NCBI RefSeq assembly: GCF_054482595.1 | Contig: NZ_CM137008.1 | Direction: 5' to 3' (one strand) | Length of the DNA: 64,000 nucleotides | Shown here: positions 1 to 64,000 of the stretch, one piece after another | How positions within the stretch are numbered: position 1 is the stretch's first letter | Layout of the letters: every line of letters starts with the position of its first letter | The notes under the pieces: model-generated | Database searches by the model: none | What the model saw: the letters and a program-made list of their open reading frames with translations, nothing else | What the model was told of the DNA's origin: nothing | Made by a program: the position numbers and the translations under genes

Positions 1-107
1 CCCACATCGCAAACGTATTCACTTAATATGCACTTTAAATGCATATGGTTTGGTTATAACTCCTTGATTTCCAGTTAGCCTCCGCGGTTTATGCACTTTT
101 ATCACTG

Positions 108-123
108 GCTGGCACGAACCCTG
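108..123 (+). promoter_or_regulatory. candidate sigma54 (-24/-12) promoter of astCADBE
   Basis: tggcacgaaccctgca at 108-123 fits TGGCAC-N5-TTGCA spacing (GG 109-110, GC 121-122), about 75 bp upstream of astC ATG; ast operon is known to be nitrogen/sigma54 regulated. Confidence 0.55.
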
Positions 124-161
124 CAATCTACATTTACAGCGCAAACATTACTTATTATTAA

Positions 162-1414
<1,253 letters not shown>

Positions 1415-1418
<4 letters not shown>

Positions 1419-2445
1419 TGGTCATCCGTCCCGTTGAACGCTCAGATGTCTCGGCGCTGATGCAGCTTGCCAGCAAAACGGGCGGCGGCCTGACGTCGCT
1501 TCCCGCCAATGAAGCCACGCTTTCGGCGCGTATCGAAAGGGCAATCAAAACCTGGCAAGGCGAACTGCCCAAAAGTGAGCAGGGCTATGTGTTCGTGCTG
1601 GAAGATAGCGAGACAGGCACCGTGGCGGGGATTTGTGCCATTGAGGTGGCAGTTGGGCTGAACGATCCCTGGTACAACTATCGCGTCGGCACGCTGGTTC
1701 ACGCTTCGAAAGAGCTGAATGTCTATAACGCGCTGCCGACGCTGTTTCTCAGTAACGATCACACCGGCAGCAGCGAGCTGTGCACGCTGTTTCTCGACCC
1801 GGACTGGCGCAAAGAGGGCAACGGCTATTTGCTGTCGAAATCGCGCTTTATGTTTATGGCGGCTTTTCGCGACAAGTTTAATGACAAAGTGGTTGCTGAA
1901 ATGCGCGGGGTGATTGACGAACACGGCTATTCACCGTTCTGGCAAAGCCTCGGTAAACGCTTCTTTTCGATGGATTTTAGCCGCGCCGATTTTCTCTGCG
2001 GCACCGGGCAAAAGGCATTTATTGCAGAACTGATGCCGAAACATCCGATCTATACGCACTTTTTATCCCAGGAAGCCCAGGACGTCATCGGTCAGGTACA
2101 TCCGCAAACCGCGCCTGCCCGCGCGGTGCTGGAGAAAGAAGGTTTTCGTTACCGCAACTATATCGACATCTTCGACGGTGGGCCGACGCTTGAGTGTGAC
2201 ATCGACCGCGTGCGCGCCATCCGTAAAAGTCGGCTGGTGGAAGTGGCAGAAGGGCAGCCTGCGCAGGGCGATTTTCCGGCCTGCCTGGTCGCCAATGAAA
2301 ATTATCACCATTTCCGCGTGGTGCTGGTGCGTACCGATCCGGCAACCGAGCGTTTGATTTTAACCGCCGCACAACTCGATGCCCTCAAATGCCACGCAGG
2401 GGATCGCGTTCGTCTGGTGCGCCTGTGCGCAGAGGAGAAAACAGT

Positions 2446-2449
<4 letters not shown>
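1415..2449 (+). CDS. astA: arginine N-succinyltransferase
   Basis: 344-aa [14 protein letters not shown] start, overlaps astC stop; operon position. Confidence 0.93.
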
Positions 2450-6259
<3,810 letters not shown>

Positions 6260-6264
6260 TACTT

Positions 6265-6288
6265 ACCCGCAGAAATCATTCTGCGGGT
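6265..6288 (+). terminator. hairpin downstream of astE
   Basis: acccgcagaaatcattctgcgggt inverted repeat directly after astE stop; no strong T-run. Confidence 0.5.
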
Positions 6289-6588
6289 ATTAAGTTACTT
6301 TCTTATAAATTAATACAGATTAATCCTGGTTATTTGCTTTATTTATCACCAGTCATCCGGTATAGTTCTTCATAATCTCTGCAAAATCATCGTGTTGTAA
6401 TATTCTCTCATCACTCTCCATCAAATTTTCTTTTTTTCTCCATAATTGGCGCAAAAGTGTTTTTTACACTTTCATTGTTTTACCGTTGCTCTGATTAATT
6501 GACGCTAAAGTCAGTAAAGTTAATCTCGTCAACACGGCACGCTACTTAAGAAAGCCGTAATAAATAACTGAAAGGAAGGATATAGAAT

Positions 6589-7074
6589 ATGCGTAAATTA
6601 ACTGCACTGTTTGTTGCCTCTACCCTGGCTCTTGGCGCGGCTAACCTGGCCCATGCCGCAGACACCACTACCGCAGCACCGGCTGACGCGAAGCCGATGA
6701 TGCACCATAAAGGCAAGTTCGGTCCGCATCAGGACATGATGTTCAAAGACCTGAACCTGACCGACGCGCAAAAACAGCAGATCCGCGAAATCATGAAAGG
6801 CCAGCGTGACCAGATGAAACGTCCGCCGCTGGAAGAACGTCGCGCAATGCATGACATCATTGCCAGCGATACCTTCGATAAAGCAAAAGCTGAAGCGCAG
6901 ATCGCAAAAATGGAAGAACAGCGCAAAGCTAACATGCTGGCGCACATGGAAACCCAGAACAAAATTTACAACATCCTGACGCCGGAACAGAAAAAGCAAT
7001 TTAATGCTAATTTTGAGAAGCGTCTGACAGAACGTCCAGCGGCAAAAGGTAAAATGCCTGCAACTGCTGAATAA
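6589..7074 (+). CDS. spy: periplasmic ATP-independent chaperone Spy
   Basis: 161-aa ORF with signal peptide MRKLTALFVASTLALGAANLAHA; matches Spy from recall. Confidence 0.95.
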   Translation: MRKLTALFVASTLALGAANLAHAADTTTAAPADAKPMMHHKGKFGPHQDMMFKDLNLTDAQKQQIREIMKGQRDQMKRPPLEERRAMHDIIASDTFDKAKAEAQIAKMEEQRKANMLAHMETQNKIYNILTPEQKKQFNANFEKRLTERPAAKGKMPATAE

Positions 7075-7095
7075 TCTTTCAGCCAAAAAACTTAA

Positions 7096-7160
7096 GACCG
7101 CCGGTCTTGTCCACTACCTTGCAGTAATGCGGTGGACAGGATCGGCGGTTTTCTTTTCTC
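7096..7160 (+). terminator. spy rho-independent terminator
   Basis: long inverted repeat ccgccggtcttgtccac / gtggacaggatcggcgg followed by ttttcttttc. Confidence 0.7.
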
Positions 7161-7198
7161 TTCTCAAACAGTTGTAAAAAAAGCCTGATCACCACTAA

Positions 7199-8699
<1,501 letters not shown>

Positions 8700-8794
8700 T
8701 GTTGACTCCGAATGCTGGTTATCTATCCAGTGTAACAGGCGGGAAGCGATTAAAAAAGAGGCGGGTCGATGACAAAGGTTACACCGTCTGACGT

Positions 8795-8890
8795 GCTACG
8801 CCTGTCAGGCCTATTCGACTCCTGCAATGTATTGAATTTGCATAGTTTTGTAGGTCGAACAAGGCGTTCACGCCGCATCCGGCGTGAACA
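8795..8890. repeat. REP/BIME-like extragenic palindromic repeats
   Basis: gtaggtcgaacaaggcgttcacgccgcatccggcg (8852-8886) is a REP-like unit; a partial inverted copy (gcctgtcaggcctat) lies upstream. Confidence 0.6.
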
Positions 8891-8928
8891 AATTACTCTT
8901 TTTCGCACAATCCAATAGGTGCAAATTA

Positions 8929-9756
8929 TTACTTTTTCCAGAAATCATCGAAAACGGTAATTGGCGGACGGCGTTTATGTTCGGTTTTCAGATACCAGTT
9001 CTCTATTGTTCTGGCGACCTGTTCAGGTACGTTTTTCCCTTCCAGATAGTCGTCGATATTGTCATAGGTCACGCCGAGTGCCACTTCATCTGGCAGAGAA
9101 GGGCGATCATCTTCCAGATCGGCCGTTGGCGCTTTCTTATAAAGGTGTTCCGGGCAACCTAATGCCGCCAGTAACTGTTTACCCTGACGTTTGTTGAGAC
9201 GATACAGCGGATTAATGTCCGTACCGCCGTCACCATATTTAGTGAAGAATCCGGTAATGGCTTCTGCTGCATGATCGGTGCCCACCACGACACCGCTGGT
9301 CATACCCGCAATGCTATATTGTGCTTTCATCCGCTCACGCGCTTTTTCATTGCCACGGACAAAATCGCTCAGTTCAATGCCTGCTTCCCGCAATGCCTGC
9401 TCGCTAGCCAATACCGCGCCCTTGATATTAACGGTTAATACGCGATCCGGTTGAATAAAGGCAATGGCATCCTGGCAATCTTGTTCGTCGGCCTGAACAC
9501 CATAGGGCAGGCGTACGGCAATAAATTGCAGTGATTCGTTGCCAGTTTCCTGGCGCAGCTCATTAATCGCCATCTGGCACAGCTTTCCGGCAAGCGTGGA
9601 GTCCTGACCGCCGCTGATCCCGAGCACCAGTGATTTAATGAACGGATAAGTTTGCAGGTAGCTTTTCAGAAAATCGACACTACGACGAATTTCCTCTTCA
9701 GCATTAATCTGCGGTTTTGCGCCCAGCGCCTTTATTATTTGTTGTTGCAATGTCAT
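8929..9756 (-). CDS. nadE: NH3-dependent NAD+ synthetase
   Basis: 275-aa ORF with PP-loop motif SGGQDS. Confidence 0.95.
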
Positions 9757-9957
9757 TGAACCCCTCCAGACAGAAAAGACAAAACTTCCTTAAAGCTAAC
9801 CCGTTGCTACTGAAACGACAAGCGACAGCGGGCTGAATGGTGGTTAAAACATCATACAGGAATCCTCTGAAAGCGGAGCCGTTTCGTTCACGGGCTTGAA
9901 AAAGCGCCCAATGTATTCCAGGCTTATCTAACACGCTGATAAACAAGAGGACGGAAT

Positions 9958-10296
9958 ATGAACAAGAATATGGCAGGAATTCTGAGTGCAGCGGCGGTAT
10001 TAACCATGCTGGCGGGTTGTACGGCTTATGATCGTACTAAAGACCAGTTTGTACAGCCTGTGGTGAAAGACGTCAAAAAAGGCATGAGCCGGGCGCAGGT
10101 TGCACAAATTGCAGGTAAGCCTTCGTCTGAAGTGAGCATGATCCATGCTCGTGGTACTTGCCAGACCTACATCCTGGGTCAACGTGATGGTAAAGCAGAA
10201 ACCTACTTTGTCGCGTTAGATGATACCGGACATGTCATCAACTCCGGTTATCAGACCTGTGCTGAATACGACACTGATCCACAGGCTGCGAAGTAA
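9958..10296 (+). CDS. osmE: osmotically inducible lipoprotein OsmE
   Basis: 112-aa ORF with lipobox LAGC. Confidence 0.92.
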
Positions 10297-10330
10297 TCAC
10301 TTCGCCTGAAAGCTTGAGTTACAACGGAAA

Positions 10331-10354
10331 CCGGCCATTGCGCCGGTTTTTTTT
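10331..10354 (+). terminator. osmE rho-independent terminator
   Basis: ccggccattgcgccgg hairpin followed by an 8-T run. Confidence 0.8.
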
Positions 10355-10594
10355 GGCCTGAGTTCTTAATTATCTTCGCGAATTATTTGCCCGAAATGTG
10401 AAGAGGGTCATAACCGCAGGTCAAGGAGAGACAATTTATAAGGTCAAAGAAATACTATTGCTCAGGTCTATACCGTATACTCCTTTCAGCCACAAAAAAA
10501 GTCATGTTGGTTTCGCAAGTTACCCAGAGCATGGAAGCAGGTTAAGGCTTGCGGAGTGTCTGGCTGACAGATAATCGTCGATGAGGGCAGTTTT

Positions 10595-10915
10595 ATGGAA
10601 AAGAAACACATTTATCTGTTTTGTTCTGCGGGCATGTCTACCTCTTTACTGGTATCAAAAATGCGCGCACAGGCAGAAAAATATGAAGTTCCGGTCATTA
10701 TTGAAGCATTTCCGGAAACACTGGCTGGTGAAAAAGGTCAGAATGCCGATGTCGTGTTATTAGGGCCGCAGATTGCTTATATGTTGCCCGAAATCCAGCG
10801 TTTGTTACCCAACAAACCGGTTGAAGTAATTGACTCGCTGCTTTATGGCAAAGTCGATGGTTTAGGCGTGCTTAAGGCTGCGGTTGCAGCGATTAAAAAA
10901 GCCGCAGCAAATTAA
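10595..10915 (+). CDS. chbB: chitobiose PTS EIIB
   Basis: 106-aa ORF, first gene of chb operon. Confidence 0.93.
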
Positions 10916-10999
10916 TTTATTTTAAATTTTCCCGTCAAAGAGTTATTTCATAAATCAATACCGCAATATTTAAATTGCGGTTTTTAAGGGTATTTTTCT

Positions 11000-12355
11000 A
11001 TGAGTAATGTTATTGCATCGCTTGAAAAGGTACTCCTCCCTTTTGCAGTTAAAATAGGAAAGCAGCCACACGTTAATGCAATCAAAAATGGCTTTATTCG
11101 CTTAATGCCGTTAACCCTTGCGGGGGCCATGTTTGTATTAATTAACAACGTTTTTCTAAGCTTTGGGGAGGGGTCGTTTTTTTATTCCTTAGGTATTCGC
11201 CTCGACGCCTCCATTGAAACACTTAATGGTCTGAAAGGTATTGGCGGCAACGTATATAACGGAACATTAGGGATAATGTCTTTAATGGCACCGTTCTTTA
11301 TTGGCATGGCGCTGGCAGAAGAGCGTAAAGTCGATGCGCTGGCGGCTGGGTTGTTATCCGTTGCAGCATTTATGACCGTCACCCCATATAGTGTCGGTGA
11401 GGCCTATGCGGTTGGCGCAAACTGGTTAGGTGGGGCGAATATCATCTCCGGGATTATTATTGGCCTGGTGGTGGCAGAAATGTTTACCTTTATTGTCCGC
11501 CGCAATTGGGTCATTAAACTGCCCGACAGCGTACCTGCTTCAGTATCGCGTTCCTTCTCGGCATTAATTCCCGGCTTTATTATTCTTTCCGTGATGGGGA
11601 TTATTGCCTGGGCGTTGAATACCTGGGGCACCAACTTCCATCAGATCATTATGGATACCATCTCAACCCCACTGGCATCGTTGGGTAGCGTGGTGGGCTG
11701 GGCCTATGTGATCTTTGTTCCACTGCTCTGGTTCTTCGGTATTCATGGCGCGCTGGCGCTGACCGCACTGGACAACGGCATTATGACGCCGTGGGCGCTG
11801 GAAAATATCGCGACCTATCAGCAATATGGTTCCGTCGAAGCGGCGCTGGCAGCCGGTAAGACCTTCCATATCTGGGCCAAGCCGATGCTGGACTCCTTTA
11901 TTTTCCTTGGGGGCAGTGGTGCGACTTTAGGCCTGATCCTGGCTATCTTTATCGCCTCTCGCCGTGCTGATTATCGTCAGGTGGCAAAACTGGCGCTGCC
12001 GTCCGGCATCTTCCAGATTAACGAACCGATTCTGTTTGGTCTGCCAATTATTATGAACCCGGTGATGTTTATCCCGTTTGTACTGGTACAACCGATTCTG
12101 GCGGCAATCACCCTGGCAGCGTACTACATGGGCATTATTCCTCCGGTGACCAATATTGCACCGTGGACCATGCCAACCGGTCTGGGAGCCTTCTTTAACA
12201 CCAACGGTAGCGTCGCCGCATTGCTGGTTGCACTCTTCAACCTTGGTATCGCAACGTTAATTTATCTGCCCTTTGTTGTGGTGGCTAACAAAGCACAAAA
12301 CGCGATTGATAAAGAAGAGAGCGAAGAAGATATCGCTAACGCCCTGAAATTTTAA
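11000..12355 (+). CDS. chbC: chitobiose PTS EIIC permease
   Basis: 451-aa polytopic membrane ORF. Confidence 0.93.
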
Positions 12356-12405
12356 TCGATGCCGGTACGGGTAATCGTGCCGGTAAGAATAGAGAGGAAC
12401 GATAT

Positions 12406-12756
12406 ATGATGGATCTCGATAATATTCCCGATACGCAAACGGAAGCTGAAGAGCTGGAAGAAGTGGTGATGGGGCTTATCATCAACTCCGGACAAGCGCG
12501 CAGCCTGGCGTATGCGGCACTGAAACAGGCGAAGCAGGGCGATTTTGCCGCAGCAAAAGCCATGATGGATCAGTCACGGATGGCATTGAATGAAGCGCAT
12601 CTGGTACAGACGAAACTGATTGAAGGCGATGCGGGCGAAGGTAAGATGAAAGTGAGTCTGGTGCTGGTCCACGCTCAGGATCATTTAATGACGTCCATGC
12701 TTGCGCGTGAACTGATTACAGAATTAATTGAGCTTCATGAAAAACTGAAGGCATAA
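12406..12756 (+). CDS. chbA: chitobiose PTS EIIA
   Basis: 116-aa ORF. Confidence 0.93.
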
Positions 12757-12763
12757 GGAGTCG

Positions 12764-13606
12764 ATGATGCAGCCAGTGATTAACGCGCCGGAAATTGCCA
12801 CTGCCCGAGAACAGCAGTTGTTTAATGGCAAAAACTTCCATGTGTTTATCTATAACAAAACTGAGAGTATCAGCGGACTGCATCAGCACGACTATTATGA
12901 ATTTACTCTGGTATTAACCGGGCGTTATTTCCAGGAGATTAACGGTAAGCGCGTGTTACTGGAACGGGGCGATTTTGTTTTTATTCCGTTAGGTTCGCAC
13001 CATCAAAGTTTTTATGAGTTTGGTGCCACGCGTATATTGAACGTTGGGATCAGTAAACGCTTTTTTGAGCAGCATTACCTGCCGTTGTTGCCTTATTGCT
13101 TTGTAGCTTCGCAGGTATACCGGACCAATAACGCTTTTCTCACCTATGTGGAAACAGTGATTTCTTCATTGAATTTCCGCGAAACAGGGCTGGAAGAGTT
13201 TGTTGAGATGGTTACTTTTTATGTCATTAACCGTTTACGTCATTACCGCGAAGAACAGGTGATTGATGATGTACCGCAGTGGCTGAAAAGTACGGTAGAA
13301 AAGATGCATGATAAAGAGCAGTTTAGTGAATCGGCGCTGGAGAATATGGTGACGTTGTCAGCCAAATCACAGGAATATTTGACGCGGGCGACTCAACGAT
13401 ATTATGGCAAAACGCCAATGCAGATTATTAATGAAATCCGTATTAATTTTGCCAAAAAACAACTGGAAATGACCAACTATTCAGTGACGGATATTGCGTT
13501 TGAGGCCGGTTATAGTAGCCCGAGTTTGTTTATTAAAACGTTTAAGAAATTAACGTCCTTTACGCCTAAGAGCTATCGTAAGAAATTGACTGAATTTAAT
13601 CAGTAA
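12764..13606 (+). CDS. chbR: AraC-family dual regulator of chb operon
   Basis: 280-aa ORF with C-terminal AraC HTH. Confidence 0.93.
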
Positions 13607-13710
13607 GTCGTTATACCTGACAATTCACATATCTGTCCTGTTGCTGGATTATTTATGTCCGGGGGGGCAGATATGCCAGATATCAGTATTCTGTACTGAA
13701 GGGAGAAATT

Positions 13711-15063
13711 ATGAGCCAGAAATTAAAAGTCGTCACTATTGGTGGCGGGAGCAGCTATACCCCGGAGTTACTGGAAGGATTTATTAAGCGTTATCACGAA
13801 TTGCCGGTCAGCGAATTATGGCTGGTGGATGTCGAAGGTGGCAAAGCTAAACTGGATATTATTTTCGATCTCTGCCAACGGATGATTGATAACGCTGGCG
13901 TCCCGATGAAGCTTTATAAAACGCTGGATCGCCGCGAAGCATTGAAAGATGCTGATTTCGTTACTACCCAACTGCGCGTAGGCCAATTACCGGCGCGCGA
14001 ACTGGATGAACGTATTCCATTAAGTCATGGTTATCTTGGTCAGGAAACCAACGGCGCGGGCGGTCTGTTTAAAGGTCTGCGTACCATTCCGGTGATTTTT
14101 GACATCGTAAAAGATGTCGAAGAACTTTGTCCGAATGCATGGGTGATTAACTTCACTAACCCGGCGGGAATGGTCACTGAAGCCGTTTATCGTCATACCG
14201 GATTTAAACGCTTTATCGGCGTGTGTAATATTCCGATCGGCATGAAGATGTTTATTCGCGATGTTCTGATGCTGAAAGACAGCGATGATTTATCTATCGA
14301 TCTGTTCGGCCTCAACCATATGGTGTTCATTAAGGATGTGCTGGTAAATGGCAAATCTCGCTTTGCCGAATTACTTGATGGTGTGGCATCCGGGCAGTTA
14401 AAAGCATCTGGCGTTAAAAATATTTTCGATCTGCCATTTAGCGAAGGCTTAATTCGTTCGCTGAATCTGTTGCCGTGTTCTTATTTGCTTTATTACTTCA
14501 AGCAAAAAGAGATGCTGGCTATTGAAATGGGCGAATACTACAAAGGCGGCGCACGAGCGCAGGTAGTACAGAAAGTCGAGAAACAACTTTTTGAGCTGTA
14601 TAAAAACCCGGAGTTGAAAGTTAAGCCGAAAGAACTGGAACAGCGCGGTGGGGCTTATTACTCTGATGCAGCGTGCGAAGTGATCAACGCTATCTACAAC
14701 GACAAGCAAGCAGAACATTACGTTAATATCCCGCATCATGGGCATATTGATAATATTCCGGCAGACTGGGCGGTAGAAATGACCTGTAAGCTGGGGCGCG
14801 ATGGCGCGACGCCACATCCGCGCATTACGCATTTCGATGATAAAGTGATGGGGCTGATTCACACCATTAAAGGCTTCGAGATTGCTGCCAGCAACGCCGC
14901 ACTTAGCGGAGAATTTAACGATGTGTTACTGGCGCTAAACCTTAGTCCGTTGGTGCATTCCGATCGCGATGCTGAGCTGCTGGCACGCGAGATGATTCTG
15001 GCGCACGAGAAATGGCTGCCAAATTTTGCCGACTGCATCGCAGAGCTTAAAAAAGCACATTAA
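13711..15063 (+). CDS. chbF: 6-phospho-beta-glucosidase (GH4)
   Basis: 450-aa ORF with N-terminal NAD-binding motif KVVTIGGGSSYTPEL. Confidence 0.93.
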   Translation: MSQKLKVVTIGGGSSYTPELLEGFIKRYHELPVSELWLVDVEGGKAKLDIIFDLCQRMIDNAGVPMKLYKTLDRREALKDADFVTTQLRVGQLPARELDERIPLSHGYLGQETNGAGGLFKGLRTIPVIFDIVKDVEELCPNAWVINFTNPAGMVTEAVYRHTGFKRFIGVCNIPIGMKMFIRDVLMLKDSDDLSIDLFGLNHMVFIKDVLVNGKSRFAELLDGVASGQLKASGVKNIFDLPFSEGLIRSLNLLPCSYLLYYFKQKEMLAIEMGEYYKGGARAQVVQKVEKQLFELYKNPELKVKPKELEQRGGAYYSDAACEVINAIYNDKQAEHYVNIPHHGHIDNIPADWAVEMTCKLGRDGATPHPRITHFDDKVMGLIHTIKGFEIAASNAALSGEFNDVLLALNLSPLVHSDRDAELLAREMILAHEKWLPNFADCIAELKKAH

Positions 15064-15834
<771 letters not shown>

Positions 15835-15852
15835 GTAAGGTGGTAAGGTCAC

Positions 15853-15880
15853 TCCCCAGGGGACGTGACCTTATCCATAT
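15853..15880. terminator. bidirectional hairpin between chbG and katE
   Basis: ggtcactccccaggggacgtgacc inverted repeat between convergent genes. Confidence 0.6.
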
Positions 15881-18142
15881 TTACGCCGGAATTTTGTCAA
15901 TCTTAGGAATGCGTGACCACACGCGGTGTGCTGCCATCAGCGTTAACAGTTCATCCATAAAACTACCGTCGGCGCTGTCAGCTTCCACAATCCCTTCTTC
16001 ACCCTGGTCAGCGACCTTGATTGTTGCTTTGAACTTGCGCGCGTCTCCCGCCAGCGCAATCGGTTTAAGGTGTTTGTAGGCTTCCATCAGGTAGTAGTTG
16101 GCATCGCCGTTGTCAGCGATATCCGCGATATTGCCGCAAGGGACAATGACCGCATCGACCGTCAGCGAAGGCGCACCGGCAAAGGTAGCGGCTATAGGCA
16201 ACACCGTACCGTCATCCGCAGTCACTTCACCCATTCGGGAGTAGAGCAGTTTGGCATGAACGCCTTTGGCCTTCAGGGCCTTGAGAATGGCCAGAAGGTC
16301 TGCCGATCTCACTTCATCATTAAGTAAAATCGCTACCACGCGACCTTTCACATCACCGTCAGGAATGGCGTACAAACTTAAGGATGGATCCTTTTTCAGA
16401 CCGTTGACGTCCGGAGGTGGGGTGATATTCAGCTGGTCGTCAGTTAGTTCGATACCGAGATTTTTCGCCACCGCCTTGGCCAGAGTGAGATCAATATGCG
16501 CCAGCTGGTCAACAACGCGCTCACGAATATAGGGACGAACGACTTTGCTTAACTCAAAACTGAAACCATCGACAATATGACGCTGCTCGAATGGCGTCTG
16601 ACTTAGCCAGAACAGACGCGGATGGGAATAATATTCGCCAAACGATGGGCTGCGCTCGCGAACTTTATTGCCTTCCACGCGCTCCTGGTATGATTCAAAA
16701 CCGCCGCGTTTCGGCCCCGGTGGTGTTTCGCGCGGCCAGTTATCGTTGATCGAGTTCGGTTCATAATTCGCCGGGTTAGTGTCGATCCCCATACGATGCA
16801 TGCCGTCACGCTGGAAATTATGGTAAGGGCAGGTCGGGCGGTTAATCGGAATCTCATGGAAATTCGGCCCACCAAGACGACTGATTTGTGTATCGGTATA
16901 GGAGAACAAACGTCCCTGCAACAGGGGATCGTTGGTGAAGTCCAGACCAGGAACAATATGACCTGGATGGAATGCTGCTTGTTCGTTTTCGGCAAAGAAG
17001 TTATCCGGATTGCGATTGAGCACCATTTTGCCGACACGCTGAACGGGCACCAGTTCTTCCGGGATCAGTTTGGTTGGATCGAGAAGATCGAAGTCGAACT
17101 TGAATTCATCTTCTTCAGGAATCAACTGGAAGCCCAGTTCGTATTCCGGAAAATCGCCTGCTTCAATGGCTTCCCACAACTCGCGGCGGTGGAAGTCCGG
17201 GTCACGTCCGGTTAGTTTTTGTGCTTCATCCCAAACGAGTGAGGCTTTACCTGCCAGTGGTTTCCAGTGGAAACGTACAAACGTTGCCTTCCCTTCGGCA
17301 TTAATCAGGCGGAAGGTATGAATACCAAAGCCTTCCATGGTGCGGTAACTGCGGGGGATGCCGCGATCCGACATCGCCCACATCACGTTGTGCAGAGTTT
17401 CAGGTTGCAGAGAAACATAATCCCAGAAAGTATCGTGGGCGCTTTGCCCTTGTGGAATTGCCCAGTGTGGTTCTGGTTTTACCGCATGAACAAAATCGGG
17501 GAATTTATGCGCATCCTGGATAAAGAAGATTGGCGTGTTATTGCCAACGAGGTCAAAAATACCCTCTTCAGTATAGAACTTGGTGGCAAAGCCACGGATA
17601 TCACGCACGGTATCGGCAGAGCCAGCACCACCCTGAACGGTAGAGAAACGTACAAATACTGGGGTGATTTTGTTCGGATCTGAGAGGAAATCCGCTTTGG
17701 TGATATCGCTTAAGCTTTTATATGGCTGGAAATAACCGTGAGCTGCTGATCCACGTGCATGAACAATACGTTCCGGGATGCGCTCATGGTCAAAGTGGGT
17801 GATTTTCTCGCGCAGAATAAAATCTTCCAGCAGCGTTGGACCACGGCTACCGGCACGCAGTGAGTTTTGATCGTCGGCGATGCGCACGCCCTGATTAGTG
17901 GTCAGCGCATAATTTTCACTGCCTTTGCGTACGTCTTCCAGAGAATTAAGTTTTTCGTTACGCGTATCAGGGGCTTTCAGGCTCCCTGGGGCGGTAGGTT
18001 GTGCACCTGGCGGTGTTGGTTCAGCCGCTGGACGATGAGAGCCGTCCTCAGGTGCCAGTGAGTCCATCCCCGGTTTCGCTTCGCTGGAATCGTGTAGTGG
18101 TGACTGGTGCTGATGTGGGTTCTTTTCGTTTTGTTGCGACAT
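15881..18142 (-). CDS. katE: catalase HPII
   Basis: 753-aa ORF, large-subunit catalase. Confidence 0.95.
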
Positions 18143-18345
18143 TGAACTCGTCTCCTTAATTTATTACTGAAAGGGCCGCTGTTTTGGTCAAAAAACTCTC
18201 TAACTATAGACCACCAGCCAGACCCCGCTTCGGAGACTATTCTGGAAACGGTGTTATGAAATACACGCAAAGCGGGACGTACAGGGGCTAAATCGGCTAA
18301 ACTACAGTTTTTCTGATTTTTAATATGCGTTTAGTGAAGCCAGTA

Positions 18346-18588
18346 ATGAAGAAACCGCTCCGCCAGCAAAACCGCCAGATTATTAGCTATGTCCCACGCA
18401 CGGAACCCGCGCCGCCAGAACATGCGATAAAGATGGATTCGTTTCGTGATGTCTGGATGCTGCGTGGCAAATATGTTGCGTTTGTACTGATGGGAGAGTC
18501 ATTTCTGCGCTCACCGGCGTTTACTGTGCCTGAATCCGCCCAGCGTTGGGCAAATCAGATCCGCCAGGAAGGGGAAGTGACTGAGTAA
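18346..18588 (+). CDS. cedA: cell division modulator CedA
   Basis: ORF 18325..18588; start at MKKPLRQQNRQ gives the 80-aa CedA. Confidence 0.85.
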   Translation: MKKPLRQQNRQIISYVPRTEPAPPEHAIKMDSFRDVWMLRGKYVAFVLMGESFLRSPAFTVPESAQRWANQIRQEGEVTE

Positions 18589-18876
18589 GGATTACGTACC
18601 TCCCGGTTTTGCCGGGAGTTACATGGCCTGAAATTTTGTATTTCATTGCTACATTCATTCAAACCACCTGTAACAAAAAGCTGCCTTTGACGATCTATTG
18701 CTATAAATAAGTGATCTTTTTTCTTTAATTGTTTATTTATTTTAAAATGGTTAAGTTTTGCTAATCATGATGAGCTATTTTTGATAGTTCATCCTGTGGC
18801 GTCGCTCTTAAACTTATATTGTAAATGACTTAGATTTAAATGAGATAATAATTTTGTTAACAATATGAGGCGGGAG

Positions 18877-29437: not shown

Positions 29438-31366
29438 ATGCCTGTTATAACTCTTCCTGATGGCAGCCAACGCCATTACGATCACGCTGTAAGCCCCATG
29501 GATGTTGCGCTGGACATTGGTCCAGGTCTGGCGAAAGCCTGTATCGCAGGGCGCGTTAATGGCGAACTGGTTGATGCTTGCGATCTGATTGAAAACGACG
29601 CACAACTGTCGATCATTACCGCGAAAGACGAAGAAGGTCTGGAGATCATTCGTCACTCCTGTGCGCACCTGTTAGGGCACGCGATTAAACAACTTTGGCC
29701 GCATACCAAAATGGCAATCGGCCCGGTTATTGACAACGGTTTTTATTACGACGTTGATCTTGACCGCACGTTAACCCAGGAAGATGTCGAAGCACTCGAG
29801 AAGCGGATGCATGAGCTTGCTGAGAAAAACTACGACGTCATTAAGAAGAAAGTCAGCTGGCACGAAGCGCGTGAAACTTTCGCCAACCGTGGGGAGAGCT
29901 ACAAAGTCTCCATTCTTGACGAAAACATCGCCCATGATGACAAGCCAGGTCTGTACTTCCATGAAGAATATGTCGATATGTGCCGCGGTCCGCACGTACC
30001 GAACATGCGTTTCTGCCATCATTTCAAACTAATGAAAACGGCAGGGGCTTACTGGCGTGGCGACAGCAACAACAAAATGTTGCAACGTATTTACGGTACG
30101 GCGTGGGCAGACAAAAAAGCACTTAACGCTTACCTGCAGCGCCTGGAAGAAGCCGCGAAACGCGACCACCGTAAAATCGGTAAACAGCTCGACCTGTACC
30201 ATATGCAGGAAGAAGCGCCGGGTATGGTATTCTGGCACAACGACGGCTGGACCATCTTCCGTGAACTGGAAGTGTTTGTTCGTTCTAAACTGAAAGAGTA
30301 CCAGTATCAGGAAGTTAAAGGTCCGTTCATGATGGACCGTGTCCTGTGGGAAAAAACCGGTCACTGGGACAACTACAAAGATGCAATGTTCACCACGTCT
30401 TCTGAGAACCGTGAATACTGCATTAAGCCGATGAACTGCCCGGGTCACGTACAAATTTTCAACCAGGGGCTGAAGTCTTATCGCGATCTGCCGCTGCGTA
30501 TGGCCGAGTTTGGTAGCTGCCACCGTAACGAGCCGTCAGGTTCGCTGCATGGCCTGATGCGCGTGCGTGGATTTACCCAGGATGACGCGCATATCTTCTG
30601 TACTGAAGAACAAATTCGCGATGAAGTTAACGGATGTATCCGTTTAGTCTATGATATGTACAGCACTTTTGGCTTCGAGAAGATCGTCGTCAAACTCTCC
30701 ACTCGTCCTGAAAAACGTATTGGCAGCGACGAAATGTGGGATCGTGCTGAGGCGGACCTGGCGGTTGCGCTGGAAGAAAACAACATCCCGTTTGAATATC
30801 AACTGGGTGAAGGCGCTTTCTACGGTCCGAAAATTGAATTTACCCTGTATGACTGCCTCGATCGTGCATGGCAGTGCGGTACAGTACAGCTGGACTTCTC
30901 CTTGCCGTCTCGTCTGAGCGCCTCCTATGTGGGCGAAGACAACGAGCGTAAGGTACCGGTAATGATTCACCGCGCAATTCTTGGGTCGATGGAACGTTTC
31001 ATCGGTATCCTGACCGAAGAATTCGCTGGTTTCTTCCCGACCTGGCTTGCGCCGGTTCAGGTTGTTATCATGAATATTACCGATTCACAGTCTGATTACG
31101 TTAACGAATTGACGCAAAAACTATCAAATGCGGGCATTCGTGTTAAAGCAGACTTGAGAAATGAGAAGATTGGCTTTAAAATCCGCGAGCACACTTTGCG
31201 TCGCGTCCCATATATGCTGGTCTGTGGTGATAAAGAGGTGGAATCAGGCAAAGTTGCCGTTCGCACCCGCCGTGGTAAAGACCTGGGAAGCATGGACGTA
31301 AATGAAGTGATCGAGAAGCTGCAACAAGAGATTCGCAGCCGCAGTCTTAAACAATTGGAGGAATAA
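29438..31366 (+). CDS. thrS: threonyl-tRNA synthetase
   Basis: 642-aa ORF. Confidence 0.97.
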
Positions 31367-32206
<840 letters not shown>

Positions 32207-32231
32207 GCCGTTAACGTTTTTAACTTTTTAA

Positions 32232-32615
<384 letters not shown>

Positions 32616-32625
32616 GCCAGTTGAA

Positions 32626-32652
32626 AGAGGGAGCTAGTCTCCCTCTTTTCGT
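32626..32652 (+). terminator. rplT rho-independent terminator
   Basis: agagggagctagtctccctct hairpin followed by T-rich tract. Confidence 0.75.
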
Positions 32653-32737
32653 TTCAACGCCATCAAAACATTGACTTTTATCGCCGTAGCCTTTTCAATA
32701 AAGGTCTTTTGAAGAGTACCAAAAGGTAACGCAAGCA

Positions 32738-32782
32738 ATGAATGCTGCTATTTTCCGCTTCTTTTTTTACTTTAGCACCTGA
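32738..32782 (+). CDS. pheM: pheST leader peptide
   Basis: atg aat gct gct att ttc cgc ttc ttt ttt tac ttt agc acc tga = [14 protein letters not shown], Phe-rich leader. Confidence 0.9.
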
Positions 32783-32860
32783 ATCCAGGAGGCTAGCGCG
32801 TGAGAAGAGAAACGGAAAACAGCGCCTGAAAGCCTCCCAGTGGAGGCTTTTTTTGTATGC
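32783..32860 (+). promoter_or_regulatory. pheST transcription attenuator
   Basis: terminator hairpin aagcctcccagtggaggcttttttt at 32830-32856 downstream of leader peptide. Confidence 0.85.
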
Positions 32861-33022
32861 GCGTTTTGAAAAATAAAAAGCCAGTCTATCAGGCGTAATT
32901 GTCGCAGCCAGTCTGGACACGGCCAGTGCGGAGAAACCGGAGCGTACTTAAGTACGTGAGGATTTCGAGCACTGCCCGGGACCAAAATGGCAAGTAAAAT
33001 AGCCTGATGGGATAGGCTCTAA

Positions 33023-34048
<1,026 letters not shown>

Positions 34049-34059
34049 GGCAGGAATAG

Positions 34060-36450
<2,391 letters not shown>

Positions 36451-36454
36451 ACCT

Positions 36455-36754
36455 ATGGCGCTTACAAAAGCTGAAATGTCAGAATATCTGTTTGATAAGC
36501 TTGGGCTTAGCAAGCGGGATGCCAAAGAACTGGTTGAACTGTTTTTCGAAGAGATCCGTCGCGCTCTGGAAAACGGCGAACAGGTGAAACTCTCTGGTTT
36601 TGGTAACTTCGATCTGCGTGATAAGAATCAACGCCCGGGACGTAACCCGAAAACGGGCGAGGATATTCCCATTACAGCACGGCGCGTGGTGACCTTCAGA
36701 CCCGGGCAGAAGTTAAAAAGCCGGGTCGAAAACGCTTCGCCCAAAGACGAGTAA
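36455..36754 (+). CDS. ihfA: integration host factor alpha subunit
   Basis: 99-aa [60 protein letters not shown]. Confidence 0.97.
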
Positions 36755-36771
36755 TCTGATCTAACTAAAAA

Positions 36772-36792
36772 GGCCGCTCTGCGGCCTTTTTT
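36772..36792 (+). terminator. ihfA rho-independent terminator
   Basis: ggccgctctgcggcc hairpin followed by tttttt. Confidence 0.8.
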
Positions 36793-36854
36793 CTTTTCAC
36801 TGTCGAAGAGTCACCGTAAAATCAACGCCATGACACTTCAGCAGAACGGATACC

Positions 36855-37835
36855 ATGCTGACACTTGCCCGCCAACAACAGCGACAAAATATTCGCTGGT
36901 TATTATGCCTGTCAGTTTTGATGCTGCTGGCGCTTCTCTTAAGCCTTTGCGCCGGTGAACAATGGATTTCGCCAGGTGACTGGTTTTCTCCTCGTGGCGA
37001 ACTGTTCGTCTGGCAAATTCGCCTGCCACGTACGCTGGCTGTATTGCTGGTTGGTGCGGCGCTGGCTATATCCGGCGCTGTAATGCAGGCGTTGTTTGAA
37101 AATCCTCTGGCAGAACCTGGACTACTTGGCGTCTCTAACGGCGCAGGCGTGGGGCTTATCGCCGCGGTATTGCTTGGGCAAGGGCAACTCCCCAACTGGG
37201 CGCTAGGGCTGTGTGCGATTGCTGGCGCGCTTATCATCACTTTAATACTCTTACGTTTCGCCCGTCGTCATCTTTCGACCAGTCGGTTATTGCTGGCTGG
37301 CGTTGCATTAGGGATTATCTGTAGCGCACTAATGACGTGGGCTATCTACTTTTCCACCTCTGTTGATTTACGTCAGCTGATGTACTGGATGATGGGCGGT
37401 TTTGGCGGCGTAGACTGGCGGCAAAGCTGGCTGATGCTGGCATTGATCCCCGTGTTGTTGTGGATCTGTTGTCAGTCCAGGCCGATGAATATGTTAGCAC
37501 TTGGCGAGATCTCGGCGCGGCAACTGGGTTTACCCCTGTGGTTCTGGCGCAATGTGCTGGTGGCAGCGACCGGCTGGATGGTTGGCGTCAGTGTGGCGCT
37601 GGCGGGTGCTATCGGCTTTATTGGTCTGGTGATCCCACATATTCTCCGGTTGTGTGGTTTAACCGATCATCGCGCATTACTTCCCGGCTGCGCGCTGGCA
37701 GGGGCGAGCGCATTGCTGCTGGCCGATATTGTAGCGCGCCTGGCATTAGCTGCCGCAGAGCTGCCTATTGGCGTGGTCACCGCAACGTTGGGTGCGCCGG
37801 TGTTTATCTGGTTATTGTTAAAAGCAGGACGTTAG
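36855..37835 (+). CDS. btuC: vitamin B12 ABC transporter permease
   Basis: 326-aa polytopic ORF. Confidence 0.95.
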
Positions 37836-37897
37836 CCGCAAAAAGACGGTCTATGATTAAAAGCTAAGATTTTTACTGACCACACCCAGGAGAAACG

Positions 37898-38449
37898 ATG
37901 CAAGATTCCATTCTGACGACCGTAGTGAAAGATATCGACGGTGAAGTGACCACGCTGGAGAAGTTCGCCGGTAATGTGCTGTTGATTGTCAATGTCGCCT
38001 CAAAGTGTGGCTTAACGCCGCAATATGAGCAGTTGGAGAATATTCAGAAAGCCTGGGCCGATCGAGGTTTTGTGGTGCTGGGATTCCCGTGCAACCAGTT
38101 TCTGGAACAAGAACCGGGCAGCGATGAAGAGATTAAAACTTACTGTACCACCACATGGGGGGTGACGTTCCCGATGTTCAGTAAGATTGAAGTTAACGGC
38201 GAAGGACGCCATCCGCTGTATCAAAAATTGATTGCCGCAGCGCCGACCGCAGTCGCGCCGGAAGAGAGCGGATTCTATGCCCGTATGGTCAGCAAAGGTC
38301 GTGCACCGCTGTACCCTGATGATATTTTATGGAATTTTGAGAAATTTTTAGTTGGCAGGGACGGATTGGTCATCCAGCGTTTTTCCCCGGATATGACGCC
38401 GGAAGATCCCATTGTGATGGAAAGCATTAAACTGGCGTTGGCAAAATAA
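37898..38449 (+). CDS. btuE: glutathione-peroxidase-family protein
   Basis: 183-aa ORF. Confidence 0.93.
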
Positions 38450-39198
38450 TGTCTATTGTGATGCAGTTACAGGATGTTGCGGAATCTACCCGCCTGGGGC
38501 CGCTTTCTGGCGAGGTTCGGGCTGGGGAGATCCTGCACCTGGTGGGGCCGAATGGCGCGGGTAAGAGTACCTTACTGGCACGAATGGCCGGAATGACCAG
38601 CGGTAAGGGAAGCATTCAGTTCGCGGGGCAACCACTGGAAGCATGGTCCGCAACAAAACTCGCGCTGCATCGCGCCTATCTTTCACAACAGCAGACGCCG
38701 CCGTTTGCAATGCCGGTCTGGCACTACCTGACACTGCATCAGCACGATAAAACGCGTACCGAACTACTGAATGATGTCGCAGGGGCGCTGGCTCTTGATG
38801 ACAAACTCGGACGTAGCACCAATCAACTTTCCGGCGGTGAATGGCAACGCGTACGTCTTGCTGCGGTGGTGCTGCAAATCACACCACAAGCCAATCCCGC
38901 AGGCCAATTGCTGCTTCTTGATGAGCCGATGAACAGTCTTGATGTTGCGCAACAAAGTGCGTTAGACAAAATTCTGAGCGCGCTGTGTCAGCAAGGACTG
39001 GCGATTGTGATGAGCAGTCACGATCTAAACCACACGTTGCGTCATGCGCATCGGGCGTGGTTGCTAAAAGGTGGAAAAATGCTGGCCAGTGGACGCAGAG
39101 AAGAGGTGCTCACGCCGCCAAATCTGGCGCAGGCCTATGGGATGAATTTTCGCCGTCTGGATATCGAAGGTCACAGAATGCTGATTTCGACCATCTGA
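38449..39198 (+). CDS. btuD: vitamin B12 ABC transporter ATPase
   Basis: 249-aa ORF with Walker [10 protein letters not shown]; start overlaps btuE stop. Confidence 0.95.
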
Positions 39199-39275
39199 TT
39201 TCATTAGTATCTTGAAAATCGGGTAATTACGACGCTAAATTAATGCAAGAATAAAAAACAGAGGAACCATACGGA

Positions 39276-39740
39276 ATGCGTTTCTGCCTTATTTTGATCA
39301 CAGCACTGTTTCTGGCCGGGTGTAGCCACCATAAAGCACCGCCGCCAAATGCCAGACTTTCTGATTCGATTACCGTTATTGCCGGTTTGAACGACCAGCT
39401 ACAAAGCTGGCATGGCACGCCGTATCGTTATGGTGGCATGACGCGGCGCGGTGTGGACTGTTCGGGATTTGTGGTTGTGACGATGCGCGATCGTTTCGAT
39501 TTACAGCTGCCCCGAGAAACCAAAGAACAAGCCTCTATCGGCACGCAAATTGATAAAGACGAGTTGCTGCCTGGTGACCTGGTCTTTTTCAAAACGGGTT
39601 CCGGACAAAATGGTTTGCATGTAGGTATTTACGATACCAACAACCAATTTATCCACGCCTCTACCAGCAAGGGAGTGATGCGTTCCTCACTTGATAATGT
39701 CTATTGGCAGAAAAATTTCTGGCAGGCGAGACGAATCTAG
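39276..39740 (+). CDS. nlpC: NlpC/P60-family lipoprotein
   Basis: 154-aa ORF with lipobox LAGC. Confidence 0.92.
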   Translation: MRFCLILITALFLAGCSHHKAPPPNARLSDSITVIAGLNDQLQSWHGTPYRYGGMTRRGVDCSGFVVVTMRDRFDLQLPRETKEQASIGTQIDKDELLPGDLVFFKTGSGQNGLHVGIYDTNNQFIHASTSKGVMRSSLDNVYWQKNFWQARRI

Positions 39741-39986
39741 TATGTCGAAAATTGGACGGCGATGATACATCGCCGTCCATTTACTCCAGAATACAGTAGT
39801 ATTTTGCAGACAAAAATTCCGTAAATGGATTATTCGTTTATAATCAGGATAATCTAAAAAAAGGACCCCTGAAAAAGTGGTTAACATGGAACAAATGAAA
39901 GTTACTCCTTATGTAATTGTTATGTCTTATGGCCTCATCCCTTTTAGCCGGATACTGAAAAACATCCTTCGAGAGGGACGGTTACC

Positions 39987-40700
39987 ATGAAGATTTTTTT
40001 GGAGAATCTTTATCATTCTGATTGCTATTTCCTGCCGATAAGAGATAACCAGCAAGACCTTGTCGGCGTTGAGTTAATTACCCATTTCTCCAGTGAAGAT
40101 GGCACGGTGCGTATCCCGACGAGTCGGGTTATAGCGCAACTTACCGCGGAGCAACATTGGCAATTATTTTCAGAGCAGTTGGAATTACTAAAATCATGCC
40201 AACATTTTTTTATTCAACATAAACTCTTTGCCTGGCTTAATTTAACGCCACAAGTGGCTACATTATTATTAGACAGGGATAATTACGCGGGCGAACTATT
40301 AAAATATCCGTTTATTGAACTGTTGATTAATGAGAATTACCCGCATCTCAATGAAGGAAAAGATAATCGCGATCTTTTGTCCTTATCGCAAATGTATCCC
40401 CTTGTGTTAGGTAATTTGGGAGCAGGCAATAGCACAATGAAAGCGGTTTTTGATGGTCTTTTCACCCGCGTCATGCTGGATAAAAGTTTTATTCAGCAAC
40501 AAATCACGCATCGCTCCTTCGAACCGTTTATTCGTGCGATCCAGGCGCAAATTTCCCCTTGTTGCAATTGCATCATCGCGGGGGGCATTGATACGACAGA
40601 AATATTGGCACAGATTACCCCCTTCGATTTCCATGCTCTCCAGGGATGCCTGTGGCCTGCCGTTCCTATAAATCAGATAACGACGTTGGTTCAGCGATAA
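39987..40700 (+). CDS. ydiV: EAL-like anti-FlhDC factor YdiV
   Basis: 237-aa ORF. Confidence 0.88.
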   Translation: MKIFLENLYHSDCYFLPIRDNQQDLVGVELITHFSSEDGTVRIPTSRVIAQLTAEQHWQLFSEQLELLKSCQHFFIQHKLFAWLNLTPQVATLLLDRDNYAGELLKYPFIELLINENYPHLNEGKDNRDLLSLSQMYPLVLGNLGAGNSTMKAVFDGLFTRVMLDKSFIQQQITHRSFEPFIRAIQAQISPCCNCIIAGGIDTTEILAQITPFDFHALQGCLWPAVPINQITTLVQR

Positions 40701-40723
40701 CCCTCCTGTTTGCTGGTGTTTAA

Positions 40724-42199
<1,476 letters not shown>

Positions 42200-42202
42200 A
42201 GG

Positions 42203-42394
42203 CTACTTGGTCAACAGCAGCTTGCCAGCCTGAGTTTTACGGAGCAGATATTCTTGCCCGTCATGATCGATAATCAGTTTGCCATCCGGACCTAACAGTG
42301 TCTGGCTGGAAATTCGCCGAATAGGCTGCGGGGAAGCGGTCTTGTGATTGGCATCCGTTTCAGGCGTGAGTTTTCTGCTATCCGTATAACGCAT
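42203..42394 (-). CDS. ydiE: HemP-like small protein YdiE
   Basis: ORF 42203..42421; start at [12 protein letters not shown] by recall. Confidence 0.8.
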
Positions 42395-42402
42395 AAAAAT
42401 TA

Positions 42403-42440
42403 ATAATAATTGATATAACAATGATTCTTATTATCAATAT
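42403..42440 (-). promoter_or_regulatory. candidate Fur box upstream of ydiE
   Basis: aataataattgatataacaatgattcttattatcaat contains aatgattcttattatc, close to Fur consensus aatgataatcattatc. Confidence 0.5.
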
Positions 42441-42525
42441 TATGGCTGACCAGAGCAAGCAGTAATGTGTTGAGAAGACAACAAGTTGCGCAGAAATGCC
42501 CATCCCATCAGGAATGGGCACGCAT

Positions 42526-43572
42526 TCAGAAGCGGGTATCTACCGCAGAGGCGAGTTTTTCGACCAGGCGTTCGGTATCTTCCCAGCCCAGACACGGGTC
42601 GGTAATGGATTGACCGTAAGTGAGCGGCTGACCGCCGACGATTTTTTGCGTTCCTTCGCGCAGGAAACTTTCCGCCATAATTCCAGCAATCGCCGTAGAG
42701 CCATTGCGGATTTGCTGACAAATATCCTCACAAACTTCTAACTGGCGACGGTGCTGCTTCTGGCAGTTACCGTGGCTGAAATCCACCACCAGATGTTCAG
42801 GTAAATCAAACTCGTGCAGCGTATCGCAGGCTGCGGCGATATCATCGGCATGATAATTCGGTTTTTTGCCGCCACGCATAATAATGTGGCCATACGGGTT
42901 GCCGCTGGTCTGATAGATGGTCATCTGACCATTTTTGTCTGGCGAGAGGAACATATGGCTGGCGCGGGCTGCGCGGATAGCATCCACAGCAATCCGCGTA
43001 TTGCCATCGGTACCATTTTTAAAACCTACCGGACAGGAGAGTGCCGAAGCCATTTCACGGTGGATCTGACTTTCGGTAGTACGTGCGCCAATCGCGCCCC
43101 AACTGATTAAATCAGCAATAAACTGACCGGTCACCATATCGAGGAACTCAGTCGCGGTTGGGACGCCCAGCTCATTTACCTGTAAAAGTAATTTGCGCGC
43201 CAGCTCCAGACCGTGATTTACCCGATAGCTGCCGTTTAAATCTGGATCGGAGATTAGTCCTTTCCAGCCGACAACAGTTCGTGGTTTTTCAAAATAGGTG
43301 CGCATTACGATTTCCAGCCGTGACTGGTACTGGTTGCGCAGCGACTGCAGACGGGTGGCGTACTCCATTGCAGCGGTGAGATCGTGGATCGAGCAGGGGC
43401 CAATAATGACCAACAGTCGCTTATCTTCACCATTGAGTATTTTTTCAATTCTGCGGCGGGAGTCGGTGACATGGGTGGCGACGCCAGGCGTTACGGGATA
43501 CCGTAGCGCGAGTTCGGCGGGCGTTACCAGGCTCTCAATACGCGCAGTACGGAGTTCGTCAGTTCTGTTCAT
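42526..43572 (-). CDS. aroH: DAHP synthase, Trp-sensitive
   Basis: ORF 42526..43695; start at MNRTDELRTARIESLV gives the 348-aa AroH. Confidence 0.93.
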   Translation of the reverse strand: MNRTDELRTARIESLVTPAELALRYPVTPGVATHVTDSRRRIEKILNGEDKRLLVIIGPCSIHDLTAAMEYATRLQSLRNQYQSRLEIVMRTYFEKPRTVVGWKGLISDPDLNGSYRVNHGLELARKLLLQVNELGVPTATEFLDMVTGQFIADLISWGAIGARTTESQIHREMASALSCPVGFKNGTDGNTRIAVDAIRAARASHMFLSPDKNGQMTIYQTSGNPYGHIIMRGGKKPNYHADDIAAACDTLHEFDLPEHLVVDFSHGNCQKQHRRQLEVCEDICQQIRNGSTAIAGIMAESFLREGTQKIVGGQPLTYGQSITDPCLGWEDTERLVEKLASAVDTRF

Positions 43573-43717
43573 TACAAGTCTCAGAAATTTGTTGCTTCTA
43601 CGGCAGGACTGCCGGGAAGTGATGCGCATCACGATAAACCAATCGCTGCTGATTTCAAGTGCGAGGTGTGTCACACCTCGCCGGGTGGTTAGCATGATAA
43701 CAAAAAAATAAGCTAAT

Positions 43718-43735
43718 GCACTAGTTCTTTAGTAC
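43718..43735 (-). promoter_or_regulatory. candidate TrpR operator in aroH promoter
   Basis: reverse strand reads gtactaaagaactagtgc, close to the aroH TrpR operator palindrome; overlaps ppsR stop codon. Confidence 0.45.
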
Positions 43736-44562
43736 ATTCGGCGACTAAGGCCCATGATATCGAGGATCTTGGTGGCAATCTCTTCTACCGAATAATTGGT
43801 ACTGTTAATCCACGGGATCTGATTTTTACGGTACAAGGCTTCCACTTCCGCGACTTCCATCCTGCACTGACGAAGCGAGGCATAGCGACTGTTCTCCCGA
43901 CGTTCCTCGCGAATCGCCGCCAGACGTTCCGGGTCGATAGTCAGGCCGAACAATTTATGCTGAAGCGGTTTGAGCGACGCGGGTAGCACCAGATTATCCA
44001 TATCGTCGGCAATAAAGGGGTAGTTTGCCGCGCGGATACCAAATTGCATTGCCAGATACAGACTGGTGGGGGTTTTACCACAGCGAGAAACACCGAGCAG
44101 GATCACCTGAGCCTGATCCAGATTGCGCAACGAAATGCCGTCATCGTGGGCGAGGGTGTAATCAATCGCCGCAATGCGCGCATCATATTTATTGAGATTA
44201 TTAGGGTTAAGGCCATGGGTACGATGAGCAATCGGCGTTGGATCCAGTTTCATCTCTTGTTGTAGCGGGGCAACCAGCGCCTGAACGATATCCTGGCAAA
44301 AACCTTCACTTTGCAAGATGATGGCGCGAATCTCCGGCAACACGATGGAGTAGAAGACCAGCGGGCGCACGCCTGTCTGGTGATAAATTGCGTCAATCTG
44401 ATCCTTCACTGCCCGTGCACGGCTCTCATTTTCGACAAACGGCAGCGTGATGCTGCTGATAGTGACGGGAAATTGTGACATTACTGCGTGTCCTAATACC
44501 TCCGCAGTTATTGCCGTACCATCAGAAATATAAAAAACGTGGCGATCAACAGCATTATCCAT
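43729..44562 (-). CDS. ppsR: PEP synthetase regulatory protein (bifunctional kinase/phosphotransferase)
   Basis: 277-aa ORF with P-loop GVSRCGKT. Confidence 0.93.
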
Positions 44563-44894
44563 TTTGTTCTTCCCGTGATGCAGACATAATTCTATGAAAG
44601 CATAAATTAAAAACGCACAGAAGCGTAGAACGTTATGTCTGGTTTATAAAATGAACCTTCAATTTTATTTTTTATGAAAACAGCATTTCATTTTTATGGT
44701 TTCGTTTATACCGATGGTTTATGTGGAAATTGTCGAAGAGAGCAGATTTGCGCAACGCTGGGATCAGTCTTAAAAAGTAAAAAAATATATTTGCTTGAAC
44801 GATTCACCGTTTTTTTCATCCGGTTAAATATGCAAAGATAAATGCGCAGAAATGTGTTTCTCAAACCGTTCATTTATCACAAAAGGATTGTTCG

Positions 44895-47273
44895 ATGTCC
44901 AACAATGGCTCGTCACCGCTGGTGCTTTGGTATAACCAACTCGGCATGAATGATGTAGACAGGGTTGGGGGCAAAAATGCCTCCCTGGGTGAAATGATTA
45001 CTAACCTTTCCGGAATGGGTGTTTCCGTTCCGAATGGTTTCGCCACAACCGCCGACGCGTTTAACCAGTTTCTGGACCAAAGCGGCGTAAACCAGCGCAT
45101 TTATGAACTGCTGGATAAAACGGATATTGACGATGTTACTCAGCTTGCGAAAGCGGGCGCGCAAATCCGCCAGTGGATTATCGACACTCCCTTCCAGCCT
45201 GAGCTGGAAAACGCCATCCGCGAAGCCTATGCACAGCTTTCCGCCGATGACGAAAATGCCTCTTTTGCGGTGCGCTCCTCCGCCACCGCAGAAGATATGC
45301 CGGACGCTTCTTTTGCCGGTCAGCAGGAAACCTTCCTCAACGTTCAGGGTTTTGACGCCGTTCTCGTGGCAGTGAAACATGTATTTGCTTCTCTGTTTAA
45401 CGATCGCGCCATCTCTTATCGTGTGCACCAGGGTTACGATCACCGTGGTGTGGCGCTCTCCGCCGGTGTTCAACGGATGGTGCGCTCTGACCTCGCATCA
45501 TCTGGCGTGATGTTCTCCATTGATACCGAATCCGGCTTTGACCAGGTGGTGTTTATCACTTCCGCATGGGGCCTTGGTGAGATGGTCGTGCAGGGTGCGG
45601 TTAACCCGGATGAGTTTTACGTGCATAAACCGACACTGGCGGCGAATCGCCCGGCTATCGTGCGCCGCACCATGGGGTCGAAAAAAATCCGCATGGTTTA
45701 CGCGCCGACCCAGGAGCACGGCAAGCAGGTTAAAATCGAAGACGTACCGCAGGAACAGCGTGACATCTTCTCGCTGACCAACGAAGAAGTGCAGGAACTG
45801 GCAAAACAGGCCGTACAAATTGAGAAACACTACGGTCGCCCGATGGATATTGAGTGGGCGAAAGATGGCCACACCGGTAAACTGTTCATTGTGCAGGCGC
45901 GTCCGGAAACCGTGCGCTCACGCGGTCAGGTCATGGAGCGTTATACGCTGCATTCACAGGGTAAGATTATCGCCGAAGGCCGTGCTATCGGTCATCGCAT
46001 CGGTGCGGGTCCGGTGAAAGTCATCCATGACATCAGCGAAATGAACCGCATCGAACCTGGTGACGTGCTGGTCACTGACATGACCGACCCGGACTGGGAA
46101 CCGATCATGAAGAAAGCATCTGCCATCGTCACCAACCGTGGCGGTCGTACCTGTCACGCGGCGATCATCGCTCGTGAACTGGGCATTCCGGCGGTAGTGG
46201 GCTGTGGTGATGCAACAGAACGGATGAAAGACGGTGAGAACGTCACTGTTTCTTGTGCCGAAGGTGATACCGGTTACGTCTATGCGGAGTTGCTGGAATT
46301 TAGCGTGAAAAGCTCCAGCGTAGAAACGATGCCGGATCTGCCGTTGAAAGTGATGATGAACGTCGGTAACCCGGACCGAGCTTTCGACTTCGCCTGTCTG
46401 CCGAACGAAGGCGTGGGACTTGCGCGTCTGGAATTTATCATCAACCGTATGATTGGCGTCCACCCACGCGCACTGCTTGAGTTTGACGATCAGGAACCGC
46501 AGTTGCAAAACGAAATCCGCGAGATGATGAAAGGTTTTGATTCTCCGCGTGAATTTTACGTTGGTCGTCTGACTGAAGGGATCGCGACGCTGGGTGCCGC
46601 GTTTTATCCGAAGCGCGTCATTGTCCGTCTCTCTGATTTTAAATCGAACGAATATGCCAACCTGGTCGGTGGTGAGCGTTACGAGCCAGATGAAGAGAAC
46701 CCGATGCTCGGCTTCCGTGGCGCGGGACGCTATATTTCCGACAGCTTCCGCGACTGTTTCGCGCTGGAGTGCGAAGCAGTGAAACGTGTGCGCAACGACA
46801 TGGGGCTGACCAACGTTGAGATCATGATCCCGTTCGTGCGTACCGTAGATCAGGCGAAAGCGGTGGTTGAAGAACTGGCGCGTCAGGGGCTGAAACGTGG
46901 TGAGAACGGGCTGAAAATCATCATGATGTGTGAAATCCCGTCCAACGCCTTGCTGGCCGAGCAGTTCCTCGAATATTTCGACGGCTTCTCAATTGGCTCA
47001 AACGACATGACGCAGCTGGCGCTCGGTCTGGATCGTGACTCTGGCGTGGTGTCTGAACTGTTCGATGAGCGCAACGATGCGGTGAAAGCACTGCTGTCGA
47101 TGGCGATTCGTGCCGCGAAGAAACAGGGCAAATATGTCGGGATTTGCGGTCAGGGTCCGTCCGACCACGAAGACTTTGCCGCATGGTTGATGGAAGAGGG
47201 GATCGATAGCCTGTCTCTGAACCCGGACACCGTGGTGCAAACCTGGTTAAGCCTGGCTGAACTGAAGAAATAA
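44895..47273 (+). CDS. ppsA: phosphoenolpyruvate synthase
   Basis: 792-aa ORF. Confidence 0.97.
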
Positions 47274-47280
47274 AATAAAT

Positions 47281-47305
47281 ACCCGGCGGCGTTTTGTCGC
47301 CGGGT
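47281..47305 (+). terminator. hairpin downstream of ppsA
   Basis: acccggcggcgttttgtcgccgggt inverted repeat just after ppsA stop. Confidence 0.6.
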
Positions 47306-47756
47306 CCATTTCTATATCCCCACCTTTTAACAACCTACTTCAGGCAAACGCGCTCGTGCAATATAAAAAGCTTCCGAGCATCATCTGAATAATTGGCTGG
47401 TGTTCTTTCTGATTTTAATTCGTTTGAGATCTTCTCCACAGAATAATTCTCGATACCATTTTTTCTCAAAGTCGAATGTGACCACTCGTCAATTTCCTTA
47501 AGCATATGCGTAATTTTTTCGTCCAGAGTTCGTTGGATTGCACGAAGTCACTGGCGAGTCCCGTTTTTATACTGTCTTCAACCACAGCATAAAAAGAGAT
47601 ATGGCTATGAAAAATTACCGCACCGTTATTCAGACATAAGCGCAGATTATGTAATTCAGAGAATTTATTCGAACTAAAGCCGATTTTCTGATTTGTCTGG
47701 CTGTACAGAAAACAGGATAAATTCCCTCCACGAGCGGAGGGAAACAGCTACAGGGA

Positions 47757-49163
47757 TTGCATATGAGTTGCTATTTGAAAGTCCTGATTTGTGCGATTGT
47801 CGCACTCGCTATATGGTTTTCCCCCGTCCCCGACGGGTTAACACCCTTAACCTGGCACATTCTGGCAATATTCATCACCACTGTGGTGGCGTTTATTCTG
47901 CAACCGTTGCCGGTAGGCGCTATCGCGTTAATAGCCATCAGTTTTATTATGCTTACCGGCATGATGAAAACCAGCGAAGCCTTAAAAGGTTTCAGCAGCA
48001 CCACGGTATGGCTTATTGTCGCCGCATTCCTGTACGCGAAAGGATTCATCAAAACGGGGTTAGGACGACGTATCGCCTATTTACTGATTCGCGGATTTGG
48101 CGGCAGCTCGTTGCGTCTGGGTTATACCTTAGCGCTAAGTGATATGATTATCGCGCCCGCAACGCCATCAAACACAGCGCGAGCAGGGGGGATTTTGTTC
48201 CCGATTGTTCGCAGTGTCTCTAACAGCTTTGGATCTGAACCGGATCAAGGGCCGCGTAAAATCGGCGCTTATCTGATGCAGACGGTGTTCCATTCCAACT
48301 GTCTCTCATCCTCGATGTTTATGACGGCCAGCGCGCCAAATGCGCTAATTGTATCTCTGGCGGCCAGCACCTTATTTGTTGATATCTCATGGGGGATGTG
48401 GACGCTAAGTGCACTGGTACCGGGCATTATCGCTTTTATCACTATGCCGTTGGTCATTTACAAACTTTACCCGCCAGAGATCAAAAAGACGCCAGAAGCC
48501 AAAGCGTTGGCACAGGAAGAACTTATCAAAATGGGGCCGGTAACCCGTGATGAGCGCGTGACGATTGGCATTTTCCTGCTTTCATTATTGGCCTGGAGTA
48601 CATCGAAATGGACTGGCCTGGATGCGACGGCTGTCGCGCTTTCCGGCGTCTGTTTAATGTTGATGACCCGGATTATCACCTGGCAGGATGTGCAGTCAGA
48701 GAAGGGGGCCTGGGACATTCTGGTCTGGCTGGGAGTCATGATCTGTATGGCAGATAAGCTCAATCAGCTTGGCCTGTTCAAATGGTTTGCCGTCACAACC
48801 TCGGCGCTGTTCACCGGCATTCCCTGGGAAATAACACTGACGGTTTTGCTGATAGTTTACTGCTATTCCCACTATTTCTTTGCCGGAAGTACGCCGCATG
48901 TAGTGGCGATGTATGCCGCTTTTGGCAGCGTCTCGGTTGCTGCAGGCGCACCGCCGATGATGGCAGCTCTGTCACTGGCGTTCGTCACTAACCTGATGAG
49001 CGGCATTTCGCATTATGGCAACGGACCCGCAGTGATCTATTACGGCGCAGGCTATGTCTCGCAACGAGAATGGTGGCGGCTGGGCTTTATCGTCATGTTG
49101 TTGAACATTGTCATCTGGTTCGGACTGGGGGCGGTGTGGTGGAAAATTCTTGGCCTGTGGTAA
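47757..49163 (+). CDS. DASS-family (divalent anion:Na+ symporter / CitT-TtdT-like) transporter
   Basis: 468-aa polytopic ORF with SNTA motifs (PATPSNTARAG); true start may be ATG 47763 (spacing to aggg); family call from motif recall only. Confidence 0.7.
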   Translation: MHMSCYLKVLICAIVALAIWFSPVPDGLTPLTWHILAIFITTVVAFILQPLPVGAIALIAISFIMLTGMMKTSEALKGFSSTTVWLIVAAFLYAKGFIKTGLGRRIAYLLIRGFGGSSLRLGYTLALSDMIIAPATPSNTARAGGILFPIVRSVSNSFGSEPDQGPRKIGAYLMQTVFHSNCLSSSMFMTASAPNALIVSLAASTLFVDISWGMWTLSALVPGIIAFITMPLVIYKLYPPEIKKTPEAKALAQEELIKMGPVTRDERVTIGIFLLSLLAWSTSKWTGLDATAVALSGVCLMLMTRIITWQDVQSEKGAWDILVWLGVMICMADKLNQLGLFKWFAVTTSALFTGIPWEITLTVLLIVYCYSHYFFAGSTPHVVAMYAAFGSVSVAAGAPPMMAALSLAFVTNLMSGISHYGNGPAVIYYGAGYVSQREWWRLGFIVMLLNIVIWFGLGAVWWKILGLW

Positions 49164-49198
49164 GTGGTCTGCGGCAAACATCAATCAAGGAATAGTGT

Positions 49199-50158
49199 AT
49201 GAACTTAAAAGATATTCAGGTGGCGATCGTCGGCAAATTAAGCGACCGCTTAATGGCTAAAGTTGAATCTACCTTCACCGCATATCGCCTGTGGGAACTG
49301 ACCGACGCAGACGCTTTTTACACGCAGATCGCGCCGGATATTCAGGCGCTGGTGACCAGTGGTAATCCGGTAATGGGAGCTTCTCGGGCGCTCATTGAAA
49401 AATTTCCGAATCTGAAGATTATTGCCAGCAACGGTGTGGGCTATGACCCTATTGATATCGTGGCAGCAAGGGAGCATGGCGTTATCGTCACCAACACCCC
49501 TGGCGTGCTTAATGATTGTGTTGCAGACATTGGCATGGCGTTGTTACTCAATGTTGCCCGACGTATTAACATTGCCGATCGTTATGTTCGTGACGGCCGT
49601 TGGCCAAACGAAGGGCGTTTCCCGATGGCGACGAAAGTGAGTGGTAAGCGTTGCGGAATTGTTGGTCTGGGGAACATTGGTAACGCTGTAGCCCGCCGTG
49701 CAGCAGCATTTGAAATGGAAATTCACTATTTCGACCCAAAACCGCATAACAAACCTGGATGGACGGCGCATGATTCGCTGGTTTCTCTGGCGCAAGCGGT
49801 GGATTTCCTCGTTCTGACGCTGCCAGGCGGGGCAAGTACACGCGGCGTTATTGACAAAACTGTGCTGCAGGCTCTGGGGGGGACCGGGCATTTGATCAGT
49901 ATTTCCCGGGGTTCAGTGGTGAACGAAACTGATCTGATTGATGCTCTGCAAAATAACATAATTGCTGGTGCGGCACTGGACGTTTATGCCAACGAACCAC
50001 ATGTGCCAGAACAATTAATGTCGCTGGATAACGTTGTCCTTACGCCACATATCGCCAGTGGTACGAGCGAAACGTTTAATGCGATGGCGGATTTGGTTTT
50101 TGATAACTTACAGGCTTTCTTTAGCGGACAGCCAGTTATTACCCCTGTTACTCAATAA
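49199..50158 (+). CDS. D-isomer-specific 2-hydroxyacid dehydrogenase family protein
   Basis: 319-aa ORF with NAD-binding GIVGLGNIG and C-terminal catalytic TPHIAS region; RBS aagga upstream. Confidence 0.75.
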   Translation: MNLKDIQVAIVGKLSDRLMAKVESTFTAYRLWELTDADAFYTQIAPDIQALVTSGNPVMGASRALIEKFPNLKIIASNGVGYDPIDIVAAREHGVIVTNTPGVLNDCVADIGMALLLNVARRINIADRYVRDGRWPNEGRFPMATKVSGKRCGIVGLGNIGNAVARRAAAFEMEIHYFDPKPHNKPGWTAHDSLVSLAQAVDFLVLTLPGGASTRGVIDKTVLQALGGTGHLISISRGSVVNETDLIDALQNNIIAGAALDVYANEPHVPEQLMSLDNVVLTPHIASGTSETFNAMADLVFDNLQAFFSGQPVITPVTQ

Positions 50159-50168
50159 GGCGGAAAAT

Positions 50169-50648
50169 ATGATTTATGGTGATATCACTTATCTTAGTGA
50201 ACAACAAAAACGAACATTTCATCCTGTCATCGCTCGTGTCATTGAGTATCTTTCACAACATGATCTGAATAGTGTTCCTGTAGGGGAGAAGGTTTTTATT
50301 CAGGATGACTCAATTTTTTATACCGTGGTTGAACCGATGACTAAACCACTACATGAATGCCGACCAGAAGTTCATCGTAAATATCTTGATGTCCATTTCT
50401 TAATTGCCGGAGAAGAGCGGGTTTGTGTGGATTTTGATGATGGAGAAAACTCGGTTGTAGAAAGCCACCTGGGCGACCGTGACGTTATTTTTTATGCTGA
50501 TGAACGTATTAATGATCGGATAATCACGTTGACACCAGGACAGTTTGTGGTGGTCTTCCCGGAAGAGGTACATCGGGCATGTTATAAAGTCGATAACGTG
50601 GAGAAAATCAAAAAAACAGTCGTGAAAATCGACATGAGTCTATTATAG
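50169..50648 (+). CDS. YhcH/YjgK/YiaL (DUF386, NanQ-like) cupin-fold protein
   Basis: ORF 50034..50648; start placed at ATG 50169 just after the dehydrogenase stop; resembles YhcH by recall (LIAGEER, PGQFVVVFPEEVH, IKKTVVKI). Confidence 0.6.
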   Translation: MIYGDITYLSEQQKRTFHPVIARVIEYLSQHDLNSVPVGEKVFIQDDSIFYTVVEPMTKPLHECRPEVHRKYLDVHFLIAGEERVCVDFDDGENSVVESHLGDRDVIFYADERINDRIITLTPGQFVVVFPEEVHRACYKVDNVEKIKKTVVKIDMSLL

Positions 50649-50660
50649 GTGGAGCTGGTT

Positions 50661-51404
50661 ATGACAAAAATTGCCCTGGTGACAGGGGGAAGTAAAGGTA
50701 TCGGCTACGCGGCAGCAAGGGCGCTCTATGACATTGGATATACTGTTATTGTTGCCGCGCGTAACGAAGAAACCTTACAGCAATGTGCACAAGAATTAGC
50801 CAAGGAACGCTTTATTCCTCTGGTTGCTGATGTAACGGATGAGTCCGCTGTCGTTGCACTATTTGCCGAGATTAAGGCTCGTTTTGGTCGACTGGATCTC
50901 TTGTTCAATAATGCGGGCAATAATAGTCCGGCAAAAAGTATTGAAGAGGTTGAGTTTACTGAGTGGATACGCGTATTTAACGCCAATATTCACTCGACAT
51001 TTTTGTGTTCGAAAGAGGCGATTAAAATTATGAAAGCGCAGCAGCCAATGGGAGGACGTATTATTAACAATGCGTCGATTTCCGCACTGACGCCGCGCCT
51101 CTATACTGCGCCATACACGGCGTCGAAACATGCTGTTACCGGGTTGACCAAGGCCATTTCCCTGGATTGTCGCAAATTTAATATCGCTTGCGGGCAAATT
51201 AATATCGGCAATGCGGAAACGACATTATCGAATCGGATGCGTAAGGGCGTTTATCAGGCAGATGGCGCTATTAAAGCGGAAGATATGATGAATGTTGCTG
51301 ATGTTGCAGCAGCCATTCAGATGATGGCCCAATTGCCAGTAACCACGAATGTGCTGGAAATAACGATTATGGCAAATAATATGCCATATGTCGGACGTGG
51401 TTAA
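50661..51404 (+). CDS. short-chain dehydrogenase/reductase (SDR)
   Basis: ORF 50649..51404; ATG 50661 preceded by aggtggag; TGGSKGIG cofactor motif, NNAG, catalytic Y-x3-K (YTASK). Confidence 0.8.
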   Translation: MTKIALVTGGSKGIGYAAARALYDIGYTVIVAARNEETLQQCAQELAKERFIPLVADVTDESAVVALFAEIKARFGRLDLLFNNAGNNSPAKSIEEVEFTEWIRVFNANIHSTFLCSKEAIKIMKAQQPMGGRIINNASISALTPRLYTAPYTASKHAVTGLTKAISLDCRKFNIACGQINIGNAETTLSNRMRKGVYQADGAIKAEDMMNVADVAAAIQMMAQLPVTTNVLEITIMANNMPYVGRG

Positions 51405-51417
51405 TCGGGATTGAATA

Positions 51418-51442
51418 AAGCACCTTGCGTATAAGGTGCTTT
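51418..51442. terminator. bidirectional hairpin between SDR gene and fadK
   Basis: aaagcaccttgcgtataaggtgcttt inverted repeat flanked by A/T runs between convergent genes. Confidence 0.7.
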
Positions 51443-51454
51443 ATTATTTATGAC

Positions 51455-53149
51455 TTATGCCTCAACGCATGATTGTTCCAGCCGTTGAACAATATCTTTC
51501 CGTAACAAAAACTTTTGTATTTTACCTGAGGCAGTACGCGGTAGTTTTTCGATTACCACGATATGTTCAGGATATTTATATTTTGCGACCCGTTTACGGC
51601 TAAAAAAAGCCACCACCTCTTCCAGCGATAATGAATGATGCGGTGCTTTCAGCACGACATAAGCGCATGAACGTTCACCTAAGCGTTCATCGGGCATTGC
51701 AACCACACAAGCATCGTGAATTTTAGGATGCTGTAATAAAATATCTTCCACTTCACGGCTGCTAATATTTTCGCCGCCGCGGACAATAATATCTTTCTTG
51801 CGCCCGGTTATTTTTATATAGCCAGCCTCATCCATGCGGCAGAGATCGCCGCTGTAATACCAGCCTTCTTCATCCATGGCACGGGCGGTTAATTCAGGTT
51901 CATCAAAATACCCCATAAACACATTGGGGCCACGCGAGGCTTCTTCACCTTCGCAACCTGGCGGTAAGGTCTTGCGTGCGTCATCGACCACTTTAATCTC
52001 TACACCTGCGGCAGCGTAACCATCGGTGTGCATAAAGCGCGACAAAGGATCATCGAGATTCACCACCGCATGCGGCGAACTTTCTGTGGAACCATAAACA
52101 CTTAATAATTTAATGCCGCGCTGCTGGCATTCACGCGCCACTTTTTTGGGGATTGTGGTACCGCCGCAAAGAAAGAAGCGCAGCGCTGAAAGGTCTGCGG
52201 GTTGTTTCTCTAGTAAATTCAAAAGATCATAGACAAACGGCGTTGCGCCGAGCATACAGGTGCAACGCTGCTGCTCAAGCAGCGCGAGACACGCATCAGG
52301 AGTGAAAATATCTAACAACACGCTGCGAGCGCCAATTAAGAATGGTGCCGTTACGCCATGCAGAAAGCCCGTTGCGTGGCCGAGTGGCGCAGGCATCATA
52401 AAGACATCCTGCCAGGTCAGATTCAGCCGCGCGCAATAAGCCCGCTCACTGGCGAGAATATTGTTATGCGTTAGCATCACGCCCTTTGGCAGACCCTCGG
52501 TTCCGGAGGTAAACAGCACCGCAGCTAATTCATCGCCGTGGGTCGTTATCGCCGTGGTCAGTGGGGTATTGTCGGCGATAATCTGACTTAATGAGAGGGA
52601 AGAGGTGGCGGGAGCCAGTTTGTCCACGCCGACAATTTGTTGTAGTTGTGGAAGCTGATTTTGCAGCGGCAGGATTAAATCTACCGGACGCGTTTGTTTA
52701 AACAACGTCGGTGCAAAGAACATTTTTGCCTGACACTTATTGAGCACCCACACCAGTTCTGCTTCCCGCCAGGAAGGCAACAGCGGCACGGAAACCGCAC
52801 CGATTTTCAGGCAGGCAAGATAGATAACGGTAAATTCACACCAGCCTGGCAGTTGAAATGCGATGCGATCGCCTGATTCAATACCCTTCGCTAACATCCA
52901 GTTTGCCAGACAGCTCGCGGCGTGATCGAGCGCGCTATAGGTGTACGATGCTCCATGATTATCGACCACGGCAATTTTGTCTGGCATCGCACGAGCGGTC
53001 TGCTGCCAGTAATCGGCCAGCGAAGCATCGCCCCATAGCCCTTGCTGACGATACGCCGCACGACGTTGTTCGTTAAACGTTAATGTCACTTTCATTTTGG
53101 ACTCTCGAAACAGAACATCAGGCCCGAGATGCGGGCCTGTGGGATGCAT
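51455..53149 (-). CDS. fadK: short-chain acyl-CoA synthetase
   Basis: 564-aa ORF, AMP-binding family; true start may be the internal MKVTLTF. Confidence 0.9.
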   Translation of the reverse strand: MHPTGPHLGPDVLFRESKMKVTLTFNEQRRAAYRQQGLWGDASLADYWQQTARAMPDKIAVVDNHGASYTYSALDHAASCLANWMLAKGIESGDRIAFQLPGWCEFTVIYLACLKIGAVSVPLLPSWREAELVWVLNKCQAKMFFAPTLFKQTRPVDLILPLQNQLPQLQQIVGVDKLAPATSSLSLSQIIADNTPLTTAITTHGDELAAVLFTSGTEGLPKGVMLTHNNILASERAYCARLNLTWQDVFMMPAPLGHATGFLHGVTAPFLIGARSVLLDIFTPDACLALLEQQRCTCMLGATPFVYDLLNLLEKQPADLSALRFFLCGGTTIPKKVARECQQRGIKLLSVYGSTESSPHAVVNLDDPLSRFMHTDGYAAAGVEIKVVDDARKTLPPGCEGEEASRGPNVFMGYFDEPELTARAMDEEGWYYSGDLCRMDEAGYIKITGRKKDIIVRGGENISSREVEDILLQHPKIHDACVVAMPDERLGERSCAYVVLKAPHHSLSLEEVVAFFSRKRVAKYKYPEHIVVIEKLPRTASGKIQKFLLRKDIVQRLEQSCVEA

Positions 53150-53151
53150 GA

Positions 53152-53445
53152 TTAGCCGTAGCGAAAATCAATACCGAAGGTGCCTGCGGGATATTGCCAC
53201 TGTTCGAGAATAGTGTTACCGCACAGCACCCGACAGGTGCCGCACTCCAGACAACCGGCAGAATCAAAATGAATGTTGCCGGCGTCATCCTGCTTATAAA
53301 GTCCGGCAGGGCAGGCTTTCATTAATTTTTGAAATTCTTTGATGTCGGGATTTGCCGCCAGAATAATATGTGGATGGCCCTCATCAACATGGAATTTATT
53401 GACGCCTAATTTGACATCAACGTTAACCGTAGCGTTCTGGCTCAT
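53152..53445 (-). CDS. ydiT: ferredoxin-like protein (FixX-like)
   Basis: 97-aa ORF with Cys cluster. Confidence 0.9.
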   Translation of the reverse strand: MSQNATVNVDVKLGVNKFHVDEGHPHIILAANPDIKEFQKLMKACPAGLYKQDDAGNIHFDSAGCLECGTCRVLCGNTILEQWQYPAGTFGIDFRYG

Positions 53446-54731
53446 AGCGCGGTTGCTCCCTTAATGCCATCTTTCAGCAGATTGATCAGCCCGATTTTCT
53501 TCGCGTGTCCCATGATCATTTTGCGTACCGGCTGGTTTGGTTTGCCGTCAATGGTGAACATCTCGTTCATGATGTCGGCTACCATTCGTGGGTATTGGCT
53601 AAACAGGCGCGGGTTTTCCATCAGCGCCGGGATCTTGCGAAAATGCTGCATATCACGCATGACGCAGCTTTGTTCCAGCTCACGTTTGTATTGCGCAAGA
53701 CTGCTGGCGGAGAAATCCGCGCGTTCTTTGGCGGCGATCACCGTTGTGGCGGCAGCCTGAGCCGATGCAATGGCTAAATCCATGCCGCGGACCGTAAAAC
53801 CCAAATTCAGGCAGAAGCCTGCGGCGTCACCAACGATCATCACGCCCTCGTTAACCAGTTGCGGCACCATTGCCAGACCGCCTTCCGGCACCATATGCGC
53901 GGAATATTCAAGCAGTTTGCCGCCGCTAATCAGCGGGCGAATGGCGGGGTGTTGTTTAAAATCTTCCAGCATTTGCGGCACGCTTTTTTGCGCATGGGCG
54001 ATATCACCCAATCCACAAACCAGCCCCAACGATATGGAATCCTTATTGGTATAGAGGAATCCGCCACCCATCAGACCGTCAGAAGGGGAACCGGCAAACA
54101 GCCAGGCGGCACCTTCCTCGCCCGTAATATTAAAACGATCGTTGATCTGTTCTGGTGTGAGGCCAATAACCTCTTTAACACCAACAGCGTAATGATGCGG
54201 TTCGGAAGCGGGAACCATTCCCAGCGAGCGGCCAAGCATCGAGTTAACGCCATCAGCCAGAATCACCACATTCGCTTCGAGAATATCATCCCCAGCCTGG
54301 ACGCCAGTGACCTTGTTTCCTTCACGAACCAGCGCATCGACGCGAACTCCCGGGATAAACTGTGCGCCCGCCTGCTCGGCTTGTTCCATCAACCACGGGT
54401 CCAGACGATTACGCAATACGGTATAAGATGCGTGTTGCGGAACATCTGGTTGCTCGCGGTGAAAATCGAGGGTAACGGCGCTCTCTTCGGTTAAGAAGGA
54501 GATTTTCTCGCGTGTGACCTTGCGTTCTACCGGCGCTGATGCTGCAAAGCCTGGAATGATTGCTTCAAGTGTGTGGGCATAAAGACGCCCGCCGGTCATG
54601 TTTTTACATCCGGCACTGTCGCCGCGTTCTATCACCAGGACATCCAGCCCGGCTCGTGCCATGACCAGTGCGGCAACGCTACCAGCAACGCCCGCACCGA
54701 CCACAATGGCATCAAATTTGTCATCCGACAT
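53442..54731 (-). CDS. ydiS: FixC-like flavoprotein (ETF-quinone oxidoreductase homolog)
   Basis: 429-aa ORF with FAD motif VVGAGVAGS. Confidence 0.9.
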   Translation of the reverse strand: MSDDKFDAIVVGAGVAGSVAALVMARAGLDVLVIERGDSAGCKNMTGGRLYAHTLEAIIPGFAASAPVERKVTREKISFLTEESAVTLDFHREQPDVPQHASYTVLRNRLDPWLMEQAEQAGAQFIPGVRVDALVREGNKVTGVQAGDDILEANVVILADGVNSMLGRSLGMVPASEPHHYAVGVKEVIGLTPEQINDRFNITGEEGAAWLFAGSPSDGLMGGGFLYTNKDSISLGLVCGLGDIAHAQKSVPQMLEDFKQHPAIRPLISGGKLLEYSAHMVPEGGLAMVPQLVNEGVMIVGDAAGFCLNLGFTVRGMDLAIASAQAAATTVIAAKERADFSASSLAQYKRELEQSCVMRDMQHFRKIPALMENPRLFSQYPRMVADIMNEMFTIDGKPNQPVRKMIMGHAKKIGLINLLKDGIKGATAL

Positions 54732-54786
54732 GCGTTATGCTCCCTTCCCGCTGCGTTTACAGCGGGAGATGTGGTTGAAAGGGGAA

Positions 54787-55725
54787 TTAGCGGCTCAACT
54801 GGCTAATCAGGGTAGGGACGACTTTGTAGATATCGCCCACCAGACCGTAGTCGGCATAGTTGAAGATTGGCGCATTTTTATCTTTATTGATGGCGACAAT
54901 CACTTTTGCGCCGTTGCCGCCAACCATATGTTGGATCTGCCCGGAGATCCCCAGCGTCAGGTAGAGATCGGATTTCAGCAACACGCCGGAGACACCGATA
55001 TAACGTTCACGCTCCATCCAGTTCTCGCCTTCGGCAATTGGACGTGAACAGCCGACTTCAGCATTCAGCACCGCCGCCAGTTCGTGGACCATTTTCAGGT
55101 CATCCTGCGCTGCCAGACCACGACCGACGCCAACCACACGTTTTGCTTTGCTCAGGTCCACGCTGCTTGCCGCTTTCGCACGGCGCTCGCGACAGAGAAT
55201 TTCATGACGCGGAGCAACATAAGGTACCGTTTCTGTCGGGCACTGATGAGAGGTATCACTGGTGCACGGTTCCTGAACACCGGGTGCAAGGGTAATGATC
55301 GCCAGCGAGCTGTTGATCTTTTCCTGAGCGAACGCTAACCCGCCATACATCCGGTGTTCGGCGCAAATGTGACCATCGACAATATCCACCGCCGTGGCAT
55401 CGTTCACCAGCGCCGCATTCAGTTGCACACTTAACCGTGCTGCCAGCGCTTTACCACGTTTCGTCGCGGCCAGTAGCAACATAGCGGGGTGTTTATCTTT
55501 CAGCAGAGCAGCAATGCTTTCGGCGTAATTTTCAGTGCGTTGCAGCGCGTCGTTTTGCGCAAGAACATAAATACATTTTGGACCATAAGGCATAACTGCC
55601 TGCACCTGGTCGGTATTTTGTACAATGGCATACACCTGTTGGCCCCATTGCTGAGCGCCGCCAAACAGTTCAGCATAACGTTCAGGATTATCGCTAAAGA
55701 CCCAGACGCTGTTTAATTGACTCAT
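54787..55725 (-). CDS. ydiR: electron transfer flavoprotein alpha subunit
   Basis: 312-aa ORF. Confidence 0.9.
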   Translation of the reverse strand: MSQLNSVWVFSDNPERYAELFGGAQQWGQQVYAIVQNTDQVQAVMPYGPKCIYVLAQNDALQRTENYAESIAALLKDKHPAMLLLAATKRGKALAARLSVQLNAALVNDATAVDIVDGHICAEHRMYGGLAFAQEKINSSLAIITLAPGVQEPCTSDTSHQCPTETVPYVAPRHEILCRERRAKAASSVDLSKAKRVVGVGRGLAAQDDLKMVHELAAVLNAEVGCSRPIAEGENWMERERYIGVSGVLLKSDLYLTLGISGQIQHMVGGNGAKVIVAINKDKNAPIFNYADYGLVGDIYKVVPTLISQLSR

Positions 55726-55744
55726 CGTTTCTTCTCCGTAGGCT

Positions 55745-56509
55745 TCAGTTCAGGGCTTTCTTCAGATGTTCCGCCAGCTCGGCAATGGCCTCCGGCGAAT
55801 CGTTATCGAGAATGATGTGCTTACGTTCTGTTTGCGGCGGTACGCGAATGCCGGTCAGTTCAGCAAGTGGTGCGCTCTGGCTCCAGCCAATATCACTTGC
55901 CTGCCACTGATTTACCGGTTTTTTACCCGCGCCGAGAATGGCTTTCATCGAAGGAATGCGTGGCACGTTAATATCGGAGGTGACGCAGAGCACGGCTGGA
56001 ACAGAGAGTTCAATAACTTCAACGTCATCTTCAAGCGTGCGTTCAATCACCAGTGTATTGCCCTGACGCTGAATAGCACTCACTGCATTAATCACCGGAA
56101 GTTGCAGAATTTCTCCGACCAGCAAGCCAACCTGCTGGGCATAAAGGTCGCCGGAACCTTCACCAAAGATCAGTAAATCGAAGCCGATCTTTTCAACTGC
56201 TGCCGCCAGCGCTTTTGCGGTATCGAGAGGCAGTGCATGCTCAAGTTGTGCATCCTGCACCATATACAGGCTGTGCGGCCCGCGGGATAGCACGTCTTTG
56301 CGCACTTTCGAGTTCTGCAACAATGAGCCGCCAACGGTCAGCGCGGCTATCTCATCGTCATCTGTTGCAAGCTGGCTTGCAGCTTCAATGGCATTGAGAT
56401 CGAACTGGCTGATTTTGGCGTCGGCATTGTCGAAATTCAGGGTGTATTCTGGAGTGACAACAATGTCCTGTTCTTCAGGCACCAGCTTAAAGCAGGTTAT
56501 TATTTTCAT
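55745..56509 (-). CDS. ydiQ: electron transfer flavoprotein beta subunit
   Basis: ORF 55745..56608; start at MKIITCFKLV. Confidence 0.88.
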   Translation of the reverse strand: MKIITCFKLVPEEQDIVVTPEYTLNFDNADAKISQFDLNAIEAASQLATDDDEIAALTVGGSLLQNSKVRKDVLSRGPHSLYMVQDAQLEHALPLDTAKALAAAVEKIGFDLLIFGEGSGDLYAQQVGLLVGEILQLPVINAVSAIQRQGNTLVIERTLEDDVEVIELSVPAVLCVTSDINVPRIPSMKAILGAGKKPVNQWQASDIGWSQSAPLAELTGIRVPPQTERKHIILDNDSPEAIAELAEHLKKALN

Positions 56510-56824
56510 GATTTCTCCTGTGAGTCGCATACGGAACCATCTCCGATGGAAGGTAAAAATGGCCTGAAAATAGTGTGCGATAGCGGTGCGGGGTTTTCGA
56601 CGGAGCAAGCTGTTTTCCTTGCCAACAATCTTGCAAAAAAAATGCGATCGCTAAAACAAAAGTGCAATTTGCGGCAATATAGTTATTCCATGACCGTACA
56701 ATCTTGCATTCAGTGTAAATAATCTTGTTTAGCTCTCGCTAAACGCGGTTGTATAACCGCAATACACGCCGTATTTTATCCGGCATATATTGTTTTTGCT
56801 TGCTCATGGAATAGGGAGGTTGTC

Positions 56825-64000: not shown

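Follow-up and report, generated by a model that had tools for sequence, protein, structure and literature searches.

The spacer between nadE and cho raises the question of what kind of repeat it holds, how far this repeat extends, how it came to lie there and whether it does anything for the two genes on either side. The DNA analysed was one stretch of 64 kb (the window) and the region is part of an E. coli chromosome; the 401-nt stretch around the element is present in 5425 of the 5426 complete E. coli genomes, and in every matching genome the genes that flank it are annotated cho and nadE. When this region was aligned with K-12 MG1655 there were 3 differences in 246 nt (subtracting a window coordinate from 1832214 gives that of MG1655). 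Around the spacer the genes are, in order, spy (+), ves (+), cho (-), nadE (-), osmE (+) and chbB (+), with cho at 7812-8699 and nadE, which is upstream of cho, at 8929-9756. The initial annotation had described the repeat as lying between convergent genes, which is wrong because nadE and cho are co-directional and form a tandem pair on the - strand. The spacer of 229 nt (8700-8928) is both the 3' region of nadE and the upstream region of cho, and the mechanical open reading frames that span it, 8750-8908 (-) and 8769-8918 (+), are made up of repeat sequence. A LexA-box-like palindrome, CACTGGATAGATAACCAGCA (8713-8732, - strand), which matches the pattern CTG-N10-CAG at 8715-8730, lies just ahead of cho, in its promoter region. 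The other enterobacterial genera examined also have the CTG-N10-CAG palindrome in the part of the spacer next to cho, a pattern that fits SOS control of cho.

Two REP units, a linker and a shifted hairpin

When three published REP consensuses were scanned ungapped over the 64 kb at up to 30% mismatch, only two matches were found, a Y unit and a Z1 unit, and there were none in 20 shuffles. The search of REP consensuses that had been proposed as a check on the repeat was thus positive. Stricter scans of the window for Z1 and Z2 gave nothing further and no Z2 match. The naming of Z1 and Z2 was fixed by the REP325 sequence between yjdM and yjdN; since REP325 is Y + Z2 (Qian et al., PMC4550694), the long unit GCCTGATGCGACGC..GCGTCTTATCAGGCCTAC is Z2 and the short unit GCCTGATGCGCTACGCTTATCAGGCCTAC is Z1.

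The Y-type unit, GCCGGATGCGGCGTGAACGCCTTGTTCGACCTAC, lies at 8850-8883 on the - strand and agrees at 31 of 34 positions with the published Y-type REP consensus GCCGGATGCGGCGTGAACGCCTTATCCGGCCTAC (PMC12306157; a near-identical Y query sequence is given in PMC11208160), and no comparable match was seen in 100 dinucleotide shuffles. The REP-like palindromic unit of the initial annotation is therefore real: gtaggtcgaacaaggcgttcacgccgcatccggcg is present at 8850-8884 and it is its reverse complement that gives the match of 31/34 with 3 mismatches. A chance palindrome was considered and rejected, as the consensus matches have no counterpart in the shuffles. The 3' arm of the Y unit has been mutated from ATCCGGCC to GTTCGACC by 3 substitutions, and it is in this arm that polymorphism within the species is concentrated. 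The foot tetranucleotide CTAC is kept in the window copy (GTAG at 8850-8853 on the + strand) and is CTAT (ATAG) in K-12 MG1655. The Y unit alone still folds with 6+4 bp but at -11.4 kcal/mol compared to -21.3 kcal/mol for the consensus.

Locally, the fold of highest stability is a perfect 10-bp hairpin, GTTCACGCCG-GATG-CGGCGTGAAC, at 8866-8889 on the - strand, an inverted repeat that is formed by the left outer motif of the element (see below) together with the 5' arm of the Y unit. Its energy is -17.9 kcal/mol as RNA and -12.6 kcal/mol as DNA, and it was found in both the minimum-free-energy and the centroid folds of the spacer, which as a whole folds better than its shuffles (z = -2.8). This hairpin is predicted to be an alternative register to the canonical REP stem, and the dominant one in the window copy. 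The family consensus also holds the alternative register but with a T in place of a C, which gives a G.U pair, and so a single T-to-C change is what makes the hairpin perfect in E. coli; the locus is an example of how a decaying REP can shift the register of its stem. The upstream GTTCA that pairs in this hairpin had also been considered as a coincidental complementarity or as a fused inverted REP, and both readings were rejected because GTTCA is part of the left outer motif, which is conserved in the family. Since the hairpin begins 39 nt past the nadE stop codon, it is too distant for the ribosome stalling that has been reported for REPs lying 15 nt or less from a stop codon.

Between the Y and Z1 units lies the 35-nt L linker of BIME-1 (8815-8849, - strand), which was recognised by an Rfam match and by a shared core. 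The Rfam match is to RF02751 (ES036/CssrF) at 8807-8849 on the - strand with 42.9 bits against a gathering score of 37.6, and the core, GCAAATTCAATANATTGCAG, is common to 23 BIME loci, the window copy having the family sequence except at the one variable base of the core. Within the linker an IHF-site-like core, ATTCAATACATTG, can be read at 8825-8837 on the - strand, and it has one mismatch to what we take to be the IHF consensus, WATCAANNNNTTR. Compared to the form TAAnnnnTTGATW given in PMC8407004 it has two mismatches. An L linker with an IHF site has been described (PMC3333891) and binding of IHF to the BIME-1 linker has been stated (PMC3333891, PMC2817692), and 8825-8837 is a putative IHF site.

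That the Rfam match exceeds the gathering score could also be taken to mean that 8807-8849 on the - strand is an independent sRNA gene of the ES036/CssrF family. We find this barely credible, because the 43-nt Rfam model covers only the L linker of a BIME and another BIME locus (L093) has a linker identical to the consensus of the model, because CssrF was defined as a transcript of about 290 nt from the Shigella dacB/yhbZ spacer (PMC3071730), because a scan of 8600-9000 showed neither promoter-like nor terminator-like sites on the two strands, and because the segment lies inside the nadE 3' UTR. The Y half of the element (8853-8889) likewise gave a weak match to RF02564 (naRNA4, CssrE). These two families model pieces of BIMEs, the L linker in the case of ES036 and a Y + Z2 unit in the case of naRNA4, and their matches at this locus reflect shared repeat ancestry and not an sRNA gene. 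It follows that both models will flag BIME copies genome-wide as sRNA genes, and the nadE-cho spacer serves as an example of Rfam "sRNA" families flagging repeat fragments. Elsewhere in the window, Rfam matches at the gathering level were the Phe leader (pheM region, 32732-32856) and STnc540 (36696-36854), both of which are expected for such an E. coli region.

The Z1-type unit, GTCTGACGTGCTACGCCTGTCAGGCCTAT, is at 8786-8814 on the + strand, inverse to the Y unit, and agrees with the 29-nt Z1 consensus at 23 of 29 positions. The 6 substituted positions include the foot tetranucleotide, which is CTAC in the consensus and CTAT here (GTAG to ATAG on the complementary strand). A second inverted unit had been claimed in the initial annotation and it does exist on the opposite strand, but it is not partial as was thought; it is full-length and diverged.

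Extent of the element and its place in the BIME-1 family

In order to place the element in its family, metagenome contigs were scanned for the linker core GCAAATTCAATANATTGCAG, which gave 115 usable copies from 25 genomic loci, and the 22 loci that are independent BIME loci other than nadE-cho were used to build a profile. The family consensus reaches beyond the REPs, to ..AGATTGCTGACAAAGTGCGCTTTGTTCA on the left and ..AATTTTGCGTTTGTCATCAGTCT on the right, and the two ends are inverted repeats of each other. With nhmmer this profile gave one match in the 64-kb window, 8905..8768 on the - strand, with 111 bits and E=7.6e-34. This alignment makes the element about 138 nt long, corresponding to 1823309-1823446 in MG1655, and the 96 nt (8795-8890) assigned to it at first were too narrow. 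The profile alignment places the left outer motif ('A'-type flank), CGAAAAAGAGTAATTTGTTCA, at 8885-8905 on the - strand, where it is degenerate compared to the family consensus TGACAAAGTGCGCTTTGTTCA, and the right outer motif ('B'-type flank), GGTGTAACCTTTGTCATC, at 8768-8785 on the - strand, where the family consensus is AATTTTGCGTTTGTCATCAGTCT and the outer end is truncated. The outer motifs of the family are presumably the A and B motifs of Gilson.

On the - strand the order of the modules is left outer motif, Y REP, L linker with the IHF core, inverted Z1 REP and right outer motif. Among 53 distinct sequences with an L linker 43 were Y-L-Z1 and 5 were Y-L-Z2, the prevalence of the former being in keeping with the definition Y + L + Z1 published for BIME-1 (PMC3333891). 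At the level of sequence, the window copy has every feature that defines a Y REP and BIME-1, and it is also extragenic and highly repeated as is expected of a Y-type REP: the 96-nt element has at least 40 matches per E. coli genome in 4913 records, and the genome-wide copy count proposed as a check on the repeat was thus positive as well. Judged by its sequence, then, 8768-8905 is a single, partly decayed BIME-1 mosaic repeat, located in the nadE 3' untranslated region upstream of the cho promoter, and the BIME-like structure first noticed here can be specified as BIME-1 (Y, L linker with IHF core, Z1).

BIME-1 is a kind of repeat that has long been known, and the nadE-cho copy is an ordinary one and not new. 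The REP/BIME class has been described since 1984-1993 and has several hundred copies in E. coli, and as one among these the nadE-cho BIME alone matters little. This copy is almost certainly already catalogued in the annotation of K-12; the copy of NC_000913.3 that was used has no repeat_region features within the 50 kb examined. The nadE-cho BIME is the sole REP-consensus match in the 64-kb window and, as about 8 would be expected if some 600 REPs were spread evenly over 4.6 Mb, the region is REP-poor.

The closest known system is BIME-1, reportedly of Gilson, Bachellier and Hofnung, which also goes by the names RIP, said to be from Oppenheim 1993, and RIB, said to be from Boccard and Prentki 1993. 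The window copy resembles the known elements in having Y + L + Z1 in the same order and relative orientation, in being a single copy in a 3' UTR close behind a stop codon, and in that its outer flanking motifs can be recognised. It differs from them in that it is decayed, with 3 substitutions in the Y 3' arm, 6/29 in Z1 and outer motifs that are degenerate or truncated, and in that its predicted dominant hairpin is made of the left outer motif and the Y 5' arm and not of the canonical Y stem. BIME-2 elements such as REP325 between yjdM and yjdN, which are tandem arrays of Y + Z2 with short linkers and strong gyrase sites, share with it the Y unit and the inverted-REP design, and it is from REP325 that we take the model of a 3' UTR stabiliser and partial Rho-dependent terminator; the nadE-cho element, in contrast, has no Z2, no short S-type linker and no tandem repetition. 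Enrichment of gyrase cleavage has been reported for BIME-2 and not for BIME-1 (PMC6379681). A BIME-2 or gyrase site was rejected as a reading of this locus given the absence of Z2, the L-type linker and the single copy.

The substrates of RAYT (TnpA-REP), that is REPINs, and bacterial MITEs are similar to the element in having two inverted REPs with a spacer and, at the level of the BIME-1 family, inverted-repeat outer ends and direct repeats that flank full-length copies. Unlike in these, the Z1 foot tetranucleotide is lost, the stems are degraded and the ends are degenerate in the window copy. TnpA-REP requires the foot tetranucleotide (PMC3333891), and with the Z1 foot lost and the stems degraded the window copy is unlikely to be a current TnpA-REP substrate. 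According to a 2011 review, REPs lack the signatures of MITEs (PMC3184786).

Origin of the insertion and the fate of the nadE terminator

The nadE-cho regions of about 80 enterobacterial species were collected with Cho as the probe, and the nadE-cho synteny was conserved across these species. In many other genera the spacer is 82-140 nt long (82-125 nt in the group that includes Kosakonia, Phytobacter, Pseudescherichia and Klebsiella) and has a GC-rich hairpin with a T-run behind it, as in AGGCGGC-GCAA-GCCGCCT-CTTTTTT, with the conserved CTG-N10-CAG LexA-box-like palindrome downstream, and in a few genera there is another gene inside the spacer. In Escherichia the spacer is 195-234 nt long and contains the BIME, which among the enterobacterial genera compared was found in Escherichia only. 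As read from this comparison of spacers, the BIME was inserted behind nadE within the Escherichia lineage, at a site that in many other enterobacteria is occupied by a plain intrinsic terminator, and in E. coli it is by now fixed.

What remains of the ancestral intrinsic terminator of nadE adjoins the repeat and is not part of it: at 8752-8765 on the - strand there is the 3' arm CCCGCC followed by TCTTTTTT, and the 5' arm is gone. In many other genera GCCGCCTCTTTTTT is conserved behind a full stem and E. coli keeps just the 3' arm and the T-tract (CCCGCCTCTTTTTT). A scan of 8600-9000 for terminators gave 0 terminator-like sites and the same scan found one in an orthologous spacer (L053:2423-2450). 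This bears on whether the BIME hairpins are themselves an intrinsic (Rho-independent) terminator of nadE, for which one could point to the strong GC-rich hairpin 39 nt past the stop codon and to the T-tract at 8752-8757. The distance to this T-tract, however, is about 100 nt for the 10-bp hairpin and about 27 nt for the Z1 hairpin, so that no hairpin has a T-run behind it, and the scan that detects the terminator in the orthologous spacer detected none here. An intrinsic terminator made of BIME hairpins is therefore very improbable.

Salmonella and Citrobacter have a different hairpin, GCCGGATA...TATCCGGC, and in both the same CCGCCTCTTTTTTAATC is present but no stem adjoins it. Since the T-rich segment is conserved in Salmonella, Citrobacter and Escherichia even without the stem, it may double as the upstream part of the cho promoter. 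Salmonella and Citrobacter also lack the 5' arm of the terminator although they have no BIME, and so the order of events at the terminator may differ from the one proposed here for Escherichia. At the position of the Escherichia BIME, Salmonella (L007, L011) and Citrobacter (L008-L017) have a single REP-like hairpin, GCCGGATA...TATCCGGCC, with CGTTGT before it, which may be a REP that arose independently or what is left of the insertion seen in Escherichia.

The ortholog in Escherichia sp. E1V33 has a near-consensus BIME at the same junctions, and its Z1 unit, at the same position, is perfect (29/29). When the Z1 stems of E. coli and E1V33 were compared, one pair had changed from T-A to C-G, which is a compensatory change. 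The divergence between E. coli and E1V33 was 24/138 (0.17) in the BIME element, 89/264 (0.34) at the four-fold degenerate sites of nadE and cho, and 4/68 (0.06) in the T-tract and cho promoter region, the difference between the element and the four-fold sites having p=5e-4 by Fisher's test. The lower divergence of the element indicates either some constraint on its sequence or homogenisation by other copies, and gene conversion among copies, and not selection, could account for a divergence below that of synonymous sites.

In the divergent "E. coli" lineage E69 (L006) a clean deletion of 34 nt has taken out precisely Z1 and the last part of the linker (AGTCGAATAGGCCTGACAGGCGTAGCACGTCAGA), and the spacer retains Y, L and the right flank. 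The borders of this deletion share CAG and so slippage across the palindrome is possible. The absence of Z1 in E69 also means that the complete BIME structure is not indispensable.

What the element may do for nadE and cho

Taken as a whole, the explanation that we favour is that of a decayed BIME-1, inserted in Escherichia at a terminator site, whose hairpin and IHF roles are inferred from its family, and we give it a probability of roughly 80%. Its functional part can be stated more narrowly, namely that the element, and mainly the hairpin at 8866-8889, would protect the nadE 3' end and partly insulate the LexA-controlled cho promoter, with the linker adding an IHF site; for this narrower claim, which rests on analogy, the odds seem to us about even. 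According to this model the BIME would be transcribed within the nadE 3' UTR, where its stable hairpins would block 3'-to-5' exonucleases, the 10-bp stem at 8866-8889 most of all, and this block would set and protect the 3' end of the nadE mRNA. Transcription that reads through into the LexA-controlled cho would be attenuated by the hairpins as well, with Rho probably helping, and the linker, as DNA, would serve as a site for bending by IHF.

The model draws on REP325, which has been reported to be a partial Rho-dependent terminator and a stabiliser of the upstream mRNA, and on the higher expression of the upstream relative to the downstream gene in tandem gene pairs that contain a REP, with a median log ratio of 0.96 vs -0.09 (preprint 10.64898/2026.03.23.713779 for both). 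The protector and insulator model was proposed because nadE-cho is such a tandem pair and is without an intrinsic terminator. If it holds, the locus would be an example of how the insertion of a repeat can replace an intrinsic terminator by a protective hairpin without a U-run between tandem genes that are differently regulated, the housekeeping nadE and the SOS-controlled cho. What counts against a function is that the canonical REP stems are decaying, as the folding energy of the Y unit is halved and the foot is lost in Z1 and in the Y unit of K-12.

This decay is also what would be expected if the element were a functionally neutral relic that was inserted once, became fixed by drift or hitch-hiking and is now decaying, its hairpin and IHF effects being incidental. 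The degraded stems and the lost foot tetranucleotides speak for such a relic, as does the concentration of polymorphism within the species in the Y 3' arm, and the E69 lineage has lost the Z1 unit and yet the locus persists; moreover, vertical descent alone predicts the near-universal presence of the element in E. coli. A neutral relic does not readily account for a divergence that is about half that of four-fold sites (p=5e-4), for the compensatory T-A to C-G change in the Z1 stem or for the T-to-C change that perfects the 10-bp hairpin, and there is no other terminator-like structure in the spacer to end or protect the nadE mRNA. We regard neutrality as a serious contender that falls somewhat short of being probable, and give more weight to the protector and insulator model.

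The element could also matter as a cis-regulatory element of the cho promoter. IHF at 8825-8837 would then bend the DNA some 100 bp ahead of the -10 region and LexA box and modulate the SOS-dependent expression of cho. The core of the IHF site is intact and it lies near the conserved promoter and LexA-box region, but members of the family sit at many unrelated 3' ends, and the same LexA box and T-rich upstream region are present in genera that have no element, from which it follows that the control of cho does not need the element. We therefore consider a role of this kind improbable.

Several further observations concern the surroundings of BIME-1 copies at other loci. Many full-length copies, whose outer ends are the inverted repeats AGATTGCTGACAAAG... 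and ...TTTGTCATCAGTCT, are bracketed by a direct repeat of a GC-rich terminator hairpin of 20-24 nt that is specific to each locus, with an A-run before the left copy of the hairpin and a T-run after the right copy. When the left and right hairpins of the same locus were aligned the scores were 22, 18, 16, 12 and 11, and in alignments across loci the mean was 5.9 (sd 1.4, maximum 11). The pitA-uspB locus is polymorphic in E. coli (L086:2580-2900 compared to L204/L205:320-440): a bidirectional terminator, CGAGCGGGTCAGTTTACTGGCCCGCT, is present once in the empty allele, and in the occupied allele, which is longer by 173 bp, a copy of its hairpin stands on each side of the element. At ysgA-metE (L099:1330-1680 compared to L206:270-400) there is a single hairpin in K-12 and, in a related lineage, the element lies between two copies of the hairpin. 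Empty sites with a single hairpin were thus found at both of the further loci checked, the occupied alleles being 171-173 bp longer, and the loci with the hairpin-duplication pattern also include L189, L088, L091, L095 and L104. The flanking duplication looks like a target-site duplication that equals the whole terminator stem-loop. The mechanism by which REPs and BIMEs insert is not established (preprint 10.64898/2026.03.23.713779), and the hairpin duplications together with the empty sites could bear on the open question of how these elements spread, if they are not already in the older literature.

At nadE-cho itself, the E1V33 ortholog has the 7-nt CCCGCCT at both junctions of the element, the left copy still being a small hairpin, and it is the only one of the orthologs that shows this repeat. 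These junctions are consistent with an insertion into the nadE terminator. A more far-reaching scenario, which we put forward as speculation and think unlikely, is that full-length BIME-1 would be a miniature-transposon-like element that targets intrinsic-terminator hairpins and duplicates the whole hairpin (about 20-24 bp), and that at nadE it would have split the ancestral terminator, which was later lost, whereby the 3' end of nadE, immediately ahead of an SOS promoter, would have gone from an intrinsic terminator to REP protection and probable Rho dependence.

Follow-up and report, generated by a model that had tools for sequence, protein, structure and literature searches.

An array of overlapping Fur sites in front of ydiE (hemP) in Escherichia coli

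Introduction

The closest described system is the Fur cluster in front of ydiE (b1705) of Escherichia coli K-12, which is the same element as the one treated here. It has been published in PMC2189734 and PMC10164565, and is attributed there or in PMC5428311 to McHugh 2003, Panina 2001, and Seo et al. With a model built on 24 sites and a genome cut-off of 10 bits, Chen et al. (2007, PMC2189734) reported 10 walkers over 53 bp at ydiE, a strongest site of 20.1 bits, and a centre at 1787602 (position -35 relative to the start of the gene); Fur regulation of the gene is credited in that paper to McHugh et al. 2003, and in its Table 4 ydiE stands without the F/G (footprint/gel shift) flag. Gao et al. 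(2023, PMC10164565) assigned Fur ChIP-exo peaks to ydiE at 1787605-1787617 in MG1655 (flagged as also present in the Seo et al. data set) and at 1791295-1791307 in W3110; ydiE-assigned intergenic peaks were also given for BL21, 042, Sakai, and CFT073, so that six of nine strains carry one. The same authors place ydiE in the core Fur regulon common to the nine strains, and in the Fur-1 and Fur-2 iModulons. The main text of Beauchene et al. (2015, PMC4676285) makes no mention of the gene.

Related arrangements are known from other enterobacteria. Salmonella enterica ydiE (STM1346) is, like the present gene, a small HemP-family gene behind a Fur box and repressed by Fur: in S. Typhimurium it has a putative Fur site and is 7.4-fold up in Δfur (PMC3212961), and in S. 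Enteritidis it is induced approximately 4-fold in iron-restricting egg-white medium (PMC5428311, where Panina 2001 and Bjarnason 2003 are cited for ydiE). Yersinia enterocolitica hemP likewise belongs to the HemP family and has a Fur box in its promoter; it heads a hemin-uptake operon (PMC3212961), whereas at the present locus ydiE stands alone, flanked by aroH and selO. The comparison with Yersinia is drawn from the literature only, as Yersinia and other distant HemP genes were not retrieved by our protein scan. Finally, the footprinted operators of entC, fhuF, cirA, sodA, fepA-fes, and fecI resemble the ydiE element in being AT-rich arrays in which 19-mers overlap at a 6-nt phase around aATGATAATcATTATCAtt; they lie over a sigma-70 promoter, as the ydiE array would over its putative one. 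The ydiE sites are further from the consensus, at 15.8 and 14.3 bits against 16-26 bits for the footprinted operators under the same matrix.

The DNA analyzed here is a stretch of 64,000 nucleotides of contig NZ_CM137008.1 (RefSeq assembly GCF_054482595.1), hereafter the window. It is a segment of the E. coli chromosome; many sequenced strains share positions 42150-42600 at 100% identity, and 5422 of the 5426 complete E. coli genomes contain a match. Between the putative -35 hexamer and the ydiE ATG the window does not differ from MG1655 or W3110. Three differences from K-12 were found, all outside the operator: two in the aroH hairpin (one in the loop, one in the closing stem pair) and one at 42461. 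We conclude, with a probability of roughly 95%, that the AT-rich segment 42392-42438 serves the promoter of ydiE (hemP) as its Fur operator. The motif, its clustering, and its conservation were computed in this work; occupancy, iron dependence, and derepression are taken from the cited papers.

Experimental Procedures

A palindromic weight matrix was built from 15 published E. coli Fur sites, ydiE being left out, namely those of the clusters at fhuA, fepA-fes, fepD-entS, entC, fiu, sufA, cir, mntH, exbB, bfd, ryhB, sodA, fecA, fecI, and fhuF. Training coordinates were those of the strongest site per cluster in Table 4 of Chen et al. 2007 (PMC2189734), converted to NC_000913.3; the resulting 19-mers align on aATGATAATcATTATCAtt, which confirms the conversion. 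As a cluster statistic, positive scores were summed over a 35-nt span of start positions.

Orthologous loci were collected by a YdiE protein scan with one genome per species, which returned 13 loci from Escherichia, Citrobacter, and Salmonella enterica subsp. arizonae and diarizonae. Twelve of these were usable, the remaining one being a 417-bp contaminant contig, and the conservation analysis thus covers three genera only. The site of C. sedlakii was taken from the alignment, because the automatic start call lay too far upstream.

The discarded contig (NZ_POTZ01001146.1, 417 bp) is labelled Streptomyces sp. NTH33; its YdiE is 100% identical to that of E. coli at a coverage of 0.8 and is almost certainly E. 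coli contamination.

Results

The ydiE gene and its neighbours

42203-42394, minus strand: ydiE/hemP coding sequence, 63 amino acids, the regulated gene (open reading frame, Pfam, RefSeq annotation, structure match).
42526-43572, minus strand: aroH, located upstream of ydiE and read from its strand; given as context and outside the Fur unit (annotation, open reading frame).

The ATG of ydiE occupies 42394-42392 on the minus strand, and the gene order in the window is selO/ydiU (40763-42199, plus strand), ydiE/hemP (minus), aroH (minus), ppsR, and ppsA. The HemP-like character that the sequence-only reading had given to ydiE is borne out by the Pfam hemP profile (PF10636), which matches YdiE well above the curated threshold (E=2e-15; 56.8 bits, cut-off 25) and spans residues 27-63 over all 37 profile positions, and by RefSeq, which in strains of 100% identity labels the gene 'hemin uptake protein HemP'. 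Two solved structures match the protein, 4YNX ('YdiE', E. coli, crystal, E=3.6e-38) and 2LOJ. No heme transporter is found within 20 kb on either side, the neighbours being aroH and selO; at ydiE neither a hemin-uptake role nor linkage to a hemin-uptake operon was found. The description of YdiE as a HemP-like iron-regulated small protein is therefore accurate, with 'hemin uptake' as a family label only.

An array of overlapping Fur sites

42420-42438, no strand assigned: Fur site with its centre at 42429, -35 relative to the ATG, that holds the 7-1-7 inverted repeat TGATAATAAGAATCA; 14.3 bits, strongest site in Chen et al. 2007.
42414-42432, no strand assigned: second strong Fur site, centred at 42423 (-29); 15.8 bits, with the ChIP-exo peak at 42414-42426.
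42399-42420, no strand assigned: weaker, auxiliary Fur sites spanning the 5' leader ATTAATAATAATTGATATAACA, the block ATTATTATTAA included; 8.5 and 8.7 bits, and conservation.
42392-42438, no strand assigned: full Fur cluster of seven overlapping positive 19-mers, from the -10 region to the start codon (matrix and cluster nulls).

The 37-mer in which a Fur box had been noticed occurs once in the window, at 42402-42438, 8-44 nt 5' of the ydiE ATG. It had been assigned to 42403-42440, which names the right place with coordinates 1-2 nt off. It does lie directly upstream of ydiE, since that gene is read from the minus strand and its ATG is at 42394-42392; as quoted, the string reads along the plus strand, antisense to ydiE.

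Its resemblance to the Fur consensus holds, as the best match to the 19-bp consensus GATAATGATAATCATTATC on either strand of the 64 kb is at 42417-42435 (minus strand, 15/19). A second match, 42423-42441 (14/19), overlaps it with a shift of 6 nt, and TGATAATAAGAATCA (42422-42436, minus strand) agrees with the 7-1-7 motif TGATAATnATTATCA at 12 of the 14 specified positions. A search for the 19-bp consensus with up to three mismatches returned no 19-mer in the window, because the ydiE site has four. Mismatch counting is a poor model of Fur sites, and the weight matrix was therefore used.

Under the matrix the two strongest sites, 15.8 and 14.3 bits, lie 6 nt apart in the classic hexamer-phased overlap. 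Their scores are marginally below the lowest of the leave-one-out scores of the training sites (16.0-25.8 bits). Five weaker sites follow within 42392-42435 (8.7, 8.5, 4.5, 3.8, and 0.5 bits), the best two being 42402-42420 (8.7 bits) and 42399-42417 (8.5 bits). The seven positive sites are centred at 42401, 42405, 42408, 42411, 42423, 42426, and 42429, and phasing of overlapping sites by 6 (or 3) nt is thus present at ydiE. What had been read as a single Fur box is accordingly a Fur site, but one that belongs to an array of overlapping sites.

Two other 19-mers of the window rival the ydiE sites taken singly, at 39999-40017 (16.8 bits) and 57317-57335 (15.8 bits). As the single-site score fails to single out ydiE, the cluster statistic was used instead. 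The ydiE array sums to 56.1, the top of the window, and the next-best locus reaches 20.3; none of 300 first-order Markov windows attained this value (maximum 34.8). The matrix scan that had been suggested as a check on the box thus turned out in its favour.

The array might still be a chance resemblance to Fur sites, arising from promoter and leader DNA of 14% GC and lacking Fur function. The empty strict consensus search (up to three mismatches) fits such an explanation, as does the occurrence of a single site of approximately 16 bits at 57317-57335 in ydiP, where no ChIP-exo peak is reported. When the 14%-GC core was shuffled 5000 times, however, no shuffle reached the cluster score, so that AT-richness alone does not explain the signal, and only 0.9% of the shuffles reached even the single-site score of 15.8 bits. 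The core is moreover nearly invariant over three genera while equally AT-rich flanks drift, and the chance explanation is effectively refuted by direct evidence, in the form of the published ChIP-exo peaks and Δfur expression; we regard it as extremely improbable.

The match at 57317-57335, TTTAAAAATGCTTATCGTT, lies inside the ydiP coding sequence and is isolated, with no cluster around it. No ChIP-exo peak is reported between sufA and ydiE in MG1655 (PMC10164565), an interval that covers it. It is probably a chance match, and a single site of approximately 16 bits is insufficient evidence by itself.

Putative promoter, leader, and aroH hairpin

42430-42435, minus strand: GATAAT, putative -10 hexamer for ydiE, lying within the Fur core; unchanged in each of the 13 sequences, 17-nt spacing.
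42453-42458, minus strand: putative -35 hexamer TTGCTC; CTTG invariant, mean identity of the hexamer 0.83 against 0.64 for the spacer.
42498-42519, minus strand: hairpin GCCCATTCC-TGAT-GGGATGGGC directly after the aroH stop codon; fold -21.6 kcal/mol, z=-3.9.

A conserved CTTGCn (TTGCnn) stands exactly 17 nt 5' of GATAAT in every aligned sequence. From this arrangement we infer that TTGCTC and GATAAT are the -35 and -10 hexamers of the ydiE promoter, which would place the transcription start near 42422-42424 and the two strongest Fur sites over the -10 hexamer, the start, and the early leader. Operator and promoter would overlap, as GATAAT falls within the Fur core, the promoter itself being putative and its -35 hexamer weak (3/6). 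A generic promoter scan called no minus-strand promoter at ydiE, because the -35 hexamer matches at only three of six positions. The leader (42395-42413, minus strand), ATTATTATTAATTTTT-ATG, consists of A and T only and also provides weak Fur sites; no recognisable Shine-Dalgarno sequence was found in it.

The hairpin behind aroH is probably the aroH terminator, which would insulate ydiE from aroH transcription. Its sequence is also present in other Escherichia loci, in C. sedlakii, and in C. amalonaticus. The terminator scan called none at this hairpin, because the U tract is weak (only AUUUCUG follows). A terminator at this position agrees with the different responses of aroH and ydiE to fur deletion.

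It could be supposed that the sites serve another target, by acting on aroH read-through as a roadblock or an aid to termination, or by controlling a plus-strand antisense promoter into aroH. aroH is indeed immediately upstream on the same strand, and a plus-strand promoter-like match, ATAACA-17-TATTAT (42415-42443), overlaps the box. Such matches are, however, at chance level (one found, 0.9 expected), a stable hairpin lies between aroH and the box, and aroH barely changes in Δfur (log2 fold change -0.48 in MG1655, +0.54 in W3110; PMC10164565) whereas ydiE rises 7-fold to more than 200-fold. A function directed at aroH is thus hardly credible, and ydiE is retained as the target.

An RNA element was considered as well; an Rfam scan of 39500-43000 gave no credible RNA family, and a riboswitch or small-RNA reading of the region was dropped on that account.

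Conservation across three genera

42418-42437, minus strand: invariant operator core TTGATAATAAGAATCATTGT (= TTGATAATAAnAATCATTGT); 19-20 of 20 positions identical in 12 loci.

In the alignment, 19 of the 20 columns of the core TTGATAATAAnAATCATTGT are invariant, and each of the other genomes is identical to it at 19-20 of 20 positions. By comparison, the 66 nt 5' of the -35 hexamer are identical at only 15-35 positions (about 23-53%) in Citrobacter and Salmonella. A second block, ATTATTATTAA (42400-42410), has a mean column identity of 0.95 across genera and coincides with the weaker downstream sites; mean identity is 0.71 between the two conserved blocks and 0.64 in the spacer upstream. The operator core is thus a sharp phylogenetic footprint across the three genera.

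Strong Fur sites were found 5' of a plausible start codon in all 12 usable loci. Site scores in Citrobacter and Salmonella go up to 21.1 bits, the core there reading TTGATAATAATAATCATTGT; the arizonae and diarizonae loci of Salmonella in this way share the core of ydiE in the window. The distance from the Fur core to the first in-frame ATG varies among genera from 23 to 48 nt, and some annotated ydiE start codons in Citrobacter and Salmonella may therefore be wrong.

Conservation of this kind also bears on the possibility that Fur binds here while the block is conserved mainly as a promoter and iron control is largely indirect, for example through RyhB, Rcs, or H-NS. Because the invariant core holds the putative -10 hexamer GATAAT, constraint on the promoter and constraint on the operator are inseparable by conservation alone. 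Conservation nevertheless extends approximately 12 nt past the -10 hexamer over the palindrome half-site AATCATTGT, and returns over 42400-42410; a -10 hexamer by itself needs neither. This possibility, weighed together with the expression data given below, is very unlikely.

Occupancy and iron-dependent expression

The published binding data coincide with the array. With the ATG at 42394, the site of Chen et al. at -35 falls on window position 42429, the exact centre of TGATAATAAGAATCA. The W3110 gene start at 1791327 puts the ChIP-exo peak at -20 to -32, that is at 42414-42426 in the window and inside the core. In both MG1655 and W3110 the binding condition at ydiE is given as 'R', iron-replete only (PMC10164565). 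Expression of ydiE in Δfur relative to wild type is raised in eight of nine strains (log2 fold change +2.2 to +8.1; MG1655 +2.87, W3110 +8.1, that is approximately 7-fold to more than 200-fold) and lowered in BL21 (-1.1; PMC10164565). The two kinds of data that the sequence-only reading had named as a check, Fur ChIP and iron-dependent expression, are therefore both on record, in the form of ChIP-exo peaks, derepression in Δfur, and induction under iron restriction. Its description of ydiE as iron-regulated is upheld by the rise of the gene in Δfur in E. coli and Salmonella and by its induction in iron-restricting egg white.

Largely indirect control would be in keeping with the listing of Rcs control of ydiE in a Salmonella table (PMC3212961) and with the fall of ydiE in BL21 Δfur despite a Fur peak. 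Against it stand the derepression in eight of nine strains together with occupancy that is restricted to the iron-replete condition, and direct repression by Fur remains the preferred explanation. That ydiE is a Fur operator locus follows from the coincidence at one place of the matrix and cluster test, the cross-genus footprint, the published cluster, and the ChIP-exo peak.

BL21 is the sole strain of the nine in which ydiE goes down in Δfur, and does so with a Fur ChIP-exo peak in place. Compared with the window and with K-12, BL21(DE3) carries a single SNP, T to A at 42439 (CCATAATATTG to CCATAAAATTG), just outside the core. This SNP offers no obvious explanation of the inverse response.

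A second Fur-like site at ydiV

The best single matrix match in the window (16.8 bits), TTGGAGAATCTTTATCATT, is at 39999-40017, in codons 5-10 of ydiV (open reading frame 39987-40700, plus strand). A Fur ChIP-exo peak with the label ydiU/ydiV intragenic, approximately 2400 nt away from that of ydiE, has been reported for W3110, BL21, 042, Sakai, and CFT073 (PMC10164565); it maps to about 40013-40026 and overlaps this match. In MG1655 the peak near ydiV, approximately 80-110 nt 5' of the ydiV ATG, is bound under either iron condition (PMC10164565). YdiV is reported to inactivate Fur via SlyD, and ydiV to be induced 3-23-fold by iron chelation (PMC7515728); the gene is not derepressed in Δfur (log2 fold change -0.36 and -0.61; PMC10164565). 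The ydiV site could belong to a Fur-YdiV feedback or could be a non-regulatory binding site.

Because Fur is inactivated by YdiV acting with SlyD, and iron starvation induces ydiV, the ydiE operator and the ydiV site, which flank selO, might together supply the cis-acting DNA for a direct feedback between Fur and YdiV, with the ydiE array being more than an on/off operator. We consider this unlikely.

Discussion

For the Fur operator of ydiE, classical Fur repression is the mode of action that the data favour most. When iron is sufficient, Fe2+-Fur dimers, in a number presumed from the sites, bind the overlapping hexamer-phased array, with the two strongest sites centred 29 and 35 nt 5' of the ATG and the weaker ones reaching the start codon. 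Fur bound there would cover GATAAT as the putative -10 hexamer, along with the predicted start of transcription and the short leader; RNA polymerase would presumably be excluded by occlusion, and ydiE kept silent. When iron is scarce, Fur would lose its metal and leave the DNA, upon which the promoter would fire and the 63-residue HemP-family protein be made.

The operator is real and functional, and it is already known, having been predicted, scored, and mapped in vivo before. The site shows that a true regulatory element can be recovered from raw sequence, and it carries little weight as a discovery. As a member of the core regulon of nine strains of E. coli, ydiE offers a reliable readout of Fur activity.

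Follow-up and report, generated by a model that had tools for sequence, protein, structure and literature searches.

In Escherichia coli K-12 the TrpR operators of trp and trpR are situated on the -10 element or the transcription start, and that of aroH, encoding the Trp-sensitive DAHP synthase, is situated on the -35 region. The aroH operator has reportedly been treated in work by Zurawski (1981), Kumamoto (1987), Klig (1988), and Grove and Gunsalus (1987). In the literature aroH is named as a TrpR target with footprinting studies cited, and TrpR operators are described by the rule GNACT-N8-AGTNC (PMC9413887), which the site analysed here fits. The identity of the aroH operator is already known, and the present analysis adds nothing on TrpR; it concerns the way in which this operator shares its DNA with the end of ppsR in the 64-kb window, meaning the whole stretch of DNA that was analysed, and in related genomes.

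Sequence and location of the aroH operator

Regarding gene layout, ppsR (ydiA; CDS 43729..44562, minus strand, from the ORF and the MG1655 annotation) lies directly upstream of aroH (CDS 42526..43572, minus strand, with its ATG at 43572 and an annotated length of 348 aa), the two genes being arranged in tandem, on the window's minus strand and on the plus strand in MG1655. The original prediction had placed ppsR convergently to aroH, which is wrong; its spacer of 156 bp between the two genes agrees with the ORFs and with the MG1655 annotation. The ORF list has a longer aroH ORF of 389 aa that begins at the ATG at 43695 and covers both aroH promoters (extension 43573-43695, minus strand); it was rejected as an artefact, because aroH is annotated from the ATG at 43572.

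The 3' end of ppsR reads ...CGC CGA ATG TAC TAA, with the stop TAA at 43731..43729 inside the P1 operator of aroH, the 18-bp imperfect palindrome GTACTAAAGAACTAGTGC (43718..43735, minus strand), assigned on sequence, matrix score and conservation. The first operator base is the third base, G, of the last Met codon of ppsR, and the left half-site GTACTA(A) is made up of the same DNA as this G, the TAC codon for Tyr and the stop of ppsR. The sequence and the ORF bear out the predicted palindrome at 43735..43718 and its place over the stop codon; it is present as had been described but its symmetry is incomplete, five of the nine symmetric pairs being complementary in the window and 6/9 in K-12. 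The half-sites GTACT and GCACT, the latter on the opposite strand, are 8 bp apart, and the site as a whole, GTACT-AAAGAACT-AGTGC, is an inverted pair of GNACT half-sites at 8-bp spacing. A CTAG core is present in the right half and is replaced by CTAA in the left half; such a core does not define the family, because the K-12 trpR and mtr operators are also without CTAG. Orthology with the footprinted K-12 aroH operator is evident from the identity of 17 of 18 bases and from the same place between ppsR and aroH, where MG1655 has GTACTAGAGAACTAGTGC, which we take to be the published aroH operator.

A symmetric TrpR matrix was derived from the trp, trpR, mtr and aroL operators taken from NC_000913.3, with aroH excluded. 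This four-operator matrix ranks the site first among all 18-mers of the 64 kb, at 12.96 bits (runner-up 9.9 bits; background mean -16.3, sd 6.4), a score lower than those that the known TrpR sites reach in leave-one-out scoring (14.8-19.6 bits). The rank and the near-identity with MG1655 uphold the original naming of the palindrome as the TrpR operator of aroH. A search for GTACTARNNNNCTAGTNC with at most one mismatch gave one match in the window vs 0.04 expected. That the palindrome is a chance match without function has a negligible probability: nothing but its imperfect symmetry speaks for this reading, the expected number of matches and the top matrix score in the window speak against it, and its conservation in 76 of 80 species already refutes it. 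The site is very probably the operator at which TrpR, as a dimer carrying tryptophan, represses P1, the upstream one of two aroH promoters, and binding and repression at the TAA allele found in the window would be expected by analogy with the K-12 literature.

Promoters and transcript routes of aroH

Regarding the promoter that the operator overlaps, P1 has an extended -10 element, TGtTATCAT (43694..43702, minus strand), with a conserved hexamer TATCAT (43699..43694) preceded by TG, and its start at 43686 (minus strand) lies 8 nt past the last base of the hexamer. The P1 -35 position, at about 43723..43717, falls within the right operator half. Relative to the P1 start the operator spans about -49 to -32, centred at -40.5, and the ppsR stop spans -45 to -43, with the operator overlapping core elements of the promoter of this aromatic pathway gene. 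Beyond -45, the upstream DNA of P1 belongs to the coding sequence of ppsR, as anticipated in the original prediction, which had the aroH promoter extend into the ppsR end. The mapped P1 start agrees with the classical placing of the aroH operator on the -35 region. The second promoter, P2 (TTGAAA-16-TATCGT, 43631..43658, minus strand), is conserved and does not overlap the operator; its start at 43623 (minus strand) is followed by a leader of 51 nt to the ATG and lies 63 bp downstream of the P1 start; relative to the P2 start the operator would be about 100 bp upstream.

Both starts are recorded by SMRT-Cappable-seq, in which aroH starts are given at 1788320 and 1788383 (PMC6131387, supplementary file 4). 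The forward-strand values of this table were judged to be 0-based against the coordinates of Kim et al. (2012), so that the P1 start corresponds to MG1655 1788321 and the P2 start to MG1655 1788384. Kim et al. (2012) reported just one start for aroH, which precedes the ATG by 51 nt (window 43623, P2), and a 2025 study used a cloned aroH leader of 51 nt. Because of these two reports P1 may be minor in common growth, which may be just what is expected if P1 is repressed. The idea that the start of Kim et al. (2012) moves the promoter off the operator was rejected, since SMRT-Cappable-seq shows both starts; start mapping, which had been proposed as a check on the prediction, shows that the start of Kim et al. 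exists alongside the operator-overlapped P1 and does not replace it.

A transcript covering b1703|b1704 (ppsR-aroH) with its start at 1787414 was also found by SMRT-Cappable-seq (PMC6131387), and a terminator scan of the ppsR-aroH spacer returned no terminator-like site. In the proposed mechanism bound TrpR would sit on the P1 -35 region and exclude RNA polymerase. Because the genes are in tandem, ppsR transcription traverses the operator, and transcripts from the ppsR promoter continue through it into aroH. Control of aroH by TrpR is partial only, as the conserved P2 and ppsR read-through also supply transcripts, and three transcript routes into aroH fit the weak TrpR control of the gene.

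Further elements were observed in the spacer. The P2 promoter with its 51-nt leader (43573-43660, minus strand) is far better conserved than the P1 region among 78 species, the conserved promoter spacer being GATTGGTTTA. A palindrome, GTGATGCGCATCAC (43619-43632, minus strand), lies on the P2 start at 43623, and its arms match the CRP consensus core GTGAT-N4-ATCAC. A near-form of it is present in 72 of 78 species, about 66 of which keep both arms exactly with the central four bases varying, a pattern of conservation that resembles a protein-binding site more than an RNA stem; we know of no regulator for this palindrome. The P2 leader also contains a small hairpin at about 43601-43614, the arms of which appear compensatory (CGGCAG/CTGCCG, CCAGC/GCTGG, CGGTAA/TTACCG). 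No Rfam family matched the ppsR-aroH spacer, P2 leader included. Just past the P1 start lies a GC-rich hairpin, GCGAGGTGTGACACACCTCGC (43661-43681, minus strand; -15.6 kcal/mol, z-score -3.6), which has no U run behind it and is conserved in sequence only within Escherichia; it could be a stabiliser of the P1 transcript or a mark of ppsR 3' ends.

Conservation of the operator and its overlap with ppsR

The comparative set comprised 80 Enterobacteriaceae loci (L004-L083), one genome per species, from a scan that found 563 loci in all. In 76 of these species GTACTAR-N4-CTAG lies exactly on the ppsR stop. Across species the operator does not vary at its outer positions but does so at its central four bases, the downstream flank diverges fast, and a TAnnnT hexamer 17-18 nt after the operator is kept across genera. 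Regarding the coding function of the same DNA, the last Tyr codon of ppsR is TAC in 78/80 species, compared with 409 TAC vs 370 TAT (52% TAC) elsewhere in ppsR, and ppsR ends with TAA in 64 species and with TAG in 15, with no case of TGA. Because of the TAC bias and the lack of TGA, the operator constrains both which synonymous Tyr codon and which stop is used. Since the C-termini of PpsR outside Enterobacteriaceae vary in sequence and length, this comparison suggests that protein conservation alone would not explain the invariant ATG TAC TAR, with the caveat that the 80 species are closely related. The overlap of operator and ppsR stop is ancient. It provides a quantified case of DNA that serves as codons and as operator, with a Tyr codon fixed and TGA excluded family-wide; a literature search gave no match to the operator sequence as text and no discussion of the overlap of ppsR with the operator.

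The four exceptions to this pattern serve as natural experiments. In three of them (L035, L042 and L072) ppsR and aroH have been separated, and in each of them a complete operator is found 159-162 nt upstream of the aroH ATG. Because the complete operator stays by aroH in these loci, the element belongs to aroH. About 25 bp are inserted between the two genes in L072, the freed ppsR end in L035 now reads TAT TAG, and in the fourth exception (L038) the left half-site has decayed to GTATCAA. The insert in L042 (Kosakonia sacchari) measures about 1.46 kb (3334-4790 of that locus) and that in L035, a related MAG, about 0.2 kb (3334-3540); L042 has GTACTAA both at the ppsR end and at the operator, as if the junction had been duplicated.

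These data also bear on whether the palindrome chiefly serves as an RNA hairpin, by which the ppsR transcript is ended or stabilised, and not as a protein-binding site. The RNA is predicted to fold into a 9-bp stem (-9.8 kcal/mol, z-score -4.2), after which seven U follow; the stem is, however, AU-rich with 2 G-C pairs only, the U run begins 7 nt past it, and the T run is conserved in Escherichia and Citrobacter only. The arms are invariant and do not co-vary in the 76 species, ppsR-aroH read-through is on record from SMRT-Cappable-seq, and the element goes with aroH where the two genes are separated, which together make this reading highly improbable. In its form as a terminator hairpin it was rejected, given that no terminator was called by the scan, that the U run is displaced and that the element travels with aroH.

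For the TrpR operator of P1 favoured here, an added role would be that TrpR bound on the ppsR stop acts as a roadblock against read-through into aroH, the tandem layout then being part of the regulation. This is compatible with the co-directional genes, the lack of a terminator-like site between them and the b1703|b1704 transcript from the ppsR promoter; against it, the operator lies apart from the ppsR end in three lineages, and, as a rule, one repressor dimer hinders an elongating polymerase only weakly. Such a role is considered unlikely.

The TAA allele and comparison with known operators

The window represents a natural E. coli strain, 97-99% identical to MG1655; that it might be a recoded K-12 was considered and rejected, as the difference of 1-3% from MG1655 is found throughout. 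Over 401 bases around the site the sole difference from MG1655 is an A for G at 43729, by which the ppsR stop changes from TAG to TAA and the left CTAG motif to CTAA, the changed base being one of the 8 bp that separate the GNACT half-sites. Of 5,426 complete E. coli genomes, 15 have the 35-mer with TAA and at least 4,791 the TAG version, and the representatives of six other E. coli sequence classes all have TAG. Thirteen natural genomes are identical to the window, at the reported precision, over 16 kb and the next closest reaches 99.6%, so that the TAA allele marks one clone. As a side observation on the same strain, about 4.2 kb by ppsA (window about 47305-51490) is missing from MG1655, which has 68 bp there instead; close relatives annotate an anion permease or DASS-family symporter in this segment.

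The fifteenth TAA carrier, NZ_CP025268.1 (L084), has the same operator allele in a K-12 background. Because its differences from MG1655 over 40 kb are mainly five TAG to TAA changes, it is an engineered recoded strain, presumably of the C321-type lineage in which all TAG stops were changed to TAA. The five changes (20017, 21543, 24006, 25911 and 35306) affect the stops of ppsR, ydiE/hemP, nlpC and btuC and a position inside the arpB pseudogene. The record is labelled plain 'K-12 substr. MG1655' (Boston), a label that could mislead comparisons. Whether natural or made by recoding, a change of the ppsR stop from TAG to TAA alters a regulatory site; a literature search found no mention of C321 together with aroH.

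Regarding the effect of the TAA allele on the operator, control by TrpR is most likely kept, perhaps somewhat weakened, and any effect is probably small because both GNACT half-sites are intact. Loss of function is unlikely because the base lies in the spacer, because trpR and mtr have operators without CTAG and because most genera have TAA. It is less likely than not that the TAA allele is a partly defective operator and that aroH P1 would be measurably derepressed in the clone. Its rarity among E. coli genomes and its absence from the representatives of the six other classes could be read in this way, as could the loss of one of two CTAG motifs in a site with an already imperfect right half (CTAGTGC) and the matrix score, which drops by 3.7 bits from 16.7 bits for the K-12 TAG allele to 12.96 for that of the window. 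Across species a perfect right half, CTAGTAC, accompanies 0 of 14 TAG sites vs 53 of 62 TAA sites (Fisher p = 1e-9, ignoring kinship), and the imperfect right half of all TAG sites suggests that about one defect is tolerated. On the other side, both GNACT half-sites are intact in the TAA allele, the K-12 trpR and mtr operators are without any CTAG, the association of TAG with the right half was computed ignoring phylogeny, and TAA together with an imperfect right half is the normal state in nine species, Citrobacter koseri having exactly the combination of the window. More doubtful still is the wider claim that the TAG to TAA change, silent for ppsR, measurably weakens P1 repression both in the clone and in recoded strains; if true, it would be a regulatory side effect of stop-codon recoding that has so far gone unnoticed.

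Across L004-L083 (operator positions 7 and 17) the third base of the ppsR stop was also seen to be anti-correlated with right half-site quality. This hints at a compensation that may keep total operator strength roughly constant, with statistics that ignore kinship.

Compared with known systems, the operator of the window has in common with that of K-12 aroH the locus, the flanking genes, the position relative to aroH and 17/18 bases, and differs from it by the A for G at 43729 and hence by a ppsR stop of TAA vs TAG. Recoding of the ppsR stop in NZ_CP025268.1 gave exactly the same operator allele, there engineered in K-12, whereas the window is natural and 1-3% from K-12. The aroH operators of other Enterobacteriaceae (L004-L083) resemble it in having GTACTAR-N4-CTAGTNC on the ppsR stop with the -10 element 17-18 nt downstream; other genera mostly combine TAA with a perfect CTAGTAC, whereas the window combines TAA with CTAGTGC, which is the state of a species only in Citrobacter koseri (L017). 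The K-12 trp, trpR, mtr and aroL operators are likewise 18 bp long, have inverted half-sites of the GNACT type at 8-bp spacing and are located at promoters of genes of the tryptophan or aromatic amino acid pathway, but aroH alone has an operator that shares bases with the stop of the gene upstream.

What the first reader, a model, noticed from the sequence alone, without database searches (positions are those of the whole stretch)
47274..51454. Four-gene transporter plus three oxidoreductase/cupin genes inserted between ppsA and fadK
As I recall it, ppsA (b1702) and fadK (b1701) are adjacent in K-12 MG1655. Here they are separated by about 4.2 kb carrying four co-directional, tightly spaced genes: a DASS-family anion transporter, a D-2-hydroxyacid dehydrogenase, a YhcH/NanQ-like cupin protein and an SDR oxidoreductase. 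The last three are separated by only 10-36 bp, consistent with one operon, and a hairpin at 51418-51442 closes the unit against convergent fadK. No regulator, integrase, transposase or tRNA flanks it. The domain mix (anion transporter, two NAD(P)-dependent dehydrogenases, anomerase/cupin-like protein) suggests uptake and catabolism of an acidic sugar or hydroxy-dicarboxylate whose identity cannot be read from sequence. This is the most likely uncharacterised functional unit in the window, but it looks metabolic, not a defence system.
Basis: partly seen in the sequence, partly recalled or inferred. Interest (0 to 1): 0.6.

Follow-up and report, generated by a model that had tools for sequence, protein, structure and literature searches.

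The report
Rare sugar-acid utilisation cassette in E. coli
A rare, intact four-gene operon (anion transporter, two dehydrogenases, metal-binding ring-opening-type protein) sits between ppsA and fadK in about 2% of E. coli and most likely imports and converts a keto sugar acid; it is an ordinary accessory metabolic module, but its substrate has not been determined.

Summary
Window 47306-51490 (4,185 bp) carries four co-directional intact genes between ppsA and fadK. It is present in 114 of 5,426 complete E. coli genomes, always at this site, and absent from K-12 and B strains, where 66 unrelated bp lie instead. It is a segment replacement rather than a clean insertion: the right junction lies 36 bp inside fadK and changes its C-terminus.

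All four family calls hold: DASS anion transporter, D-2-hydroxyacid dehydrogenase, DUF386/YhcH-YiaL protein, SDR. New here:
- The SDR is 51% identical to the L-threonate/aldonate 3-dehydrogenase Ltn3D characterised in 2026, and every essential residue is conserved.
- The 2-HADH is 47% identical to a 2-keto-L-gulonate reductase.
- Those two enzyme types are adjacent genes in a characterised Paracoccus sugar-acid cluster.

The four genes travel as a fixed unit without a regulator in at least five unrelated genomic contexts (Escherichia, Citrobacter, Salmonella, Celerinatantimonas, one unidentified host). They are under strong purifying selection (dN/dS 0.01-0.09).

Best reading: uptake and redox conversion of a 2-keto or 2,3-diketo aldonic acid, with the DUF386 protein opening the sugar ring. 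The exact substrate and the transporter's specificity remain open. One carrier lacks both the Otn and idn downstream routes. This is a new variant of a known kind, of modest interest.

The parts
47281..47305 (+). ppsA terminator hairpin; the last sequence shared with cassette-free strains (left junction after 47305)
   Evidence: Terminator-like site. Fold -20.1 kcal/mol, z = -4.2. Identical in the empty-site strain.
47306..51490 (+). Variable segment (4,185 bp) present in 2.1% of complete E. coli genomes; replaces 66 bp of the empty site
   Evidence: GC 47.3% against 54.6% for ppsA and 50.5% for fadK.
47306..47538 (.). Orphan leader segment found only in the Escherichia version of the cassette; contains a 56-aa minus-strand ORF (47335-47505) with no recognisable family
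   Evidence: No blastn or tblastn match to the Citrobacter or Salmonella copies. No NCBIfam hit.
47539..47586 (+). Promoter-like block conserved with Citrobacter and Salmonella (TGCACGAAGTCAC ... TTTTTATACTG, with TATACT as a likely -10 and a weak -35)
   Evidence: Alignments; blastn block. Promoter function is inferred, not shown.
47700..47743 (+). Conserved 5'-leader element: invariant GCTGTACAGAAAACAGGA followed by an 8-bp hairpin (47722-47743) immediately upstream of the ribosome-binding site
   Evidence: Fold -18.3 kcal/mol, z = -3.05. 97.9% of cells paired and 3 of 8 pairs changed on both sides, while slid controls give 38-69%. Only 6 distinct sequences.
47763..49163 (+). DASS-family anion transporter (466 aa) of the exchanger clade that includes CitT, TtdT, YbhI and plant DiT1
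   Evidence: TIGR00785 449 bits. DiT1 437 bits and LaINDY 358 bits. 36-39% identical to YbhI, CitT and TtdT, with the PSNTAR motif conserved.
49199..50158 (+). [quoted passage not shown]
   Evidence: Best solved relatives are Kv2KGR 4LSW (267 bits, 46.8% identity), SmGhr, HPPR, and Vv2KGR 6PEX (248 bits). Arg237, Glu266 and His284 are present.
50169..50648 (+). DUF386 (YhcH/YjgK/YiaL family) metal-site protein (159 aa); member of a very narrow subfamily
   Evidence: TIGR00022 130 bits. Ligands Glu67, His69, Asp74 and His135 are invariant. Only 2 clusters at 50% identity or more among 1.84 billion representatives.
50661..51404 (+). SDR oxidoreductase (247 aa) of the Ltn3D (L-threonate/aldonate 3-dehydrogenase) family
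   Evidence: 244 bits and 50.6% identity to PlLtn3D 9X6I over the full length. Ser139, Arg146, Tyr152, Lys156, Asn184, Glu207 and Met241 match the essential PlLtn3D residues.
51414..51445 (.). Bidirectional terminator hairpin between the SDR gene and convergent fadK
   Evidence: -17.7 kcal/mol and z = -5.1 on the + strand; -16.1 kcal/mol and z = -5.9 on the - strand.
51455..51490 (-). Divergent 3' end of fadK (last 12 codons including the stop) that travels with the cassette; right junction at 51490/51491
   Evidence: The same short C-terminus is seen in E. coli allele 2 and in E. whittamii.

Best explanation
This is an intact, selectively maintained accessory operon that forms a portable four-gene cassette without its own regulator. 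It most likely takes up an acidic sugar derivative and carries out two pyridine-nucleotide-dependent redox steps on it.

Proposed mechanism (inferred):
1. The DASS-family carrier imports a keto sugar acid. The best candidates are 2-keto-D-gluconate, 2-keto-L-gulonate or 2,3-diketo-L-gulonate, which are products of incomplete glucose oxidation or of vitamin C breakdown.
2. The DUF386 metal protein opens the cyclic hemiketal, as YhcH/NanQ does for sialic acid, and hands the open-chain 2-keto acid to the 2-hydroxyacid dehydrogenase.
3. That dehydrogenase reduces C2 to the (2R)-hydroxy acid.
4. The Ltn3D-type SDR acts at C3 of the resulting (2R,3S) aldonate. It either oxidises C3 to a 3-oxo acid or, for a 2,3-diketo substrate, works in reverse as a 3-keto reductase.
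5. The product then enters core metabolism.

Shown: presence/absence polymorphism, junctions, gene integrity, family membership, active-site conservation, conservation of the cassette as a unit, purifying selection.

Inferred: co-transcription, substrate identity, direction of the SDR step, anomerase role of the DUF386 protein, and the substrate specificity and transport mode of the transporter.
For: Enzyme pair. The SDR is 50.6% identical over its full length to PlLtn3D (9X6I). It keeps every residue whose alanine mutant was inactive or badly impaired: Ser136, Arg143, Tyr149, Asn181, Glu204 and Met238, plus Lys153 (PMC12994016). PlLtn3D oxidises the 3-OH of (2R,3S) C4-C6 aldonates, with its lowest Km for D-gluconate. 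The 2-HADH's best solved relative is Kv2KGR 4LSW (46.8% identity), and Vv2KGR 6PEX is also among the top hits. In Paracoccus the 2KGR gene (GL300_RS07940) and the Ltn3D gene (GL300_RS07945) have adjacent locus tags and 'mostly' co-occur in sugar-acid clusters. That is the same pairing as here.

DUF386 protein. All four metal ligands are invariant. The only member with a known activity, YhcH, opens the ring of a 2-keto sugar acid (PMC8141875). E. coli YiaL, the closest paralogue at 33%, sits next to the 2,3-diketo-L-gulonate reductase YiaK. Other relatives lie in a KdgR-KduI-KduD-KdgT locus and in a LacI / galactonate-type MFS / DapA-like aldolase locus.

Cassette as a unit. The same four genes occur in the same order in Escherichia (ppsA-fadK site), Citrobacter, Salmonella, Celerinatantimonas and an unidentified host, each with different flanks.

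Selection. dN/dS is 0.010-0.085 between the two E. coli alleles.

Supporting context. A 55%-identical SDR in Lunatibacter sits next to a GntP aldonate permease.
Against: The transporter belongs to the DASS exchanger clade, and the characterised members I am aware of (CitT, TtdT, DiT1, LaINDY) carry di- or tricarboxylates, not monocarboxylic aldonates. A keto-aldonate would be a new substrate type for it.

The 2-HADH clade is notoriously promiscuous: glyoxylate, hydroxypyruvate and 2-keto-L-gulonate are all substrates (PMC6827314). The protein also falls below every NCBIfam equivalog cutoff.

The downstream routes proposed for Paracoccus are missing in at least one carrier. XH990, whose cassette is identical to the window's, lacks ygbI-N (OtnK/OtnC) at rpoS-mutS and lacks idnK/DOTR at ahr-yjgR.

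The two enzymes carry different cofactor signatures: Asp179 (NAD-type) in the 2-HADH, and Arg34-Asn35 in the SDR.

E. coli already has GhrB for 2-ketogluconate reduction (my own knowledge), so the benefit of a second route is unclear.

No experiment exists on any member of this cassette.
Confidence: 0.5

Rival explanations
1. The substrate is a dicarboxylate: a 2-oxo- or hydroxy-dicarboxylate, or an aldaric or keto-aldaric acid such as glucarate or galactarate derivatives. It is exchanged against succinate or malate by the DASS antiporter, as in the TtdT and CitT systems. The 2-HADH reduces a 2-oxo group, and the SDR acts on a vicinal hydroxyl.
For: The transporter's closest solved relatives are 2-oxoglutarate/malate and dicarboxylate exchangers (DiT1 437 bits, LaINDY 358 bits). 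It is a paralogue (36-39% identity) of CitT, TtdT and YbhI and shares the PSNTAR motif. The dicarboxylate tartronate binds PlLtn3D tightly (Ki 55 uM). The 2-HADH clade reduces many small 2-oxo acids.
Against: PlLtn3D had no activity on L-tartrate. A ring-opening DUF386 protein has no obvious role with short dicarboxylates. No dehydratase, lyase or decarboxylase is linked in any of the five contexts. DUF386 relatives consistently accompany monocarboxylic 2-keto sugar acid genes.
Confidence: 0.25
2. The cassette serves C4 sugar acids from ascorbate breakdown. L-threonate is oxidised at C3 by the SDR, and the 3-oxo acid decarboxylates to dihydroxyacetone. The 2-HADH handles a side product such as hydroxypyruvate or a 2-oxo-tetronate.
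For: The characterised homologue is by name an L-threonate 3-dehydrogenase. Dihydroxyacetone was reported as the product of the classical enzyme, and trace amounts were detected for PlLtn3D. This route needs neither OtnK/OtnC nor idn, which carrier XH990 lacks.
Against: L-threonate is acyclic, so a DUF386 anomerase would be superfluous. Pl2KGR does not act on L-threonate. PlLtn3D has a much lower Km for D-gluconate than for L-threonate. A DASS carrier for a C4 monocarboxylate has no precedent that I know of.
Confidence: 0.12
3. The cassette is a decaying, functionless remnant in E. coli, or its DUF386 gene marks a sialic-acid (NanQ-type) function.
For: The cassette is pseudogenised in some cryptic Escherichia genomes, with a DUF386 frameshift and broken DASS and 2-HADH genes. 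An IS1 element interrupts the SDR gene in one E. coli strain (H28). The DUF386 protein also hits the NanQ model.
Against: All four ORFs are intact in the window and in both E. coli alleles, with dN/dS of 0.01-0.085, similar to the core genes ppsA and fadK. The NanQ equivalog score is 100 against a cutoff of 160, and identity to NanQ is 28%. No nanA, nanT, nanE or nanK gene is linked in any context.
Confidence: 0.05

Closest known systems
Paracoccus litorisediminis C4/C5/C6 sugar-acid cluster: Pl2KGR (GL300_RS07940) plus PlLtn3D (GL300_RS07945), J Biol Chem 2026 (PMC12994016)
   Same: It has the same pairing of a 2-HADH-family 2-ketoaldonate reductase with an Ltn3D-type SDR. The SDR is 50.6% identical with all essential residues conserved. 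The 2-HADH is in the same clade as Kv2KGR, to which Pl2KGR is about 45% identical.
   Different: The Paracoccus genes sit in a roughly 30-gene cluster with regulators, other transporters, and OtnK/OtnC/Ltn2D. Here there are only four genes, with a DASS carrier and a DUF386 protein that the paper does not mention, and no regulator. At least one carrier lacks OtnK/OtnC altogether. Cofactor residues also differ: Arg-Asn instead of Arg-Arg in the SDR, and NAD-type Asp179 instead of the NADPH-type Ser-Arg in the reductase.
E. coli yiaK-yiaL-yiaMNO (2,3-diketo-L-gulonate uptake and reduction)
   Same: It combines a dedicated acid-sugar transporter, a 2-keto reductase acting on a keto-aldonate, and an adjacent DUF386 protein (YiaL). 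YiaL is the closest E. coli paralogue of the cassette's DUF386 protein (33%).
   Different: YiaK belongs to a different reductase family (my own knowledge, not tested here). The transporter is the YiaMNO 2,3-diketo-L-gulonate:Na+ symporter, not a DASS carrier. The yia operon adds a kinase, decarboxylase and epimerases and has its own repressor, PlaR. It has no Ltn3D-type SDR.
NanQ/YhcH N-acetylneuraminate anomerase (PMC8141875)
   Same: Same DUF386 family and same Glu/His/Asp/His metal site. The proposed role is the same in kind: supplying the open-chain form of a cyclic 2-keto sugar acid to the next enzyme.
   Different: Only 28% identity, and below the NanQ equivalog cutoff (100 against 160 bits). 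The partner enzyme is a reductase, not the aldolase NanA. The cassette subfamily has an invariant His76 where NanQ, YiaL and YjgK have Gln.
TtdT and CitT (L-tartrate:succinate and citrate:succinate antiporters) and plant DiT1
   Same: Same DASS exchanger clade, and also encoded next to the enzymes that process the imported acid.
   Different: 36-39% identity to the E. coli paralogues. The linked enzymes are dehydrogenases rather than a dehydratase or lyase. The substrate is unknown and may not be a dicarboxylate.

Membership tests
DASS (divalent anion:Na+ symporter) family, TIGR00785 | Profile score above the curated cutoff over the full length | tested here: met
   448.8 bits against a cutoff of 198.6, covering residues 23-462 of 468.
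DASS (divalent anion:Na+ symporter) family, TIGR00785 | Conserved Ser-Asn-Thr substrate/ion-binding hairpin motif | tested here: met
   The N-terminal PSNTAR motif is invariant in the cassette proteins, YbhI and CitT (TtdT has PSNSAR). The second motif region reads SHYGNGP and its role was not evaluated. That the motif binds substrate is from my own knowledge of VcINDY and LaINDY.
DASS exchanger clade (CitT/TtdT/DiT1): di- or tricarboxylate antiport | Counter-exchange of a di- or tricarboxylate with a C4-dicarboxylate | not testable with these tools
   Only sequence similarity is available: DiT1 437 bits and 36-39% identity to CitT, TtdT and YbhI.
[quoted passage not shown] | Both 2-Hacid_dh domains and the catalytic Arg-Glu-His triad | tested here: met
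   PF00389 and PF02826 are on record for the 98%-identical orthologue. Arg237, Glu266 and His284 are present in the sequence. Full-length alignments to 4LSW and 5J23.
GhrA / GhrB / glyoxylate reductase equivalogs (NCBIfam) | Score at or above the equivalog cutoff | tested here: not met
   Glyoxylate reductase 223 against 455; GhrB 175 against 492; GhrA 62 against 403. It is not an orthologue of the E. coli enzymes.
2-keto-aldonate (2-keto-L-gulonate / 2-keto-D-gluconate) reductase | NAD(P)H-dependent reduction of 2-ketoaldonates to the (2R)-aldonates | not testable with these tools
   Closest solved relative is Kv2KGR (46.8% identity), and Vv2KGR is also a top hit. Activity has not been measured, and the clade is promiscuous.
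DUF386 / YhcH-YjgK-YiaL family (TIGR00022, PF04074) | Profile score above the cutoff, plus the Glu-His-Asp-His metal site | tested here: met
   130 bits against 45.5. Glu67, His69, Asp74 and His135 align with YhcH Glu63, His65, Asp70 and His130, and are invariant in 6 cassette proteins and 4 outgroups.
NanQ N-acetylneuraminate anomerase (NF040884 equivalog) | Equivalog score at or above 160, and linkage to nan genes | tested here: not met
   100.4 bits; 28% identity to E. coli NanQ; no nan genes in any of the five contexts.
Ltn3D-type SDR (L-threonate/aldonate 3-dehydrogenase, PMC12994016) | Catalytic Ser-Tyr-Lys plus the carboxylate and C2-OH binding residues Arg143, Asn181, Glu204 and Met238 | tested here: met
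   Ser139, Tyr152, Lys156, Arg146, Asn184, Glu207 and Met241 are identical, and Ser141 matches Ser138. Only Met186 differs (Leu189), and the M186A mutant stayed active. 50.6% identity over 243 aligned residues.
Ltn3D-type SDR (L-threonate/aldonate 3-dehydrogenase, PMC12994016) | NADP-binding Arg33-Arg34 pair | tested here: inconclusive
   Ours has Arg34-Asn35. The paper reports putative Ltn3Ds with Arg-X and considers Arg33 the more important residue.
Ltn3D-type SDR (L-threonate/aldonate 3-dehydrogenase, PMC12994016) | Functional coupling to the 3-oxo-tetronate kinase and decarboxylase (OtnK/OtnC) | tested here: not met
   No otn genes are in the cassette in any context. Carrier XH990 lacks ygbI-N at the rpoS-mutS locus, although 85% of E. 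coli genomes have ygbK-L.
Classical genomic island / mobile element | Integrase, flanking tRNA, IS elements or direct repeats at the junctions | tested here: not met
   None in E. coli within 6 kb, and the junctions lie at a terminator and inside fadK. Elsewhere the cassette does sit near mobility marks: about 1 kb downstream of a tRNA-Lys/Val cluster and next to a transposase fragment in Salmonella, and near IS transposases in one Citrobacter.

The most novel reading that the evidence does not exclude
The cassette encodes a so-far undescribed minimal route for an ascorbate- or ketogluconate-derived sugar acid, for example 2,3-diketo-L-gulonate or 2-keto-L-gulonate. In this route a DASS exchanger-clade carrier transports a sugar acid, which would be a new substrate class for that clade. 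The narrow His76-bearing DUF386 subfamily would then be the second DUF386 member with a defined activity: a keto-aldonate ring-opening enzyme or 2-keto/3-keto isomerase. That would also explain the long-unassigned YiaL.
Probability: 0.2. Interest if true: 0.55.

Novelty: new variant of a known kind. Interest (0 to 1): 0.35.

Why it matters
If the reading is right, about 2% of E. coli carry a compact, self-contained module that widens the range of oxidised sugar acids they can use in the gut, in urine or on plant material. So do E. whittamii, some Citrobacter and some Salmonella.

The cassette is a convenient four-gene system for three questions:
- giving a biochemical function to a DUF386 protein other than NanQ, and by extension to YiaL;
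- testing whether DASS exchanger-type carriers can move sugar acids;
- testing in enterobacteria the newly described Ltn3D/2KGR chemistry.

It also shows an accessory operon moving between Escherichia lineages by homologous recombination in flanking core genes, with no mobile-element marks at the junctions. None of this is surprising in kind. It is a typical uncharacterised accessory catabolic operon.

Tried and rejected
- Riboswitch or other known RNA in the 450-nt leader: the Rfam E-value scan gave only a chance-level hit.
- Leader as a remnant of the acetyltransferase or DUF6904 gene that flanks the Citrobacter copies: tblastn found nothing. NCBIfam found nothing for the leader's minus-strand ORFs.
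- Downstream route via OtnK/OtnC (ygbK/L): rejected for carrier XH990, which has the alternative rpoS-mutS allele without ygbI-N.
- Downstream route via L-idonate (idnD/O/K): idnDO is in only 38% of E. coli and absent from XH990.
- CRP- or FNR-type site in the conserved promoter block: read by eye only, and I saw no convincing match, so I make no claim.
- The APEC_O2 transcriptome paper that lists a strongly induced 'citT anion permease' (PMC5589974) cannot be tied to this locus.
- Context look-ups for two of the nearest DUF386 relatives returned only very short contigs.
- No paper on the DiT1 structures (9MCR) is held in the library, so binding-site residues could not be compared.
- One broad literature query returned only irrelevant hits.
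- Structure prediction and fold search were not run. Sequence-level matches to solved, characterised homologues were already unambiguous.

Full report
OBSERVATION

The window region is the E. coli ppsR-ppsA / fadK-ydiTSRQ neighbourhood. Between the ppsA stop (47273) and the convergent fadK stop (51455) lie four intact co-directional ORFs. RefSeq annotates them in an identical genome (strain XH990) as anion permease, 2-hydroxyacid dehydrogenase, YhcH/YjgK/YiaL family protein and SDR family oxidoreductase. With RefSeq starts the genes are 47763-49163, 49199-50158, 50169-50648 and 50661-51404, separated by 35, 10 and 12 bp.

Every copy is full length, single and chromosomal. The flanking ppsA and fadK sequences are in about 5,400 genomes, but only the same 114 bridge the junctions. 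In strain B, ppsA and fadK are adjacent. K-12 MG1655 matches only from window 51491 onward.

Shared sequence ends at 47305, directly after the ppsA terminator hairpin, and resumes at 51491. So 4,185 bp replace 66 bp of the empty site. The right junction is inside fadK. Carriers encode ..DIVQRLEQSCVEA*, while cassette-free strains encode ..DIMRRLTQDACEEIE*.

WHAT THE GENES ARE

NCBIfam places the transporter in the DASS family (449 bits, cutoff 199) and the small protein in TIGR00022 YhcH/YjgK/YiaL (130 bits, cutoff 45.5). The small protein falls below the NanQ equivalog cutoff (100 against 160). The 2-HADH is below all equivalog cutoffs, and the SDR is generic. Comparison with solved structures is more informative.

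- Transporter. Its best matches are the plant 2-oxoglutarate/malate translocator DiT1 (437 bits) and the exchanger LaINDY (358 bits). It is 36-39% identical to E. coli YbhI, CitT and TtdT, with the PSNTAR motif conserved.
- 2-HADH. Its best match is the Ketogulonicigenium 2-keto-L-gulonate reductase 4LSW (267 bits, 46.8% identity). Next come the Sinorhizobium glyoxylate/hydroxypyruvate reductases, hydroxyphenylpyruvate reductase, and grapevine Vv2KGR 6PEX. It has the Arg237, Glu266, His284 triad and an NAD-type Asp179.
- SDR. It matches 4DYV, 4DRY and 9X6I end to end. 9X6I is PlLtn3D, an 'atypical L-threonate 3-dehydrogenase' described in J Biol Chem in 2026 (PMC12994016). That enzyme oxidises the 3-hydroxyl of (2R,3S) C4-C6 aldonic acids, with its lowest Km for D-gluconate. 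Our SDR is 50.6% identical. It conserves every residue whose mutation abolished or crippled activity: Ser136, Arg143, Tyr149, Asn181, Glu204, Met238, plus Lys153. Only Met186 differs (Leu), and that position tolerated mutation to alanine.

In Paracoccus, the gene next to Ltn3D (GL300_RS07940) is a 2-HADH-family reductase about 45% identical to 4LSW. [quoted passage not shown] The dehydrogenase pair of our cassette therefore has a characterised counterpart.

THE DUF386 PROTEIN

Its four metal ligands (Glu67, His69, Asp74, His135) align with those of H. influenzae YhcH and Salmonella YjgK. They are invariant in all cassette copies and outgroups.

The subfamily is very narrow. Among 1.84 billion representative proteins, only its own cluster (72%) and one other (56%) exceed 50% identity, and everything else is at or below 42%. 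Among 100,044 species-representative genomes, only E. whittamii, Escherichia sp. MOD1-EC7003 and Citrobacter youngae carry a close copy.

It is closer to YiaL (33%) than to NanQ (28%). It has an invariant His76 where the other compared members have Gln.

The only DUF386 member with a known activity, YhcH/NanQ, opens the pyranose ring of N-acetylneuraminate for the aldolase (PMC8141875). Contexts of other relatives are consistent with 2-keto sugar acids:
- YiaL lies next to the 2,3-diketo-L-gulonate reductase YiaK and its transporter.
- A 39% relative lies in an IclR-DUF386-KduI-KduD-KdgT locus.
- A 35% relative lies in a LacI / galactonate-type MFS / DapA-like aldolase locus.

THE CASSETTE AS A UNIT

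The same four genes in the same order, with the same lengths (466, 318-319, 158-159 and 247-248 aa), occur in several settings:
- at ppsA-fadK in E. coli, E. whittamii (intact) and cryptic Escherichia clades (partly pseudogenised);
- between an acetyltransferase gene and a methyltransferase gene in Citrobacter, once near IS transposases;
- about 1 kb downstream of a tRNA-Lys/Val cluster, next to a transposase fragment, in Salmonella enterica;
- in the marine gammaproteobacterium Celerinatantimonas;
- in an unidentified host.

None has a linked regulator, kinase, aldolase or dehydratase. Protein identities to the window copy range from 94% (DASS, Citrobacter) down to 47% (DUF386, Celerinatantimonas). 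The SDR is the most conserved at long range (73-83%). Klebsiella carries the SDR alone. A 55% SDR homologue in Lunatibacter sits beside a GntP aldonate permease.

SELECTION AND HISTORY

There are two E. coli allele classes: 33 genomes at 99% or more to the window, and 81 at about 96%. Between them, dN/dS is 0.010 (DASS), 0.082 (2-HADH), 0.085 (DUF386) and 0.084 (SDR). That is comparable to ppsA (0.026) and fadK (0.105), so the genes are maintained by selection.

The cassette's genealogy is decoupled from its flanks. The two E. coli alleles differ more in the cassette (3.6%) than in ppsA or fadK (1.5-2.2%). The window cassette is 97.5% identical to a cryptic-clade copy whose ppsA and fadK are only 94.7% and 90.8% identical. 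Together with the junctions (a terminator on the left, the divergent fadK 3' end on the right) and the lack of mobility genes, this points to spread among Escherichia lineages by homologous recombination in the flanking core genes. Which state is ancestral cannot be decided here.

Occasional decay is seen: an IS1 element in the SDR gene of strain CS5L, and frameshifts in cryptic clades.

REGULATORY ANATOMY (INFERRED)

The 457-nt leader has no Rfam match. Only two parts are conserved with Citrobacter and Salmonella:
- a promoter-like block at 47539-47586, with a TATACT -10 and a weak -35;
- 47700-47743, an invariant GCTGTACAGAAAACAGGA followed by a hairpin just upstream of the ribosome-binding site.

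The hairpin keeps pairing through compensatory changes at 3 of 8 pairs, with 97.9% of cells paired against 38-69% in the slid controls. The sample is only six distinct sequences. Segment 47306-47538 is specific to the Escherichia version and unexplained.

MECHANISM

The best-supported reading is uptake of a keto sugar acid, followed by ring opening by the DUF386 protein, reduction of the 2-keto group by the 2-HADH, and action of the Ltn3D-type SDR at C3.

I tested two downstream proposals, and both failed in carrier XH990. It lacks ygbI-N (OtnK/OtnC), although 85% of E. coli have these genes. It also lacks the idn genes, which are present in only 38% of E. coli.

Three possibilities remain:
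- The product is an aldonate handled by core genes such as GntK.
- The SDR works in the reductive direction on a 2,3-diketo or 3-keto substrate.
- The 3-oxo acid decarboxylates spontaneously, as discussed for Ltn3D.

The main counter-argument is the transporter. Its clade is known for di- and tricarboxylate exchange, so a dicarboxylic substrate remains a serious rival. The promiscuity of the 2-HADH clade also prevents a firm substrate call.

VERDICT

The feature is a real, selectively maintained, rare accessory catabolic operon built from known enzyme families in a combination that has not been characterised. The 2026 Ltn3D/2KGR work reduces its novelty and narrows the likely substrate to aldonic and keto-aldonic acids. 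It is a new variant of a known kind, of modest interest.

Noticed in passing
window 51455-51490 (- strand): The last 12 codons of fadK are a divergent allele that travels with the cassette (..DIVQRLEQSCVEA* against ..DIMRRLTQDACEEIE* in K-12 and B). The rest of fadK is 98.9% identical at protein level. E. coli allele 2 and E. whittamii share the short form.
   Followed up: yes
window 47306-47538: A 233-bp segment at the left end of the insert has no counterpart in the Citrobacter or Salmonella cassette copies. It holds a 56-aa minus-strand ORF (47335-47505) with no family match. Its origin is unknown.
   Followed up: partly
window 47700-47743: An invariant GCTGTACAGAAAACAGGA is followed by a hairpin directly upstream of the transporter's ribosome-binding site. 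Three of its eight pairs show compensatory changes across Escherichia, Citrobacter and Salmonella. It may be a translational or mRNA-stability control element, or a protein-binding site.
   Followed up: partly
L066 (XH990 1113065-1116583) and L069 (XH990 4246504-4249435): The carrier genome identical to the window has the alternative rpoS-mutS allele (MarR regulator plus hydroxyarylic acid decarboxylase BCD) instead of ygbI-N. It also lacks idnK/DOTR between ahr and yjgR.
   Followed up: yes
window 47306-51490 against L007, L008, L017, L024: Cassette and flank genealogies disagree. The cassette is more similar between E. coli and a cryptic clade (97.5%) than their ppsA (94.7%) and fadK (90.8%). 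The two E. coli alleles differ more in the cassette than in the flanks. This suggests introgression by homologous recombination.
   Followed up: partly
L007 8001-8481; L008 5593-7990; hit H28 (NZ_CP158311.1): There are signs of decay in some lineages: a DUF386 frameshift and broken DASS and 2-HADH genes in cryptic Escherichia, a truncated fadK there, and an IS1 insertion in the SDR gene of E. coli strain CS5L.
   Followed up: partly
window 50169-50648 (residue 76): The cassette's DUF386 subfamily has an invariant His two residues after the metal-binding Asp74. YhcH, YiaL, YjgK and other compared relatives have Gln there. This may be a specificity or catalytic determinant.
   Followed up: no
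window 49199-50158 (Asp179) and 50661-51404 (Arg34-Asn35): The two dehydrogenases carry different cofactor signatures, NAD-type in the 2-HADH and NADP-leaning in the SDR. If the steps run in opposite redox directions, the pair would act as a net 2-keto to 3-keto isomerisation with NADH-to-NADPH transfer.
   Followed up: no
window 51455-53149: The fadK ORF extends to an upstream ATG at 53149 (564 aa), whereas RefSeq starts it at 53095 (546 aa).
   Followed up: no
L014 and L015 8001-8744: Klebsiella oxytoca-group genomes carry a 75%-identical Ltn3D-type SDR as a lone gene between a YdjM-family gene next to cysS and an S4-domain gene next to folD. None of the other three cassette genes is nearby.
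   Followed up: no

Follow-up and report, generated by a model that had tools for sequence, protein, structure and literature searches.

Genomic context of the interval

The window analyzed here is a 64,000-nt stretch of contig NZ_CM137008.1 (NCBI RefSeq assembly GCF_054482595.1). Within it, ppsA ends at 47273 and a four-gene operon begins with an ATG at 47763, leaving a gene-free interval of 489 bp. The operon, all on the plus strand, encodes a DASS-family anion permease (47763-49163; Pfam Na_sulph_symp, 6.5e-158, and PGAP annotation of matching genomes), a 2-hydroxyacid dehydrogenase (49199-50158; Pfam 2-Hacid_dh_C), a YhcH/DUF386 protein (50169-50648; Pfam DUF386), and an SDR (50661-51404; Pfam adh_short). 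PGAP places the permease start at ATG 47763 in matching genomes, not at TTG 47757, and the ATG is favored because the TTG is not kept in a cross-genus alignment. An earlier, sequence-only reading had remarked that the region carries no regulator gene of its own; Pfam domains and PGAP annotation of matching genomes bear this out for the island.

The left boundary of the island is the ppsA intrinsic terminator (47281-47305, plus strand; by terminator scan, an 11-bp stem with 8 GC pairs). A 32-bp match to the terminator region is found in 1948 genomes, the terminator being common to E. coli without the island, and divergence from the strain B sequence begins directly 3' of GTCGCCGGGT. The leader between terminator and permease is present in 114 of 5426 complete E. 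coli genomes, and none of these 114 has an annotated feature in it. Carriers of the operon include E. coli IAI39 and CE10 as well as other Escherichia lineages. Its earlier description as an inserted operon is doubtful: E. whittamii and two other Escherichia lineages have the same island at the same ppsA-fadK site, with third-position divergence of at most 19%, and the island is probably an old possession of the genus that most E. coli lack. A literature search for it found no paper.

Coding potential of the interval

All four features originally singled out, namely an ORF gap, a pair of reverse-strand ORFs, a 12-codon ORF, and a hairpin, are present in the sequence. No ORF of at least 60 aa lies inside the interval, as had been stated; the largest is 56 aa (47335-47505, minus strand). 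A 149-aa out-of-frame ORF with a TTG start (47693-48142) begins in the leader and is mostly inside the permease gene.

The 56-aa ORF and a second minus-strand ORF of 39 aa (47466-47585) are in different frames, within stop-free stretches of 70 and 93 codons. Two adjacent open stretches do exist on the reverse strand, as described, but their lengths are not beyond chance: among 2000 dinucleotide shuffles, the longest stretch reached at least 93 codons in 11.7% and the second-longest at least 76 codons in 5.5%. The second-longest stop-free stretch of the actual interval is on the plus strand.

The sequence-only reading had suggested that these fragments might be either chance or what is left of the 3' end of a lost gene; in the latter case the leader would be mostly the remains of a frameshifted minus-strand pseudogene. 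The two stretches do lie next to each other on one strand, with a T6 homopolymer at their junction; between 47300 and 47599 this strand is rich in purines; and in Escherichia sp. E4385 a T7 at the junction gives a continuous 83-aa ORF that was annotated as a hypothetical protein. The homopolymer is T6 in four other lineages, however, and the intact ORF was rejected as support, since it depends on a T7 vs T6 homopolymer difference in an assembly full of split genes; the T7 may be a homopolymer error. A composite reverse-strand peptide matched only same-locus Escherichia ORFs among 5.8 billion proteins, and an exhaustive HMMER scan of 1.84 billion representatives added just three marginal matches (E 1e-4 to 5e-4), to large multi-stretch proteins. 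The same peptide matched no family in a Pfam scan and nothing in a plasmid tblastn search. Substitutions show no third-position excess in the frame of the fragments (by codon position, [5,5,3], [3,3,4], [5,4,6], and [7,9,6] in four pairwise comparisons). With lengths reached by 5-12% of shuffles, and with homology to intergenic DNA of other genera over most of what would be its coding region (below), a minus-strand pseudogene is highly improbable.

Homology to the surroundings of a dehydrogenase gene

In UBA3516-type genomes a 313-aa 2-hydroxyacid dehydrogenase (DH) gene of 939 bp precedes the same permease, and the DH-permease order is also found in L018, L021, and L022; relatives with this arrangement include UBA3516 and three metagenome or read-assembly contigs. 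The pair is divergent from malZ in UBA3516, and apparently in L022 as well. In UBA3516 it lies between proY and malZ, where ORF sizes and order fit phoB-phoR-brnQ-proY, then permease-DH, then malZ, of which malZ alone was confirmed by BLAST.

By blastn, positions 250-338 of the leader match L008 4893-4980 (E 2e-8), ending 2 nt beyond the DH ATG, and positions 408-490 match L008 5918-6001, beginning one base after the DH stop codon; the two blocks bracket the DH ORF (4976-5917) exactly. In window coordinates, 47395-47611 is homologous to the region upstream of the DH gene in other Enterobacteriaceae, and 47681-47762 to the DH-permease spacer of the DH-bearing relatives. The upstream homology reaches to 47395 in semi-global alignments with UBA3516 (z = 8.3), C. 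youngae (z = 6.5), and L022 (z = 5.8). Its first part, 47395-47522 (plus strand), would be the upstream half of an ancestral malZ<>DH intergenic region, and includes the cross-genus blocks ATGTGACC (47470-47477) and GCATATGCG (47502-47510). More distant permease homologues, L010 (77%) and L024 (71%), have upstream regions unrelated to the leader.

The malZ promoter is MalT-dependent, with a MalT box consensus of GGGGA(T/G)GAGG. In a MAFFT alignment, the MalT box of the E. coli malZ promoter (GGGGATGAGG) aligns with GGGGTTGAGA in UBA3516, GGGGGTGAGA in L022, and CGTTTGAGAT in the leader (47421-47431, plus strand). The distal leader thus resembles malZ-proximal intergenic DNA of UBA3516 and L022 position for position, MalT-box position included, but its box is decayed (~5/10 matches) and no malZ is adjacent; it is a relic and no longer a working site. 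A sensitive blastn search with the UBA3516 malZ<>DH intergenic region against E. coli found only malZ coding sequence. The remaining distal spacer (47306-47394, no strand assigned) is found in Escherichia only and contains the 3' part of the reverse-strand 56-aa ORF. Its first 61 positions, 47306-47366, have marginal similarity to the 5' end of UBA3516 malZ (z = 2.25, p = 0.046), and E. coli malZ shows no similarity to them; on this slight hint, the spacer may preserve traces of a minus-strand malZ, from its 5' UTR and first codons.

C. youngae has no DH gene upstream of the permease, and keeps the last five DH codons plus the stop (ATAACCC-GGTTGTATAA vs ATCACCCCGGTTGTTTAA), a 3' relic that favors loss of DH over gain. 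In Escherichia, 69 nt (47612-47680, plus strand) found in that genus alone take the place of the 939-bp gene body. Local alignments of 47610-47682 with four DH genes, the DH of the island itself, and the Citrobacter gap were not significant (p 0.14-0.94), so that the case for a deletion stands on the collinear flanks and on the 3' relic in Citrobacter, and E. coli itself contributes no remnants to it. The leader is best read as a fossil of the malZ<>DH-permease arrangement from which the DH gene was lost; the homologies are direct observations, and from them we infer the direction of the change. The Escherichia and Citrobacter losses may have been a single event or separate ones. A scar of some kind had been suggested from the outset. 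One does appear to be present, but it would be that of a lost upstream dehydrogenase gene and a malZ-side control region carried along with it, not the insertion scar that was proposed.

The 12-codon ORF is exactly as first described (47601-47639, plus strand; ATG 47601, second ATG 47607, stop 47637-47639). In the alignment with UBA3516-type genomes, its second ATG falls on the start codon of their upstream DH gene, and it is preceded by what would be a relic ribosome-binding site, AGAGA (47595-47599, plus strand). It is kept in five Escherichia lineages as M-x-MKNY(R/H)TVIQT, with the three bases before the second ATG hypervariable (GCT/GCC/GAT/GTC/ACC), and has no counterpart in C. youngae. 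Repeats GTTATTCAGA and GTAATTCAGA are found inside the 69-nt segment. A TGCGTAATTTTT / AAAAATTACCGCA pair is also associated with the Escherichia-only stretch of the leader.

Conservation along the leader

Variable columns were counted across five Escherichia lineages, with four-fold degenerate sites of the flanking genes in the same genomes (36.7% variable) as a yardstick. The distal part, 47306-47494, drifts fairly fast: 20% of its columns vary (21% in 47306-47394, where MOD1-EC7003 has a 14-nt indel), and one isolate has an IS5-family insertion at 47493/47494. In 47495-47700, only 5.3% vary (Fisher p 7e-23), about the level of first and second positions of protein-coding sequence; 47514-47543 is invariant, and 47601-47700, which includes the 12-codon ORF, has 6 variable columns of 100 vs 37% at four-fold sites. 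The last stretch, 47701-47762, is at 14.5%. Taken together, 47495-47762 has 7.5% variable columns vs 37% at four-fold sites, and is under strong purifying selection. The low diversity of 47495-47700 could in principle come partly from localized recombination, not selection.

The suggestion that the region is the promoter and leader of the operon is supported by this pattern, the proximal ~270 bp being far more conserved than synonymous sites. The opposite explanation, that the interval has no function and is just the scar of an insertion or deletion, its features due to chance, draws on the distal 190 bp, which drifts at about half the four-fold rate, ordinary for intergenic DNA, and tolerates both the indel and the IS5-family insertion; the ORF fragments and the single hairpin are also each within reach of chance by shuffling. 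It does not account for the contrast between 47495-47700 and the four-fold sites, for several blocks kept across genera, or for a hairpin with compensatory change (below). It is contradicted for the proximal 270 bp and very unlikely for the interval as a whole, but is a fair description of 47306-47394.

Candidate promoter

A candidate promoter core (47529-47573, plus strand) is marked by a block and a spacing conserved across genera. It includes a dyad, TTCGT (47529-47533)-N8-ACGAA (47542-47546), overlapping a conserved block, ATTGCACGAAGTC (47537-47549), which is followed after an 18-nt gap by a -10-like TATACT (47568-47573). Block, gap, and TATACT are kept in Escherichia, C. youngae, and UBA3516; L022 has a gap of 19 nt and is without the left dyad arm. 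In the DH-bearing genomes TATACT is 33 nt before the DH start codon, correctly placed ahead of the DH ribosome-binding site. As a sigma-70 promoter it would be a weak one: TATACT (5/6) has only AAGTCA (3/6) at 17 nt, for 8 of 12 consensus positions together, and a sigma-70 scan called no plus-strand promoter in the interval. With this weak, uncalled match, the candidate promoter would probably need an activator. Transcription would start near 47580, giving a 5' UTR of ~180 nt.

Other readings of the conserved blocks were rejected. In a LexA box, TACTGT-N8-ACAGCA (47570-47589), the core CTGT-N8-ACAG varies between alleles and genera: most of the 114 carriers are like the EC0585-type allele, in which CTGT is replaced by CTAT; the right arm is CAA or TAG in C. 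youngae and UBA3516; and L022 has neither arm. Sigma-54 and full CRP sites, looked for by eye, are likewise not kept across alleles and genera.

The stem-loop upstream of the permease

The homologue of the DH-permease spacer (47681-47762, plus strand; by blastn to L008) contains a stem-loop flanked by two motifs. The stem-loop (47722-47743, plus strand) has an 8-bp stem, TTCCCTCC (47722-47729) and GGAGGGAA (47736-47743), and a 6-nt loop, ACGAGC, and ends 19 nt before the permease ATG. A perfect 7-bp stem had been described here; the hairpin is there, but it is slightly larger than that. A perfect 8-bp hairpin is found in 5.4% of shuffles, making it by itself only marginally unusual, and its significance comes from cross-species comparison.

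The covariance analysis proposed in the sequence-only reading finds the hairpin conserved with compensatory changes in nine distinct homologues. In these nine sequences, which represent ~4 lineages, 94.4% of stem cells pair and three of the eight stem pairs change on both sides. Slid controls gave 40-65% pairing and no compensatory pair, except for one control (+3) with two, and 8 of 500 shuffles reached the covariation score. The loop varies freely, with eight different loops in nine sequences. The hairpin is part of the MFE structure of all nine homologues and is the sole RNAalifold consensus structure, where its covariation term is small (-0.25). Within a single genus, MOD1-EC7003 has a C-G to T-A double change in the stem. 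Most E. coli carriers (82 of 114) have an allele that differs from the window at two positions; where its sequence was read (EC0585, E. whittamii), one change is A>G in the loop and the other gives an internal T.T mismatch in the stem. The commonest E. coli allele having this mismatch, a perfect stem is evidently not required. On this comparative evidence the hairpin is a real structured element, in which base pairing is maintained and the loop is free.

Motif 1, GTACAGAAAACAGGAT (47703-47718, plus strand), is identical in eight of the nine distinct homologues. Motif 2, TACAGGGAT (47749-47757, plus strand), includes the Shine-Dalgarno sequence AGGGA (47752-47756), 6 nt before the ATG. In L022 the motifs have diverged to GTACAGAAAAGCAGAGGAAT and TACAGGGAA, respectively. 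GGA is present in both motifs of all nine homologues, within ACAGGAT (47712-47718) and ACAGGGAT (47750-47757) in the window.

A sensitive blastn search with 47695-47770 matched a single site in each of the 114 island-bearing genomes and in no other genome searched; a REP/BIME or other dispersed palindromic repeat was rejected on the basis of this single copy. At a permissive threshold, Rfam 15 yielded no credible family (best 15-19 bits vs gathering thresholds of 37-50; E 0.1-8.6), with none of the matches on the hairpin. A terminator-like call on the minus strand (47743->47722, tail TTTATCCTGT) is made in Escherichia only; in C. youngae and UBA3516 the minus-strand T-run is 9 nt away from the stem. 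A cis-antisense RNA ending at the hairpin was rejected, its U-rich tail being Escherichia-specific.

At the DNA level, the palindrome TTCC-N14-GGAA might instead be an operator for a dimeric transcription factor, with the flanking motifs as protein sites or an internal promoter. Its outer TTCC/GGAA positions are nearly invariant, its spacing is constant, a co-evolving regulator could account for symmetric changes, the allele with the T.T mismatch is tolerated, and GTACAG and CTACAG, 46 bp apart, make up a direct repeat. The palindrome is, however, ~140-165 bp downstream of the sole conserved promoter-like block (~1 kb downstream in DH-bearing genomes), with no conserved -10 or -35 element nearby; the double change in MOD1-EC7003 is more simply explained by base pairing; and no version of the locus has a regulator gene beside it. 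An operator is unlikely.

At the RNA level, the sequence-only reading had suggested an attenuator, in which the 12-codon ORF and the hairpin would decide on termination before the permease. In favor of such a device, the short ORF has an SD-like AGAGA of its own, stands ahead of a stable hairpin, and is kept in five Escherichia lineages. The plus-strand stem is followed by ACAGCTACAGG, though, with no U-tract, and on that strand the scan for terminators detects the ppsA terminator alone. The ORF stops 82 nt upstream of the stem, and its peptide, MAMKNYRTVIQT, has no run of a regulatory amino acid. No alternative pairing is significantly stable (the fold of 47583-47775 has z = -0.89 vs shuffles), and the hairpin is kept in C. 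youngae and in DH-bearing genomes, which have no such ORF. Attenuation is extremely unlikely here.

Proposed function and origin

Of the interpretations considered, we favor, with moderate confidence, that the interval is both the control region of the permease operon and its long 5' leader, and that its length is a product of history and not of design. The Escherichia and Citrobacter islands would have carried the malZ<>DH intergenic region along and lost the DH gene. Five remnants would be left in the leader: a decayed malZ-side portion, now drifting; the DH promoter block (ATTGCMCGAAGTC, N18, TATACT), which selection still maintains and which probably depends on an activator; the former ribosome-binding site of DH and its start codon, the latter now heading a 10-12 codon ORF; the 69-nt Escherichia-specific filler, strongly conserved nonetheless; and the old DH-permease spacer.

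Homology, selection, and covariation are direct results of the comparison; the promoter, the transcription start, the direction of gene loss, and the way in which the stem-loop acts are proposals. The stem-loop most likely acts in the mRNA, near the ribosome-binding site, and not as a terminator. The stem would draw together two single-stranded motifs, ACAGGAU and ACAGGGAU, the second being the Shine-Dalgarno sequence. The preferred possibility is an element next to the ribosome-binding site that controls translation of the permease or stability of its mRNA; a CsrA-type dimer clamping both GGA sites is one candidate, and a 5'-proximal protective hairpin left after processing is another.

A more ambitious version can be imagined, in two parts taken together. 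The hairpin and its two ACA-GGA motifs would be an undescribed, dedicated post-transcriptional switch for the permeases of this DASS family (for example a dual-site clamp by CsrA or another RNA-binding protein), and the ~200 bp of the Escherichia-only stretch 47495-47700, including a 10-12 codon ORF born from the start codon of a dead gene and an inverted TGCG(G)TAATTTTT pair flanking the promoter, would have gained a new regulatory function of their own. This is unlikely; the control region and leader as described above are preferred.

If correctly read, the case shows one way in which a long bacterial leader can originate: an operon loses its first gene; the promoter, ribosome-binding site, and intercistronic spacer left behind pass to the next gene; and selection then retains the whole relic. 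The finding has no bearing on a long-standing open question. In practical terms, a covarying hairpin and ~200 bp of constrained non-coding DNA front an uncharacterized acid-transporter operon of a minority of E. coli, and offer handles for finding its inducer and its regulator.

Comparison with known systems

As a relic of gene loss, the leader has two expected properties: its two blocks are collinear with the sequence before the start and after the stop of the relatives' gene, and Citrobacter keeps the last five codons of the lost gene. It differs in that the 69 nt at the E. coli deletion site have no similarity to the lost gene and yet are strongly conserved in the genus, which a plain scar does not explain.

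In leader-peptide attenuators of the trpL, thrL, and pheL type, too, a short upstream ORF with a ribosome-binding site comes first, and a hairpin then precedes the first structural gene. The present leader is unlike them in having no U-tract, antiterminator pairing, or regulatory codon run, in the 82 nt between ORF and hairpin, and in that other genera keep the hairpin without the ORF.

CsrA-repressed leaders are of the glgC, cstA, and pgaA type, and the SELEX consensus for CsrA binding is RUACARGGAUGU. The permease leader has two conserved GGA motifs after ACA: ACAGGAU, and UACAGGGAU, which fits the 9-nt core UACARGGAU and shares bases with the Shine-Dalgarno sequence. The motifs are 38 nt apart, and the 22-nt hairpin between them would shorten the effective distance. 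Unlike in the known leaders, the GGA motifs are beside the hairpin and not in its loop, and the likeness is one of sequence pattern only; CsrA is a candidate by analogy, and the likeness may reflect nothing more than a good ribosome-binding site.

Stem-loops close to a ribosome-binding site or between cistrons can set mRNA stability or translation, the ompA 5' hairpin and hairpins between cistrons being examples. The leader hairpin is like these in being short and GC-rich, with a variable loop and no U-tract, in its position just upstream of the Shine-Dalgarno sequence, in being conserved by structure and not by sequence, and in having lain between two cistrons in the ancestral arrangement. 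It is unlike them in being limited to one small clade of Enterobacteriaceae and in belonging to no Rfam family. It adds modestly to an established kind of element and does not found a new one.

The island and its distribution

The window comes from Escherichia coli. The leader, the gene-free interval between the ppsA terminator and the permease ATG, is preceded by ppsA (44895-47273) with its strong terminator (47281-47305), and followed by four genes on the same strand as ppsA: a DASS-family anion permease (47763-49163), a D-2-hydroxyacid dehydrogenase (49199-50158), a YhcH/DUF386 protein (50169-50648), and an SDR oxidoreductase (50661-51404). Convergent fadK lies beyond the SDR end of this operon. 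Strain B has 56 bp between ppsA and fadK, with one terminator common to both. The leader is present in 114 of 5426 complete E. coli genomes, IAI39 and CE10 included, and contains no annotated feature in any of the 114. The island (operon plus leader) is found at the identical site in E. whittamii, Escherichia sp. E4385, and Escherichia sp. MOD1-EC7003, with third-position divergence of up to 19% among Escherichia lineages, so it has probably been in the genus for a long time rather than being inserted recently. Strains with and without the island have different final ~15 codons of fadK (window 51404-51500 compared with 5000-5100 of the island-free sequence L003), and a bidirectional terminator belonging to the island (AAAGCACCTT...AAGGTGCTTT) follows the SDR gene; presence or absence of the island therefore goes along with replacement of the fadK 3' end, unlike a clean insertion.

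By protein search, permease relatives with 71-99% identity are confined to a very small enterobacterial clade, the next nearest being at 55-60%. Where the source of the latter is named, it nearly always belongs to the Negativicutes (Sporomusa, Anaerospora, Sporolituus), which hints at an unusual origin for the permease. Directly upstream of the 71%-identical homologue (L024, 3-503) is the C-terminal part of a gene that, from its translation read by eye, looks like an enolase-superfamily dehydratase; if so, an acid sugar or hydroxy acid would be a fitting substrate for the transporter family.

Features of the interval

All the features described in the sequence-only reading are found. There is no ORF of at least 60 aa; the reverse strand has ORFs of 56 and 39 aa in different frames, with stop-free stretches of 70 and 93 codons; a 12-codon ORF is at 47601-47639; and the hairpin (47722-47743), given as 7 bp, has an 8-bp stem and a 6-nt loop, with 19 nt between it and the permease ATG at 47763. 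Each alone is little beyond chance: of 2000 dinucleotide shuffles, 11.7% equalled the longest open stretch, 5.5% equalled the second-longest, and 5.4% held a perfect 8-bp hairpin.

The suggestion that the reverse-strand stretches are a decayed gene is unsupported. A composite peptide bridging the T6 run between the two fragments matched only two of 5.8 billion sequences, both same-locus Escherichia hypothetical proteins; an exhaustive HMMER pass over 1.84 billion representatives added only three marginal matches, and there were zero Pfam and zero plasmid matches. Between-lineage substitutions are even across the three codon positions of the fragment frame. By these searches and the flat codon-position pattern, the fragments are not recognisable as a dead gene. 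The T6 run is T7 in the E4385 assembly (L004, GCA_004745385.1), giving an 83-aa ORF; four other lineages have T6. This assembly also has many split genes around the locus (DUF386 in three pieces; dehydrogenase, ydiV, ppsR, and fadK shortened), and its leader differs by single bases in homopolymers. Sequencing errors are the probable cause, and the "intact" 83-aa ORF is therefore not to be trusted.

Conservation along the leader

Variable columns were counted in an alignment of five Escherichia lineages over 6.6 kb. They make up 36.7% of four-fold degenerate sites in five flanking genes and 25-29% of all third codon positions. Within the leader, the share is 20% at 47306-47494, 5.3% (11/206) at 47495-47700 (Fisher p 7e-23 vs. 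four-fold sites), and 14.5% at 47701-47762, where the changes are mostly within or beside the hairpin. On these figures, function is clear for the proximal ~270 bp, and any constraint on the distal ~190 bp is weak. An IS5-family insertion at 47493/47494 cuts off the distal part in one E. coli isolate (GCA_001277695.1; L005, 1-100). The insertion point is the border between the drifting and conserved parts; 516 genomes have the element in more than one copy. A highly conserved, Escherichia-only part of the leader (47625-47680) contains direct repeats at 47625 (GTTATTCAGA) and 47651 (GTAATTCAGA), with a weaker one at 47665 (TTATTCGAAC).

Relatives with an upstream dehydrogenase gene

A scan of one genome per species placed close permease relatives in four further places besides E. 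coli. C. youngae has this four-gene operon too, with a divergent GNAT gene upstream. In UBA3516, an Enterobacteriaceae MAG, the permease (92% identical) is directly preceded by a gene for a 313-aa 2-hydroxyacid dehydrogenase (DH), 48% identical to the island's own dehydrogenase. The DH-permease order also occurs in metagenome contigs L018 and L021 and in read-assembly contig L022 (permease 90% identical).

The leader aligns with UBA3516 in two blocks that exactly bracket the DH ORF: leader 250-338 (window 47523-47611) matches 88 bp of UBA3516 that stop 2 nt beyond the DH start codon (E 2e-8), and leader 408-490 (47681-47763) matches the stretch that begins with the base following the DH stop codon and runs to the permease ATG. 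The 69 nt that stand in place of DH in E. coli (47612-47680) are not similar to any DH gene. By semi-global alignment, upstream homology reaches 47395 (z = 8.3 for UBA3516, 6.5 for C. youngae, 5.8 for L022). ORF sizes and order in UBA3516 are compatible with phoB-phoR-brnQ-proY | permease-DH | malZ, of which malZ only is confirmed by BLAST; the region upstream of DH there is therefore a divergent malZ<>DH control region. The MalT box of the E. coli malZ promoter (GGGGATGAGG) aligns with GGGGTTGAGA in UBA3516 and GGGGGTGAGA in L022, and the same position in the window has a decayed CGTTTGAGAT (47421-47431). The case for 47306-47366 as a relic of the first malZ codons is marginal (p 0.046). C. 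youngae has no upstream DH, yet the last five DH codons and stop remain, with a 1-nt deletion, which argues that the DH-less state arose by loss.

In the alignments the DH start codon falls on the second ATG of the 12-codon ORF (47607), and the DH Shine-Dalgarno sequence on AGAGA (47595-47599). This mini-ORF is present in all five Escherichia lineages (M-x-MKNY(R/H)TVIQT), and no equivalent is found in C. youngae. Variability within the near-invariant stretch peaks at the three bases just 5' of the second ATG, as a Shine-Dalgarno-spacer-ATG arrangement would show. We interpret the mini-ORF as a translation start handed down from the lost gene.

Candidate promoter

A block ATTGCMCGAAGTC (47537-47549) and TATACT (47568-47573), separated by a fixed gap of 18 nt (19 nt in L022), form the best candidate promoter, conserved in four lineages, 33 nt before the DH start codon where DH exists. 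Its -35 match is poor (3/6), and a consensus scan reported zero plus-strand promoters in the leader. It would probably need an activator; no activator gene is found in the island or beside the locus in the UBA3516 arrangement. Transcription would start near 47580, for a 5' UTR of ~180 nt.

On either side of the candidate promoter, at about -67 and +36, stand the arms of an inverted pair, TGCGTAATTTTTTC (47507-47520) and GAAAAATTACCGCA (47609-47622), whose perfect core is 9 nt long. Each arm is within the near-invariant stretch: the first has no variable columns in the five Escherichia lineages, and the second has one (47620, the mini-ORF R/H codon). These could be an operator pair, or could have arisen by chance, the DNA being AT-rich. 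A 12-nt AU-rich inverted repeat, TTTTTATACTGT-N8-ACAGCATAAAAA (47564-47595), overlaps the -10 element and contains a LexA-box-like core, CTGT-N8-ACAG (CTAT in the EC0585-type allele); it is not conserved in other genera.

The hairpin

The 22-nt stem-loop is at equal distance from the permease ATG in all nine distinct homologous sequences. Covariation was scored on their gap-free alignment, with slid controls and 500 shuffles. Pairing is found in 94.4% of cells (40-65% in slid controls), three of eight pairs have changes on both sides (C-G to U-A twice, G-C to U-A once), and just eight shuffles attained the covariation score. The loop differs in nearly every sequence, and RNAalifold gives the hairpin as the only consensus structure. 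The stem is perfect in the window; 82 of the 114 E. coli carriers have an allele with two differences; in those that were read, EC0585 among them, one difference lies in the loop and the other leaves a T.T mismatch inside the stem. The element is single-copy and has no Rfam match. There is no U-tract on the plus strand, so the hairpin is rejected as a terminator and the proposed attenuator is unsupported.

Flanking motifs GTACAGAAAACAGGAT (47703-47718) and TACAGGGAT (47749-47757), the second containing the Shine-Dalgarno sequence, do not vary among eight of the nine sequences; those of L022 have diverged somewhat. Both include ACA...GGA, and the second matches the core of the CsrA SELEX consensus, a lead only. 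A compensatory stem change occurs within Escherichia (MOD1-EC7003), where the upstream gene was already lost; maintenance of the stem after DH loss indicates that its function would concern the permease rather than the end of the DH gene.

With moderate confidence, then, the region can be read as a regulatory leader put together from remains of an older malZ<>DH-permease arrangement, holding a small RBS-proximal predicted RNA hairpin supported by covariation. Both earlier proposals were partly right: for a promoter plus leader, the proximal ~270 bp is strongly conserved and the promoter is an inferred candidate; for a scar, the leader blocks bracket a DH gene that was probably lost, not a decayed reverse-strand one. 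The operon is a rare accessory one, and leader and hairpin would together belong to a type of element already known.

Follow-up and report, generated by a model that had tools for sequence, protein, structure and literature searches.

The only biochemical function known within the DUF386 (YhcH/YjgK/YiaL) family is that of NanQ (YhcH) of E. coli and H. influenzae, a Zn-containing, Zn-dependent anomerase of the sialic acid Neu5Ac that gives the open-chain α-keto acid to the next enzyme and causes no net conversion of its substrate (PMC8141875). In the mechanism proposed in that study, the metal binds the substrate via its carboxylate and C2-OH, whereas the N-acetyl group is dispensable (PMC8141875). 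In E. coli K-12, nanQ sits in the nanATEK operon, elsewhere in the genome from the locus described here. Another K-12 member, YiaL, is encoded by a gene adjacent to yiaK (2,3-diketo-L-gulonate reductase), has no biochemical characterization and is still named “DUF386 domain-containing protein” in RefSeq. A sequence-only reading of the present locus had stated that characterized members act on sialic acid or other sugar anomers in nan or yia clusters; this holds for NanQ but not for YiaL. The Glu/His/Asp/His metal ligands of YhcH and YjgK have been defined crystallographically, and biofilm phenotypes as well as zinc binding have been associated with YjgK and TabA (PMC12517248). Homodimerization by exchange of N-terminal strands is a further trait of the family. 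From Paracoccus litorisediminis, an adjacent pair of genes encoding 2KGR (GL300_RS07940) and Ltn3D (GL300_RS07945; structure 9X6I) has been characterized (Watanabe et al. 2026, PMC12994016).

The stretch of E. coli DNA analyzed here (64,000 nucleotides, referred to below as the window) carries a DUF386 gene at positions 50169–50648 of the plus strand. The open reading frame had been predicted with these coordinates from the sequence, and RefSeq gives the same ones for WP_021556863.1. The predicted product length of 160 amino acids was one too many, since 159 amino acids and the stop make up 160 codons; the segments quoted from the product, LIAGEER, PGQFVVVFPEEVH and IKKTVVKI, are found at residues 78–84, 123–135 and 147–154, respectively. 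With the start codon at 50169, the match to profile PF04074 opens at residue 1, the N-terminus of the product (MIYG) is the same as that of its orthologs, and a Shine-Dalgarno-like GGCGGA is located upstream of the ATG. An alternative TTG start at 50034 lies within the preceding gene in another frame and was rejected, since 50169 is the start shared by RefSeq, the orthologs and the match to the profile. Comparison with the E. whittamii ortholog yielded a dN/dS of 0.065, which indicates that the gene is under purifying selection. Thus, 50169–50648 is a real, intact gene.

As had been noted by eye, the DUF386 gene is AT-richer than its neighbors: its GC content is 0.400 (0.338 at third codon positions), compared with 0.515, 0.501 and 0.458 for the three genes next to it (in map order, those of the DASS transporter, the 2-hydroxyacid dehydrogenase and the SDR oxidoreductase described below) and 0.493 for the whole window. 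The orthologs of E. whittamii (0.396) and Citrobacter (0.435) are also low in GC. Low GC is therefore a conserved trait of the DUF386 gene within its cassette, and a separate horizontal acquisition of an AT-rich gene was rejected because orthologs in the same conserved cassette share this trait.

The proposed assignment to the YhcH/YjgK/YiaL family was borne out by profile searches. The product matches PF04074 (DUF386) with an E-value of 2.9e-36 and 125.1 bits (cut-off 26.5), residues 1–154 aligning with profile positions 1–144 of 145, and scores 130 bits with TIGR00022 (cut-off 45.5). It adds a member to an already known family, in which 3966 cluster representatives match it at E ≤ 1e-3; its own clade is tiny (2 out of 1.84 billion cluster representatives), and the neighbor-joining tree that places this clade within DUF386 has long branches and is not robust. 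An AlphaFold2 monomer model of the product (pLDDT 96.9, pTM 0.90) was used for the comparison with NanQ/YhcH structures that the sequence-only reading had suggested. Foldseek matched the model to 9JRR, 1S4C and 4TSD with TM scores of 0.77–0.87 and E-values from 4e-13 to 1e-9, those for YjgK (9JRR, Salmonella, the top match) and YhcH (1S4C) being 0.85–0.87. The product is thus predicted to have the jelly-roll β-sandwich fold of YhcH, YjgK and HP1029. Its predicted metal ligands, Glu67, His69, Asp74 and His135, align with the known ligands of HI0227 (E63/H65/D70/H130) and YjgK (E62/H64/D69/H128) and are invariant or nearly so in an alignment of 77 sequences.

Among K-12 paralogs, the product is closest to YiaL (94.7 bits; 32% identity over the full length), followed by TabA (71 bits) and NanQ, which is matched over 94 residues only (32% identity, 48 bits) and is the most distant of 82 sequences compared. 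The protein could, in principle, be a second NanQ-like sialic acid anomerase, as it belongs to the same family and the NanQ equivalog profile NF040884 is its second-best NCBIfam match. However, the score of 100.4 bits is below the cut-off of 160, K-12 NanQ is so distant, and no nan genes were found in the window neighborhood or at any ortholog locus examined, which makes such a function exceedingly improbable. The absence of sialic acid genes near the cassette, on which the sequence-only reading had remarked, and that of yia genes were seen both in the window annotation and in profile searches, and the reading's inference of a substrate other than sialic acid agrees with the subthreshold NF040884 score.

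Two further functions are suggested by other relatives. Since Salmonella YjgK is the top structural match, and given the biofilm and zinc links of YjgK and TabA cited above, the protein might take part in metal homeostasis or biofilm modulation, unlinked to the enzymes encoded next to it. We consider this very unlikely: metabolic genes flank it at distances of 10 and 12 nt, in a cassette of four genes that is strictly conserved, YiaL is a closer relative than TabA, and tabA itself is presumably present elsewhere in the genome of the strain. The protein might also be a non-catalytic accessory subunit that binds a neighboring enzyme, as EbgC does with EbgA; EbgC is related to DUF386, and its equivalog NF007571 is matched weakly. 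The match amounts to 23.3 bits against a cut-off of 146, the metal-ligand tetrad and invariant residues are kept, and the YhcH paper argues against a mechanism of activation by protein–protein contact, so that a subunit role is highly improbable.

The genes of the cassette follow in the order DASS, 2HADH, DUF386 and SDR, with gaps of 35, 10 and 12 nt and a Shine-Dalgarno-like motif before each; the pairing with a DASS transporter and two dehydrogenases, recognized in the initial reading, was confirmed for all three genes by profiles and RefSeq. The first gene (47763–49163, plus strand) encodes a 466-amino-acid DASS-family anion transporter of the di-/tricarboxylate exchanger branch (PF00939, E 9.5e-158; TIGR00785, 449 bits). 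Among solved structures, those of plant DiT1 (E 8e-130) and LaINDY come nearest; the transporter is 39%, 38% and 35% identical to YbhI, CitT and TtdT, respectively, and 94.6% identical to its Citrobacter ortholog (dN/dS 0.014). The second gene (49199–50158, plus strand) encodes a D-isomer-specific 2-hydroxyacid dehydrogenase (2HADH) of 319 amino acids (PF02826, PF00389), whose best PDB match is K. vulgare 2-keto-L-gulonate reductase (4LSW, E 1.6e-78). It retains the Arg237/Glu266/His284 triad, has Asp179 at the NAD-type cofactor position and scores below every NCBIfam equivalog cut-off; judging from its sequence, it is a candidate member of the 2-keto-aldonate reductase type. The fourth gene (50661–51404, plus strand) encodes a 247-amino-acid SDR oxidoreductase. 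Its residues S139, S141, R146, Y152, K156, N184, E207 and M241 correspond to Ser136, Ser138, Arg143, Tyr149, Lys153, Asn181, Glu204 and Met238 of P. litorisediminis Ltn3D (PlLtn3D); at the positions of Met186 and Arg33-Arg34, it has Leu189 and Arg34-Asn35, respectively. All Ltn3D residues at which mutations eliminated activity, or strongly lowered activity or affinity for the substrate (PMC12994016), are kept. By its catalytic Ser-Tyr-Lys and substrate residues, the SDR appears to fit the L-threonate/aldonate 3-dehydrogenase (Ltn3D) subfamily.

The two dehydrogenases are thus tied to the characterized Paracoccus pair, the 2HADH being 41% identical to Pl2KGR (2-keto-gulonate/gluconate reductase) and the SDR 50% identical to PlLtn3D (9X6I), which narrows the likely substrate class to keto sugar acids. 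The two loci differ in gene order (SDR, then 2HADH in Paracoccus) and in cofactor site, strictly NADPH-dependent Pl2KGR having Ser-Arg where the window 2HADH has Asp-Pro. There is no DUF386 or DASS gene within ±10 kb of the Paracoccus pair.

A true isomerase, epimerase or tautomerase would also suit these surroundings. With a cupin-type metal centre, such an enzyme would bring about net conversion of a sugar acid via an enediolate: for example, 2-keto to 3-keto isomerization, C3 epimerization or keto-enol tautomerization of a diketo or hydroxy-keto (di)carboxylate. The DUF386 gene lies between those of dehydrogenases predicted to act at C2 and C3, and a dicarboxylate-type transporter could suit small hydroxy-keto dicarboxylates that do not cyclize. 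The original YhcH structural paper, in the part quoted in PMC8141875, proposed a sugar isomerase/epimerase role, and the remoter Foldseek matches of our model include metal-dependent cupin phosphoglucose and phosphomannose isomerases. However, these matches are weak (TM 0.38–0.49, rmsd mostly above 5 Å and up to about 16 Å), and the one characterized family member makes no net conversion (PMC8141875). We therefore regard an isomerase-type activity as unlikely.

Upstream of the DASS gene, an AT-rich region of 457 bp (47306–47762, 41% GC), the left part of the accessory island, extends from the ppsA terminator and presumably houses a promoter and operator. K-12-type genomes match the window only to about position 47305. 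Blocks of this leader shared with Citrobacter include ATGCACGAAGTCAC, TTTTTATACTG and GCTGTACAGAAAACAGGAT. A search of the 457 bp for riboswitches or other known RNAs produced no Rfam match at E ≤ 0.1, and two upstream minus-strand ORFs of 56 and 39 amino acids, considered as pseudogene remnants, had no Pfam match. Just upstream of the DASS ribosome-binding site there is a 5′ leader hairpin, TTCCCTCC-N6-GGAGGGAA (47722–47743, plus strand); the segment that contains it, 47700–47765, has a folding energy of −18.3 kcal/mol (z −3.05), and the stem is preserved in Citrobacter, where one C-G pair has become T-A and one T-A pair G-C, both changes being compensatory. The right end of the cassette is marked by a terminator-like hairpin (51414–51445) between the convergent SDR and fadK genes, with a U-rich tail after the stem (51405–51460, −17.7 kcal/mol, z −4.5). 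No regulator gene is present within the cassette.

The island between ppsA and fadK is found in 114 of 5426 complete E. coli genomes, and is thus an accessory metabolic island of about 2% of them. Its location is the same in E. whittamii and Escherichia sp. MOD1-EC7003. In the former, the island has diverged about as much as the flanks or slightly less (94–96% compared with 91–94% identity), and in the latter about as much or slightly more. A recent import into E. coli is not supported, given this shared locus and flank-like divergence. The four genes recur, with their order unchanged, in three chromosomal contexts that are unrelated to one another: that of E. coli and E. whittamii, that of Citrobacter, and that of a third lineage, whose DUF386 protein is 56% identical to that of the window. 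No plasmid carriage was found, all plasmid matches being below 60% identity, and a literature search with the four RefSeq accessions of the cassette found no paper.

Some of these data could mean that the DUF386 gene is a decaying or dispensable accessory gene and the cassette a relic that is being lost from E. coli. The low frequency of the island, the flank-like divergence in E. whittamii, which fits ancestral presence followed by loss, the lack of a regulator gene, truncated or frameshifted DUF386 alleles in some Escherichia genomes, whose breaks coincide with the gene's T6, T6 and A7 runs, and an IS insertion within the island of one strain all agree with decay. Yet frameshifts at homopolymers may be assembly errors. 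The window ORF itself is intact and constrained (dN/dS as above), all ligands and family-invariant residues are retained, and the cassette is intact in Citrobacter and in the third lineage. Decay is therefore quite unlikely.

We infer from the family, the metal site and the gene neighborhood that the DUF386 product may be a cytoplasmic, metal-dependent (probably Zn) “openase”, or anomerase, whose substrate would be not sialic acid but another 2-keto (ulosonic) sugar acid in its cyclic form; we give this function about an even chance. The acid would be imported by the DASS exchanger, and the metal bound by Glu67, His69, Asp74 and His135 would act as a Lewis acid on the C1-carboxylate and C2-hemiketal, so that the protein would release the open-chain keto form. 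The adjacent 2HADH would require this open form for hydride transfer, and the Ltn3D-like SDR would then act at C3 of the resulting aldonate or reduce a 3-keto group. Candidate substrates would be 2-keto-L-gulonate, 2-keto-D-gluconate, 2,3-diketo-L-gulonate (two reductions of which would yield L-idonate) or a dicarboxylic analogue.

Several observations weigh against ring opening. The transporter is of the di-/tricarboxylate branch whereas the candidate keto-aldonates are monocarboxylates, and the true substrate may therefore be a different compound. The Paracoccus 2KGR and Ltn3D enzymes manage with no DUF386 gene within 10 kb, so that such a pair does not necessarily need an openase. In the window clade, Ala (HRA) takes the place of a Pro (HRP) that follows the last His ligand and is almost invariant across the family, the cassette is devoid of a regulator gene, and the frameshifted alleles mentioned above point in the same direction. 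A further difficulty concerns the fate of the product. Of 5426 E. coli genomes, 4600 carry the ygbI-N operon with otnK and otnC. Strain XH990, however, which has an island 100% identical to that of the window, is devoid of ygbI-N at the rpoS-mutS locus, where an alternative segment carries genes of a MarR regulator and a hydroxyarylic acid decarboxylase. In XH990, a 3-keto acid would thus lack the pathway by which it would most obviously be processed further, and a downstream link to OtnK/OtnC is not supported for this strain.

On a broader scale, the cassette might encode an enterobacterial pathway new to the literature, which would process a keto sugar acid originating from vitamin C or ketogluconate, or else a dicarboxylic analogue, and in which dehydrogenases, not an aldolase, would be the partners of an “openase”; we put this forward tentatively, as a possible but rather doubtful scheme. 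In one version, the 2HADH and the Ltn3D-like SDR would jointly convert a 2,3-diketo acid into an aldonate by reduction, for example 2,3-diketo-L-gulonate into L-idonate; in the other, their net effect would be to move a keto group from C2 to C3. The role of the DASS protein would be that of a precursor/product antiporter. If true, this would be the first reductase-coupled ring-opening DUF386 enzyme and a likely model for YiaL. No current idea would be overturned by the cassette. Since it is small and self-contained, has a genetically tractable host and encodes homologs of two enzymes characterized in 2026, it is a convenient system for testing whether DUF386 proteins in general supply open-chain keto acids and for a substrate search.

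Annotated clusters offer further parallels to the proposed ring-opening role. The cluster on plasmid pAB510b of Azospirillum sp. B510 encodes DUF386 and 2HADH proteins 39% and 45% identical to those of the window along with (by annotation only) IdnO-like, IdnD-like and gluconokinase genes; it differs in having an MFS transporter and a LysR regulator and in lacking an Ltn3D-type SDR. Other near relatives of the DUF386 protein are found in KduI/KduD/KdgT and KdgK/KDPG-aldolase clusters, and some of them replace KdgF in KduI/KduD clusters. KdgF is a cupin that linearizes unsaturated uronates, speeding spontaneous ring opening ahead of isomerase or reductase enzymes. The DUF386 protein may have an analogous accessory role in sugar-acid catabolism, although KdgF belongs to another family, being a small classical cupin.

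Compared with NanQ/YhcH (1JOP/1S4C), the window protein has the same Pfam family, fold (TM 0.87) and Glu/His/Asp/His site and nearly the same length (159 amino acids compared with 154–155, both within about 150–160); NanQ is a cytoplasmic protein encoded within a sugar-acid catabolic operon, as the window protein would be, and by analogy both may share the proposed chemistry, metal-assisted opening of an α-keto-acid hemiketal. The differences are an identity of only about 32% to HI0227, HRA rather than HRP/HKP at the last ligand, and the lack of nanA/T/E/K nearby, the proposed partner being a dehydrogenase instead of an aldolase. The gene of YiaL adjoins genes of a keto-sugar-acid reductase and of a dedicated transporter for an ascorbate-derived acid, an arrangement to which that of the window cassette would correspond. 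The grouping of the window protein with Pantoea YiaL in the neighbor-joining tree rests on long branches and is not robust. The YiaL partners also differ, YiaK being an Ldh_2-family reductase and the transporter TRAP or MFS, in contrast to 2HADH and DASS, and the yiaK-S operon carries a kinase, a decarboxylase and epimerases, whereas the window cassette has no kinase or decarboxylase. Taken together, the window clade, YiaL, the Azospirillum cluster and the relatives in KDG clusters suggest that DUF386 proteins may supply open-chain α-keto sugar acids to varied enzymes.

The ORF at 50169-50648 (plus strand) encodes 159 amino acids, one fewer than stated in the sequence-only reading, although the three segments quoted there are all present. 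Its assignment to the YhcH/YjgK/YiaL family was borne out by profile searches, which gave a full-length match to Pfam DUF386 (E 2.9e-36) and a score of 130 bits against TIGR00022 (cut-off 45.5 bits). An alternative start at 50034 had been envisaged; the TTG at that position is in another frame, inside the upstream gene. The start at 50169 is supported by the profile alignment, whose first position is residue 1, by the MIYG N-terminus common to all orthologs, by an SD-like GGCGGA upstream of the ATG and by identical RefSeq coordinates (WP_021556863.1, "YhcH/YjgK/YiaL family protein"). Comparison with the E. whittamii ortholog gave a dN/dS of 0.065. The DUF386 gene is genuine and intact, and at the family level it is already recognised by standard annotation.

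The window comes from an E. coli chromosome, its genes running selO-hemP-aroH-ppsR-ppsA ... fadK-ydiT-ydiS-ydiR-ydiQ-ydiP. As had been proposed, the DUF386 gene is paired with a DASS transporter and two dehydrogenases, being the third in a compact four-gene unit made up of the DASS gene (47763-49163), a D-2-hydroxyacid dehydrogenase (2HADH, 49199-50158), DUF386 and an SDR oxidoreductase (50661-51404), with gaps of 35, 10 and 12 nt. It is also AT-richer than its neighbours, as noticed by eye: its GC content is 0.400 (GC3 0.338) versus 0.515 for DASS, 0.501 for 2HADH and 0.458 for SDR. Since the orthologs are similarly low (0.396 in E. whittamii, 0.435 in Citrobacter), this is a property of the gene and not evidence of its separate arrival.

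No regulator gene is present in the island, and its 457-bp leader had no match in Rfam. Blocks of the leader are conserved with Citrobacter. A hairpin, TTCCCTCC-N6-GGAGGGAA, is located at 47722-47743 (ca. 5553-5575 in L003, a locus retrieved from another genome), ca. 20 nt ahead of the DASS start; in Citrobacter its pairing is preserved by two compensatory base-pair changes, a pattern suggestive of a conserved RNA structure or a palindromic operator. Downstream of SDR, the stretch 51405-51460 folds with -17.7 kcal/mol (z -4.5), its main hairpin being at 51414-51445. Two short adjoining minus-strand ORFs in different frames, of 56 (MLKEIDEW...) and 39 (MVEDSIKTG...) amino acids, occupy 47335-47585 in the AT-rich stretch that precedes the genes of the island; neither matches Pfam, and they look like remnants of one frameshifted gene. 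At the other end, the FadK C-terminus (51455-51520, minus strand) differs from that of K-12, the last codons failing to align (annotated fadK lengths in this comparison are 1641 nt and 1647 nt); the right island junction thus seems to lie within or beside the fadK 3′ end and not to be cleanly intergenic.

The island is carried by 114 of the 5426 complete E. coli genomes; in the remainder the match stops at ca. 47305, the ppsA terminator, and ppsA abuts fadK. It occupies the same locus in Escherichia sp. MOD1-EC7003 and in E. whittamii, where the region is collinear across 16.5 kb. Since the E. whittamii island diverges from the window (94-96% identity) to much the same degree as its flanks do (91-94%), these data suggest that the island is ancestral and was then lost from most E. 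coli. In strain 88COLEC (NZ_CP070906.1), an IS4-like ISVsa5 element lies within the island region, an example of a disrupted island. The four genes recur in identical order among unrelated flanking genes in Citrobacter (DUF386 72% identical) and in a third context in a further organism (56%); PLSDB contains no plasmid copy of the cassette.

When 1.84 billion cluster representatives were scanned exhaustively with HMMER, 3966 of them proved to be relatives with E <= 1e-3. E <= 1e-30 was reached by just two, both cassette orthologs, and the best match beyond them was 39% identical. The clade formed by the cassette DUF386 proteins is present in only 3 of 100,044 species-representative genomes. Both this very narrow subfamily and its operon context are new. 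Truncated or frameshifted alleles from other Escherichia genomes break exactly at the gene's homopolymers, T6 (50314-50319), T6 (50488-50493) and A7 (50610-50616) (protein alleles P0014, P0003 and P0004/P0043), reflecting either slippage-prone decay and pseudogenisation or assembly errors.

The view that the protein is not of the sialic acid type held: it scored 100.4 bits, below the 160-bit cut-off, with the equivalog model of NanQ, the sialic-acid anomerase. K-12 NanQ aligned over 94 residues only (48 bits) and, in a comparison of 82 sequences, lay furthest from the DUF386 protein; the K-12 paralogs TabA and YiaL scored 71 and 94.7 bits, the latter over its full length. Structure prediction recovered the family fold. 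The AlphaFold2 model (pLDDT 96.9, 77-sequence alignment) was matched by Foldseek at TM 0.77-0.87 to YjgK (9JRR), H. influenzae YhcH (1S4C) and HP1029 (4TSD); classical cupin isomerases and oxygenases scored far lower. Glu67, His69, Asp74 and His135, predicted metal ligands that are invariant or nearly so across the alignment, align with the crystallographic ligands of YhcH (E63/H65/D70/H130) and YjgK (E62/H64/D69/H128) (PMC12517248). Ala137 is clade-specific, giving HRA in place of the family HRP, whose Pro is nearly invariant.

Elsewhere, DUF386 genes are independently found beside enzymes of keto-sugar-acid metabolism. On an Azospirillum sp. B510 plasmid, one (39% identical) clusters with IdnO-like, IdnD-like, HIBADH, MFS and gluconokinase genes and a 2HADH 45% identical to that of the window. 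In E. coli, and also on plasmids of Pantoea and Salmonella, YiaL-type proteins are encoded beside YiaK, the reductase of 2,3-diketo-L-gulonate. The nearest relatives outside the clade (retrieved loci L010, 6001-9397; L015, 947-3082; L024, 3240-6468) occur with KduI/KduD/KdgT or with the KDG kinase KdgK and KDPG aldolase. These last contexts hint that DUF386 may have a role, analogous to that of KdgF, in the metabolism of 2-keto-3-deoxygluconate or 5-keto-4-deoxyuronate. The Azospirillum, YiaL and Kdu/Kdg pathways all handle alpha-keto or diketo sugar acids, compounds present mostly in cyclic hemiketal or hydrate form.

The best functional lead for the DUF386 gene is its neighbours. Close PDB relatives of SDR include 9X6I (E 1e-71), the L-threonate 3-dehydrogenase Ltn3D of Paracoccus litorisediminis, which oxidizes 2R,3S C4-C6 aldonates, L-threonate and D-gluconate among them, at the C3-OH (Watanabe et al. 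2026, PMC12994016). At 50% identity, SDR retains the catalytic triad, together with all the residues at which mutation eliminated Ltn3D activity or greatly lowered activity or substrate affinity (Ser136, Arg143, Tyr149, Asn181, Glu204 and Met238; PMC12994016). The top PDB match of 2HADH is the Ketogulonicigenium 2-keto-L-gulonate reductase (4LSW, E 1.6e-78), and it is 41% identical to the 2HADH that adjoins Ltn3D in the recovered Paracoccus locus, a characterised 2-keto-D-gluconate/2-keto-L-gulonate reductase (PMC12994016). The genes flanking DUF386 are thus homologous to two characterised sugar-acid enzymes that are encoded side by side. DASS belongs to the di-/tricarboxylate exchanger branch (plant DiT1, E 8e-130; YbhI 39%, CitT 38%, TtdT 35%), which is easier to reconcile with a dicarboxylic substrate, or with precursor/product antiport, than with a simple aldonate.

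NanQ/YhcH is a Zn protein that speeds ring opening of Neu5Ac and KDN, supplying the open-chain keto acid to NanA; coordination of the carboxylate and C2-OH by its metal has been proposed (PMC8141875). By analogy, the DUF386 protein may open the ring of a cyclic 2-keto sugar acid and pass it to the neighbouring reductase, which needs a free carbonyl; the subsequent step, at C3, would fall to SDR. Candidates for the substrate would be 2-keto-L-gulonate, 2-keto-D-gluconate and 2,3-diketo-L-gulonate, of which the last would become L-idonate after two reductions that set 2R,3S stereochemistry. Such a keto-sugar-acid "openase" role is plausible, and we give the proposed mechanism roughly an even chance; we are far less sure of any specific substrate.

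A downstream link to OtnK/OtnC, whose operon is found in 4600 of 5426 E. coli genomes, was also considered. It is unsupported, since strain XH990, which carries an island 100% identical to that of the window, lacks ygbI-N between rpoS and mutS. This segment (NZ_CP019359.1 1113065-1116583, L031) carries a MarR regulator and hydroxyarylic acid decarboxylase subunits B, C and D; its K-12 counterpart is the ygbI-N (ltnD/otnK/otnC/otnI) threonate operon.

In Paracoccus, Ltn3D and 2HADH are adjacent, and in the cassette their homologs lie on either side of the DUF386 gene; no DUF386 gene is found in the Paracoccus locus.
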